Shown here: positions 1-64,000 of the stretch, in pieces | Layout: the number at the start of each line of letters is the position of its first letter | Position numbering within the stretch: the stretch's first letter is position 1 | Origin: Lepidodermella squamata | Taxonomy: Eukaryota; Animalia; Gastrotricha | Assembly: GCA_047495785.1 (NCBI GenBank) | Contig: JBLDXI010000014.1 | Location: 62,001-126,000 of the forward strand | DNA: 64,000 bases | Direction of reading: 5' to 3' | Position numbers and translations under genes: made by a program | Notes under the pieces: model-generated | The model's database searches: none | What the model was told of the DNA's origin: nothing | Seen by the model: the letters and a program-made list of their open reading frames with translations, nothing else

Positions 1-1181
1 TTGCGATGCAACTCTTTGCCATTTTCGATTTTTATTTCTTACCCGGAGTGTGCGATCGAAAGATTGGTAATTGCAATTACCAATCATGTTCTTTGCTATC
101 ATGATAGCTACTGCGGTTACAACTATTTGGCAACCAGTAAAGCTACGATGGTTTTGGGGAACTAGTAGTCAAAACTAGTAGTTTCACAGCCATCACTGCC
201 CTATTATGATTCCCTGAAAAAACGATCAACAGCCGAAACTACCATCCGAAACAACATCAACTTTTAGACATTACCAGCAGCAACCTGCAACACCTACAAC
301 CTAGCCAATAAACAGTCTAATACACTAATATGTCAATAAAAATCATTGGGCTGGGCGCGCATCCTTCTGTATAAAACTGGTAAGAACACCCACCTAATAA
401 ACCAAATAGTTGTGGGAAGATCCGTCCAGATAGTTGAACCAGGAAAAAATTTAATCAATGAAAACGCAGTGGAAATTTCCGTTGTGTTGGTGTAGAGGTT
501 GTCTTGGCCTGAAAAGTCACCTCGCCGCCGATTTTACACAGGAGAAAGACATTCTTCGAAATGGTTTTGGCAGGAACATTCATTGGCACCTATGATTCGA
601 TAAACCGTTTTCTTGCGAAGTTTTACCCACGTGGTAGGTTTACGTAGGAACTTCCGAAACGTGCGCTTTTTAAAGCACTTACACTCTGGCGAAGTAAATG
701 GCAAACTGAGGTTGAAAGAAAGGTGGAAGATAGTATCATGGAACTTCCCATTTAACTTTGATCTTTGATATCGCTCCAGTCCGGCAGCATGTCCGGCAGC
801 CTACGTCTTGACGTTCCCGAGTAAATGTGATCTTTGTCGCACTAGTTACAGAGTTAAAGAGTTACAGAGTTAAAGCATCCCATGAATTTTCCGTTATTAC
901 TCAGTTTTAGTGAAATCAGACTGCAGGCATTGGCGGGAACTGATTTGATCAGTATCTCCAAATAGTCTCCTGTTGCTTGAAAACTAAAAGAACTAGAAGA
1001 GCGGTGTTTTGTATTGGAACTCAACTCAAGAAACCTATAACCTCAAGCGGACCAGGGAAGGTCAACCAGCGTCAAAACGAAATTCTAATCGTCGTACCTT
1101 ATGCCCGTCTCTCCGAACCCAGTTTGCGGGTCGGCAAGAGCCGTTCCAGCAAGAGAGAGAGTTAGTAAACCCGTCGACCAG

Positions 1182-1983
1182 GCCGTTTCAGATTCCATAC
1201 GCCATGAAATGCTTCCCAAGCAATTGCTTCCAAAGCAACTGCTTAGGAGAAAAGTACTTCCCAAGCAGGCAAACCGAAATGGCTAAGCTTCTGAAGCAGT
1301 TGCTTCCCAAGCAGAGTTGCGCATTTTTCACTTATTCACTTATTCACCACCGCTGAACCACAAAAGCAATCATAGTAAATCGCCAGTGAAGACAATAATT
1401 ATATTGTTAGATTCCGAACTAATGCATCTCGATCAGTCTCACCCTTAGCCCTCCACCCTAGCCGCCATTTATCGTAAGCTACGCGCCAAAACAACCACTT
1501 TGATGACTCATTTGATTGTAATTCAAGGAGCCTGACGTAATGATGCAGTATGTTCGGCTTTGTTATCACTGATCGCAGTGATCGTAATCAGCATTTACAT
1601 TCAAGGGTCGACCGTAATTCCCATACAAATCCATAAATAGTAAAGTGAGGGTTTTGGCGCGTCGCTAAGGATATCCAGATATGAAAATAAAACATCTTTT
1701 TCATTAAGTTTTCATTTTTACTGTTGAAATCATTGATAGATCGACGATTGATCATGCAACGGATCATTGCTCCGTGTTGCGCGCAAACCGCGGTAACAGG
1801 GCTAAATAGCGAATTTCGTTAAAATCTAGCTTGCTCGAATAGTATTGCTTCCCAATCAATTGCTTGGGAATCACTTGCTTGGAAGCAGCTGCTTGGGAAG
1901 CACTGAAGCAGTGCTCTCTAACCGTGATGCTTTGGAAGCAATTGCTTGGGAAGCATTTCATGGCGTATGGAATCTGAAACGGC
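1182..1983. mobile_element. Non-autonomous foldback/MITE-type DNA transposon (802 bp) with 56-bp perfect TIRs and 8-bp TSD
   Basis: 1182-1237 is the exact reverse complement of 1928-1983 (GCCGTTTCAGATTCC...CCAAAGCA). TCGACCAG flanks both ends (1174-1181, 1984-1991). Subterminal arrays of TGCTTCCCAAGCA-type units. No credible transposase ORF. Confidence 0.92.
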
Positions 1984-3270
1984 TCGACCAGAGAACAGAG
2001 CGTCAAAGCGGCCTTCGCGTTGCGCGTTTGTTGTGCGTCGGGATTTTGAATCACCCGCTCTCATTTTATGTTGTAATTAATATTATTTTTATCTAAATAT
2101 TTTTAAATAAATTATTTTCTATTAAAATGTCAATAATGTGAAAATCATTCTTAAAATTCCGCACACTTTTTTGAATCGAGTTTTAGGTGTAATCGAAATC
2201 TCAGTCGAGCCCCATCTTTTCCCTTCATGAACTTGAACCCCTTTCACGTGCGCCCTAGTGCTGGTAGCTGGTGGCATGAAGAACATGTCGAGTTAGGCAA
2301 AGGACGCTTTGAAAACGGAACCAAAGTGCAGCGTAAAATACGTTTTTTGCATGTTGTATGTTGTGCTATCAATTGCCCCAAATGGTGAAAGGATTTTTGC
2401 AACCGGTGCTCATTTCGGCTGAAAATTGAGTTCACGAGATACGAGATACAAGATGTAGTAAGTAGTAAGCAGACATCTAAACGATTTCACCTCTAGCCCT
2501 TGACCATTTTTGAAATAGCACTGTAATAAGCCTTTGCTAAACTGCTGCTGGTTTATCCCAGTCACCAGTCAATGTCAAATGCTGTTGATGAGTTTTTTGT
2601 AGCTCGCTGTTCCCATACTTTAGCTTTCGTTTCAACAAAAGCTTGGGGAAAACTTGTTTCTGGGATAAGAGGCGAAGGAGGAGGTGGTTTGGTTAGTACT
2701 CATGACACATCCAGTGACGGCGCTATGTTCAGGGATTTTCTGCAACATCAGTAATTACTTATTAGATATCCGAAGTCAAAAGCCATATAACCGAAGTCAA
2801 GGCAGCACGAATTGCCTCCTAGCTGCATAACCCTTGCGCCTTCCCTGAACACCCCTGCTGCAGGTATGGATTTATCAGTGCTTGATCGATCATCTACCGA
2901 TTCGTTTTGGTAGCCTGACCTTTCTCCGAAACAACACTTAATTAGTAAAGGAAGAATGTCATCGAGAAAAGATTAACTATCGGCACGTCATTGCTGTATT
3001 CATTTGTTGCACATGAAGAATGCCGTCTTACACTAGATTGAGCATTACAAGCAAAATATATGGGTTATCCTTCTAGTTTTGCCTATTGCAAACCGACGTC
3101 GGGCCCAGGTTCTGCAGGTTATTGCAGCGCTGCTCTGCTTTAAACCCGGAAAACTATCCCCAAGTTGATAGTAGATATTATTTGCCCTGCTAGATTTGGC
3201 GATGCGTTGTTTCAAAATTTTTTCGTTCTATTTATTATAGATGTGTGGACTATTTTTATAAAAAAATTTA

Positions 3271-5198
3271 ATGGCATCTTCCTCCTTGCCTGGACGGCAC
3301 GAGAAAAGCCTTGGCTTACTTACCAAAAAGTTCGTGAATTTACTTCAATCGTCTAAAGATGGCGTGTTGGATTTGAAACTGGTGAGTTGTTCTTTGCACG
3401 TGAGATTTGATATATCAATGGCAAACTCATCTTAGGCGGTTGACAGCTTAGAAGTTCGACAGAAGCGCCGAATATACGATATAACCAATGTTTTGGAAGG
3501 AATCGGTCTTATTCAGAAGAAGACCAAGAATAGTGTGGAATGGAAGTTGGTTGTTTTCCAATCACTGTTGGTCATATTAGTTCTCTGGTCAATTTTAATA
3601 GGGGCGGCAATCCAGTTATCGGCGGCCAATTTCTCAGCGACAAAATCAAACGGTTGCAAGATGAACTCAACCATCTAGAGCGCCAAGAGAGACTCATTGA
3701 AATGTATGCGCTGATTGCTCAGCAGAACATTCGCAATGTTATGGAGGATCCAGACAATTTCAACTATCTGTACGTGACTTACGAAGATCTTTGCAAAGTT
3801 TTCAAACCAGACGAAGTTTTGCTCACCGTTCGAGCCCCATTTGGAACTGTGCTTGACGTCCCTTTACCTGAAAAGGTAGTGCCGCTTTTTATCATTCTGT
3901 ATTTGTGATCTATTTATAATTTGCACAGCTTGCACAATGGCCTTCGTCATACTCACGACGATTCATTTATCAACTGCATCTTCGCAGTTCATCCGGTCCA
4001 GTATTTGTCAGCTTAGTCAACCGAGAATTGTCGTCTCATCATCTCACGTTGCTTCCTCAAGGCCAATCAGCTGTCGGCAATCAGAGCCCTGGCGGCACAA
4101 ATGCAATGCAGCCATCTAGTGCCATGCCATCTTCGCCAGCACCTATCGCTCCGCCATTTCAGCTGATTCAGAGCAACAATCGGTTGTCATTAAGGTATTT
4201 TTGTCTGCTAAACGATTTCAAATTAACCTTTGAATATATTTTAGCAATCAGCAAAGTCAGCAACAACTAGGAATTGCTGGTCGTCAACAATATTTAGCCG
4301 GACAGAGAGGCCAATCAGTTAGAGAGCTGAGAGAAAAAGCAGATGTGGCCGCAACTTTAGCTGGCGGAGCAAGTGTAGCGAGCTTTGCTGGCGGAAAGCA
4401 AATCACGATTCCACAACGAGTATCGCCTGTAGAATCGGATAATGCAGCAGGAACATCGCGTAAACCCGCAACTCGACGAGGTGCAGTCGGCGTGAGAGGT
4501 GGCAACCGGCGGGCTGGTAACACAATTGATCTCGATCCCCCAGCAAGCACCTCATGGTCCGGCACTGCCAAGCGGAACGCTTCAGGTAAATCTTTCGAGT
4601 TTTCTTGCCAAGTTGACAGTTACGAGCGCCTGCGAGGATTAAGAAGTGTCATATGGAAGGCGTATATTATATTATTTCATTTGCAGCTATGGAAATGAAA
4701 TCCGAGCTGCTTTCGCCGCAGCACGGTCTCCCATTAGGCGATGAGTTGGAAGCTGACGACACTTTTTCGCCGCCAGCCTACAAAAAAGCTTCCATGAGCG
4801 AGATGGCTGGCCAGTTCAGTGCCACCGATAACCCGTCCGACTTCGAATTCGACCCAGCGTCGGACCCGGCCGTGTTATCGGCTCCATCGACGGCGTGGCC
4901 TACGCTGTCTAAGCTGCCCAGTGGCGTGCTGTCATCGGGTATTTCTCCGCAGCCGCTGCTGTTACGTCACTCCCTCGACTCACCCCTATCCACCATCTCG
5001 CCCATCACGCCGACAACTGAGCTTCTCAAGGATGTGGCCATGCCGCCCGGACACCAGGCCGTTTTCACCGGCCCAGCCGATTTGTCTCCGTTCCTGCGAC
5101 TCAGCCCACCTCCAACCGATCGCGACTACGTCTTCAATCTTGATGATCTCGAAGGAATTCAAGAACTGTTTGACATTCCTCTGGGTCACCAAACGTAG
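3271..5198 (+). CDS. E2F4/5: E2F4/5-like transcription factor (multi-exon)
   Basis: Spliced translation gives [14 protein letters not shown]...DGVLDLKL|[36 protein letters not shown] (E2F DNA-binding domain). It also has a coiled-coil/marked-box exon (YLYVTYEDL...[12 protein letters not shown]) and the C-terminal pocket-protein motif [17 protein letters not shown]. First intron GT-AG at 3382-3435. Confidence 0.95.
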
Positions 5199-6266
5199 CC
5201 GGTTGGCTAGTCTCATCGAACTAGCTCGTTTTACTAAATGGAGCTATGTGCGTTTCTGTATCTTCATCACAACCATGAATTATGGGTTCTCTTATTATAA
5301 ACTTCGGAGTGACATGCACATGTATACATACATTCGAACGATATAATTGTACATGGATACATATGATACCTATGATATGAAATCTGATTAATTTTTTAGA
5401 CCCTGTCTTGTTTATTCTCTTCCGTATTCGCCCTCGTGTACATGATAGACGATTTCATCAGTTGATTGTTACGTTTGCCGAAAAGTTATGCTTATGTGTT
5501 GCTTGTTCTTGACCTACCAACGCTTAGCCGCAGCTTTTTTGAGTGGCCAAGTGCATTTATTTACGGCAACTAAGCGTGAAGAAAGATCGAACGAATATGG
5601 AATGGAATTTTAGTCTGCATTTGTCGTTCGTTCCTTGTAGACACACGTAAGGTGCACATGTTTTATGTCTGCGAAGCCTCCGATTCGGCTGGTCGGCCTT
5701 TATATGCTCATTCTGAGAGATTCTCCAAACGGCCGACCGTCACTCGATCGAGAACAAAGTAGGCTTAGTAGCGCATTTCTTAGTTTCTTGTATGCTATGC
5801 ATGCAGGCGTGTTCTTCTGAATTTCTATCACATTTGCGGAAAATAAACATTGAAGAAACGTTTTATAATCAAGTGTTTTTTAATTGAAGCGTTAATTAGC
5901 GGTGCATTCTTCAGCATGAACCAACCATGCTGAATAAACCCCTGAAAGCACTTGGTCGAAGTAAAGGAAAAGTATGACTATACGAAGTCTAATTAAGATG
6001 CGAGGCAATATTTTAAAGTTCTAAAGCTCGAAGTGGGGCCAACATGCCTCCTCAAGACCAAATAACACCATCGCAAACAATTCACCTGGAAAATTAGAGA
6101 TTTTGATGCGCGCGCACTTGATCGCGACTATCTTGCAAACAGTAGCAGATATCTATTGAGAAACGGATTTCAGATTAAAAATGAGCATGAAAACTGCGTT
6201 AGGAAATGGAGACAGCTTCAATTTGAAAATATCATAACCCACGGTTATTACTTGTGGCGGCCCAAA

Positions 6267-6303
6267 TACCGTAATTTGGGGTGACTTCGGTTAGTGGGGT
6301 GAC
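6267..6303. mobile_element. Possible single end of a pogo/Tigger-like DNA transposon relic
   Basis: TA followed by CCGTAATTTGGGGTGAC with the TGGGGTGAC motif repeated, resembling pogo-family TIRs. No partner TIR found. Confidence 0.3.
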
Positions 6304-7250
6304 AATATAGGTTTTTGCGATCGACTTTCAATTGACTTGAAGCGTGATTTATTGCATGTTTATGGGTGCTGACACTGCCTTTGAGGCATGTGAGAAAGGT
6401 CTACAAACCGCTCATTTGATATCGATAGAGAGTAAGCAGGTCTGTGAATTGTTGCAACCTGCTTATTCCACGGATGAGCTTGCCGTTCAATCGGGCGGTT
6501 TTAATATGGTTTCAATCTGACTGGTCTAGGGTCTAGATATTAGATATTACCCATAGAGATTTCGAGGCACAGCGTAGCATATTGGCGGCGGTTCAAAGCG
6601 CCGGCGTTTCCGTCACCCGAAAACAATCGCCAAAAATGGGTGTTACCCAGCGTGTTTTCAAGGATCGATTCGGTGTTTAAAATTGCGGTTTTGGAGTGTA
6701 GTTGGGGGAAGGGGGGGGGGGTGAAGACCGTTTTTCTTGCGATTTCGGCCAAATTTTGCCCTTTTTGATGTTTAAAATTTCTCGTTTGGTGTATAAAATT
6801 TAAACTGTTAAACTGCTTGAAAAAACACTGGTGTTACCCATAAGATAAGTAAGCGCAAAAGAGTTTTGTTTGATTAATTGAGTTTTTATTGCTGTAGGCC
6901 ACTTTCATTATAACAGTTGTCCACGAGATTTTAACCGATGGAGCCTCTTCTCGAACGAAACGTCCCAGAGACTATGTCTCTAATATTAGGAATCAATAAC
7001 AAAATTCAACATAGTTAGATAGAGTCTTGGAGACAATGTCTCTATCAAGAATCAACAGCAAGATGACATAGATTGAATGGCTAAATGGAAGTAGGCGTTC
7101 GAAAATCATCAAAGTTTCATGTTCTTGTGCATTTATTGTTTGGAGCCGTGTATGACGGATGATGGTACGTCATTTTAGAGACGCAGTTCTGAAAAACAGC
7201 CAAATAGATCTTATCAAATCAAGCAGTTAATTTTTTTACCATCGCCAAGT

Positions 7251-7736
7251 TCAAGACTTTCTGCGCGAATTCGAGCTCATTTGGGAGAATCGATGCGCAA
7301 CGTCTTCCACCTCTATACAATTTGAAACGAAAAATTTATAAAATTTCTTAATAAAATCGCAAACAAACCTTGATCTGATGACATTTCTGGATTGGATTTG
7401 AGCCGTTCAGCATTTTCTTTCGCCAATTTTCTTCTACATTTAGGATGCTAAAAAATATGCTATAACATTACTAATAAGAGGAATATTATTAACTTACCGT
7501 CCTCCAATTTTTTGAGAAATTTCTTGACTGCGGTTTCGAGTAAAGAGACGCCGCGTCAATGAATTCCAAGCAAACCACGCAAACGGGGTGATCCTCAAAT
7601 CCTGTTAATAAAAAGAGCTTTTGAAATGGATACTTTGCTTTCGTCATTACTAACCGAACTTCTTCTTGAAGAGAAAGTCAGCCTTACGCTTTTCAACCAA
7701 GTCATGCTCCACGTTTGATTCAGCTTTTTTCGGCAT
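7251..7736 (-). CDS. Putative small orphan spliced gene (~108 aa) with CxxC...HxxC motif
   Basis: Four exons joined by three ~50-60-nt GT-AG introns keep frame: MPKKAESNVEHDLVEKRKADFLFKKKFG|FEDHPVCVVCLEF...WRT|HPKCRRK...SSDQ|EVEDVAHRF...RRKS*. Absent from the ORF track because the exons are short. The 3' end is uncertain. Confidence 0.6.
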
Positions 7737-8314
7737 GATAAAAAAGTTCTATAAAACAACAGAGAGAAAGCGTTACTAAGATGACTGGAATTCGGAACGC
7801 AAATTCGGGAATGGTGACCAAAGAAACTGAATGATCGAAGGTCATCATTATTAAAAGGGTGTCAATAAGAAAGTAACGGAGCCAGAATCAGCACAGAAGC
7901 ACTCATAGATTATCTGATCATCGTCATCAGCAGCAAGTGTCTGATATGATTCGGCGAGACGCGCCAAAGCTATGACATAACCGGCTACAGAGGCGCGCCG
8001 GAAATAACGGCTTTCAAGTATGGTTAAATTACCGTAACAGGGATGGTTAATGTACGCCGGCAGGTTCACTGCGTTTCACTGCCCGGGCGCGGATTTATTA
8101 AGGCAACTTGCCGCTAATGACTTGCTAATGACACCGCAGATAGAAACGAAAGTCTCGACGCCTGGCAATAACCGCAATAACCAGGCAATAGCGCGCGCCC
8201 ATTCATGGCCGAAAGTGGACGCGCCAAAAGTTGCGAGAAGAAGGAACGAAAGTGTACGAACGTAAATTATTGTAAAATAAAACGTAAATTATTGTAAAAA
8301 CGGAACTTCCCGCC

Positions 8315-9225
8315 GGTAGATGGTGACATGCGCCCAGAATTTTGCGCCCAGCGTGTTTGCGCCCACAAAAATGCGCCCTGACTTTTGCGCCCTGACTACT
8401 GCGCCCATAAATTTACGCCTTGACATTTGCGCCCCGACTTTTGCGCCCATACAGTATGCGCCCTGACATTTGCGCCCCGACCTTTGCGCCCAGTGTTCTT
8501 TCCGCTTTGCCAATGGCAACTGTTTCATGATGCTCATATCTTCGAGATGTCAGTTAATTTCATGTTACCGAGGAGGAGTACAATTTTGAAAGGTAAAAGT
8601 TTGATAACTTTTTCCACTAGATACTAGATGGCCTACCTGCGGTTGACTTCCTAAAATTCTGGAAAAATATCTAAAAAATATCTTGGCTCCTGTAGAATAA
8701 GGGTATTGATTTTGTTTTCCCGGATTCGATTCCATTATTGACTGCAGATTTTTTGGAATCGAACCCTCGATAACCCTAAAAACACCCCTCTGGATCTCTT
8801 CACCTGGGTGGTTTGTTATATTAAATATCTGAAAAGTCTAATACAAAAGTCATAAAATGACTGAGTTTTCTATTAATGAGCACGCTTGAAGGTGCATTGA
8901 CTTTTCGCCAACACAGAACTATAGAAATAAGAAAATAATTTTCAGGTATATCTTCTTTAATCACAGATCAGGTATTTGGGGAACAGCCAGCTCATATTAG
9001 GATCTATATGATTAGGCGAAGAAAGTTTTCTTCCAACACACAAATCGGGGCGCAAGTGTCAGGGCGCTATTGTCAGGGCGTAAAAATACGGGGCGCAAAA
9101 GTCGGGGCGCAAATGTCAAGGCGCTTGAATCTGGGCGCAAATGTCGGGGCGCAAAAGTCAGGGCGCATTTTTGTGGGCGCAAACACGCTGGGCGCAAAAA
9201 ACTGGGCGCATGTAACTACAATTCC
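8315..9225. mobile_element. Foldback-type non-autonomous element (911 bp) whose inverted arms are tandem 14-15-nt TGCGCCC-core repeats
   Basis: About 12 TGCGCCC-core units at ~8329-8490 are mirrored as GGGCGCA units at ~9045-9211. Ends are GG...CC. Flanks TTCCCGCC (8307-8314) and TTTCCGCC (9226-9233) form a 7/8 TSD. AT-rich spacer. Confidence 0.85.
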
Positions 9226-9867
9226 TTTCCGCCTTTTTCTGATTTCGGTTACTACACACAAGCCGCTAATGATCACTGCGCACAGGTCAGCAATAATATG
9301 ACGTAGCGGGAAATAATGAAAAAGAGACCAGCAACAAAACAGTCGCATTTCTTCATTTGATTATTTCCAAACAAGATAATTGTGTTTGATAATTCAAAGT
9401 TATGTCTCTTACAAGTAGTGCTCGGCAAAACAGCAACCACCAACGATTATTTTTAAATAATTTCTTTCATTTACATCAAAAATATCATTGTTGCAATGAC
9501 TTGTGTATGCGTGTGCGTTTCGCGATCAAGTCACCGGCCTCAACCTCTGGTGTTTATGGTAACTGAGCACTTGAGAAACAGCACGAGCCCCCGAGCCCAT
9601 TTTAATCATTTTTTGCGATCACGTGCTTGAAAAATCACGAAACAGTTTTGCTTAATAACGCAAATTTCTCGAGTTGCGTGCAAAAAACTGCTGCACAGCA
9701 CTTTATGTCCACATTTCGGCCGGTTGCCGAAATCACAATAATTTAGGAAGTAGCCGAAATTAGGGAATTCTACTCTAAGCAGGTAAATCTTATCATTTAA
9801 TTTCGAAATAAAAAAGTCGAATTCATACTCAATATGTCATTTTATTATAAGAAGCAGCAAAAAATGA

Positions 9868-11713
9868 TCAAGAATTGCCGCCAGAGGGAGGCGGCGCGTT
9901 TCCGCGTCGCGGATCGAAGCGAACCGGTCGATTTGACGCGGCGCCACCTGCCGATGAAGACGACGAGACCGCTGCGGCGAGAGACCGCGAGAATACCATC
10001 GTCCGACCGACTGAATGTCCTGAAGCGGCCGGACGACTCGACGCAGCCGGCGGAGCGTCAGAGTCTTTGAGACGCCGGTCAGTCTCGTCCTCGCGTGGCT
10101 TCCGGTCGGCAGGCTCACGGTCGAAGTCTCGTTGCCTCGACGACCCGCTACCACCCCGGGCTCCTGAACTGCCAGCAGATGACGGTTTGTTGCCGCCCGA
10201 GCTTTGAGATGTCGAATCCTGACGTCGAGACTGGCCACCCCCAGCCCCGCCACCGCCACCGCCCCGATTAGCACCTCCTCGCTGTTGAGGCTTCGGCCTG
10301 CTCGACCTGTCTTCGTCGTCATCGGCAACTTCCACGAAACGCAAATTTTGCCCGGGCGCAACTGGCTCACTTGCTTTCGGCTGATCGTGCTGACGAGGCG
10401 TTTTCGGGGCCGCAGATGCTGCTGATCGGTCTGAACGTTGATTGCCAGCAGGCCGGCGGTTGGTATCATCCCGTTCATCTGTCGTCGCCGGTCGAGCAGA
10501 GCCAGCCGGGCGTGGTTTCCGTTGATTTTCCGACCTGTTTTGCTGCCTATTGTAACCACCTTCATCTCTTATCGGCTGCTCGATAGAAGTCTGTTCCTTG
10601 GCTGATGTCGATCCCGCTGCCGGTTTCGACGCGATTTTTACGCTTCCGACCGCTGGAGCCGCGGCAGCTTGCTCCTTCGCTTTCCTGTTCGCTCCTCCCC
10701 GATCGCGTTTCCTATCTCGCCGTTTCTTCTTCTGCTCAGGCGCGGCTTCCGACTGATGCTGCTTGGCTTGCTTTGCCAGAATGCGCCTCGCTTCCATCTT
10801 CCCGCGGCGACGTTGTTCAAGAAACTCCACCAGTGGCGACTTCTTCTTCGAGAAATCATCTTCCGATCGGAGCCTTGCTTCAATTTCACGCAGCATTTCA
10901 TCAGGGTTCAACTGAGCCACCTGCTCGCTATTGCCGGGTATGATTGTCGAACGCGAATTAGACAACTTGTCGCAGAATAATTTGAAATCATCGTCGTCAA
11001 TGAGGGTTCCCTGAAACACAAACAAAACAAATGCTCGATAAGAAATGTGGCTGAAATTGACGACCAACAAACATCCAATTCAATTTTCAGAGCTCTAAGT
11101 GTCTCTATTCAAGATCTTCATGACATCCGACCTTTTAAGAGAATAAGCAAGGATTTTTCTAACCTTCAAAGTGTTCAGCTTCTTAGGTTTTCTTGCAAGT
11201 GAAGGATCAGGCAGCATGCCGGATTTTTCGACACCATCTGGTTCAGCGGCTAAAAACTGGTATGAACCATCTGCAGCTCGATCCGGAATGCGCTGGTTAG
11301 GGGCGAACTCGACCAAAGCTGGGTACATGTGGCCTTTGGCATCGGCGAATTCGTAGCCGTCCCACCGCGCGCATACACCATACACGTCATCAAGCTTTCG
11401 AAGGCCGACATAGGCCCTACAGCACGCAGCCTCGGCTCCAGCACTAAATACACACACCAAGTTGAACTTATACTGGATAGTATTTCATTTCAGCAAACCT
11501 GTAATCAGCTTTGCAATAATGAAAATAACGATGCTCGGGCAACGGCGAGATGACGGATAGAAACTCATCGGCCGTTAAGGTGGGTGGTAGGTGTCTGAAG
11601 ACAATTTTATTTGTCATCATCGACGCGCCACACCCGCTGCGGGCATTCGCTTGAGCTTCACCATCCCTAGAATCTTTATCGCCATCGACCTTTCTGTCAC
11701 TTCCTCGAACCAT
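9868..11713 (-). CDS. UPF3: Regulator of nonsense transcripts 3 (UPF3/SMG-4), 3 coding exons
   Basis: KIVFRHLPPTLT...PLPEHRYF, RAYV...WDGYEFADAKGHMYPALVEFAPNQRIP and GTLIDDDDFKLF match the UPF3 RRM-like domain and adjacent helix. A long charged low-complexity tail follows. Confidence 0.93.
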
Positions 11714-12074
11714 TACAGGCAGAATTAAAAATAACTAAACAATCAATGATGCACGAGTTAGAAAAGGCTGAATTTTATTCAAAAAGGCTAGGCTTCAAAG
11801 AAGAGACGAGCACGCTGAAATTGCCATTTTATGATACATAAAAATGATTCATCTCATCGCTGAACGACTTAACACCAAATAGAAAAATTTCAATTAATAT
11901 CAATAATCACTGATTTTGCTTATAATAATAGCAATAGTAATGATAATCAAAATAAATATAAATAGCCCTTGTAAAAACCTATAGGTATGCGTTGTAGCAC
12001 CGGCCATGAGGCGCCTGATTGCAATCCCAAAGCGAGAACGTGACAACAAATAGTTATTTATAGCTTAATATTGC

Positions 12075-14371
12075 CTAATTAGTTGTGGCGAGGCAATCTG
12101 ACGACACTTCGGAGTTTTCGATTTTCAGTCCGTCGACACTGCTAACGCAGCCGCCCTCGATAGCATCGACAGCTGCTTCGATAGTGATAGGCGATGAACA
12201 CGAATCCAGCCTGCCGTCAGTAGAATTCTGTCTCTCCATCCACAAGGATAGAATAGGGGAGTTTGAATTCTCGCTCTTGGCACTGTTCGCACGCGGCTGG
12301 TCAGAGCCAGACACTGATCGACCGAGGTCCTGCAAAAAAAAACAAATCAGTGCATTCAGACAAATCTCATCAAAGCAAACGATCGATAGCGAAGCATGAA
12401 ATTAACCCTAACCCTAATTTTCAAGCTCAAAGTCGCTTATGTAGCATAGGTTACTAAAGCCAAAAGCAAGTATGTACACTTAGTCGCGATGGGATGCTGT
12501 TGTTTTCTGACAACTTTGAAAATAGCGGGGACTCGGATGGAACCGACAGGGCCACACTGGACGCCGAGGTAGAGCTTGCATGCCGGCCAAAAACTTGCAT
12601 GCGCAAACTTACGCCGTGATTCGGGTGCGAATTTCTCGGCAGAACGCCGGCAGACGTCGGCGGGCGAGGCACACGGCTCGTATTGAAAAACAAATCGTGG
12701 ATGCACCAGCTGATATTTTCAAGCAATTGCGCACCGGAGGACGACTGCTTCCGTTGAGTCAAAGTGTAGCGCATTTGCGAGGTCACTCTTGCCAGAAGAA
12801 ATATTGCATAGCGAAACTTTTGATAGCTCGACCGATCCTGGAAGAAATTGATTATTGAGGTAAGCTTTTTTTCTGGACTAGGAAACTAACCGTAAAATAA
12901 AGAGGGAAAGTCCGATCAGAATCGTTGGCTAACTGAGTGAGAATATGGTCGAATATTGCCGAATGCGAGCCACGAAATACGATTTTGTAACGAGGAGGAA
13001 TGCTGAACAGCCAATGAATGAAGAGTAGATAGTGCGCTGCGTATCCAATCGCAACCGAAAGACTCGAATAAGACACTGAAATATTATTTGGCACATTGTT
13101 TGCATTGGCAGGTGCCGATATTGAAACTGCCCCAGTAGGGTTGGCGCCAGATTTCGGCAGCAAAATCGCATCGGGAAACGGAACGCTGGCGATCGAACAA
13201 AGACCATCCTGCCGCCGGATCGGGTAAATTTCGTACAAATCATTGATCATCTGCCCTCGCCGCCATAGCACCAATTTCCGTTTGCGATTCAATGCATCGG
13301 CCAGAGAGGCGTAGTTGCCCTCCATATTTTCACGCCAAGCGACCAAATCCTCGAATTCTTCGTGAACTTTATCCGACTCCTCTAACATCACGGCGGTTTT
13401 CTGCTGAAGGTGAGCCAGTTTCGAGCGTTTCAAATTGCATGACTGCTCTAGTTTCTGACACCGCCGTGTCATCTGCTCAACTTCATTTCGCAGCTTCTCG
13501 CGAGCTTGCTCGGCCGAAACGATCGCAATGCGATCCGTCAGTTTGTTCTCGATTTCTACTTGTCGATCAACTGCGAGTTCGAAAGACTGGCGCAATGCTT
13601 TTGAAACCATGCAAATACGGACGATTGCTGATAAGGTGTAAGACTTCTTGGGATCGCGACAGCTCAGCAAGTTTGATAATTGCATCGCTGAAGATTCTAC
13701 TTTCCCACAAAATTAAGGCAACAATAATAAGGCATCATTAGACATTACCTTCGACTTGTTTCAAGGTTTCGTTCTTCGATTCACTCCCAGAATCGCTCGG
13801 ACTTTTTTCGATGGGTTTTCGATATGATGGTTTAGAAGTCGACGGCAAGATGAAGGCAAAACTGCCATGGACTAGGTTTACCACCAATGTGTTGGGAGCA
13901 TATTTAACCCCATATGTAACATAAGCCGCTGCATTAAATGGTATGAGATCGACCTGAGCAAAAGTTTGATTGTAATGAAATCTGAAACTCGATCAAAATG
14001 AATACCATATCAATGTTGTATTCGACTAGCAAAGCCGTAGTTTGGGATATTTGGTCAAATTTCCACACCTTGACACACATTTGTCGGCTTGACAATATTT
14101 GTTGCTCAGCATGTGCGGATTGATTCTGTGCTGAAGAAATCGCCTTGATGTTGAAGCCGCCCCAGCAAAGGTCTGCGCTGACTGCGAGGCGCTCGCTGGC
14201 GTATAACTGTGGTTGACTTGAGTTTTGGTGTAACGTAAAATGGATGAGTACATGGCCGCTCAATTGCGTGTTGACGAGCGAAAAATTACGAATTTCTAGC
14301 GAAAACAGGTGACGAATACGCCGCTGCAGCGGCAACCGTACAATTGTAGTCGCTGCTCTATCCGAATTCAT
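12075..14371 (-). CDS. UVRAG: UV radiation resistance-associated protein (Vps38), multi-exon
   Basis: N-terminal LPLQRRIRHL motif and C2-like region, a coiled coil, then RRGQMINDLYEIYPI...VAIGYAAH...RYKIVFRGSHSAI...FPLY, typical of the UVRAG/Vps38 BARA-like region. Confidence 0.9.
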
Positions 14372-14671
14372 GTTATTCAATAAATGCTAACAAGAGACAA
14401 ATAACCAATATAAATGATTCATTTAAATATAAACATCAGCGGAAGAAGGTAATTAGAAAATTGAGAAATAGAAATCTGCAAAACTCTAAAAAAACTATAA
14501 GGCACTGGTGTATTATCGCAGCAATAACTCGATTAAAAGGTAAGGATTTTAGGAAAAGAGATAAAATGCAGTCGATAAGACTGATTGCTGAAAGAGCTCT
14601 AGAAGCACAGGAAGCACGATTCGTTGATATAATATCAGTAAAGGCGTTAGCAAGTTGAGTTATCAGTAATT

Positions 14672-15994
14672 CTAACAACATTTCGACTTCTTTCCGCGCT
14701 TGCCCTTCGAGGATGACGGAACAATAACACTCATGACGCTTGATCTAGATGATTCGGACGATGGTAAACGCCGTATTACAGCCAACGTCAAATCAATGAA
14801 AGCTTTTTCGACATTTTCACCAGTCTTAAATACAATAAATTCTATCATCTGATGTTTGCGGAATGACTACTTACTCTGGCGCTAACTTCATTGAAAGGCA
14901 TGCCATATTGGGTCGCAAGCTGGAACGCAGCATTTTTGAAAACTTGCCGCTTATCCGGTATGTCAGACTTATTTCCGATCAGCTGGTTGAATTTTTATAT
15001 GGAAATTTATCAATAAGGATATGATTAATTTAGATTAACAACCATCATTTCCACGCCTTCGCCAGCATTCATCTGGACTTGACGAATCCAATTCGTGACG
15101 TTATCGAAAGAACTTCGCCGAGTAATATCGTAGACAAGAAAAATCGCTTGAACATTGCGATAGTAGGAAACGGTGATTGTGTTGAACCTTTCTTGCCCGG
15201 CGGTATCCCTGACGGAAATGAACAAACAATCTTATTGAGCTAAGTTACAATCGAAATGATTGCTTGATGATAGATAAGATAGCATGGCGATTAGCAACCC
15301 TCGAACTTTTCAAAAATCTTTTTCTGTAAAATGTTTCGCATTTATATATTTCTTGATTGTATCGATTGTTGCAGTTATAGCTCGCATTTTTAAGCTTCTA
15401 TTTATACCCATGTTCATTACGAAATTTCTTCTTCAGCTGCCCAACAGCGCAACCAGAAGGCATTGGAGAGAGAATTATTTCAACCGAAACCGAAACTATT
15501 ACCGATGTGGAGCAACGGGACCTACGCAAGAGCAAATTTCAATAATACGCTTCTTTTGAATTGAAATAAAGAATTGAACTTCCGTTTTAATATTATCTCT
15601 AACTTTTGGTCTTTTCTTGCACTCAAATATGTTTTTGCACCAAATAAAGAATTTTGCAATTTGTTCGTATCATTTGGCGTCAGTTAACGATAACATCCAA
15701 ATTCCACACAAAAATCAGATGGGGAAATATGTTTTGCTTCAAATTAGTTTACCATATTTGAAGGCTGACTTTTTTGCCACCTATATCCATCTTTTTAATT
15801 TTGAAGTCGACACCTGAGAGAAGAAAAAAAATACTCTGATATTCTAGCAGCGGGGAAGATTTCTCACCTATAGTTGCCACAAGATTAGGATCGAACGACC
15901 CATCACAAAATTGATTCAACAGGCAAGTTTTACCAACTCCAGAGTCGCCAATCACTAATATCTTAACCAAATGGTCATATGGTTTCTTTGTCAT
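14672..15994 (-). CDS. Rab GTPase of the Rab8/10/13 group (divergent)
   Basis: [23 protein letters not shown] (G1), TIGVDFKIK, LQIW|DTAGQERF (G3), GNKSD (G4), EVSAR (G5), C-terminal KSKCC prenylation signal. Stop at 14672-14674. Confidence 0.9.
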
Positions 15995-16270
15995 AGTAAA
16001 AGAACTAAAAGAAGGGAGGAGGCCGCCTAGAAAGACAACGTGAATGAAGGCAAATGGACTTTTAAGATCGGCGTTCGGCGGAATCCCTAAAACACAATTT
16101 TGGGAGCTCAATATCGGCGAGTTCAACAGTTCCCGTCCGAGCTTTATTTTGTCACGCATGGCGGCTAGCAAGACGACGTATTTACTGCAAAACGCAACAG
16201 AGGACAGTTGACAAAACGAAAGAACGGTCGAGGGTCGACGAGGCGGCTTCTGTTTCGAACCCCTTTTTGC

Positions 16271-17107
16271 CTGCCCTGCCCTCATACCTAGGGAACCTCA
16301 GGTTCCCTAGGAAGCAAATTATATCATTGGGCAGAATATGGCCCTATTGTCAGAGGTAATTTGCCAATCCTCAGACATCAGTTTATATGGCCAAATTAAA
16401 TGCCTTGATTAGGCGCTTAAAGAAAATCAAGATGTTTTTGACTATGCTATTGTCGGAACTGAGCAATCTTTCAGGATCATGACTAACTAAGGACGCACAT
16501 TCGTATGATAGATGATATGCTAGCAGTCTAAGAGGTGTATCATCGCCACAATACATGCACTTAACATTGGTGATTCTAAAAATAATGTGCTCTAGACGAC
16601 GGAAAGTAGTGTTAGTGATAATTTGAAAAGCAGTCGCACGTAAATCTGGCGGGTAGTTTTCGAAAATATTGCTAATACCGAAGTATCCTTTTTTAGCTAA
16701 TAGATATGTATTATCGTATTTAAGGTGAAACTTCACTGAAAGTTCTGTGGTGTAAACGTCTTTGACCAGCTTAAAAATCTGGTTCATGAAGGTTGGATCT
16801 CGTAATAGCCAAAAGTCAGGTGTTATATTGTAAGAAACAAGAAAATCTCGGGCTGCATGAATAGGGTTAAGAACACCCAATTTAGGACGAGAGTGGTAGT
16901 AGAAAGAAAAAGCATCCTGTACTAAAGGATTATCGCACCTGGTCAGCTCACACACAAATTTAACAGCATTAAGTTTCGCTTTTAGACTAGTAGGTATTAA
17001 TCCCATAGTGAAACCGGTCGACAGATTGGAAGCACAAAACGGGATATCACGTGCTCTCTTGAAATACTTGTAGCTCACGCTATCCAGCTTGGAGACCCTA
17101 GCTTGGA
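16271..17107 (-). mobile_element. 5'-truncated non-LTR retrotransposon (C-terminal ORF region with CCHC zinc motif) with 14-bp TSD
   Basis: GAACCCCTTTTTGC occurs at 16257-16270 and 17108-17121. ORF 16383-17078 contains CMYCGDD...YHLSYEC near its end. The 3' end has an 11-bp hairpin (16287-16311) and a short GGGCA-repeat tail. Confidence 0.85.
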
Positions 17108-17400
17108 GAACCCCTTTTTGCGTAAAACCGCCTCAGAACTTGAGAAAAAAGCGCGCAATTTTAAACGTAGTTGAAGCTATTTATTGCAAAATTCAGTTTT
17201 TTGCATAAATATTAAAGTTATGCAGGTTTTTAGCAAATTATTTTGCCTAGCGACGTAAAGCTTGGTAAGCAACGCTGATGCCTCAAGCCCTGTAAGATCA
17301 CCAGAGTTGGTGGCATAGGGTCTAGCATCCATCCATCCACATATTTTACCGTTGTCCGATCACATTTTTGCCTGTTGGTTGTCTCTGACGATTCTCAACT

Positions 17401-18540
17401 ATGAAGAAAACGTTGAGAATCAAAATCATTACCATGGGTAATGCTGAAGTTGGTAAAGTAAGTCCTGAAGAGTTGCGAAACAACTGTGACTTGATGATTT
17501 GCCTGTTCCATGTTACAGAGTTGCATGGTGAAACGGTACTGCGAAAAAAGATTTGTCAACAAGTATCAACAAACAATCGGTATCGATTATGGTGTAACCA
17601 GGTATTTTATTTGTACTATTGATTTTATATACCTTTGAGTGTTAATTTCATTTAGAGCTCGCGTGGCCGATCGGGATGTTAAAGTCAATATCTTCGACTT
17701 CGGTGGGCATAGCTGTTTTCTTGAGGTTACTGAAGAAAAAATGAAAGAATCACAACTTCAACCTAGCTGATTATTTTCTATAGGTTCGTAATGAATTCTA
17801 TAAGGATGCTCAAGGCAAGCCACTTTTTGATGTTGTCACTCACTTTTACTCATCGTTACTAGGCTGTCTGTTGGTTTATGACGTGTCCGACCAGAGCTCT
17901 TTCAGAGCCCTTGACTCATGGCTCATTGAGCTCAAGCGAGAATTTGGAGATTCCGAGGATCTATCAAGATTAATCTGCATAGTATGCGCCAACAAGGTAG
18001 ATTGGTGGAATGCTGTTTTATTATATACTCATATAAATAATATTTGATTATTATTCAGACGGACAGAAAGCGTGTTGTTAGCGAAACTGATGGAAGGCTT
18101 TGGGCTGATCAGAGGGGTTTCCGCTACTTTGAAACATCTGCCTTGTCTGGAACAGGTATCGACGATGTCTTTCAAACACTGTTCGATGGAGTTATCTCAG
18201 TGATCGAGGGTGTTCCTGTGAATCTGAATGACAATGGTAGCCACAAGTTGCCTTCGTTTTCGAAAGATCAGTTAGATGCTATCGATCGTGTAAGAGCTGC
18301 TAATGATAACTACGAACGACTTCAGATCAAAAAAGGTGAATTTACTTCTTATTATATAAGCCTGAGTACATGAACTTGTTTGCGGATAAAGGTGCATCTC
18401 GCGATGACATTAACCGAGCTTATCGACGACTTGCAGTATTGCTACATCCTGATAAAACTGGCGGCGCCCCGGGGTCTGAAGAGGCGTTCAAAATAATTGT
18501 AGCGGCTCGAGCTGATTTATTACGTACAGCAATAAACTGA
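17401..18540 (+). CDS. DNAJC27: DnaJ homolog subfamily C member 27 (RBJ, Rab-like GTPase fused to a J domain)
   Basis: RIKIITMGNAEVGK|SCMVKRYCEKRFV..TIGIDYGVT, NIFDFGGH, EVRNEFYKDAQG, YFETSA, and C-terminal J domain INRAYRRLAVLLHPDK...GSEEAFK. Confidence 0.96.
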
Positions 18541-19600
18541 TCACCTTTCACTAAATGCACCAGTATTAAGTATTAAGGCGAAATTCGCCAGGAAAAACGA
18601 CAATAAAATCGTCTTATGTACCAAACTTTTTATTTTCTGAATTTTTTGCCATGAGAGCACAAATCAGGAAGTATAAACATAGCGCCGTCGACGATGAGAC
18701 GGATCAATGACCGTAATATAATTTATAGCAATTATTGCACACAAAATGACATCATGAGGGGCAGAGAGGATGGAGTAGATGTCTACATATAATTTACTTT
18801 CTTCGGTAGCCAGCATTCCCTGGTGCACATACGTGTTTGAAAAATGTTAAACTCAGCTCAAACTATAACAAAAAGATGAAGCCAAGTTGGCTCAACCTCA
18901 ATCTCCAGGATGATTTCTTTAAAATTGATAAAACTAAATAACATTCTGAACAATCAAGCTTTGTTCAACAAGTTGCTGGTAAAAAGATGGAAAACGGAGA
19001 GGGCACTTCAGCATGCAGCTTTTTGTAGATGAGAAGGTTGCGGATTTAACCTATGTAAATAGTCAAGGCACAACACAGGCCAGAGATTCACCAAGCGTTG
19101 ATTTCAGATTTTCATCCAACATAAGCGATAGTTGTTTTATAATCATAAATTTATCCATAACTCATAAGTAATTATGTATATAATAGCGACCTTTCCGAGA
19201 GCGTCGTGTTCACTGCGAAGTGAATTAGCGACTTTGATTATAACGCGACAAGTTGGTCACGTCCGGATGACGAAGACAGTAACAAGAAGACCAATACTTC
19301 GTAAAAAAAATTCGCACGGCTACAAGTAATGGCAGTTATGAGAAGATTACAGCAGCTATACAAATTTTGCCAGTCGTTTTTGTAGATTAAATGCGAATAG
19401 CAGTCGAATCATTAGTATTCGACGGGACGATTCGCTAGCCAGGATTGAGTTTCAACAGCACGAGATTTCACGTGGTTAAAATTTTGCGAGAGAAATAACA
19501 TTATAATTCCAAGCAGCACAGATGCCATAGAGGATCGAGGAAAACAACAGAAACGGATAGCTAGTGATGATGTATCTGCTACACTATGACATAGTTCAGC

Positions 19601-22600
19601 TCACGCTTCGACACCTGACGCGCCGCGGCCATGCCATGCGGGCAGACCATGCCGAAGTTTTTGGCCGGTCTGGCGCAAAAACTCGTGCAATTCACTTTCG
19701 GTCTCGAAGATCTGGACATAGAACGGGCTGCCCCTCACATGCTCGCCGGCCCACTTGACGGTTATAACATAATCGCCGGGCTCAGTGGGGTCATAGCGGC
19801 ACACGATGGTCCGGTCGCGAGGATGTTCCCGCGACATTTCGACACGGAAGGCACCCTTCGGCCCACGCACCTTCACCGTCAGCTGCCCGGCCCCAGCGCC
19901 TTTAGTCTCGCAGATGAAGCGAGACTCGAATGCTGAAAGCACGCCGTGCTCAACGCCCGGCCCGTAAACGACAACCTTGCTGGCATCAGGCGGACCTACG
20001 ACGTTGACGACGAAAGGACTGCCGGGTACATGCTGGCCAGCGAATTTAATCGACAGGGTATGACGGCCGGGTTCTTGCGGACGAATGCCCAGCGTGAATG
20101 TGGCGTCTTGATGATCGAAGAGTTGACAGAAAGCGGGTTTTCCGGTAGGTCCGACACATGAAGCAGTGAGCTCGCCGGGACCGGCCTGGCGTACGTCGAT
20201 CGTCGCCGAGTTCTCTTTGCCCAGCTCGCCATACTGCAAGCCGTCGCCGAAGCAGTGAACGCGAGACGGATCGGAGCCGAGAACGGCCTGCATGCGGAAC
20301 GGCGAGCCGGTAATGGCACGGCCGTCCCATGTCACAATAAGCAGGTGAGCGCCAGCGTTGGCTGGTCGGAAGAAGCAGCGGTAGCGGTTGTTACCCAGCG
20401 GCTCGAGCTGCACCTCAACAAGCTCACCGAATGGGCCGGTGAGGCGAACTCCCGGCTTGCCGTTGCCACCGCGCGAGCCGTCGATCGTGAATACATTCTG
20501 CTCGTTGACTATTGCTTCGAGGAAGTCTCCAGACAGGACAACCTGCGACGGGTCCGGTTTCGGCTCGGGCCGCACTGCAACCATGGGGATGGGAGACTCA
20601 GGTAGAGGGACCTCGCCGTAATAGAGGTGAAGCAGGTAGTCACCCTCCGCCTCAGGTGTGAAGCTGAGTGAGTAAACACCATCAGAGACTTTCTGCAACA
20701 TAGCGGGTAATCGCAACCCGCCTGGACCCGTAACCTCTGCCTGAAGTTCGCCAGGTCCAGCCTGCGTGCAGTCGAAGTCAATCTGCTTGATCTGACGCAC
20801 CAGCAGGCCGATGCGCCCACGCAGGTCCAGAAGAGCCGGCCAACCGTCGACAGGCGTAACTTTACGCGGGTTGATGATAGCCGGGTGGAAAGGGCTTCCG
20901 TCGATGTTCTTGTCGTTCCACTTAACGTGAAGGTTGTAAATGCCGACCTCGACCGGCATGTACGTGACCGAGTAAACGCCATTCTCCGGCTGCGGCTCGA
21001 AGGTGCACTTCGCGATAGAATTGGGCCCGTCGACCTGCACAAATAAATCGCCACGCAAACCACGCGCATCGACCTCAAACGTCGCCGGCACGTCTTCCTC
21101 GCCACGGTACAGGCCGTCGCCATAAACGGCCGGCATAGCCGAGTCGAGAATGAGCTGCTCGACGGGGCAGCACGGCACCTCAAAAGCACCAAATGTCAGG
21201 TAGATGAGGTGCGCACCCGCCTCTTGCGGAGTGTACGTCACGTGCAGACCCTCCTGGTTCTGGCCGTTCGCTGCCAAGTCGAGCGTCGAGAACGGGACAT
21301 TCTGACCGGAAGGACTGACAATACGCACGCCAAGCTCGGCATGTCCAGCGTCAGTTGTAATCACTGATAAAAAAGGTAGCACAAATTATGAAATAAAAAT
21401 ATCATGAATCAAAATCAACTAACCGTCGAAGCCAGTTTCCAAATTGACCTCGCTGTCGCGCAGGTTGTCGATGACAACTCGGGCAGGATCGTAAACATCA
21501 ACGTAGAAAGGACTGCCGTTAATAGGGCGCCCAGCATACGTAACTTCAATGACGTGACGACCAACTTGTTTTGAGACATAGTCCACCTTGAAATCATTGC
21601 CAAACTGCGAAACCTTTGCTGGGATAGTATCGCCAGAAGGAGCTAGATAAAAGATAAGAAGAGTCATATACGATAAACTCAATCAATCAGCCGGAGAGTT
21701 ATTTTATTTCGCGCGCGATTTAGACAATTAAAATTTTCAGTCAAATCAGGGACAGCTATTTTCGTGAGCCGACAGGGCGGAGGTTCGGGAACGCAGGAGG
21801 CGGCGGAGCGGCGTAAAACGAGAACGAGCTGTGCGGGTTCGAGTCATTAATAACAGGAGTCAGGCCCTTAACTTTGCTTCCAAGATCTTTGTAAGAAACA
21901 TCCGAGCGATAAATGGCTGAGTTGCCATTGTTGACGACAGAAGCAACGAGAGGAACGTTAGCCGGGCTAACGCGAACGATAATGGGCGAGAAGAGGGCCG
22001 TGCGTCCGGCAAACAAGATATGCAGTGCGTAGTAGCCGGCCCATGGCGGAGTGAAGGCCAGTTGCGCGATGCCCTTGCTAAATCGGCGATCTTCCGCCAC
22101 ACCCGACAGCTCAGAAAGATGCGCCAGCGTAGCGCCGTAACTGCTTAGGGTGCTCTTTGAAAATTCTTCACACGGCGGAATCAAGATTGACGAGCTCAAG
22201 GCATACGGCGAAGCTTTCGCACTCTCTTGTAATTCGAGTTTCGATGGCATCGGAGCATTCTGTGGAATGGACGTCATCGAGTGAATCACGTGCATAGTTA
22301 ACTCGCCAGGCCCCGTTTCGCCAGCATTAACTAATTGAAACAAAAGCAACTTATAAGAAATTTGCTCAGGTTTTACAGCTGCGCAATCTTACATTTGAAG
22401 ACGATTTCCTTTCCAGCAGTTGGTTCACAACTTGGAACTTCAGCAAGAGTTAACGCTCGAGTGTCCACAACAGGCACGATGCGTGGCTCCAGGAGGGCGT
22501 CGAACGGCGACTGTGTGTTAGGCATGCGACGTTCGATGATTCGCACGTGATGGCAACCGACGCTAACTGGGCGGAAGAGAATACGCCAACGATTCGGTTT

Positions 22601-25600
22601 TTCGTAATGAAAACGCAGCGGCAGCGGGTTGGACTTGGCATCAGTGACTATAGCCGACAAATTGTCCGGGAGAGCGCGAACAACAGACGACTCGATGATG
22701 AAAAACGTTTCCTCGTTAACAAAGGCCATCTCAACACCTGGACCAGAGACGACAAGTGAATAGCCGCGATCTTCGGCCGATAAATCCAAAGGCGAGCCAG
22801 CAACGTGGACACCCCACAATTGAACCGACAAACGATAGATTCCCGGTCTCGGAGGCACGAATTCGACCACGCCCATTGAATGATCGTCGGGCGATAACGG
22901 CTGGAAGGCGTGAGCGATCAATTCAGCGCGAAGCATGTCTCCGTCATCATCAGCGTCAGCAGCTTCTTGACTAATATAATAGCCTACTTTAACTGCAGCG
23001 GTTTGGTACCACATGTCATAACACGAGCGGGCAACTCCGTGCAAGTCGACATCAACCAGTGCCGGGGCGTTGGCCTGCACCGGGTGCGGCATTCTCGCGT
23101 AGATGGCGACCGAACTTGGGTCGAGGACATGCCATGAAAACGAAGGCGCAGTTGGTGCCAAGACAATGGGCTTGTGGCCATAGAATAACACGGCTCGGTA
23201 TGTGCCCTGTTGAGTCGGGATGTAGTTCGCCGAAAGTGGTGGAGGGCGGATGTCGATTGAATCTACCGTGACCGAATTCTCGATGATTCGTCGCGATATA
23301 CCGTTAGTCATTGGTACCAGTTCAAGCTGGCACTTCTTCTGTTTGCTCTCAGCAGGATTAACTGAGTAGTCATCTTCGATAATTTCTTGGAGTTGAGCGC
23401 CGAAATTCAAGGTACCCTCGCTTTGACTGTCTTCATTAGGCGGGAAAATCACAACTTTGTAGGTGTATTGGGTGAATCCATTAGGATCGACAGCAAGAGG
23501 CAGTGGCTTGTTGATAAAGCATGGGAAGGCAAGGTCGGCTTTCAGTTGCTGCCCATTTACCAGAAGTTGCGGCTGGGTAGTAGCGTACACAGTGAAAGGA
23601 CTCGATTTAATGTCTCGACCGTTGAACGCCACGTTGATGACCAATTCGCCAACAACAAGCGGCGTGAATTCGAGATTGAACGAAGTTTTAGATCTCTGTG
23701 TAATTTCATTCGGAACCGGCTGCGACGCTAGGCCATTCCGACTGGCCTCACTGTTCTCCGAAGCGTACACGACATAGACCTCCAAGTCTCCGAGGCCAGC
23801 AGCTTTGCACTGAATAATGTACTTGGCTGGGATATTAACTGCGACACATTCAGGCCCCACAAGACTGACAGCATTAGCATCGTAGGTTGACAGATGAATA
23901 GGGTTAGAAGCCATGCTTCGATCAACGTAGGCTGCCATGGTCCAGCGACCCACACTTCTCGGCGTCCATTTGAATAAATAAACGTTCATGCCGACAGAAT
24001 TGATGGGCGCTAAGCTTTCCTCCTCGGTCAAACCTCTGCTCGACTCTTCTATAAAACAAAGCATGATTTTAGAATTATGCTCAAACAAACTTAAGCAAAA
24101 GCTAACTTTTCAAAATGACAACGACTTTGCGGTTCCAAGCATTATCGCGCTCGTCTGGGTCCATTTCAGAAAAGGAAATGCTTTTGTTGAGCGAGCCGTC
24201 GTTGGCATTGCTGGTTTTCACGGAGACACTGAACGGCAGAGACTGTCCGATTTGCAACTTGACGCCCTCATCAACGCCAAATATTTGAACCTGACTGCTT
24301 CGCGGTTGCTCTTCGCGTCGAGCAAAAGAGCCAGTGTAGGTAGCAACGCTTTCATTGTAAAGCGTTGATTCAAATTCTTTGCCGAAATTGATCGATGAAA
24401 CGGTGGAGATGTTTTGCAGCGTTGATGAAGCCGAAGGGTGGCTCAAATAACTACTAGGTCTTCGCTCCATTATTATTTTTCAAATAAAATTTCAATTTGA
24501 AAACTAAGCACTGAAAAAAATCGCGCGCGTGTGGAACAAACAAGCACGTGCCTAATATACACGCGCTCATTATTTTTGAAGGAAAATGCTTACTCGTGAT
24601 TCGGACTTGAAATCCGCCTTCGCGAACTGCCGATGCAGAAACCGGCATATGAATGGTGAAGGAAACGGAAACCGAAGCTGGGACGGGTTGGTTGATACCA
24701 TCGCCATCGACTCTGACACGCGCCGGGTCGTACACTTCGCACACAAATGGCGAGCCTGAAAAACCGAAAGTTAGTAATGTGATAAAATACTGAGGCGAAA
24801 TTCTAAAACCTGCACGGCTATTCTCCTCGGTAGAGGAGCTATCATCTTCGGCAATGACTTCAATTTCGCGCCGGGTATTAATCATTTTGAGCATTTAGAA
24901 ACGCGCGTAGATTTCGCAAAACTCAACTAGAGAGCAAAGATTTGACGCAACTGCGCGAGCCGCGGCAAGGTGGCGGCGAGCGACCAGCTGAAAATGTACA
25001 GGTAAATACGTGGCGCAGTTTTTGTAAGAGTAACAGAGCTGGCAGCGGCACGCTACAAACACGAAGCGGTTACCGGCCTGTGCGACGACGCAAGATACGC
25101 GAAGAAGCGTCGCTAGAAAGGTGATAGGCTTCGCACGTAGGCACACGGCTGTGAGCGACGAGTGTTGTTCTTTCGAAATGAGCAAATAGAGAGCGAGCGA
25201 GCTATCAGCGACGCCGCACAAGATAACTAACATACAATAAACAGACCGCGGGCTCCGTCAACACCGAGGGTAGTAGCTGCGCATCACTGGACGGCTAGTC
25301 TCGGATTTAACGATCAAGATGACACCTCGGCAGTACAGCAGCTCATCAGCTCAAACAAAGATAACGCGCTAATTATTGTCTCAGCGCCACTAGATCCTCT
25401 TTGCGGTGGTGTGGAGACTTTTCGCAGCTACACAGACATGTCATCGCAATAATGTACACGGCGATTTTCATCTCAACAAATACTCTTGCGCTCGCTCTTT
25501 TTTAGCTCAGCTTTTATAACAAGTTGCTATTTGCTCTAGCTTAGGTATTGTTTGCTCAACTTACAGACTTCTTACAGACATTCTCAGAAATCACTTATCA

Positions 25601-28600
25601 CCTATCGGCTCTATCACCAACTTTTTTTTATAAATTGCAATGACGCTTGCGGTTGTTTCACATAACTATCATACTTTATTATACCTAAGCAGGTATCTTA
25701 CTATAAAAATAAAGGAGCGAAATCGGAATGGGTCATGTATATCCGGTCTAGTCCACATTTCTGCCCAACATTTGCACGGATTCGCAAGGAACCAAACGTT
25801 CCCGTAGACTTTTAACTGCGGTACTGTTTGATGCCCAAATTGATTTTAAGCAATAAAAACTGCAACGCATGTATCGCTAGCAAGGTATTAGTGATAACCC
25901 AGAATCTGGTTCCTCCTGAAAATAAGTTTAAACGTAAGTATATTTTACCTGGTACAGGATGGCCATTGAATTGGACGTCCAAGAAATGGTCACCGCCGAC
26001 GTCGGGTACAAAGCGCACGTTATACGAAGTAGCTGACTGGCGATCGATGCTACGCGGCACATCGCCATTGTTGATCTGAACGTCTAGCTCGCCCTCGCCA
26101 GCCAACTTGAGATCGACGGGGACCTCGACGGCCTCGTTGATCACGCCGATGGGGATCGGGCCGACCTGAACTCCGCTCGGATTGTAGACCATGACGTGAA
26201 CGGGCGAGCCCTCCACCGGTTTGCCGTCGTACGTCAACTCGATTACATGCGCACCGATACGCGTCGGGATAAACTGAACTTTCTGCACGCCGTCACGCGG
26301 TCGTAGAATCTCAGCGCGAGTTGAGAATCCGGACGGGTCTGTAACAACAGCCTTCAATTCACGCTGATGCGACGCCGCCACGTCGAAAGAGCACGGCGCG
26401 TTCGCAACCGCCAAACGACCTGGCTGCCCGGCCAAATGCGCTGGCGGGATGGCATCCTCGACCTGCACAACCCACGGGCTGCCAGGTACCGGCATCGTAT
26501 TGAACGCGATCTCGACGTGGTGAGGACGCGCCTGTTCCGGCACGAAGGTGGCTCGGAACTGCCGACCGCCAAGGGCCTGCACGCCGCACTGCACCTGGCC
26601 CTTGTTGATCATAATCTCCATATTGCCGACACCAGCCTGGCTTGCGTCGATATCGAACGCAACAGTCTGCCCGACGCGACCCTGTTTCGGCATGTTAACG
26701 ACAAGGACCTTTGTCACGTCAAAAGCGCGGATTGTGAACGGGCTGTTTTCGATCGGCATCTGGCCGTAAGCGACGTCGAGGCGGTGTGAACCAGTTTCGA
26801 ACGGCGTGTAATGTACTGTCATGTTCTGGGCATCGTCGACAAGCCGCCGGATAGGCAGTACATTGCCACTGGGCGACTTCAGAACGATGGTCATGTCTTG
26901 CGGGTTAGCGCCCGCCATGTCGACGTGAAAGGTGGCCTCACGGTTGACAGGCACCATGCCAAGGCCATCGCCGCTCACGGAGATGAGCCGATGATCGACA
27001 CAGTTGGTGCCGAATGGCGAACCGGGCGCGTCGTGGCCAGCGAAGACCACGCGAATAACGTGGTGCCCAGGTGCCTGCGGCGTGAATGTCACCGCGTACT
27101 GACTGGGCGATTCGCGCTGAATCGAGGCCGGCACCTTGTGTCCTCCAGGCGCCGTTACCTCGATACCGAGTTCAGCGTTGCCCGCGCGTGCTGTGTCGAT
27201 GTAGAAAGTGACGGGGCGGGCCAGTGTGCATGACTCGGGGATGTTGTGAATACGAATGCCGTTCGGATCGTAAACGCTCACCATGAAAGGACTGCCGTGG
27301 CAGTGTTCGTTGTTGTACAGCACCGATATCTGCCACAGACCTAGTTCGTTGGGCGTGAACTTAGCCAGAAAAACGCCGCCGCTAATTTCTGACACGTTAA
27401 TTTGAGAAACTGCACCACTTGGTGATCGAGTTTCGACTCGCAGCTTCTTCTTATCAGCACCCATAGCCGTCACCTGTTTTCAAAAAAAACATATATTTAG
27501 CAATTAGCAGTGATTCGAAATAGTAAGGCATTAGTCTAATAACAGTCTCATGCAGTGAATTAATTATCAATAAGACCTGAATCTTCTTGTCGCAGATGTA
27601 CAAGTAAGACGATGATGATTCCTCCATGCTGGTACTTGAGAATTAAAAAATAACGTAAAACAAGATCAGACACGTGTTGGCTCGACTGACTGACTGACTC
27701 GACTCAACTGCAGCTACTGCTGTTACAACTATAGCAGTAATAGTGCCAAGGTGATGCAGCAATAAAATCCAAACAATAAGTGAGATACAATATGTTTGCC
27801 GAAATGTAATAAAAAACACAGAGACCAAATTATTAGACACACTAGTGTAACAATATACTAGGTGCAAGCAGCGAACAGAACTACTTAGTCAGGAGAAACT
27901 AACGCGAAACCGACGTTCCATCTTGTCAAATAAATTGTACGAACCCAGCTCCTGCAGCTGCAGAAAATTTTACACAAAAACATATATAGGTGTTCGACGT
28001 TAGTCTTTTTTCAGCTCCCAACTATTTTTGCGGCGCAAAGCCGCCGCCAGTCGACATCAAACAATTTGGCAAACGGGTCACGTTCGACGACGCAAAAACT
28101 CGCGAAAGCCCGGGAAAACACTTGAGATTTCTTAGGCTTTACTTGTTTCTTGTGTAGGAATTACACGCGAACAAAAATAAAAAATATTTGTATGAACCTT
28201 GAATTCTGAATTGAGTGGGAAATGAAGAAGACGCTCGGCGGCTGAATCCGAGTTCGAAGCGGCGCTTTTCGGGCGCGGCTGGGCGCCGGGCGACGCCGCC
28301 ACCATGTTGACCTCGGTGGGCGACTCGATGTACTCGATTGATGGATCCGGGTCATCTTGATTGTAAGTATAAACTGAGTGGCGCACGAAGCGCGTCTCCG
28401 TCGAACTCTTCACATGCGACGTCTTTTCTGATGGGCTGTAAATATCGGGCGACGCCATCGAAATGTCCCACGGATGAATGGCTGGTGTAAACCTCACTCA
28501 ATCTCACATAAAATTAACGTTCAACTTCTAGATAACACCGATGCTAAAATGATTGCTATGAACATGAAACAAGCGTGCGGCAAATAGTTGATACATAACA

Positions 28601-31600
28601 TTTTACGACGTCCCACCGATTGCGAGAAAGATAATTCAGGAGAGAGACAAATGGGAAATTCTACTACAGGTGAGCTATTCGATATTTCGACACTCAAAGC
28701 ACTTTGGTAATAAACTTCAGCGGAAGTGTCAATTCCAGAAACTAAATTCTAAAGAATTCCGACTTGTTACTAGCCGGCAAATAAAAAGAAATTAAATATG
28801 AAAGGAATCGCAGCCAGTGACAATTTGTTAGAGAGGGGTCAAGTCATTTTTCTCTTCAGAAATATAAAATTGCAGACATGTGCTTCCAGGCTGAAAAATA
28901 TAGCTTTGATATCTATGTAAGGATGATCCTTCATTGAACGAAGACGAAAGATCGATAGGCTCTACCAATAAATTGCTGCCATCCTAAGACATTTTTCAGC
29001 GGAAGGTCAGCAAGACTAAGCTAGCTGAAGAGATACTTCATTTTTAATTGGAGTCTGTGCCATAGAAAATAGGGCAGCTCGACATCAACAGCGAAAATCT
29101 ATAATTTCAGGACAAGGTGAGGATATTGAGACAAGGTGTACACTAATGATTTCTATGTCTAAAGGTTCAAACAACTCTACAAATCAATTGAATCAGTTGG
29201 CTCAAAGTCAAACACCTAATGGCGAGCTTTTAATCGCACGTATCGCTAATATGTGGGAAAAAGATGGCTGAGGAATTTGGGTCACATGAGGACAGTTTGT
29301 TTAGGGAAGGAGGAGAAATGCCAGACGAAAAAACGGATGGGCCGAAAGAGGACGATTTCGCGTAAAGCGTGTTCGCGATGCTGCAGATTCAAATGCGTGC
29401 GACGAGATTGCGCGGAAACATAAGACATGGAATGGGCGGGTATATGTGTATGTTGGGAAGATAATGGAAGTAAATCGGCGCAGAAAATGGCGTAGGACAT
29501 GCACTAGTGGCAGCGAGGCTGGTTGATGCGTTAATACGCCGGCGCGTTGTTGGCGCAGCGGAACAGGCGGGTTGTCTGTCCCGAGTTGGCGCGGCGCTCG
29601 AGATAGTGTACTACGGAAGCACGGCCTGTGACCTGAGCGCCGATGCTGTGAAACGCGCAAGATAAACGATAGGTAAGAGCTAAAGCAAACGATCGTACAA
29701 GCAACTAGTAATGGAACACTAATGTATATTGTTATTGCTGCGAGTTTTATGACTGTTCGTCACCGCCATGTAATGACATAGCTTCGTGGGGCTCGTAGCA
29801 CGGTGTTCAGGTGAGCATGAGTAGGGCACCACTATTTGTGCTTGTATTTATTATGTGCCGCCAAACTCACGTGTGCCGCATATGTAATAAAATAATAATA
29901 GTAATGATATTACTAATAATATCATGCGGCTCGGAATGATTACACGATACAAAGCCATTTTGGCTATACGACAGACGCAGCCGAGAAACATCTCGGGCAA
30001 GCGCCAGCCGCAGAGCCGCTCGCGCACGCGCGGCTCCATTACACACCGAGCGAGCAAGAAGATACCTGTTGTCGCGTGTGTTAACGCTTGTGAAGGTGAG
30101 GCGGCGAATGACTTCACGCGCAGATGATAACTGCAATGATGACTTCGCTTAACAATTGAGTTGTTGGCGCCGCCGCCAAAATGAACGACTACACGATCAA
30201 GATACGAGTATAAATGAGTGTAAACTGGTAAATGAACGAAGATGGTCAGGGATAGGCAGCACACGCTGCAAGCCATGCAAAAACGTAGTACATGTGTAGA
30301 TGGTTGGTAAGGTGAAAGTGCGGATCTTCATCTGTCCAAATAAAACAACCGGTTATATTTCTTCGGCTGTTGTCAATGTTGCCACTGGGCTGCATCATTA
30401 CTCAATGACATTTTTATTTGTCGTCGTTGGAGAAAACAACACACGAGTATTCGGTCGTCGCTTATCCCGCTGCAGCTAAGGGTATTTCTTTCAAGTTTAT
30501 ACAATACATTACCAAATTATAAATTCATGCAGTATAACAAAAACACTCGGCGCCTGGTAAAATAGCAACGTCTTTTTGCCCATTGAAAACGGAAAATTAC
30601 AACCGGCGTCCGCGTGCCAAAAGCGGTAGGTGCTACATGTGTGAAAAGGCATCCGCTGCTGGTGAATTAGCTGCTGTAGCAATACGTAACGAACCGGCAG
30701 GTAACAGGCAACCGCCAACAATTATACGCGGAAAAACAACAACATTAAAAAGAAACGATATCGCTGCGTCTTGACGGAAGGAACGCGGCCACACGCCAAA
30801 ACGAAAACGACGCCGGGCGAACAGACATTGCGACTAGACGCTCACGAAAACTGGTACGGCGCATCTTCACGGGACATTATTCAAGCAGTAGTCACTAACT
30901 GTAGCAGTCAACTATTAGACTAATCTTGTTATGAGCATGAAGTTACGTATGCTTCATAACAAGATAAATATCAGCCTGGTAATTTATCATCTAAATATGT
31001 GTCGTTTTGGGTAAAGCCTACTCAGCTGCTATGAGCATACCCGAATTCTGTTAACTTCGCCATCCTTCAACAATAATGGAGAATCAGTAATAAGATAAAC
31101 ACATAAATTAGGCTCAAGTCACACAGGCGTCATGCATGTAACATTAAGTGAATAGTGATCACGTACCTTGAGGTCAACCGGCTTGCGTAGCGCTACTGAG
31201 TCCAGCTTTGAAATGTGGACGGAATTCGGATCAAACAGATTGCGTCGTCCACGGCCTTCCTCATAAGCTGCCTGCAACATCGCGGCGTATGCCATCACAC
31301 CTATATAGATAACGTAGCATTAGATAACTCGCTAAGAAGTACTGCAAGTGAAGGATTCGCTAAGGAAATCAATGAGCAGCTAATTATAAACCAGAAATAC
31401 CACAGGTACGGATCATGAAAGGAAACAAATATGTACCTAACTATCTAAAAATTGATCGGAGAGTCTCGTCGAAGCCACGAAATATCAAACATGCAATAAT
31501 TAGGTCATGCCGTTCGATATCGCATTTTTTGACAAATATGTCCACTTACCCAAGTGGTCGTCTGTAGCTGTTGCCATATCACCAGCAGTAATTAGAGGAT

Positions 31601-34600
31601 CCACGCCGAAGTTCTGCTCTGCAGAATCGATACCACGCTGGCAGTTGGCGATGTGATCTCGAGGGTCGCCACTGCGGTCCGGAGTCAGCTGACCTCCGCA
31701 GGCTTCAACCAGCTTGCAGACGACAGCGCCATCGTTCCAATCGGTTGTAAAATTGCTCAACTTTGGTGAGTTCAGCATCTTTCGGCACCAGTTTAGAGTA
31801 GCCAGGTAGCCAGGGCCATCGGGTTTCATAAAATACGACAGGAAAGTCATTCCCGAAAACTCGTCAAGAGATGGATTGTGCAAATCTTCAGCGCGAAGAA
31901 TTGGAGGGATACCCAAGTTCTGCTGGGCCGAATTCATAGCTTGGCGACAGTTTTCCAGGCCAGCTCGGCGATCCAGAGACGGCCAGTTGGGCGCCAAACC
32001 AGGCTTGCAATAATCGAGAAGACCACTGAAATTAGAAAAATCTGGTTAACAGCCAGCCATAAGAGACTTGAATCCTCATCGGAATTAAGGGATAGATACG
32101 GGCGACAAGACAGACGGCGCCAACAAATTGTGCGTTATCTTCTTGAGTCATACTTCTGAATATGGATGGAATAACACGAATTTCAAACTGCTTACTTCCT
32201 TTTAAGCTGTTTTTGCTAATGAAAATGAAAAAGATGAGACCTTCCCCCGACCACGCGATACCCTCCCTGACACCGCCAACATCACAATTCGGATATTTAC
32301 ACAGGGAAATCAATTTTCGGATATCCGCAAAATATTGGTACCGCCTTGTAGAGCATGTAATTCTGAGTAAAACGAGGCTAGACACTTGGGGTCTCAAACC
32401 TAACGGGTCGGCTGAGGATGGTCTCAAATAGCAAAAAATGCCTCAGGACTCCCGAAATAGCGCAATTTTGGGGGTCTTGGTCCGCGGCAAATCACTATTT
32501 CCTTTTCCAAAAATTTACATTAAAATATTTTTTCTCAGATAATGAAAGCGAAATAATTAATAAAACTTAATAAAATAATAAAACAAGGACGATTTTGGTG
32601 ACCTGCGAACATCCGAATATTTAAAGAAAAGATGAACGTCCTAGGGCGTCGGCTATAAGCCTATTAATGATAACTGTGTGCGCCTGAATTTTTTTGTAAA
32701 TAAAAAAAGCACGGTTTCGTGGTATCAGAGAGTTGAACTTCTGCAGGTATATTTCTATGGGTAAATTAAAATCACTCAAATCTAAATGGAGCCCAGCCTA
32801 AATCAATCATTGCATCATTTCATCATAAATAATTGCAAATCCAATTAGTGATATTAAGACCACAATAATATTACCCGCAATCAAATGCAATGCGCCGTGT
32901 ATAACAGATAGATTCCAACAGAATCCTTAATGAAAATCAGGGGCGTAACCAGGAACATTTTGTGGTAGTTGCTAAGGATCTGAGAGAGACATTTGTATTT
33001 TTCTCAGGATAATCCAAGGTCGGCGAGTGCCGAAATTTAATAGGAAATATTTAAGTTATCGGGATTTCAAGCTAAGCGAGACACTTTTTGAAAATTTTGC
33101 GATTATTTCCTCCACGTTAAAAGCAATTTAAGCCATTTTCTGAGATAATAAATTGAAGAGGGGTTTTCGAGTTTTCATTTTGGTAGTTGTTTGAACAATC
33201 AAGACAACCAGCTGGTTACGCCCCTGATGAACATGAAGTCAAATTTTCGCAATACGTTACCGTCACTCTTTGACTTTAAGACTTTAAACTTAAGCAAATC
33301 AATTGTGAATTAATGTCCACGGCTCTTAGGACGAAATAGCGTCACTGCCCGATTACTGAAGTGTAGCGGCGGCTATAACATGATTTACTCAAGCCCAAAG
33401 GTATCTTGCTCAAGAAAAATCACTTTCTACTCCAATCATTTACAAAATTTCAGCCGATATAATTCAGCGAACACATCAGTTGGCAATTTCGAGCATGGGA
33501 AAACTGGATATTCAACTTTCAGCATCAACTTCGTTGATCTGTATACAACAACTTTTTCAAAGTTCCAAGTTCAAAGAGCACTCTTTGAGTGATATTCTAA
33601 CAAAAGTATCCGATTCCGGCGGAGAACTCGAAAGAAAACAATAGAATTTAAACTGAATCTCGACGACTCGATCAATAAAAAAATTCGCCTTCTTAACTCA
33701 CCTGAGCGCGATACCATCATTCCAATCCGCGTTGAAATTGCGAATGCCCATGCCGGGAACGACTGAATTAAGCCAAGCCAGCATGAGTTTACGAGGCGGA
33801 ACCCTCGCCGCATTGCGGCCAATCTGATAGTGCAGAATAAGAGACCAAATGACGCCGAGAATAAGCTTGAGGTTGCCATTCATAAGATCCTCGGCACCTG
33901 AAATAAAAGAAAAAAATTAAGTTCATAGCTATCACTGTTATTCCCTATCGGGACTTCAATTATCATCATCGTCATAGTCACCCTCTTTATTCGACTTTCT
34001 TTTTTACTTTTCGATGTAATCAATGAATACTGGCAGGGCTATGTCTGAGTTACGAGTATAAATCACGAACTGTTTACTTTTGACTGAGAAAGTAAACGCG
34101 CAGTATCACTGCGACATATCCGCGGCAATGAAGGCGGCATACAACAGCGCACTTGAGAACAGCGGCGGCTGGCATAGGAAGTCGATGCGCATCAAGAAGC
34201 GGAAACACGCAACTACAGCCATGGATACACCGCCCAGGTAGCAAGGGAATGAAAAAGACACACATGAGCATGCACATAAACATCGACTTTCGCTTTCAAA
34301 CGAAGCCGCCCACAATTGAAGTAAACAACACCCCGTGTTCAGTTGTCTTTACAACCCGGCGTTGCAACTAATGATGCTAATTCGTGTCAGGCAATGCTGG
34401 AAGGCGTGCGCAACGCAACGCCCGGAACGCTGCAAACATTATGTTGACATTTCTAATGCAAATGCAAAACGAAAGAGTTCCAGATCTGCTGTAGTATTGG
34501 CTTATGATTCTTGCGATTAGCACTGGGTCCGTTGTCGGCAACACTGTTCGCAAATTTCACGTCAGACTTTAATAAGGGCGGCTACTTTTTTAAACGCGCT

Positions 34601-36661
34601 GGACAGCAGCAGCAGTAGCAGGGCTGCGAGGGCGCATGACAGACTGAGTTTGTTGTTTGCACTTATTTTTTCAAGTAGGTATGTTATGCTTTCTCGATCA
34701 TGTGCATTCCTCTTGAGAACGCTCGGGCCGCTGAAGGTTGAGGGTAGAAACGCACCGCGCAAAGCGCGCAGATCAAACACACTAGTAGAAAAAGCGACAA
34801 TAAAATCATAATAATCAGTGTATGTGGTGGTGAAATACGCCGATGCATGACCAATGGCGGGGAAGTAGCCCCAAATAAAAACAACGCCGCCTTCTTTTCA
34901 GCGCCCGCTACGAATGAGTGAGATTGACCATCATCATCATTATCGTCGTCATCATCGAATACAAAATGTAGAAGGGACATGAGTTACCGGCAGTCTGCAC
35001 ACTGTCTTAGGTAGGTTGCCCAGCGCGCTGCGTCATTATCTGCGCTCAAATAATAGCAGGCTAACAGACCGCCCTCCGACTTCGGCGGTCCACTCCGGCA
35101 CGAGACTTGCACAGGAAAAAACTCAACTATAAGGACGACAAACAAGAAAAGAAGCACGGTTTGGGCAAACATAACGTAGAGCTTCCGCATGCCTCCGCCG
35201 TTCGCTTCGAAAACACGCAGCCTCGAGGTGCTATATAGCAAGAGCAAAATAATAGCAGCAGTGGGCACGCGGCGGGAAGAACGAACCAAAGCGCCGGCGC
35301 TGAAGAACGCGCTTCTTTTTGAGCGCTCCGTGACACGCGTATGCATGCGTGACAAATGTTTACACAGCAGCAAACCAAAAGACGAAGTAAGAGATCGTAT
35401 TTCGAAGACAACCCAGATATAATCAGACGGAAAAAACTCTGTTCTGGTGATGGCTTTTTTCCTTATACATTGCGCACTGCTAGCTTTTCTGAATGACACC
35501 AGAGAAGCGCACAGCGCCATACCAGCAGCTGCATATAGTCATCCTGGAACGGTACGCGCGCGCGCCGCAACGAAGTGTAGCCTATAAGCGTGAGCGATGG
35601 TACTAGCGTTTGAGCGACATCTTATGCTCGCTCGCTCCCGTTATCATCTTCGTTTATATAAGTTCTATCATTATCACTCCTATTATTATTAGGTATACCC
35701 TGCACTGATTTATTCGGTAATATATGGCTAAAGCATATAACGTGTCGTATATTCATAAGCCATACATGCAGGTTAAACATTCTTCTACAGTCTACTACGC
35801 GCGCTGTAAAACGTAACCACGATAAAAATGTGACCTATGGCTGTAAAATAACATGACGACTCAGCGCTTTTTTTAGCGGATTGGTGTTGGTGTTCATGAC
35901 TATACATCACACGAAAGTTGAATACATTAAACGGAGCCTACGGCGGTGCGTACGAGGGTACGAAGCATTTTAAAGCAATTACAATCTGCCCGCTGACGGA
36001 GTATCTGCAACAAATCTACATGTAGGTTAAAAGCACGAGAAAATATGCTTTTGGCAATGTGAAACGTCACTGAGTGGGCAGTGAGAAAAAGTAAATGATA
36101 AAGATCATAGCGCGACATATCTCTCGTGCACATAGAAGAGATTAAATGATGCATACAATGATGACTAACAAATAATTCCTAGTACTGGCCAATTAAAATA
36201 ACTGAAACCAAATGAGACGGATAATTAAGGGCACTAGTGACGATAATATGCAATAAATAATACTTGAAAATCGTACCAATATTGACGAGCTTGATGTCCT
36301 CTTCTTGAATAGCTCTCAGAGCTAAATTGAGATTTTCCAAGAACTGATGTTGATTAAGGGGTCTCCGAACGACACGCCCAATTTTCCGCTTCTGCAGAAC
36401 TTCAACGAGTGCCACAAGGCGTAGGCCATCCATGAAATCATATTGCAAATCCTCAACAACTAGTTGCACGGGCTTGAGTTGATCGTTAATCCAGTTGGTA
36501 AAAGTGTTTTTCTGTATTTCGATCCAGGCATCCTCATTGTCTAACAGCGACATGGGTAAAGCTGCACGTCCTTCGGCGGATTGAATCCGCCGAGACGACG
36601 CGGAGTTGGTATCATATCCATACCCGAAGTCGTTATCCTCGTCAATAATATGCCACGACAT
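19601..36661 (-). CDS. jbug: Filamin, Jitterbug/FLN-2 type (three CH domains plus Ig-like filamin repeats), multi-exon
   Basis: N-terminal EGRAA...NEDAWIEIQKNTFTNW (CH1), GNLKLILGVIWSLILHYQ...DWNDGIAL (CH1/CH2), a second DWNDG motif (CH3) in the ~31.5-32.0 kb exon, many GSPF/YTP filamin repeats, and C-terminal RTIVCRYDPTEPGDY. Confidence 0.93.
21756..24470 (-). CDS. Divergent filamin-repeat protein (~864 aa) nested in a filamin intron, or an alternative 3' cassette of jbug
   Basis: Exons 24470-24107, 24048-22393 and 22330-21756 are joined by two short phase-1 GT-AG introns. It has its own ATG, a TAG, and AATAAA at 21708-21703. Degenerate filamin motifs (FTPLVVGEL..VAFNG..IKSSPF; PPRPGIY..VAGSPL). 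Confidence 0.75.
32938..33226. mobile_element. hAT-type MITE (289 bp) in a filamin intron
   Basis: Perfect 15-bp TIR CAGGGGCGTAACCAG (32938-32952 and reverse complement 33212-33226). Flanks ATGAAAAT / ATGAACAT form a 7/8 8-bp TSD. Confidence 0.88.
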
Positions 36662-37861
36662 CGAGAAATACTAAATTAACATTTTACTCCGCTACCGAAT
36701 CTAAACCAATCCTAAACAAGGAAATGAAAACAGATTGATAATCGAGGAAAGATAAAGTGCGACATATATGTTACCGATGAATTAAAGCTATTGAGTAATC
36801 GTTTAATTCATGATATGAGGAGACTCGAGATAATCAGGCGCTAAATTTGGGCTGTAAAAGTTTAAACCTAATGATATCGAGGCCTGAAGACTTGAAAACA
36901 GTGCCTTGAGCGACATTCTTAATAATTATAACGCCATCCAATTCTCAGAATCAATAAGCTTCGCTCCTAAACTTCAAGCAGTCATTCGATTCCATCATCC
37001 ATCACCATTTCTAGGCATAAGCTCCTGTCCTGAATAAATTACTTTTTCTTAATTTCAGCTGCAGAAACGCAGATGACTTAGTAATAAATGAAAAGTATAC
37101 CACCAATAAATAAATTATTGTAAGCAATCATCCGCAGTCAAATGCCCACTGCTCAGCTAGGTTATAGGTTGGTTTCGAGTTGGTTCATATAAAAACCTGA
37201 TGATCAATGAAACGCTAAACAATGCAAATCTGAGAAGAATCTTCAGGTAAGTCATTGAAAAACAAACGAACATATCAAAGTTGAAGCTGCAATACAGAAA
37301 AGGAAGCAATTAGGAGTACGTAGCAGAATGACAGAAAAACAGTTGCCTCTTGTCGGTACAGAAAAAGCGCTAAACATACTATTCATCACGCGCAAAAGAC
37401 AACAACGACACGTTTCAATGAGCGCGTGTTTTGACCGCAGAACAACTGGCGATTCCATCACGGCAAATAATAGTACATTCCTTACCGTTCTACAGGTAGT
37501 CGGCCTGAGTGCTGCGCTGGAGAACTCCTCTAAAATTGCCGCCTATACTTTGGTGAAGGATAAATTTTTAAAAATATTTTAATAAATATTCTTTATTAAA
37601 AATAACATTTAACATATAGTACATTTCACTATAATTTTTAATGAGCATAATTGATTGCATGCTTTTAAGCAAAAAATGGTTGCGCACGGATCGCACGTTC
37701 TGCATTCTGCACTGACTTTATTGAGCAGAAGGCTTCCTGCAGAATATATCGCCTTACGCTTCGCTTTGCTTGCTTCGCTGTGGCATAATGAGCTCGGATG
37801 CGTTGGATAACAGCTCGGATAGAAAAATGAAATGTTGCCTATGGTTGTCATTTGGCCCGGC

Positions 37862-37904
37862 CTAACCCTGGCTAACCCTGGCTAATCTGGCGAACCCTGG
37901 CTAA
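37862..37904. repeat. Short tandem array of a CTAACCCTGG decamer (~4 imperfect copies)
   Basis: cctaaccctggctaaccctggctaatctggcgaaccctggctaa read directly. Confidence 0.75.
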
Positions 37905-38009
37905 AGCCATAGTAGCCATAATTCAAATTTTCGAAATGCCCTTGTGCTTTTATTTTTCAATTTAAATAAAAATTCTCGGCTTCCATTGAAACCCGGGGAT
38001 TTTTGTGTA

Positions 38010-39780
38010 TAAAACCCGTCCGTGTCGCCTGCCTGACTGAGCCACAAACCCGAACATCAAATTTTCCATGGCTAGTGACCTTGATCCTGTACTCTGTTGA
38101 CTTATCGAAAAAGCTATAGACAAACTGAGTGAGTACAAGGCTACGACCGGATTCGACGGCATTCCCGAGTGCATCGTCAAGATGGCAAAGCCCTCAATTG
38201 CTCGGCATCTCACAGCGCTCTTCAACTTGGCCATTCGAGATGGCGTCTTCATCAGCGATTGGAAAACGGCTATTGTCACACCGCTGCATAAGGCCGGATC
38301 AAAGGCCGAGATTGGAAATTGTAGGCCGATCTCGATCACTTAACCGCTAGCTCGTACGTTCGAGCGTTGCCTAGCAACACAGCTGAAAGATCATTTTTTG
38401 CGAGCGATCGAATTCTTAACACCGGCGCAACACGGATTTCGTTAATACCATTCGACAGACACCTGCTTGGCGTTGTTTACTGAACGCTGGCGGCATCTGC
38501 TTGTCAAAGGAAACGTGGCTGGAGCCGTGCCGATCGGCTTATCGAAAGCGTTCGACACGCTCCACCTCGATGAAATTATCGAATCTCTCCGCTGGTGTAA
38601 CGGAATTGTCAATTCGCCTATTGATACTACTTGAGTAATCGCCGCCAAACTACGAAAATCAACGGCGAAGCATCCCCGTTCGAGTCGATTGATTGCGGTG
38701 TGCCACAAGGATCGGTCAGTACTGATAGTGATACTGAGACTGTTTTATTTTGCAATTGTCTTTCAACATTTAGCAATTAGGAATTAATAATACGTTAACA
38801 AGCCTCACCACAGTAATCGTGAATTTTTCCAAGTCAGCCGTACATTTAACACATTTCAAGAGTGGGCCACTCATGTTCAAAATTTATGTAAACGACCTGC
38901 CTTTGATTTTAAGTAGATACGGCATAGCTCAATACGCTGACGACTGACGACGTTAGCATTTTCTTTGGTTCGAAAAACATCAACGAACTACAGGCTGCTC
39001 TACAACTGGAACTCAGCAGGTTGTGTATATGGCTGAAGCAGAACAGCCTGGCGGTAAATGGTAAAAAATCGCAGTTTATGCTGCTCGCTGCTCAAGCCGC
39101 ACCTTTCGACAGCACCCGACTTCAAGGTCACCATCGGTGGCGTTCGGATTAGGCCTTCTGAATCTATGAACACGCTCGGCTTCCATATTGAAAATAAGCT
39201 CTTATTCGACGAACACGTCGAGATGGCGAAGGGCAAGGCTCGAAAGGGCTTGTTCGCTCTCAAACAAGCTGTCGATGCTGGAGTTGATCGCAAAACTACC
39301 GTCATGATGACCAACGGTCTCGTTGTCAGCCACCTGAATTATGAATTATGGCGACATTACCCTTGCGCTCATCCGGTTCCGCTTCGGCATCGACTTGGAT
39401 GGCTTACTGTCAACCAGAAACATGTGGTACACCTATGCACATGCATATGGAAGAACCTGCACAAGATGGCGCCGGATGACTTCAAGTCGATATTAAAACT
39501 GAATGATCGCAGCCAATAACTGTCGCAATTTCGAGCCAATGTTCAAGCCGACCTTCACGACCGAGCACGGCCAACTGCCCTCGGTCGTTCACGACGCGCG
39601 GTCTGCAAAGGCGTGTCGCCTACGCACATTTCAATAGTCAATAATTATATTTTGTATTTTTGCTCAATTTGTTGTTTCTGATTATGTTGTTAGATTTTCT
39701 ACAATTGCATCGCACTTTCGAAGATTTAATGTCATCTGAATTGTCCTATACATCTGCAACCTGTCCTACAATTATTCTTT
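38010..39780 (+). mobile_element. Degraded L2/Crack-like LINE (RT domain and 3' UTR) with an internal insertion
   Basis: Frame-broken RT motifs GFDGIP...LFNLAI..GVFISDWKTAIVTPLHKAG...RPISI, LSKAFDT, GVPQGS, QYADD and LRHRLGWL. A ~145-nt insertion at ~38718-38863 splits GVPQGSV/GPLMF. Boundaries approximate. Confidence 0.85.
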
Positions 39781-39859
39781 ATTCTTTCACGTTCGCGATC
39801 AACAGTGGCGAAATGGTTATAGGTACAACATGTTAAGGCGCCTCACTACTGACGTCAAA

Positions 39860-40420
39860 TAGTTATTAATGTCAAGCTATTTAACATAGTTTTTAAATTT
39901 TTATGAGAATTATTAATGTAATCAGTAGGTATTGAGTTCCAGAGAGGCCTCACACGTCTAACAAAGGAAGATTTATAAGAATCAATATTTGCAGGTATAC
40001 AACTAATTTCATGAGCAACGGCTCTGCGGCGACTAGAAATATAAAAAAAAATCGTAAAAATTACGATCAACAGTATTCTGGTACATTTTGTGACAAAGAC
40101 ATATATCTCTGATGAGACGACGTTCCTCTAGTTTTTGTAAGTCAATAATTTTGCTTGTTGCTCATAATAGTCGAGTCCATCAACAGAGGTAAAATATAAT
40201 GTTCCCGGAAATAACAGCATTTTGGTGCAATTAATTTGGATTCTTTCCAGATCGTCAATATCAGTTAAACAAATAGGTGATGATACAGCTGGGCAATATT
40301 CAACAAGAGGATGAATAACGTGGGTTTTAAAGGCTTTCAGTTGCATATCTTGAGATTTAAAGCATTTGTATATATTTGTAATATAGCATTGGTAACGCGG
40401 GCACACTTGTCAATCACCTG
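39860..40420 (-). mobile_element. CR1-like LINE 3' fragment (degraded)
   Basis: FKTHVIHPLVEYCPAVSSP...DIDDLERIQ and SFVRRVRPLWNSIP resemble post-RT motifs of CR1-group ORF2. Boundaries approximate. Confidence 0.7.
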
Positions 40421-40479
40421 TATTATAAGAAAAATTGAGCTGGCTTGTACTCTTTTGACACGCCACAATATTTAATATT

Positions 40480-41070
40480 CAAAGACTTAGGCCTAGAGCG
40501 TTCATGTTCTGTTTGAAGTTGTAAGTGTCAAATTACGGAGGAAAGCAGTTTATCGGTAAGTCGTTCCAGGTCGTTGCGACGGTGTTTTGTAGCGTTGCAA
40601 AAATTTTAGTGTCATGGCCGGCTCTCTGTCAACGGTTGATGTGCGTTGACGGGCAAGCGAAGTTTCACTTAGAAGCGATTTTGCTTTGCCGAATCCCAAG
40701 ATTTTACGTTGTTTGCGTATGAGTTTCAAGTGGTCGCGGATTTGTTTCGTTCCTTTTCTGCCGACGATGACTTAGTAAAAGTAACGCATAGTGCCGCCAA
40801 ATCGTCTTTCGCCTCGGGGCATTATCATCTTTACCCCTATTTGGCGGGTGAAGCGTTCTTGGACGGACTGAACGTGGTCCAGTGTGCTTGCGACGCGTGG
40901 GCGTAGCCGATCATGCCAGACTCGAGTATTGGCATGGCGTGTGTTTTGAACGCGTTTCCCAGTTGCCATGGCGCTAGGAATGTGCGGAGCCGAAGCGGCT
41001 GGGACACAATCTTGTTAGCTCGCGCTACCAGTTTCGTGACACATGGCTCCATAGAAAGTGCCGGGTCGAG
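40480..41070 (-). mobile_element. Second CR1-like LINE 3' fragment (degraded)
   Basis: VARANKI...AFKTHAMPILE...VQERFTRQI...TVATTWNDLP across shifted frames. Boundaries approximate. Confidence 0.65.
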
Positions 41071-42226
41071 AGTGAGACCCAGTAGGACAGTCGGGTCGCT
41101 AGTCGTTTGTTGTTTCTCGGGCGCTGCCGGTACCCCTGCTTTCCGTCAGCCACTTCGAAATCTTGGTTAGCTGAACTTTGTGTCGACCCTCTTTTCCATA
41201 GAGACATGATTGGCACCCACCCAGGCTGTGGCCAGCCTGCTGTAGATAAAACGTAGAAGATGAGTAGTGTGGAGTCAAACACAGTTTGCCTTGGAGTCTA
41301 ATTCAGTTCCGGAGTAAGTTTTGGCTAATTTAGTGACTCTCTTTTCGGAGTCGAATTTGGCTTAGTATATATATTATCGGAGTCAGAAATGAGTAGAAAT
41401 GCGGAAAAGAGGAGTCTACATGACTCCGAAGTTAACGTTTGGACCACACTGTCCTTGAGGGAAATTATGGGGGCCTGCAGCGTAAGAAAATGTCGCGCGC
41501 GCATCACGCCGTTCGGAACGAAAAAAAACACCTCTTTTTTAATTTTAACATGCGGACTAAAATACCCACAGTTTTCAATATTAATATCCGCAGTAAATCT
41601 GTGAATATTATGTCTGATGCTAAAAATACTGTTTGTGTTTTTATTATATGTCAAATTCAAAATATTACAACTTAGGCGGGTAAAAAAACCTAGCTTAGAT
41701 TTCTCTTTCCTACCTTGAACCTACTACATATTTCGAGCCACTACTAAAGGACAAATAAAGATCGAAACGCCATTATTGTCAATTGTGACCCCTGGAAGTT
41801 TCGCCCAGTAGAAAATGTGAGGCAGCTGTTAGATCATGGGTAGCTCGACGATGAGTTCACTGTTCACTCCTTGTCACTAAGGGCAATCCATCCGAGGTTC
41901 AGCGTTCAGCCTCTAGAGTTCGCTGCAGGCGGAGCTCGTTTCAGCTTCCCTTAGTCTACTTATTTATATCTTTATCTTCCTATTTTTCGGCAATCAGTAA
42001 CTTCCGACTTTCTTATTTCTTACTTGTTTGAATTTATCGAATCCAATCTTAACCAGGTGAATACGCGTGCTGTGACTAAGGATACGTATCGTTTACTTCG
42101 CCCTTTGCTCCTTGTCCCCGTCAGTGAATTATTTAACCGTGAAACTGGTAGCAGCTGATGTCAAGCAGAACATGGCTTGATGTGTTGGCGTATCAAGCGA
42201 CAATCTTTCACAATTTTATTTGTAGG

Positions 42227-43170
42227 ATGATTCCAAAATTTTTATTTGTCATTATCGCCGGTGCTCTTGTCTCGGCGTTGATCATTGTTCAGCTATATGG
42301 CACCGAAACTAATTTGATTACGTCACTTTTTATCGAGGAGCGCCTCAAAGTACCTGATTATCCCGTGAGAGTAGGATGGTTAATTTTTGCGACGGGTAAA
42401 TACATTCAGTTCGCTGAGATATTTATAAAGTCTCTCCGCAAGCACTTTGATTGCCCTATTTGCAATGTCACTTACATTATTTTCACGGATGGAAGTCTCT
42501 CGCATCGGTCTGCTGCGTCAAAAGATATTAAAATAGTACGGTTGCTGATAACACAAAAGTTGTGTTTTCAATTCTGAAAATCGTTGTCTTTTCAGATTTC
42601 GTACAAATTGAAGGGCTGGCCTTACGATACGCTGAATAGGGTTCATGCCTTTCGTGAGGCAAAGTCTCTACTAGAAGGATATGATTATTATTTGGCGATT
42701 GATGCTGATATGCGTGCCCGTAGTCGAATTGGTATGGAGATTCTGGGAGACAGAGTTGCAACCCTCCATCCCGCGTTTGCTGACAATAGAATTCGAGGAA
42801 CGTTTGAGAACAACACGCAGTAAGCTTTATCGCCTTCTCCTTAATTGCTTGGCGATATTGTTTTGTCATCAGCTCATCTGCCTACGTCGATCCTTCTGAA
42901 GGCTCGCATTACTTCGCGGGAGGTTTTTACGGGGGACGCGCTGAAGAATTCTGGAAGCTATGTGATGGTGTTTCACAGCTCATTGACTCCGATCTTGCCC
43001 AAGGTTTTGTTGCAGTCTGGCACGATGAGTCTTATCTCAACCGTTACTTAGCAACTAACCCGCCGTCGGTGATTTTAACCCCCGCGTATTGCTATCCTGA
43101 TCTCTGGAAATTACCCTACGAAAAGAAGATCGTGGCTAGGACCAAGCGCCATTCCGTGGCTAGATCATAA
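42227..43170 (+). CDS. Glycosyltransferase family 6 (ABO/Forssman-like alpha-1,3-GalNAc/Gal transferase), 3 exons, 276 aa
   Basis: Exons 42227-42535, 42596-42819 and 42873-43170. N-terminal signal-anchor. Motifs FATGKYIQF, YIIFTD, GWPYDT, IDADM (DXD), VATLHP, YFAGGFYGG, AVWHDESYLNRYL, ILTPAYCY. Confidence 0.93.
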
Positions 43171-43353
43171 TTTTCTACTCATCATGCCAAGTCCTTTCAA
43201 ATTTCTCTTTCAGTGATAACTGCTCAAAGAATTTCCATGCTTCTAATACATTTTTAATGCTCCAGTCTATTGATCATTTCAACCGTAATAGATTTTTATA
43301 TTTTTATTTTATCCCTTTCGGTTTATGGCTGAATCCATTTCAAGTTGTGCGTT

Positions 43354-44724
43354 ATGGACTTGAGTTTGGCTTCATCTCACTTCGGTGGCGCAATAGACAA
43401 CGATGACTTTCCACTCCCAGCCTTTCCCATTGCAAGCCCGTCTCCGACTGATTTGTCGCCTGGATTACCTAAATCAGAGTCAGATCAATTTATTTGTGAA
43501 GTTTGCTCGAAAAAATGCATATCACGAGAAAACCTTCGCAACCATCGCCGACACGTGCATCCTAAAAAGTTTTACGCCTGCCCTAAGTGTCAGAAAGTTT
43601 TCAAATCAACTTCATCACTGCGACGTCACTCCTCCGTGCATTCACCGGAAATAGGAATATCTCAGCAATGTCAACAATTTTCTGCTCCAAATATCTGTTT
43701 ATTGTGCTCGAAATCGTTCAAAACACCCAGTGCTTTAGATGTCCATAAAAGCAAAGTTCACAGCGAAATGAGCGAAATTATGTTTGTTAAAACGGATTCC
43801 TCGGCGCCATCTTCGTCAGCTTCGACTGCATCAAACTCGGCGTTAGATTTAGGATCGATTTTCAGCTCTACTGATTTTCAACATCACAATTTGCCCGTTT
43901 TTCCCGGTTTCGAGAGCCTCGACGGCGAGGAGCCTGTCGATTTGTCGAAAAATCAGAAACTTGGCAATCACAGCACGTCGACAATACCCTCTCCGCCACT
44001 GTCCGTTCTTTCAATCAGCCCAGTTTATACGAGAGCAAATTCAGCCAATGTTGGCTTGCTTTCTATTAAAAACCCGGATGGCACTGTTTCGTGTGGTTTT
44101 TGTGGTAAGGCTTTCCAGTCGAAATCGCTGCTATCGTACCATAGACGCAACGTTCACCCGAGTGTGCTTCATTCGTGCTCGGATTGCGGCAAGGCGTTCA
44201 AATCGAAATCTCACCTGCGCCGCCACGGCCGCGTGCATTCGGGCGAACGACCATTTCCGTGTTCTCTCTGCTCACGCCGCTATTCAGACGCGCGACACGT
44301 CCGTGAACACCAATTCAAATGTCACGGTATCGATAACAAAGTGAATGGAATGGCTGCAGGGCGTAGTGATAGAGCCTTGGATCGGTGAGTTGAAATTTGT
44401 TGTAGAGCTTGGATTATTTAATGAATTTTCAATAAGATTCTTGTTGGCGTTTTTCGGTCATCATTTACACCCTGTTCCCTGTTGTTTTTCAGAGGCAGCT
44501 TGAATTATTGTTCAATATGTTCCGAAACCTGTTTGGACCAAAATCAGCTTCAACGACACGTTATCAAACATCATTTGCGATTGTCACGAAACAACGAAAT
44601 AACACCATCGAAATTTTTCGTATCTTGCCCGTTCTGTCGCTATGCTGTGAAGCCCCCACGAACGCTGGGCTGGCACATGCGGCGACACTCGCGACCGAAG
44701 AAGCAATCGATTTCAACAAAGTGA
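43354..44724 (+). CDS. C2H2 zinc-finger protein (~8 fingers, 2 exons)
   Basis: Repeated CxxC-x12-Hxxx(x)H motifs and an HSGERPF linker. A GT-AG intron after ...ALDR joins to GSLNYCSIC...; stop at 44724. Confidence 0.88.
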
Positions 44725-45707
44725 TTACTTGTTACCGGAAAATTCTCCGTCCTGCCTGCTTATTCTTACGTTGCGCTGACCTTGCAATTCTCTGCAATAT
44801 CGGTCGATAGAATCCTCGAAATTGGCAAATCGATCATTCCTACTCCTAGTCTTCCGTTCCACTTGATATCTCCCTCATGATTTCGCAAGGTGTTTTACCA
44901 ACCAAGTCGCCGTTCTCCAATCAATCGATCAATCTGCGATTTTGCGTCCTCCGTGAACAACGAAATTTACTATACGGTGCTGTATAAATATGCCCTTTAA
45001 TGTTGCTACTGGTTTAATTGTTTAATTGTGCCTTTCTTACATCTGAAAGTGGCCAATTTTGTTGTGCAAATGTAGATAGAAGGAAAGAGAGAGACATTTA
45101 TTTGCGCTAAATTTTGCTATTTTGATTTACCTAATTTTCTCCAGTCTTCAGCTAACTCGGTAATTTTTTGACAATTGATGATAAATCCGCGAATATTAAT
45201 GCTAGAGATATACTTGTTGATGTTCAATTATAATCAGCCTTCGTCCTTTGTGAAAATTATTCGGTTTTTTCTACTTACCAACTTTCTATTAATCTCTTTC
45301 GGCTGTTGGAAATCGTTGCTTTTCTACTTTACACGTCGTAATTGTTCACATATATTTATGCAATCAAATTATTCTGATATGCAAACGTAGGAATACGCGA
45401 ACGGAACTGCTGGTGAAAAGTAATGTTTTGGGCAAGCATATTTCAGCTGCTGATATAACCGTCTTATCATCACTTTAACTTCTTCGTTGTACTGCTCTTC
45501 CAAAAAAGAACACAACTCCTGACTGCGATTTTCTTGATTCCTAAATTGAACCAATTTTGAAATTCTTGATACGCGCGCTTGCAGCTAAAACTATAAATGC
45601 ATCGTGAACCTAAATAAGATTCAAATTTGAGAGAAAAATAAAGGAAAATTTGACGATTACAAAAACCAGTCTTGCTTGATAATTTTAGGCGATTATATTT
45701 GCCTTGA

Positions 45708-47990
45708 ATGAGTGATAACGCGAACTCAACGCTGAATAGCAGGCGGTCGTTTCACTTCGTCGACAGTACCGGGCAAAGCCGAGTTGCAGATTTGACCCCG
45801 GCACATGTGATCAGCAATGCCTCGGGACACCGAGCCATTTTCATCACTCACCAACCGTCCAGTTCTAGGAACGTAGTCACTATATATAAGCAACTGCAGC
45901 CATTAACTGAGGCATCAGACCCTTCGGAAGTTGAAGTTAGACAGGATCCGGCGAAAATTAAAGATGGGAAGCCGAAATTGGGACCATCAAACTACCCTTA
46001 CGCTTGTTCAGCCTGCTCAAACCGCTTCCGGAATGCCTTAGCTCTGATGAAGCACTCGAATAAAGCGCACTATGAAAGCAATCGGAAAGCGGTAGAAGCT
46101 CCGAAAGTGAAACCATTTGTTCTGAAAATTAACCCGTTGAGATCTCTCCGCTCTGCTCCATCAGGTCGAATTCTGTTTTCTCTGCTGGAGACGAATCCTC
46201 GACCTCCTGTTCAACCCGCCGTGAAAGATGCAGATATTAATGATAATACTAAGGGTACCTACAAATGCCGGTTTTGTACTGGTGACAAAGTAGTCAAGTT
46301 CAATTACCGGTCCCATTTGATCCAGCACTATAAATTTCACCGAAGGTTAGCTATGGCTGATCGTAATAAAAAACTGGTTTGCGCTGTTTGCCAGCGGTTA
46401 TTTGTCAACCGATCTTCGCTTTTCGTCCATATGCGAAGTCAACACCCTCTGCCGAGAGGACCTGGCGGGCTAGGAGTAGTCGAAATTAACACGGCCTACC
46501 CGATGGAATGCTTGCTATGTTTTAAACGATTTCGAGATGAAGATGAGCATATGAATCATTGGAAGTCAGCTCACCAGGAGAAGCGCGTTTATCGCTGCAT
46601 TGAGGTTTGCAATTTATATCTACCAGGTGCCGAGCCAAAATATTGTTTTGCAGTGTTCACCCCCTCGTGATTTTCGAAGTTCAGCGGAACTTGATTTACA
46701 CCAAAGATCTCATACTAAAACTAAAAATTACGGTAGGTATAATTGACAATTTTGGAAGCTTAAGTTGAAGAACCCAAATTAAATTAGAGTGCCTGAATTG
46801 TAAGCGTAAGATGTCTTCAAAATCGAATCTAAACCGGCACATGATTCTGATTCACGGTACTGAAGAACAAAAATCTCGTTTGGTCGAAAAGGCGACATCT
46901 TCTGCCATTGCGGACGTCGAGGAGGAGCTTACTTCGGATCGAAATTCAATTACATGCGTAATCTGCTGCCGGAAATTTGCTAATTTGAACGAGCTCATCG
47001 AACATCGCCGGCTGCGACACAGCGATGGAAACGACCGGCCGTGGCCTTATGCTTGCCACAAATGCTCTCAGCGCTTTCAATACCAAAGCCAGCTGGCGTT
47101 CCACCTGAAAACTGCAAAAAATCACAAAAATGTTATCAGCAACGAATTTTCTGTCCCAAAAATAGTTTCTCAGCCGAAGCCTCCACGACCTCTATCTCCA
47201 CCTGAAATGTTTTCAATTGACCTGAGTGCAAACACTCAGGAAGAAATTGAAGCGGCCGAAGCTCTGAGGCGAAGTAGATTGATTGATTTACCTAACGAAA
47301 CGGAACCAATTTCAACCCCTCCTGCTCCGTCGCCAGGTCTAACACAAAACCTGCTGGACATGGGCGATGAGTCTTGGATGATTCCTCTGCTGCCAGTTGG
47401 ACGTTTCCTTGAAGGTGCGATTATTTACATTTTGAAGATTAGCTTATCATTTTTGGGTTAAGACTCGGCATCTGGAATGGAGGGCGTTTTTAACGCTGCT
47501 CGAGCTGACCTGGCTACCCCAACTGCTCTAGATCTCGATGTTTTACCGCCGAGCTCGATTCACGGCGAACTTGAGGCAGAAGCGATCTCAAATCCATGTC
47601 CTGTAGCTCAAGCGGACGGTTCGTTTTCGTGCAATGTTTGCTCCAAGGTATTCAGATTTATTTACCTTGATTCCTACTATTATATTTTAATTTCAGAATT
47701 TCGGCAGGCTAGGCGATGCGAAGCGACATATTCAGGTTATACACGTTGAAGAGCGGCCTTTTGCCTGTGATGTGTGTAAAAAGACGTTCAAATGGCGGCA
47801 TTCTTACGTTGATCATCGGAGAATTCATTCAGGCGAACGGCCGTATGTATGTGAAATTTGCGACGCTGCATTTACCGCTTCTGGTAACCTGATGCGACAT
47901 AAGAAAAACACGCATGGCATTGGGCATCATCAATCCTCCGCTGTAAGGGCGGCAATCAAGCCACAGAACCTAACCACCGGTGAATTATGA
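45708..47990 (+). CDS. C2H2 zinc-finger protein (~11 fingers, multi-exon)
   Basis: ORFs 45708-46670, 46811-47461, 47477-47749 and 47772-47990 join via short introns. Many C2H2 motifs and an HSGERPY linker. Confidence 0.88.
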
Positions 47991-48863
47991 TGATTATTGA
48001 TGATTGTTATTGATGATGGTTGATGATTATGATAATTATTTTCCTGTGTATCGATTTTGGCATTTTAAGATTGTTTGAGTCTGACGATAATGGACACTCG
48101 AAGCGTCGCTTGTACCAAAAGTTAATAAAAGTTTAACTGCTCAATTGATTACTGAGTCTACACTGCACTATTGTGAGTGACGTATTGAAATTGCGTTTTC
48201 TATTTTAGTTAAGGTGACTCTCCATTTCCTCGCTGATTCTGACACTTAGTCTTTCTGGCGATTGGTTGAAATTGTCTGATACAGTATACAGTGTCGTATG
48301 GGCCATACGAAACATACCTACTCGAATAGCATGCAAAACGCCGAAATTGACGCTAAACAAAGTCCTTGTTAGTATTTTCGGGCTCGCCACGCCCGAAATC
48401 AATCCACAATAACGGATAACATAATAATACTGGCGCACTGTTTCGCCAGGGGGTATTGAGGGCTAGAATAGAATTACATCGAGGCCAACACGGTGTCCAG
48501 CGCAAGGCCAGACGCGGTGAGAAGCGCCTCCTCAAAGGTAGTAAAGGTTGAAAAATGGTCGCCCACAGACGCTCAAGTTTGTTAGACAGCAGAAAGAAGA
48601 GCAGCATGTGGAGGTGATTATCAGTGTCGCAAATGTAAGGCGCGACTTCAGCAAAACGAGCCCAGGAAGAAACTAACTAGTCGTAAGAGTCGCCGGAGAT
48701 CTGCCCAACACGAACGAGCGCCAGCTTGATAGGCAAGGCGAAGACGGTGGCCGCAGTAGCAGGCACCGGGAGCAGGGACGCCCAGCAGTAGCGCCCGACG
48801 CGGCCACGCCAAAACCAGGGACGCTCCCAATCATGAGAGACCTAGCAGGGCCGGAGGAGCCGG

Positions 48864-50596
48864 ATGAAGTCATTTAAGCCTTACCTTATGAGACTTTTCA
48901 ACATGGGAATCTCTGAAAAAGTTTTTCTTAGGGATTGGAAAGCATCAATTGTGACCCCTCTTCACAAGTCAGGAAATAGAACAGATGTCGCCAACTATCG
49001 CCCGATCTCTATCACATCGCCGGTTGCTCGAACGTTCGAACGATGCTTAGCTTTTCAACTAAAAGCTCATCTCTCTAAGTTCTAAGTTTTGGTCGCCATC
49101 GCAGCATGGCTTCCGGGAAAAGCACTCAACTGACACTTGCGTAGCTGAGTTCACTGAGGATTGGCGGCAATCTATGTGTAATGGCAAGGTTGTTGCTGCT
49201 GTTTCTATCGACTTATCGAAGGCTTTCGATACACTCAACCACGCGGGCATTATCGAATCTTTTCGTAGCGCCGGCCTATCACCGTCGGCATTGCAACTGA
49301 TAGAAAACTACCTTCAAGGTCGCCAACAAGCAACTAAGGTCAACAACGAATTGTCTTCATTCGAATCGGTGAATCTCGGCGTTCCACAGGGATCCGTACT
49401 TGGACCCCTAATGTTTACGGTTTACGTCAACGAATTGTCAGCAGTTGTTACTCGGTGCAGAATAAAGCAATACGCCGACGATATCACAATTTACTTTTCA
49501 AGCAGAAATGTCAATGAATTACGATCAGTTCTACAGCAAGAGATGAATCGTGTTTGCTCATGGCTCAGCAGCAACTCTTTGGCAGTTAATGGGAAAAAGT
49601 CGCAGTTTTTGCTTTTGAAATGTGCTATGCCATCCGCGCCGGATTTTTCCATCACTATCGGCGACACAGTTATCGGACCATCAAACGTTATGATCACTCT
49701 TGGCTTCACCATTGACTGCAAACTTTCCTTCAAAAAACATATCAAAGGTGCAAAGTGCAAAGAGCAAGGCTCGACGGGGATTGTATGCCCTCAAACTAGC
49801 TGCGAAATTCGTCGACCGAAAAACTGCCATCATGATGGCCAATGGCTTGATATTCAGCCATATCAATTACGGTGACCTAACCTTAGGTCAGGCAGCACCG
49901 ACTACTCTAGCAAAGCTTCAGTCAACGCAAGATCGTGCCGTCCGAATCATATGCGGCGCTCACTCACTCGCAGATGCGGAGCCTCTTCGCCATCGACTCG
50001 GCTGGGTCAACGTTCAACAGAAACACGCCATCCATTTGGCGACATTCATCCACAATTGCCTGAATAAACAAGCACCGGCTGCAATTCAAACACTTTTCCA
50101 GCTGAACCCGGTCGGCAGCTACTCAACACGTAACACTGAGCCAATGTTCAAGCCGACGTATTTGTCAGTTCGTGGCACGTTGAGCCTTAGCTATCGCGGT
50201 CCCGATCTCTGGAATAAACTGCCTGCCGAAGCTCAAAATGCTGAGTCAGCTGAAGCGTGCCGCTCAAATGTTTATGCTTATTTTTACGAAAGAAATTCCA
50301 CTGGTTTAGGCCTATGATAAATTCGATACACTATATATTTTTATAATGCTGCGATGCTGTTTTGTTGTGATGTTATTATGATTTTGTTATTTTACTTAAT
50401 TCTCATCATTGTTCAATCGCTCACCCTTGCTATATGCACTTAATGACATTTTTTATGTCATCATTCGCCAATGTCCTATACCTCTGTAACCTGTCCTGCA
50501 ATTATCTGTTTCATTTTCAATTCACTATTGTCAAGCTGCTCTCTCTTGGGCGTCATAGCTTTGAAATAAAATAAATAAATAAATAAATAAATAAAA
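48864..50596 (+). mobile_element. 5'-truncated L2/Crack-like LINE with RT domain and (TAAA)n tail
   Basis: DWKASIVTPLHKSG...NYRPISI, DLSKAFDT, GVPQGSVLGPLMF, QYADD, GPDLWNKLP. One stop (49083-49085) and a frameshift from a 7-bp tandem duplication (49748-49761). (TAAA)n tail at 50564-50596. Confidence 0.93.
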
Positions 50597-51037
50597 GACC
50601 GTAAAAACGAGAAAATGCGTGAGAGGTGGCGGATACCAACTTCTGATACCAAAATAGTGAACCCTCGGTTCGAATTCTCTGCACCAATGCTACAACAGCA
50701 CAAGGCGAACATCACCGCCGGCGATTGGCCGAATGAGCACGCTTACAGTTGTTTTTCATTGCGTTACGAATCTCACCTATAAGCCCTGAGCGCTTCGATT
50801 AGTTACTCGACCTCATCTCGCCTCACTTTCCACCATATCGAATTTAACGCCGCCCCATCGAATTTGCAACGGCGAACCTCGCAATCACCCTAAGATTCTT
50901 GCTAAGCGATGAAAAAACGATCGCTTTCAGCTATCGAGTTGGTATCAGCAACGTCGGACTGATTCTTTGCGAAACTCCAAGGGCTATCGACCCTTAGCAC
51001 GTGGCGGTGAAAATTGCATGCGTTCAATTTTGGCGTC

Positions 51038-51705
51038 GCGCCTACCCAATTAGGCTTCCCAGCAAGATAGGTCAAGTTAAGCGCGTTTTCGGCGCTATCT
51101 TTGGCGAAATGTGCGCCCAGTTTTCGACCAAGCCACCGATGCCTGTCCAAATAATCCCGTTTCCGCTATCTTCCATTACGCGCCACCTGGCGCCACCTGG
51201 CGAAAAAGACCGAAATCCAGCGCGCGGTGAGACGTGAATTCGAGAAGCTGCTAGGCGACCTGCTCTTATACCACATCTCAGAGTATAAGTCGTCGTCGGT
51301 GCGGCCAAAAGTATTATGTCCAAGAGTGTTAATTTTGAGATAAATCGAAAAAAACAGCTTTATTTTCGAAATTTTCAGTATGAAATATTTCACCGAGTTG
51401 CACATGCGGGTAGTTGATCACGGCGGATCGACATAATACTTTTGGTGCTCCCGGATAGAAATTTTTCATGATTCTCACTGATAGATTTGAAATTCTCACT
51501 GATGATGCGCGCGCATGGGAATTTGAGCTACCATAAAATCATGCGAACGCACGTAGCAATATAATAATTTATCATATAAATCTCAATATAAAAGAGCTCT
51601 TTTCGAGCTAAAGATATAAAAGAGCGCCTAGTCAATTAGGCTTCCCAGCACGATAGGTCAAGTTGAGCGCGTTTTCGGTGCTATCATTGGCGAAATGTGC
51701 GCCCA
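51038..51705. repeat. 82-bp direct repeat pair within a probable DNA-transposon relic
   Basis: 51038-51119 vs 51624-51705 match at 76/82. An internal inverted repeat CCAAAAGTATTATGTC / GACATAATACTTTTGG lies between them. Confidence 0.8.
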
Positions 51706-54700
51706 AACGAGCAAAAAGACACAAAAGTGGACATAATACTTATGATCCCTGGCGAATTTTGAGATGCGGTTTTCAGAATAATGACCGGCTTTAAATTCTG
51801 AGCCCGAAACTGTGAAAATCTCATTTTCGATTTTGGATTTGACCGCACCGACGGCGCAATTGAAGCATTGTTTCACAGCTCGGCTAGCAGAAAATATTTT
51901 TTACGAGCAATCGCTTTTCATCGGTAATTGAACGAGACCAAGGGAAATATTGAGATATCAAGTTCATCTACCTGGTGACTGGACGTGTTTCTCAATGGTG
52001 ATCGATGCTCACTGAAAAAAATAACACGCCGATTGCAAGAAAACAATGTAACACGACTCGGCATAAAACAATGCGTCATTTGTTACCCCTCCTAACAGAA
52101 GAAAATCTCTGCGAACTCGGTAAACTCGGGATGCCGTGTCAACTGTTAACTGATGTGACAGGCTGCCAGCGAGACCGTTTGTTGTTCAACTAAAACTGTG
52201 CAGATTTTCAGTAAAAAAGTAAGAGACAGCTAGCGACGCGGGTTATCGTTTGACTGCTTCTGTAAAGGTGCCGAAATATCAAACAAAAGTTTTTCTCATT
52301 ACTGCTCGTAAGTCTGTCGGGAACTCTTGCTTCCAGTCTCCGTCGGTCTTTCTTGACGGCTGTACATTCACCATAAATACAAAGTCTTTACTTTTCTCGC
52401 TTTGATTCCTGTTCGCCGTTCATATATTATGCGATGTCCTTGATCAGCATCTGCTTCATCTGAGCTATAAAATCAGCACAACGATATCCTGTAAGCAAAA
52501 GCTGCAATGGGGGTTAACGCCTGTCAGCCGGGTTAACCGTGTTCAAAACGCCAACAAATATGATAAGCGATCACGCGCAGCAGCGGCAGCGGCGGCAGCA
52601 GCAGTAGCAGTAGCAATAATAGCGCAAGTAAGAAGCGATACAAACGATGTAGCGTTTGACGAGGCAACAACGAACAACACTCATAAAACGGGCGCGATAT
52701 TGAAAGAATTAGCCGAAAAGCGTAAAAAATCGCACAAAATATGGGGTGCAACGTACCATTATGGCCAAAAACACGAAGGAAAACTCAGTTAAAATGCCAG
52801 TTTGAGAATCAAAACGAAGACATGAAGAACAAGGTAACTATTCATTGGAAAGTTACGCTTGCAAAAGCGGGTGTAATTGCGGGAAGAAATTAGGTATTTC
52901 AACACCTGGCGATGAATTATAGTTGATGAAGCAAGCCTCGAAGATTTCAAGTTAAAAAGCAGTGCTTAGAGTTGAAAACTTAAATTGAAGCAAATTGGCA
53001 AATTGGCTGCCTGAAGCTCTGATAAAAAGCAGACATATAGAAAACATCGTCGAACTAGTTGAGGAGGTTGACACAAGTCTTCCGAGTAAAATAAATGAGA
53101 CTTCCTTTTATTCATATAAATTAATAGACTTTGTAGTGATTTCGTCGCGTAATACAAACATATATTCATCCATAAATAAATAGCATCATATTTTCAATTT
53201 GTAGGTATAAGGTAAGATTAATTTGTGTTTTGCCAAGTGTATGTGTAAAGAATACGTTTAAAATATCAAAGATTAACCTGATGTATAAGTTAGATAAGAC
53301 GATTGCCGCGATCTCCTGTTTGTCGCCATCAAAGGATAGCGGGAAGATGTAAGAAGTATTTTCCATCGTGGAAAACGGCACCAATAATCGCGCTGAAGAT
53401 GGAGATCTACTGCACTGCTCAAACCAACCATAAGAAAGCACCTTTGCAGTTTTCTCAAAGGACAAAGAACGCGAGCCACTGCGCAGAACAAGAAGAGGCC
53501 TTAACTTAACAGGCTGGCTCGTCTACTAATTATTCAACTTCGCGAGGTGCAAACGAAAGACGCGCTGCGAAAGTAAAGAAGGCCATCAGCATCGCATGCC
53601 TTGAACAGACGCGGCGTACCGACCAGCGGAATCAAAACTTGACGCGAAATTCTAATCGTTCGCGTGAAGACAATGTGAAAAATTAAAAGATGGAAAGTTT
53701 AAACCATCATCGTGTATTATTGTTACTTCAACTATTTCAATATAATAATTATAGTTCATAGCATATATGCTAAATGTAATATAATATATCTTCCGTGACA
53801 TTATAGAATTCGACATTCATCATTTTTTTCCATTCATCAATTCATTCAATTTTTTTGCAAGACACAAATAAGGTACTTTTCAAGTATTCGTAAATAAGAA
53901 GTAAAACAATTTTTAAAGTAACATACGATGTAGTAATAAATAAAGTTTAATCATCACAAATTTCGTCTGTAACGCGCGTGATATCAATATTCAATAAAAC
54001 AAAAAAACACAAAACGCGCTCAATCTTATATGACAATATTTCATTTTTGTTAAGAATAGAAAGAAAAACGAAAGAGAAAACATTATCGTCGCGGCAAAAA
54101 TGCTTCCGCGTTATCGCATCATGCTCGGCTCGAGTTCATGTTTAACCGTAGGATTAACGTATGAAATATTCTCCTATTATTAATTAATTAATTATCGAAA
54201 GGATGACAATGAAAGGTGTTTTTCAGACGTAATCCACTCTTCGTCTAACAAACGCGATAATCTGCTTCTTCTCTCAAAAAGAGGAAAGGCCATTAGGAAA
54301 CGGCACAGGGCCTTCCGAAGTTAAATAGCAGATAATAAATGTAACATATTATTACAAGATTTGTAATGAAATTGTCGAATTGCCTCTCTTGCGATAGGAT
54401 TGCCTGGTGATGGATGATGGCGGCGATTACTATTTATTGAAGCCCTTGATTAACAAAACATTGTTCTTCTCGGTATTTAGTTAAAAGTTGTCATGGTCGT
54501 AGAGAGAAATGAGAGCTACGCGATGAGCCTATTGTCATCAAGTGGTCATCAGAGAATAGATAAAAAGAGATATTACATAGTAGTATTTTGTCAAAAATCA
54601 TGATACCATACAAACTTTTTGAACCGCAACAAATATTTCAGATCATATTTTCAAGGTGTAAACAACCACATCACTTTTCTGAATTATCTACGAATATAAG

Positions 54701-55236
54701 TATTTGAATTTTGATATCATTACCATCATCATCATCATCGTGATTCACGCGTTCTGCATTTTCAATCATTCCGACCGTTATAAACCAATTTTAAATCGTC
54801 AATTTTGCCAAGTATAAACTGTACACAATTTTGTACGAGATAGAGAGCGAGTAGATGATGAGACGAAGACATCGAGCGACCTTGATGGTGTTGAGGAACA
54901 AAGAAAATGAACAAAAACTGGTTTATCATCGATTAATTTTCGAACAGTAAAATGACAACAAGACATGGAAGAAAGCCTTTAGGTTTCTCTCGTGTGAATG
55001 AAGTGGAAAATATATCGAAATATCAACGTGAAGACGATGATGAGAGAAGAGGATCGAACGAGGGCAATATTTTGGTACGAGCGAGTTTTGTGTTGAAAAA
55101 ATAGTCGACTTCAAATAAGACGGGTGGGGTGAATCACTGAATCATTCTCAATCGAAACTCGGCATCGCGTGTGTGTATTGCTGACTTGTTGTTGCTGTTG
55201 TTGCTAGGTTAATTGAAGTGATGCGGTTGAATCGGA

Positions 55237-58134
55237 TCAGTTGTTTAGGGCGTAGAATTGATAGCCCGTGAAGCCGCTCAGTGGAATGGGAACGTGATAG
55301 AAGCGACAGCGATTGCGCGAACAACGGCCGTGTGCGAAGTCTTTGCACACACGAACGCGGCCGTCGACGACATCAACATAATCTGGCGACGGGAAATTGC
55401 CAATCGGAAAAAACAACTCAATGATAAGCCAGAAACAGAATAACTCAAACGGTGTAACAAACCTTCTGTTAAATGAACATATTTACAGTAGGCGCGGTTG
55501 CACTGGCCAGTTTTAAAATCGCGGCAAATTGGTAGGCTGTCCAATAACTGTTGAAAGAAAAGCTTTCGTTAGCTAAACCGTTGAAATTCAGGCGAATCAC
55601 AACAAAATGCTCCGATGAGTCCCACTCAGAAGTAATGCGCGTGGTTTTTAAACTTGTCAAAAATTTCAAATCCAAAAGCCGTATTATTATATAAGGAAAA
55701 CAAGCGATGGAAATTTTCTTTCGACATAGAAGTAGGAAAAAGCACACCCGAGAAGCACACCGTAATGAGTCAACTTACTTGTCGGAGCGCCTAGAGCTGT
55801 TCGTAATGGAAATGACATGCGGACATTAAAAGCTTTGTTTTCCTATCATTTTTCTTATGATCATTTTTAGATAATATTTTTGATATGAATATAATCAAAT
55901 AGCATAGCAAGCATTTAATCGGAATAATCATCATTGAAGAGAATAATCATTTGGTGATTGATTGATTGATTGGTCGTGTAATAAGATTATAATCAATAGT
56001 ATGAGGCGCGCAAGCCATTGATTTGCTAGCCGCCCTTTGCATATTTTGAATAGCGAGTCTGCAGCGCCTGGAAACCGTACCTTCCAACTTTCGTCAAAAT
56101 AAGTCACGGTGTATATATTGTTGGGCAGCACACGTGGCTGCGACTGCGACTGCTGCACCTGTTGCTGGCTGGCATTTGGGCTTAGGCTACCTCCCGCCGC
56201 GCCGCTCATCAACGAAGCGAGCTCACCAGCCGCGGCTTCGTCGCCGAGCAGCCCGACGGCGGCGGCCATCGACGCCGGGTCGAGGCCGGCCGCCGCCAGT
56301 TGCTGCTGCATCACGAAGCCGCTGTATGCAGCTGCGGCGGCTGCGGCACTAACAGGATCGCTAGCTAGATAGCATCAAGGGGAAGGGGGAGCAACACCGT
56401 ACCATAGGGATGGGTGAAATAATACAACAGAAGAAAAATTAACGAAAATACTCATAATTTTATACTGTTATAGTTACTATGCATTCGCCGAAAATAGTGA
56501 AATAATTATTGTTAATAAAAGTAATGCTACTTTTGCTGCCTATAAAAAGTTGTGCATGGCCGAACTGAAACTTTTTTGTGTTAATATGAAAGATAAATGC
56601 GGCAAAGAAAGAAAATCCGTACAAATAATAATAATAATGAAAACGACAGTAGGTACTGACATGGATCATGCAGCAGAGAGGATAGAGATGATCGTGCGAT
56701 TTATTTTTTGTTGCTACGAAATTTGCGCTAGGCATAATAAATCAGGCTGCTAATTTTCGCATTCCAATTTTTACGATTTGCATCACTGAGCATGGGACGC
56801 GGATCACTTTATTTTCCTAAAATCGAATGACCTACTTTGATAATTGTCAGTGTATTCCGGGCTGTAATAATCTGTTTGGTGGACATAATGCACATAGGCA
56901 CAAGTATTATACGATTTGTTTAGCACAGCATGAGACGCCCCTCTAGTCAACTCGAGTCGAGTGAATCTATAAGGAATGCCTCTAGTCATAGAAAACTCAC
57001 ATGAAAATCCGTTTGGAATGGCGAATCCTTGCGGAAGTTGGATCGCAACAGCGCCGGCTGTTGACTGAGCGGAGGCAGCAGGGTTTTGGAAGGCAGCGAG
57101 TTGCGCACCGGCCGGCAGTGCGAACTGCGCCGAACCGGCGGCGTTCGCCAGCGCTGCGTACTGGTACGGCGAGATGGCTCCGCCGCCGAGCGACGCCATC
57201 GCCGCCTTCATGTTCATCTCGGCCATGGCTGCAGCGGCTACGGCGGGCGATATCGTACCGGCAGGCGCCACGCCTGGCGCCCCGCTACCTGTCGCCGGGC
57301 GTTTCGACAACGGAACGAGTCCCGCGGCTGTCAACTGTGAATTGAATTAAAACATGAATAAATGAATGAAAGAAACGTGGAAATCGATGAAAATTTCGCA
57401 GAAATACTCCTTAATTTTAGCCCACCCTGTGTTTGACCCGCCCTTATTTAGACGCGACTTATATGATGTGTAACAAGCGATTTGCATTTTAGCGATGTTA
57501 TTGTTAAAAATTAAATTGAGCATACAACAATTGCTAGCACGAAAATGAGAATGCAAATGAATATGTATACAAACAGCGAGCGGAACACTGAAAATAATTT
57601 ACAAGCAATATAACCGCCCCGCCTAGGCTGATCGTGCATTATAGTGGTTACGGCAAACAAAAAAAACCATCCACAGGAAAGCCTTAGGCAGACATGCGTC
57701 TAAGCTTAGCAGCTATGCCATTTTTGAAAATCCGCCTCAACTATAGCATGTTTTAGACTGGGCAAAGCATGAAAAAAATGAAAAAAAATAAGGTAGCTGT
57801 TACATGAATACTGATGGACAATGCTCTGTTTACATGTTTTAGAAAGCTTAGCTATTGTTGTGAAATACAACAAGGGCTGCGGATGTGAAGTATTGTTTTT
57901 TTAGCAAAGGCTACGCCCCAGCACCATGCGCGGCTTGGGATGCGCGGTTTTCCTCAGAAAAAACCCATAGCTGCTGCAATAATATCAATGTCGATCATCA
58001 TGCAAACATCGACGAAATGAAAGTGAAAAAAATGAAAGCAAAAATATTAGAGGGCACGGCACAATACCAAAAGGAGATCGTCGTCTGACTGTTGTCGGCT
58101 GCGCTTTTGGCCCGCCGATTGTTGCTGTTGTTGC

Positions 58135-58168
<34 letters not shown>

Positions 58169-61100
58169 GGATTGCTGCGATTGCGGCGGCTTGTTGGTGC
58201 TGGAGCTGGTGCAGCGCCTGTTGGTTGGGACTTACGGCCGCGTCGGCGCCGTTCGACGACGACGACGACGAGGGGGCCGCCGACGAGCCGGCGGGCGGCA
58301 GCGACACAAGAAAAGATGGCGATGCTCCGGGAGCAGGAGCGTTAACATTGGTAGCATTGGCAGGCATTGCAACAGTAGCAGCAGCAGGCGAAGTTACAGC
58401 AGAAGCAGCGCCAGGCACAGCAGAGGAGCACTGTGAATGTTGGGCGGCCTATTTTTACGATTATTATTATGATTAAGATTGAATTGGCAAGACACGGATG
58501 GGTAAAGAATGCATGTCAAGAAGTCTCCAATAGTACAAGAATATTAGGGTGTGTGTACATGTGTCTCATTTTAAGATATGAGCTGAACGACTACGGTTAT
58601 AAGATTTTCATTCCCAAGTCATATGGAGAGGCAAATCAATAGCAGTTTTGTTAGGAGTGTACAGGAAAAGTGCTGGTGGGTTAAATTAAGTTGGATAGGT
58701 GGGGTATAGGGAGCCAGGTAAAAATAGGCCATTACATCACGTTCGACGCTACTCTGTTGTGTCATTTTTCAAGCAAACGTAGAACCAGTTCCGTTATTCA
58801 TTAAATAACATAGCTCTGCCTGCGTTTTTGCGTGTGCGGGAAATATTTTCGCAAGAAAATATTCCCCATTTTATCAAGTGTGCGTTTTTAAAGTTCTTTT
58901 ATTACGAAGGGTCAAGCGCGGCGCTAAGATTGGCATGCAAAAAATAGCTGGCTTTGGCAACAGATAATATGCGAGTTAAACCATGAGCAGATTTTAGCAG
59001 CATTTTAGCCCGTCCGTTACAATAATCTAGAGTCACTTTGAATTAAAAAACGCTAACACCGAAAAAAACCAGAAGCCCCACGAACAAAACCATGCGCAGC
59101 GTGAAATTAAGGGATCATACGTAAAGAAAAACCAATTTATACAAAAATCACAAGACTTGTAATATTATGCACATGCGGTTATAATACGTCGAACCAAGAC
59201 ATTTAAGCAGCGTTGATACATGCGGTTGAATGAAAGCTGATTGCTGAATTTCCGTCGCAATCGATTAAGGTAGAGCGAGCTAAAATTAGAAGCGCACAAG
59301 ACACCACCGCCCACGGCTAGAATGCACCTCTAAAATGGCTACGATATATATAGGTATTTAAAAACGCACACGACATTCGCACACACGCGAAAACAAATCA
59401 CTGGCGCAGTGATTAAAAAACTGGCAGAGTAGCGGTTAATTGTTTCATCATTTTTTAAACATGGCCAAGTCAAAAAATGAGGACAAAACAACAGAGCAGC
59501 TAAAATAACGTGTTAAGTCTTTGTTGCTGTTAATAAAATATTGTCTATATTGTTTACATGCAGTTATTTTCGACAACATTGAGTTTCTTTCGACTTTTTT
59601 TGTATTCAAATAGATGGCGGAAGCGTGGCAGCTATAGATGACAGACTTAAATTCCCGCAACTATTAAACCCTTTTCCTGAGAAGCTGATATTAGTAGTTT
59701 AAAGGTGGGAGAATTTCATCTCTCTGTGTTCATCTCATCTACATCTACAGCGGAGGGATGATGAGTTGTGATGATGATGAGAGGTGCGAAATTCTGTGTG
59801 TCATCGACCTACCTCAGCTTTGGTGCCAAGTGACGATTTGTTGCCGCTCTGACTTCCCGCCGCCGACGACGCCGACGAGGTGGTCGGCGACTGGCTGCTG
59901 GGCGGTTGCTGCTGTTGCTGCTGTTGTTGTTGTTGGGCAGCAGCGGCGGCGAGTTGTTGCGCAGCCGCCATTTGCTGAGCGACGGCGACTTGGTTGACTA
60001 GACTTTGTTGGAAATCAGCTAATTGCTGTTGTTGCTGTTGATGCTGCTGCTGTTGCTGTTGCTGGTGAACAGCGTGCTGTTGTTGCACCTGTTGCTGCTG
60101 TTGCTGTTGCGCCGCAGCGATGGCCGCAGCCAACTGCGCGTTCTGCAGCGCCATCGCCGATGACTGTCCGGCCTGCGTGTTGAACTGGAAGTTGGGCGCG
60201 AACGCAGCAGCGCTACCACCGGGAGCTGCTAGATAGCCGGCATTACTCTGCAGACAAGAAATACAAACACGTTCAATAAGCAATTCATTATTACAGGGCA
60301 AAATGGAGTGGAAAACTTGCAAGGTTTCCTTCAAGACCCCAGCTTTGAAGCAGCATTGCTTGCTTCTAATTGAGGCAAAAAGGAAAAGTTCGAATTTAAA
60401 AATACTACCTTAAAATTCATTAAAAAAGCAAATAATCTAATATTGATAAATTCTCGAAAAAATTCTCAAAAAAATTCTTGCATGTTTCCCGATAAATTAT
60501 TGTAAAAAAATAAATAAAAAGTAAGTTAAACAAGGCCGCGTACAAGAAGTTGATAAGCAGCGGCATTGTGGCCAGCCAAAGCGAGGGCAGGTGCTTGAGG
60601 ATTGGGAATCTGAATTGCCTTTCCACTGATTGGGTCGATCATTGCCTGAGAAAGAGAGACAGAGAAGAAATAGACAACAGTTAAAAATACACACAGGATG
60701 AGCGGTCATTCTCATTCATTCATCACACACGGTCATATCTTCAAATAGTGAGCTAACTAATTTGTTCATGGCATATTATTGTTTGAAAAAACGGCGTGCA
60801 CGTAACGACAACTTCATGCATGAGCGCAGATCCCGCGATTAATAGCAATACTGTCTCCAATTAAATGTTATAGATCCCATTATTTATTAAATTGGAACGA
60901 CAAATAGATCGCCGCTCTGTTTCGTTTAAATGCGTGAAAATGCAGTAAAAGTATTCTAATTGTATTTGAAAGCCAGTGAGTGTTCTCGACGGTCCCATGA
61001 AGGTATGTACGAATCATACCGACTACTACTTTGTAAACGGTCCAAGAAAGTGCGCGAACGATAATAATTATATGAGAAAGGTGCCTTCCGATTTGACGGG

Positions 61101-61865
61101 AAAGTTCAAAGAGAATGTAACCGCCCGTTTTTCCACGGCTTCAACTTACGATTGTCTGGCTATTACTGGGCACCGGCGATGACCCGCCAGCGGCGTTATG
61201 ATGATGATGCGAATGGGTCTGGTGTTTCAAAATCATTAATTACAGTTTTTCAAACAGCCATCAAGCGACACAACACATGGCTCGCGCGGGCGAGGAAATA
61301 ATACATTCATGTGACATTTAAAAGGCGGAAAATAAGCCGTAGTAGTAATACACGTCAAAAAAACGTACGAATGAGCCGGGTTGGCCGCCACCAGAGCCTC
61401 CAGCGAGCAGGCTGGCGGCAGTAAGGGCACCATTTGCCGCCGGTTGAGCGAGACCCGAGGGCTGGCCACCACCGATCATCATCTGCATCTGCATGTTCTT
61501 CAAAATCAAGTTATTGCGACCGTTTTGAAGCAATAATTCTCGAAGATGCTGAGGAGGGTGTAAATATTTGCAGGGAGGTTCTTTCCGATTACATTTTCCC
61601 TAGAAAAATTAAAAATTTCCTAATGAAAAAAAAATTGAATTCGAAATTCGAAGGTTACCTTAATGTAGTCGAAGCAACACACGACACGGCCATTTTGGAC
61701 CTCGACGTGAGGCGGCGGATGGGCGTATTTGCACTCGGTATCTGTGCGGCTGCATTTGTTTCGTTGGTATTCGCGACAGACCTCGAGCGTCAGCCAGCGC
61801 GAGTCTTTCTGGCTGATAAGATTCATAACCGGGCTGAGAGCTTGAACAGGAACCGAAAGAGCCAT
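55237..61865 (-). CDS. mbl: Muscleblind-family RNA-binding protein (two tandem CCCH pairs, Q/A-rich linker), multi-exon
   Basis: KDSRWLTLEVCREYQRNKCSR..ECKYAHP...GRVVCCFDYIK|GKCNR..PCKYLHPPQHL...NGRNNL (ZnF1/2). LDSLPICRDFKTGQCNRAYCKYVH...GRVRVCKDFAHGRCSRNRCRFYH (ZnF3/4). Stop at 55237-55239. Confidence 0.96.
58119..58169 (-). repeat. Coding trinucleotide repeat (Q17) in muscleblind
   Basis: 17 consecutive Gln codons, 15 CAA and 2 CAG. Confidence 0.9.
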
Positions 61866-64000
61866 TTCGAAATGTGTGGTTTCAGTCGATTCGTGGTGAT
61901 GAAAAATGATTTAAGTTATTGTTGGCGTGGTCAGTCGATTTCAGGCCACGCAGGTGAGCTGTTTGCTAGCGTGATGATTGAACAAGAAATGATGATGATA
62001 AGAGAAAGGCAGCAGGCGGCAGGCTTGCGCGATTGAGTAGTAGCTGTGAAAAATGCAAACAACAATCGTAAAAACGGTCGAAGAGGGTACACACGGATTG
62101 GGTAATCACTATTAAAATAAAGCCCAGCCCTGCTCATAGTTTCGATAACAATATTGCTATTATTATTAATATTATTACTACTAGTAATGTCGCCGACCGG
62201 GTGTTTGCTCTCTACAAAAGTGAAGCGGCGACTCCCGGTTCGGGCGACGGGTGCCCGTGCTTGGGAGCAGGTAAACAAACGCACCTAATGGCGGCGAGTC
62301 GATTGCGCAGGCGGACGTAATAGATATTGGAGCAGGCAGCGCGCAGAAATCACACACAAAGTGCTACTAGTAGGTTGTTTTTAGGGCGCTCAGCGTTTGG
62401 ACCAGTGTGCTCGAGCCAGGTGAGTTCGTTCGAACGAAGTAGGCGGCTACAGCGGCAACAACTACAACGACGGTGATCGCTGACGGGTCGGCACAGGCGG
62501 CGCAGTAAACAATAACCAGGCAAAGCTGCTATTTATAAAGCAAACCCACAACCTAAGTTTAAGAGCCTAGATCGAGAATAAAAAAAAAGCATGAATCATC
62601 AATTCGAAAAATAGTTCAGGTGGATTGGTACATGTTCGTACATACATAGAAGTAAACAATGGCTTTTGGTGTTTATACAGAAAACCCCAATTTTAAGAGC
62701 CTATAAATATCAGAGTGAAAGAGAGGGTACGACGAAGAGAGAGAAATAAGGCAAAAAATGCAAATTTATGTATCGTTGAGCTGCCTGCCACTCGACGGCG
62801 CGTGGCAAAAAACACGGCATTATGCTAATGCGGCTGGGTGATAATGCACGCACGAGTAGACAAAAGGTGGCGGCCGAAATCGAAGGTTTCATCTTCGTTA
62901 TCATGGCATTTCCAAGGTGGGAGGTAGAGAATGGGTTGTAGAAGAGATAAGAAGACTATAGAGTAAGGGTGCGACATATAGCGAGCGAGCGAGAGAGAGA
63001 GAGAATAACGACTGATGATAGGTATATGCCCCTATACTTATGCATCAGGTATTGCGGCATATACAAGTAGTAGAAAATGAAGAACAGACGGACATGGATG
63101 GGTAAATAGTTTGCTCTTTGGCGGCTAGAACCTGGTTTGCTGCAGCTTCTGCGCTTCGACTGCCATTATCTGCGATGAGCTTGGCGGAGATCTTTACGAC
63201 AAAATGGTAGTGTAACTGCTCATTCGTTTTCTTACAGCGGCGACGGTGATGGTATGGACCACCGATGAATGTCTTTCTACTATGCGGCGGCATGTGTACA
63301 CTCAGCGTTTTGGCTTGTACATGGGCGTGTGATGAATAAACGACGAGCAGCACGGCGACATTAATAATGATTGAAGACGGTGCTGTTGTAGCCACCAGCA
63401 TGACAGTCAGCACTGTGTAAATGCCAAGCGAGAGATGCGCGCTGGCTCCGCAGTGCTGCTGCTGCTGCTGCTGTGTGCCTACGCCGGTGGTGATGGTGGT
63501 GGTGGTGGTAGTGGCGCTGGTTGTGGTAGTGGTGGCGCTGATATTTGTACAGCCTGCCCGAGCATATATTATTATACATATTGCCGTAGTAATAATAAAT
63601 CGCGCGAGGCAGCGAATAATTTTTCGATTGTCAGTCGTCATCGCGTATACACATGCACAGCCGCGCGCCCGCATTCCTGCGCATCATCATCATCTTCGTT
63701 CAGGTAAAAAGTCGGCGATGGCGGCACAAGACGCCCTGCCGCCGCCGCCACACATAAACACGCCCAAAAAACATAACACAGGCGTTGCACAGATAAATAT
63801 TTTTTAACGACGGCGACAGGTGGTATATGTTGTAATGTAGGTTGGGCGGAGGTTGGGTGGTAGTGAAAAAAATTATCGCCATTAAGGTGGCTGGGCGCAC
63901 GAGAATTACGAGCCAGACGCGCTCGAGCTCACTCTCTTGTCGTCGCGCAGTTGTTCTGCTGCTAGAGGCCAGTCTGCCTGCAGCAGATAATGCGCTTAAT

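What the first reader, a model, noticed from the sequence alone, without database searches (positions are those of the whole stretch)
11711..12077. UVRAG-UPF3 junction has the anatomy of a trans-spliced operon
Seen on the minus strand: the UVRAG stop (12075), a ~300-nt 3' UTR, AATAAA (11779-11774), a CTAAC branch-point match (~11761-11757), a TTTAG acceptor (AG at 11736-11735), and the UPF3 ATG at 11713. Only ~60 nt separate the upstream poly(A) signal from the downstream start codon, leaving almost no room for a promoter or first exon. Established: nematodes, tunicates and flatworms resolve polycistronic pre-mRNAs by 3' cleavage coupled to spliced-leader trans-splicing at such unpaired acceptors. 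Inference: this animal has operons and SL trans-splicing, possibly undescribed for its lineage, here linking an autophagy gene with an NMD gene.
Basis: partly seen in the sequence, partly recalled or inferred. Interest (0 to 1): 0.78.

Follow-up and report, generated by a model that had tools for sequence, protein, structure and literature searches.

The report
Possible trans-spliced operon junction, unproven
Three unrelated genes of a tiny freshwater animal (very probably the gastrotrich Lepidodermella squamata) sit nose to tail, and the junction in question looks like a worm-style operon junction, but the RNA data I could reach do not cover it, so the reading is plausible and not shown.

Summary
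RNA contigs and homology confirm a same-strand run: Rab-like GTPase > UVRAG > UPF3.

Taken alone, the junction motifs are not beyond chance. The TTTAG site scores p about 0.39 against a model of this locus's own cis-intron ends.

Support comes from context:
- Acceptor-like sites precede all five start codons checked, three here and two in a relative (combined p about 0.002).
- RNA contigs of Rab and UVRAG leave only 34 uncovered bases between them, and that gap holds UVRAG's acceptor.
- RNA shows at least 157 nt of UVRAG 3' UTR, leaving at most 183 nt before the UPF3 acceptor.
- The one relative found keeps UVRAG > UPF3 adjacent (175-nt spacer, TTTTAG 17 nt before the ATG) while the neighbouring genes were rearranged.

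Not shown: no RNA contig lies on 11445-11917. So there is no leader, no UPF3 5' end, no UVRAG poly(A) site near 11774 and no dicistronic RNA. I could not verify an SL RNA gene.

Verdict: a trans-spliced operon is the best reading (about 0.5). The mechanism is known, and I found no paper on it for Gastrotricha. The scan has already noted the same signature on other pieces of this genome.

The parts
14672..15994 (-). Rab-like small GTPase gene, upstream gene of the run (ATG 15994-15992, stop TAG 14674-14672, four introns)
   Evidence: Pfam Ras/Roc on two exons. The RNA contig skips four GT..AG introns and runs on to 14411, 261 nt past the stop.
16005..16010 (-). TTTTAG acceptor-like site 10 nt before the Rab ATG
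   Evidence: p 0.24 alone. No RNA contig covers 15939-16005.
14377..14410 (-). 34-nt stretch between the last Rab RNA letter (14411) and the first UVRAG RNA letter (14376); it holds the TTAG acceptor (AG 14388-14387), 15 nt before the UVRAG ATG
   Evidence: Contig pieces, joints and depth bins of run X1; sequence; acceptor score p 0.04; AATGAA at 14423.
12075..14371 (-). UVRAG/Vps38-like gene (ATG 14371-14369, stop TAG 12077-12075, four introns)
   Evidence: A 1944-nt RNA contig covers 14266-12018 with four introns skipped. Best solved relative is human UVRAG. Pfam ATG14/VPS38 matches fall below the cut-off. 50-67% identical to the relative's gene.
11918..12074 (-). Part of the UVRAG 3' UTR that RNA contigs show
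   Evidence: The contig ends at 12018. A second contig of the same depth (41.9 against 40.5) runs to about 11918, worked out from the depth bins.
11774..11779 (-). AATAAA, the only canonical poly(A) hexamer in the spacer; candidate UVRAG poly(A) signal, with a TATA-like element for UPF3 as the rival reading
   Evidence: Use not shown: no RNA contig lies on 11445-11917.
11757..11761 (-). CTAAC, branch-point-like, 23 nt before the AG
   Evidence: Cis introns of these genes carry similar YTNAY motifs about 20 nt before their AG.
11735..11739 (-). TTTAG acceptor-like site 21 nt before the UPF3 ATG; proposed trans-splice site
   Evidence: Weak alone (p 0.39). The relative has TTTTAG 17 nt before its UPF3 ATG (p 0.006).
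9868..11713 (-). UPF3 gene (ATG 11713-11711; introns 11498-11444 and 11163-11011; stop TGA 9870-9868; AATAAA at 9846-9841)
   Evidence: Pfam Smg4_UPF3; the RNA contig skips intron 2; alignment to the relative.

Best explanation
Rab-like GTPase, UVRAG and UPF3 are transcribed in the same direction as one tightly packed unit. The UVRAG message is cleaved and polyadenylated in the spacer. The AATAAA at 11779-11774 would put that cut about 20-25 nt before the next acceptor. The UPF3 message gets its 5' end when a short leader from a separate RNA is spliced onto the unpaired acceptor at AG 11736-11735, leaving a 21-nt 5' UTR. This would be a spliced-leader-resolved operon junction with a very short gap between the two genes. 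Shown: gene order, strand, gene models, the extent of mature RNA on both sides of the Rab>UVRAG junction, at least 157 nt of UVRAG 3' UTR, and the adjacency in a relative. Inferred: use of the poly(A) site, trans-splicing at 11735, and co-transcription.
For: Same-strand run with introns confirmed by RNA contigs. The verified UVRAG RNA reaches 11918, so at most 183 nt remain before the acceptor. That is under the 250-bp separation used to call operons in a chaetognath (PMC12460157). At the next junction upstream, Rab RNA reaches 14411 and UVRAG RNA starts by 14376, so only 34 nt are uncovered, and these hold a good acceptor. Acceptor-like sites lie 10-26 nt before all five start codons checked (product of p 8.9e-7; by Fisher's method, my own arithmetic, about 0.002). 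The branch-like CTAAC and T-rich TAG resemble this locus's cis-intron ends. Four upstream ATGs at 11857-11827 would burden any UPF3 transcript that starts further up and is not processed. In the only relative found, UVRAG>UPF3 stays adjacent with a 175-nt spacer, while a Rab gene was gained or lost on one side and filamin moved on the other.
Against: No leader, no UPF3 5' end and no bridging RNA were seen: run X1 has no contig on 11445-11917, though a hole in contigs proves nothing. The UPF3 acceptor is not better than chance by itself. The relative's spacer has no AATAAA. I could not verify an SL RNA gene. The last 112 nt before the ATG hold no ATG, so a short promoter with a start site there would also work.
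Confidence: 0.48

Rival explanations
1. UPF3 is trans-spliced at 11735 but has its own small promoter inside the UVRAG 3' UTR or spacer. The stretch upstream of the acceptor would then be an outron, and there would be no operon.
For: Acceptor-like sites also precede first genes: in the relative, UVRAG sits after a 634-nt divergent spacer and still has TTGCTAG 26 nt before its ATG. So an acceptor alone does not mark a downstream operon gene. RNA coverage of UVRAG stops at 11918, leaving up to 183 nt. A TATA-like CTATTTATAT lies near 11966-11957.
Against: 183 nt or less is very little for a terminator plus a promoter. The adjacency is kept in the relative with only 175 nt in all. The neighbouring junction leaves 34 nt.
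Confidence: 0.22
2. This is an ordinary gene with its own promoter and a genome-templated 5' end. AATAAA would act as a TATA-like box about 30 nt before a start site near 11748, and TTTAG and CTAAC would be chance matches in AT-rich DNA.
For: The acceptor scores at chance level (p 0.39). The motifs each occur about once per kb per strand. The 112 nt before the ATG are free of ATG.
Against: Acceptor-like sites precede all five starts checked, including a strong one at the same place in the relative. The relative has no AATAAA or TATA at the matching spot. UVRAG would then need another, non-canonical poly(A) signal.
Confidence: 0.17
3. UPF3 has a cis-spliced non-coding first exon inside the UVRAG 3' UTR. 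One candidate is a donor GTTAAG near 11874, which would give a 140-nt intron ending at 11735.
For: GT donors of the local type exist in the spacer. The RNA contig that ends at 11918 could in principle belong to such an exon.
Against: That contig has the UVRAG depth (41.9 against 40.5) and overlaps the UVRAG contig by one word length. No joint to 11734 was listed. Introns here are mostly 50-60 nt.
Confidence: 0.08

Closest known systems
Caenorhabditis elegans SL2-type operons (my own knowledge)
   Same: Same-strand unrelated genes; the upstream poly(A) signal is followed closely by an unpaired 3' splice site just before the downstream start codon; the downstream 5' UTR is short.
   Different: The nematode gap between poly(A) site and trans-splice site is about 100 nt with a U-rich element, and an operon-specific SL2 is used. 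Here the predicted gap is about 20-25 nt if AATAAA is used. No leader was seen, and nothing is known of leader classes.
Tunicate operons (Ciona, Oikopleura) and nematode SL1-type operons (my own knowledge)
   Same: Very short or absent spacer between the upstream 3' end and the downstream trans-splice site, as predicted here and as the 34-nt uncovered gap at Rab>UVRAG suggests.
   Different: In those systems the RNA ends were mapped. Here they are inferred from contigs, which cannot show ends.
Chaetognath trans-splicing and operons (Paraspadella gotoi, PMC12460157)
   Same: Operons are called there as genes under 250 bp apart with at least one leader-bearing gene, and leader genes often sit in ribosomal DNA. 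This pair meets the distance criterion (183 nt or less). This genome's rDNA spacer holds two small snRNA-like modules.
   Different: No leader-bearing read was seen for any of the three genes here, and the rDNA modules are not verified as leader genes.
Flatworm spliced-leader trans-splicing and polycistrons, e.g. Schistosoma (my own knowledge)
   Same: The phylum usually placed closest to gastrotrichs (PMC6468455 abstract) uses SL trans-splicing and has some polycistronic units.
   Different: No sequence link to flatworm leaders was tested or found. Whether the origin is shared or independent is open.

Membership tests
Spliced-leader-resolved operon | Two or more same-strand genes with a very short distance between the upstream mRNA 3' end and the downstream mRNA 5' end | tested here: met
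   Stop to ATG is 361 nt. RNA contigs leave at most 183 nt before the UPF3 acceptor and 34 nt at Rab>UVRAG. The criterion of under 250 bp is taken from PMC12460157.
Spliced-leader-resolved operon | The downstream mRNA carries a non-genomic common leader joined at an unpaired acceptor | tested here: inconclusive
   Read laying on X1 (RNA contigs) gave no contig on 11445-11917 and no loose end at 11734, 14386 or 16004. The 5' ends of all three mRNAs are missing from the contigs.
Spliced-leader-resolved operon | A polycistronic precursor spans the junction | tested here: inconclusive
   No X1 contig bridges 11918-11734 or 14411-14376. Contigs drop rare forms, so this is no evidence of absence.
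Spliced-leader-resolved operon | 3' end formation of the upstream gene lies just before the trans-splice site | tested here: inconclusive
   AATAAA lies 39 nt before the AG, but RNA coverage stops at 11918. At Rab>UVRAG the RNA contig ends 24 nt before the AG, and a contig end is not a mapped poly(A) site.
Spliced-leader-resolved operon | An SL RNA gene in the genome (leader, GT donor, Sm site) | tested here: inconclusive
   The 8.46-kb rDNA unit has two spacer modules sharing a 30-nt block. One is followed by an Sm-like AAAAATTTTG, a hairpin and a T-run. The fold is no better than shuffles (z 0.27). The leader boundary was not established. Rfam gave no SL family in the window or in the rDNA unit.
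Spliced-leader-resolved operon | Gene adjacency kept in relatives | tested here: met
   One relative (ENA metagenome contigs L002-L004) has UVRAG>UPF3 on the same strand with a 175-nt spacer, while the flanking genes are rearranged. It is a single relative only.
UPF3 / Smg4 (PF03467) | N-terminal Smg4_UPF3 RRM-like domain | tested here: met
   Exon 1 scores 36.9 bits and exon 2 scores 41 bits, against a cut-off of 24. The relative's orthologue matches UPF3A/B structures at E 4e-22.
UVRAG / Vps38 | Coiled-coil and BARA-type C-terminal region similar to UVRAG | tested here: met
   The best and only solved-structure match is human UVRAG, E 1.2e-6. Pfam ATG14 at 25.4 bits and VPS38 at 17.5 bits fall below their cut-offs, so the name rests on a modest match.

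The most novel reading that the evidence does not exclude
Gastrotrichs, a phylum with no published record of it that I could find, use spliced-leader trans-splicing to resolve operons. The gap between the upstream poly(A) site and the downstream trans-splice site would be only a few tens of bases, and such units (here UVRAG>UPF3, perhaps with the Rab gene in front) would be kept between species while the surrounding genes rearrange.
Probability: 0.5. Interest if true: 0.6.

Novelty: new member of a known kind. Interest (0 to 1): 0.42.

Why it matters
Spliced-leader trans-splicing and operons are scattered patchily across animals: nematodes, flatworms, tunicates, rotifers, chaetognaths and others. 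Whether they arose many times is still debated. Gastrotrichs are usually placed next to flatworms, so a gastrotrich case would add a data point at an informative place in the tree. It would also matter for annotating the published Lepidodermella genome, whose paper does not mention operons or trans-splicing. This one junction adds little by itself. Pairing an autophagy gene with an NMD gene has no evident functional meaning, and the evidence here is indirect.

Tried and rejected
1. Loose ends of RNA contigs near the Rab 5' flank (16052, 16103, 16128) share a 50-nt foreign stretch that I first took for a leader. It is absent from the genome at up to 2 mismatches. It does not join at an AG. The window stretch it joins is single-copy. 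I rejected it as a leader.
2. Reaching transcripts of this animal through the protein collections failed. Searches with the last UPF3 exon, an RPS21 exon and a UVRAG exon returned only one relative each and no protein of this animal. Small ribosomal protein genes have introns, so an exact look-up by reference was not possible.
3. Two scans of JGI metagenome contigs for UPF3 relatives found nothing.
4. Searches for leader-bearing retrocopies, using two guesses at the leader's end taken from the rDNA spacer modules, gave no hits.
5. The promoter-like 25-mer of those modules occurs only in rDNA among the places listed.
6. Aligning the spacer with the relative's spacer gave no meaningful conservation.
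7. Rfam found no RNA family in the window at gathering thresholds. No Sm-site-plus-hairpin gene was seen in the window.
8. A second composite motif before the zinc-finger gene at 45708 is not a clear operon junction, because the upstream gene's last visible exon ends about 900 nt earlier.
9. The step of joining the exons was left out.
10. Read laying was given 6,000 letters.
Full report
**What is in the sequence.** The stop-to-ATG spacer is 361 nt. AATAAA is its only canonical poly(A) hexamer, and its end lies 39 nt before the AG and 60 nt before the ATG.

**Gene run.** The junction is part of a longer same-strand run:
- a Rab-like GTPase (ATG 15994, stop 14674-14672);
- UVRAG (ATG 14371, stop 12077-12075);
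- UPF3 (ATG 11713, stop 9870-9868, with its own AATAAA at 9846-9841).

**Gene identities.** UPF3 exons 1 and 2 pass the Pfam Smg4_UPF3 cut-off. They are 75% and 69% identical to a relative's UPF3, whose best solved relatives are human UPF3A/B. The large UVRAG exon has human UVRAG as its only solved relative (E 1.2e-6), and its Pfam ATG14/VPS38 matches fall below their cut-offs.

**Which organism.**
- The window's assembly has 121,234,032 bases in 151 contigs.
- The published Lepidodermella squamata assembly is 122 Mbp in 157 contigs (PMC11660948).
- Earlier notes of this scan independently name that species.
- I take the identification as very probable but did not test it by sequence.

**RNA evidence.** One search for runs and one lay of reads were allowed. 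Two runs hold the stretch. X1 behaves as RNA: its contigs skip nine GT..AG introns of the three genes. X2 is DNA and is collinear with the window. X1 shows the following:
1. A 1944-nt UVRAG contig covers 14266 to 12018 with four introns removed. A second contig of the same depth (41.9 against 40.5) carries the 3' UTR on to about 11918, worked out from the depth bins. So at least 157 nt of 3' UTR are real.
2. A Rab contig runs to 14411, 261 nt past the Rab stop. A piece of a UVRAG contig reaches 14376. Only 14377-14410 are uncovered, and these 34 nt contain the acceptor TTAG (AG 14388-14387), 15 nt before the UVRAG ATG.
3. Nothing from X1 lies on 11445-11917. UPF3 exon 1, the proposed acceptor, the AATAAA and 140 nt of presumed 3' UTR are all uncovered.

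The 5' ends of all three mRNAs are missing from the contigs. Rab lacks 15939-16005 and UVRAG lacks 14377-14386. This looks like a general 5' drop-out, and the tool warns that a hole proves nothing. There is therefore no loose end at 11734, no joint into 11734 and no bridging contig.

**Is the anatomy more than chance?** For this junction alone, no.
- A weight matrix from the ten cis-intron 3' ends of these genes gives the UPF3 TTTAG site a score of -0.7, and 39% of random 30-nt windows do as well.
- The composite pattern (AATAAA, branch-like YTRAY, TTnAG, ATG) occurs six times in the window against 1.8 in shuffles. Only two of the six end at a long ORF.

Taken together the picture is better. 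The best acceptor within 30 nt of the ATG has p 0.39 for UPF3, 0.04 for UVRAG and 0.24 for Rab here. In the relative it is 0.006 for UPF3 and 0.04 for UVRAG. The product is 8.9e-7, and by Fisher's method (my own arithmetic) that is about 0.002. The CTAAC resembles the YTNAY motifs about 20 nt before the AG of the local cis introns.

**Comparative evidence.** Only one relative could be found, on ENA metagenome contigs.
- Its proteins are 34-87% identical to those of the window.
- Its gene order is RJL-type GTPase (-), UVRAG (+), UPF3 (+), filamin (-).
- The UVRAG stop and the UPF3 ATG are 175 nt apart, and a strong TTTTAG lies 17 nt before the ATG.
- In the window, a Rab gene and a LINE fragment lie between RJL and UVRAG, and filamin lies on the other side. 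UVRAG>UPF3 is therefore the one adjacency of that block left intact.
- The relative's spacer has no AATAAA and does not align with ours.
- Acceptor-like sites also precede UVRAG in the relative, where it is a first gene behind a 634-nt divergent spacer. An acceptor therefore speaks for trans-splicing or a 5' UTR intron, not for operon membership as such.

**Leader gene.**
- Rfam finds no SL family in the window or in the rDNA unit.
- The 8.46-kb rDNA unit carries 5S and, in the spacer, two modules that share a 30-nt block. The second is followed by an Sm-like AAAAATTTTG, a short hairpin and a T-run.
- Earlier notes of the scan call these modules leader genes.
- I could not fix a leader boundary. 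The fold is no better than shuffles. Two guessed leader ends never occur joined to anything else in the genome.
- I count this feature as inconclusive.

**Explanation and rivals.** The best reading, at about 0.48, is a spliced-leader-resolved operon junction. UVRAG would be cleaved in the spacer and UPF3 trans-spliced at AG 11736-11735.
- In favour: at most 183 nt lie between verified UVRAG RNA and the acceptor. That is under the 250-bp criterion used for chaetognath operons (PMC12460157).
- In favour: the 34-nt gap at the neighbouring junction, the four upstream ATGs at 11857-11827 that an unprocessed long 5' UTR would carry, and the conserved adjacency.
- Against: the missing RNA evidence, and the end of UVRAG coverage at 11918, which may mean a poly(A) site well upstream of 11774.

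The rivals are:
- trans-splicing from an own promoter in the spacer (0.22);
- an ordinary promoter with AATAAA as a TATA-like box and chance motifs (0.17);
- a cis-spliced 5' exon inside the UVRAG 3' UTR (0.08).

**Novelty.** I found no paper that links gastrotrichs with spliced leaders or trans-splicing. The genome paper contains none of the words operon, spliced or trans-splicing. A recent review-like passage lists nematodes, tunicates, rotifers, chaetognaths and ctenophores. The mechanism itself is well known. The scan has already noted the same signature on many other pieces of this genome, and some follow-ups report having seen a leader in RNA data. Those are unchecked notes and I did not use them as evidence. 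This junction is one more plausible but unproven instance.

Noticed in passing
window 16052-16128 (minus strand, 5' flank of the Rab gene): Low-depth X1 contigs match this single-copy stretch, but both sides run into the same 50-nt sequence, which is absent from the assembly. One variant has 11 extra letters. This could be a strain difference, a small tandem or circular artefact, or an unassembled element. It does not join at an AG.
   Followed up: partly
window 16383-17078 (minus) and 16200-16399: A 231-aa ORF with a cysteine/histidine knuckle looks to me like the C-terminal end of a LINE ORF2, although Pfam finds nothing. The DNA run X2 piles up to depth 319 with many loose ends at 16263-16333. 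So a repeat sits about 270 nt upstream of the Rab start, between Rab and the divergent RJL-type GTPase gene (17651-18537, plus strand).
   Followed up: no
window 11444: The X1 contig of UPF3 exon 2 ends exactly at the exon's 5' boundary. In a word-graph assembly this is what a branch would give, meaning more than one sequence upstream of exon 2. It could equally be plain loss of coverage.
   Followed up: no
window 8328-8493 and 9043-9210: Two arrays of a 14-nt unit (GGGCGCAAAAGTCA and its complement) in opposite orientation lie just downstream of UPF3. This is where the gene order differs from the relative's.
   Followed up: no
L011 (G000:C5:5600-14300), 204-2004: The rDNA unit of 8.46 kb contains 5S on the opposite strand. 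It also has two spacer modules that share the block AAACCACATGCACRTGGTCATTGGCGAC, and the second ends in an Sm-like site, a hairpin and a T-run. The block has about 1000 copies in the genome, and all copies listed lie in rDNA.
   Followed up: partly
window 45637-45710 (plus strand): The same composite (AATAAA, branch-like motif, TTTTAG 19 nt before the ATG) ends at the start of a 320-aa C2H2 zinc-finger ORF (45708-46670). The upstream zinc-finger gene's last visible exon ends about 900 nt earlier.
   Followed up: partly
L002 10001-11389 against window 11713-11011: The relative's UPF3 is one uninterrupted 462-codon frame, whereas the window's gene has two introns in the same N-terminal domain. 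Introns were gained or lost between the two animals.
   Followed up: no

Follow-up and report, generated by a model that had tools for sequence, protein, structure and literature searches.

An expressed, intron-bearing GT6 glycosyltransferase gene in the gastrotrich Lepidodermella squamata and its likeness to DXD-type bacterial enzymes

Publications of 2014 stated that GT6 genes are absent from invertebrates, and eukaryote-prokaryote transfer was proposed to explain this gap. The window analysed here, a stretch of 64,000 nucleotides from Lepidodermella squamata, holds a reading frame of this family and so raises two questions: whether it is a working gene of the animal, and from where the animal obtained it. 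The original prediction described an intact gene with motifs of bacterial look, domesticated after a horizontal transfer.

Translation of three pieces on the forward strand gave a three-exon GT6 gene of 276 codons at 42227-43170. Exon 1 (42227-42535, codons 1-103) carries the start codon and a signal-anchor, then a short linker, and opens the catalytic domain with its first strand and helix, which read VGWLIFATGKY...VTYIIFTD in translation. It is followed by intron 1 (42536-42595; 60 bp, GT..AG, phase 0) and by exon 2 (42596-42819; 224 nt), which was aligned to human ABO and to BoGT6a of Bacteroides ovatus and encodes GWPYDT, a DAD motif at 42701-42709 and the His of TLHPAF. Intron 2 (42820-42872; 53 bp, GT..AG, phase 2) interrupts a His codon, and exon 3 (42873-43170) supplies YFAGGFYGG, WHDES (43018-43032), a C-terminal Lys (43144-43146) and the stop codon TAA (43168-43170). 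Contigs from two public sequencing runs were mapped to positions 41000-46000 of the window. A 734-nt contig from run X1 (public, 2015; its RNA type is a guess) covers 42371-42535, 42596-42819 and 42873-43216, with both introns exactly removed, and reaches through a 3' untranslated region at 43171-43216. Because this contig lacks both introns at the predicted GT..AG borders, the gene is transcribed and spliced as modelled; the intact frame with two introns claimed beforehand was thereby confirmed at its exon joints, and the objection that the gene might not be expressed was disposed of. An AG acceptor also lies just 5' of the GT6 start codon, at a distance of 1 nt in the window and 5 nt in the metagenomic orthologue described below.

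Upstream of the gene, on the minus strand, are filamin exons with CH domains, and downstream is the start of a C2H2 zinc-finger gene (43291-44388, plus strand; Pfam zf-C2H2). The zinc-finger piece is opened by an AG acceptor at 43290-43291, about 120 bp past the GT6 stop, and the X1 contig of this gene begins at 43290 and is preceded by 20 letters that are foreign to the window, GCGAATTTGATTTGTGTCTA. These letters and the acceptor fit a spliced leader and an operon-like pairing of the GT6 and zinc-finger genes. The candidate leader was absent from the literature searched, from the window and from the fetched loci. It loosely resembles the leaders of tunicates, a likeness to which no weight was given. 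The X1 contigs are also devoid of a 108-bp GT..AG intron of the downstream gene. Run X2 (2024, DNA) provided one unspliced contig of 2723 nt, from 41026 to 43748, which runs in one piece from an upstream repeat through the GT6 gene into the beginning of the zinc-finger gene.

The upstream repeat, at approximately 41000-41200, is present in high copy, with a DNA-run depth of 480-930 compared with about 78 in its flanks, and is represented by several variant contigs. Two joints between opposite strands in the X1 contigs (41712/41821 and 41752/41872) suggest a fold-back or inverted repeat approximately 400 bp upstream of the GT6 start. The gene had been described as lying next to a LINE-rich island; this was weakly borne out by the high-copy repeat and by one RVT_1 reverse-transcriptase ORF at 49174-49875. 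The other ORFs between 37 and 57 kb had no Pfam match, which leaves the RVT_1 ORF as the only confirmed retroelement coding remnant nearby, and a rich island was rejected on this single ORF. Rfam gave no match within the 64-kb window.

When 1.84 billion representative proteins were searched with exon 3, the best match, at 61% identity, was a gene-caller fragment on an ENA metagenome contig of 12.6 kb (L001). This contig carries an orthologue that is about 62% identical, with exons 60-68% identical to all three exons of the window and introns at 990-1043 (54 bp) and 1268-1313 (46 bp) in which the positions and phases of the window are kept. A C2H2 zinc-finger gene is located downstream of GT6 in L001 as well. 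Since intron positions, phases and the zinc-finger neighbour are shared, the gene, its introns and this neighbour are older than the split of two fairly distant species. Together with a second metagenome locus (L002), L001 provided the sole relatives found of this subfamily; a scan of JGI metagenomes returned nothing closer than 55%. The window gene is therefore a host gene, on the evidence of introns that are spliced out, linkage in a DNA contig, filamin and zinc-finger neighbours, and synteny with L001, and it represents an old subfamily restricted to the lineage of this animal. Integration in the host genome, host-type introns and expression are all three present.

Family membership was assessed with Pfam PF03414 (Glyco_transf_6; cut-off 25 bits), which was matched by exons 1, 2 and 3 at 19, 26.7 and 68 bits, respectively, exon 1 being scored as a fragment over profile positions 75-117. 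Exons 2 and 3 also matched solved GT6 structures (E 2e-24). For an inventory of conserved residues, 427 GT6 domains were aligned to one profile and positions with at least 85% conservation were counted: 46 of 49 are kept in the window protein, including DxD, WHDES and the C-terminal Lys, the remaining three having changed from Y to F, from H to Y and from L to R. DAD aligns with the metal-binding DVD of ABO. Exon 3 was aligned with BoGT6a free of gaps (88.5 bits), WHDES falling on residues 189-193, the catalytic Glu (43027-43029) on E192 and the C-terminal Lys on K231; E192 and K231 are the residues characterised in published work. A-G-G at 42916-42924 is the equivalent of human codons 266-268 (numbered with FYYLGG as 263-268), and in the published triplet code AGG is the motif of GalNAc-specific, A-type enzymes; BoGT6a is reported as a GalNAc transferase, and a Parachlamydia GT6 enzyme is reported to be metal dependent. 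At the N terminus, 19-residue windows reached a Kyte-Doolittle value of 2.3, with a hydrophobic segment at about residues 5-23 and a Lys at position 4, which fits a type II signal-anchor that looks uncleaved. DXD, AGG and the anchor were thus all located where they had been placed.

Some 23 residues separate the hydrophobic segment from the first catalytic strand, and the first-strand motif starts at residue 54, the corresponding medians being 33 for the bacterial clade and 119 for the vertebrate-type clades. The protein thus has a compact layout, in which an N-terminal signal precedes a minimal domain of about 225 residues. As read from its sequence, the enzyme is probably active. With its single anchor and short linker, the compact catalytic domain would work inside the secretory pathway, the Golgi lumen being the probable site. 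The putative enzyme would be Mn2+-dependent and retaining, transferring alpha-linked GalNAc, or less likely Gal, from a UDP-sugar to a galactose-ended and possibly fucosylated glycan and yielding a blood-group-A-like or Forssman-like epitope. Cell location, donor and acceptor are predictions from sequence; GalNAc is the predicted donor because the triplet is AGG, as in the published code and in BoGT6a (YYAGG). That this is a functional GT6 gene of the host is held with high confidence.

Relatives of the window protein fell into three groups (B, E and O), beside the vertebrate proteins (group V). Group B is a very large set of secreted DXD-type proteins, about 250 residues long, each of which begins with an N-terminal signal; its named members belong to Chlamydiales, Candidatus Dependentiae/Babeliaceae and Verrucomicrobiota MAGs (P0170-P0287, P0404-P0451; L016-L055). 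A prokaryote scan with one genome per species yielded 40 loci, mostly of Chlamydiae and Dependentiae, and the nearest named genomes by exon 3 identity were those of Chlamydiales (58%), Parachlamydiaceae (54-55%) and Rhabdochlamydiaceae (54%). Group E consists of ENA metagenome proteins (P0121, P0100, P0312 and relatives; L015 at 10001-11170) that measure 300-430 residues and have DXD, WHDES and an N-terminal anchor. Their single-exon genes form tandem arrays on contigs as long as 3 Mb; one of these genes adjoins a BEL/Pao retrotransposon on a 1.36-Mb contig, from which the contigs are taken to be animal. Group V comprises amphibian and fish ABO-like proteins and joins group E at 98-99 SH-aLRT. 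Group O is made up of diverse bacterial-type proteins, most of which start at the catalytic core and have no visible N-terminal signal. GT6 relatives were also found on 251 IMG/VR viral contigs (L056-L135 among the loci), some of them 200-480 kb in length, which may belong to giant viruses or jumbo phages. Three proteins of about 1200-1290 residues (P0002, P0015 and P0053) each contain two separate GT6-like stretches.

Median identities of exons 1, 2 and 3 were 43, 46 and 53% to group B, 35, 31 and 41% to group E, and 34, 29 and 39% to group V, which upholds the original reading that the protein is closer to DXD-type bacterial than to vertebrate enzymes. A stem motif, [TS]PWx[AST]P[IVL][IVL]W, was present in 28 of 37 group E and 10 of 11 group V proteins and in none of 166 from group B or 148 from group O; it was found neither in exon 1 nor in the three forward frames of 36700-42230. 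Ten alignment columns distinguish B from V+E; at seven of them the window protein has the B state, and at none the V+E state. Among the diagnostic states shared with B, the Cys in HF(D)C alone is clearly derived. The branches of group B are short, and group E, too, has its best external match there; identity ranking therefore cannot settle descent, and as a proof of descent it was rejected for this reason. Two further marks fared no better. DXD had been regarded as a minority state among bacterial enzymes, yet it occurs in 410 of the 427 relatives, a similarity-biased sample that was retrieved with a DXD query, compared with NxN in 9; AGG is likewise the commonest triplet in this biased sample (297 of 427). 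Neither was accepted as a mark of origin. Golgi targeting, presented earlier as a gain, need not have followed a transfer, as bacterial relatives already have an N-terminal hydrophobic signal.

For phylogenetic analysis, the window and L001 contributed their exons as six separate, unjoined rows, which weakens the trees; supports are SH-aLRT values from quick searches, and AU tests were performed in addition. With 120 rows under LG+C20+F+G4 (PMSF), a quick search placed the window clade among group O on a long stem (0.77), and with 84 rows under the same model the backbone was a polytomy. With 52 rows under LG+F+G4, each exon pair fell separately inside group B. The 52-row PMSF tree nested the window clade in B with path supports of 61-83, recovered O as one clade (SH-aLRT 77) and joined V+E with B at SH-aLRT 99. 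The stem branch of the window clade was long, at 0.45-0.77 changes per site. In every tree the window protein was placed outside the V+E clade (98-99 SH-aLRT). Constraining the window clade to group with V and E cost 29.6 lnL under LG+F+G4 (p-AU 0.125; RELL and ELW 0.047) and 5.5 lnL under PMSF, the better model (p-AU 0.35), and constraining it with the core of B under LG+F+G4 cost 6.0 lnL (p-AU 0.41). Nesting inside bacteria is thus favoured but unsupported, and the placement shifts with model and sampling. The phylogeny, proposed earlier as a check on transfer, accordingly nested the gene in bacterial group B in two trees, at supports of 61-83, and elsewhere in two others; grouping with a broad animal clade, which had been named as the opposite outcome, was never obtained as a sister relation in the ML trees, yet neither AU test rejected it.

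An ancient transfer from an intracellular bacterium is narrowly the single most likely origin, at chances that approach even without exceeding it, and bacterial origin as such is given the same weight. The donor would have been of the Chlamydiae/Dependentiae/Verrucomicrobiota type and the recipient an ancestor of this animal, with intron gain and family expansion after the transfer. The claim of a domesticated transfer stands as far as bacterial affinity, integration and expression are concerned; it is weakened by AU tests that do not reject an animal grouping. When functional host gene and bacterial origin are put into one statement, that statement is evenly balanced. Transfer could have run either way, as Chlamydiae and Dependentiae are inhabitants of eukaryotic cells, and the same data can be read as vertical eukaryotic descent, with the window gene as an old and rapidly evolving GT6 lineage of animals that is sister to the vertebrate-type clade and whose stem was absent or lost, and with the Chlamydiae/Dependentiae clade having received GT6 from eukaryotic hosts. 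Such descent is in keeping with the AU results, with the union of eukaryotic and intracellular-bacterial groups apart from other bacterial GT6, with the existence of a non-vertebrate-looking animal clade (group E) and with the age of the gene in its lineage. It is set back by the ML trees, by the low RELL and ELW weights, by the missing stem motif and by the lack of any vertebrate-type state at the ten diagnostic columns, and we consider it doubtful, if a serious contender. Introns were also compared. In human ABO, exon 7 covers everything from about codon 125 onwards, so that the introns of the window (at about ABO 173/174 and 251) lie elsewhere, and group E is intronless; the difference counts against shared introns and is neutral on vertical descent itself.

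A viral donor, either a phage or a giant virus carrying GT6, would agree with the 251 IMG/VR contigs and with the atlas look-alike clusters of similar length, which are mostly viral; it is nevertheless unlikely, the best viral identity for exon 3 (53-55%) being lower than that of Chlamydiales (58%) or metagenome proteins (60%). The one feature that would suit an artefact or a dead gene, whether by contamination, assembly chimera or an untranslated pseudogene, is the compact, bacterial-like architecture, and nothing else was found in its favour. Against it are the removal of two spliceosomal introns in RNA-derived contigs, the single DNA contig that ties GT6 to the host zinc-finger gene, the conserved synteny of the L001 orthologue, the intact frame with its conserved residues, and the lack of bacterial promoter or terminator signals above chance, so that this explanation is extremely improbable. 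Contamination was rejected on the introns, the DNA linkage and the synteny, and a pseudogene on the frame, the splicing and the 46 of 49 residues. The preferred reading, ancient bacterial transfer, can be extended to a proposal that transfer between obligate intracellular bacteria, similar to Chlamydiae or Dependentiae, and an invertebrate ancestor stands at the root of an entire GT6 family of animals, separate in origin from the ABO lineage of vertebrates. This is put forward tentatively, at clearly less than even chances; if true, blood-group-A-like glycans arose twice in animals.

Taken alone, the window protein is an ordinary member of a known, expanded family. Its locus shows a GT6 gene with introns to be expressed in an animal that is not a vertebrate, and group E is at odds with the published absence from invertebrates unless its host is a vertebrate. 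The large DXD-type clade of Chlamydiae and Dependentiae overturns the picture of bacterial GT6 as mostly NXN, within the similarity bias of the sample counted above. With better sampling, the origin of the blood-group enzyme family becomes testable.

Among known systems, the secreted DXD-type GT6 proteins of Chlamydiae, Dependentiae and Verrucomicrobiota have the highest identity to all three exons, up to 56-62%. They share with the window protein DXD, an N-terminal signal before a catalytic domain of about 225 residues, the Cys of HF(D)C and the C-terminal pattern CYPxxWxLPYEKK...K.H..R; the window gene differs in its two spliceosomal introns, its animal neighbours and its linker of about 23 residues. 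BoGT6a (PDB 4AYJ/4AYL), a blood-group-A-type GalNAc transferase, shares AGG, WHDE and the C-terminal Lys, but it is an NXN-type, metal-independent enzyme reduced to a minimal catalytic domain, whereas the window protein combines DAD with an N-terminal anchor. Group E proteins, of 300-430 residues, are encoded by single exons, have the stem motif of vertebrates and cluster with vertebrates, none of which applies to the window protein. The vertebrate enzymes (ABO A/B, alpha-1,3-galactosyltransferase and Forssman synthase) have DXD, type II topology and the Glu in common with it, and the AGG triplet is seen in vertebrate A-type enzymes; they possess a long stem with TPWxAPIVW, both of which the window protein lacks, and exon 3 scored 63 bits against vertebrate GT6 compared with 88 against BoGT6a.
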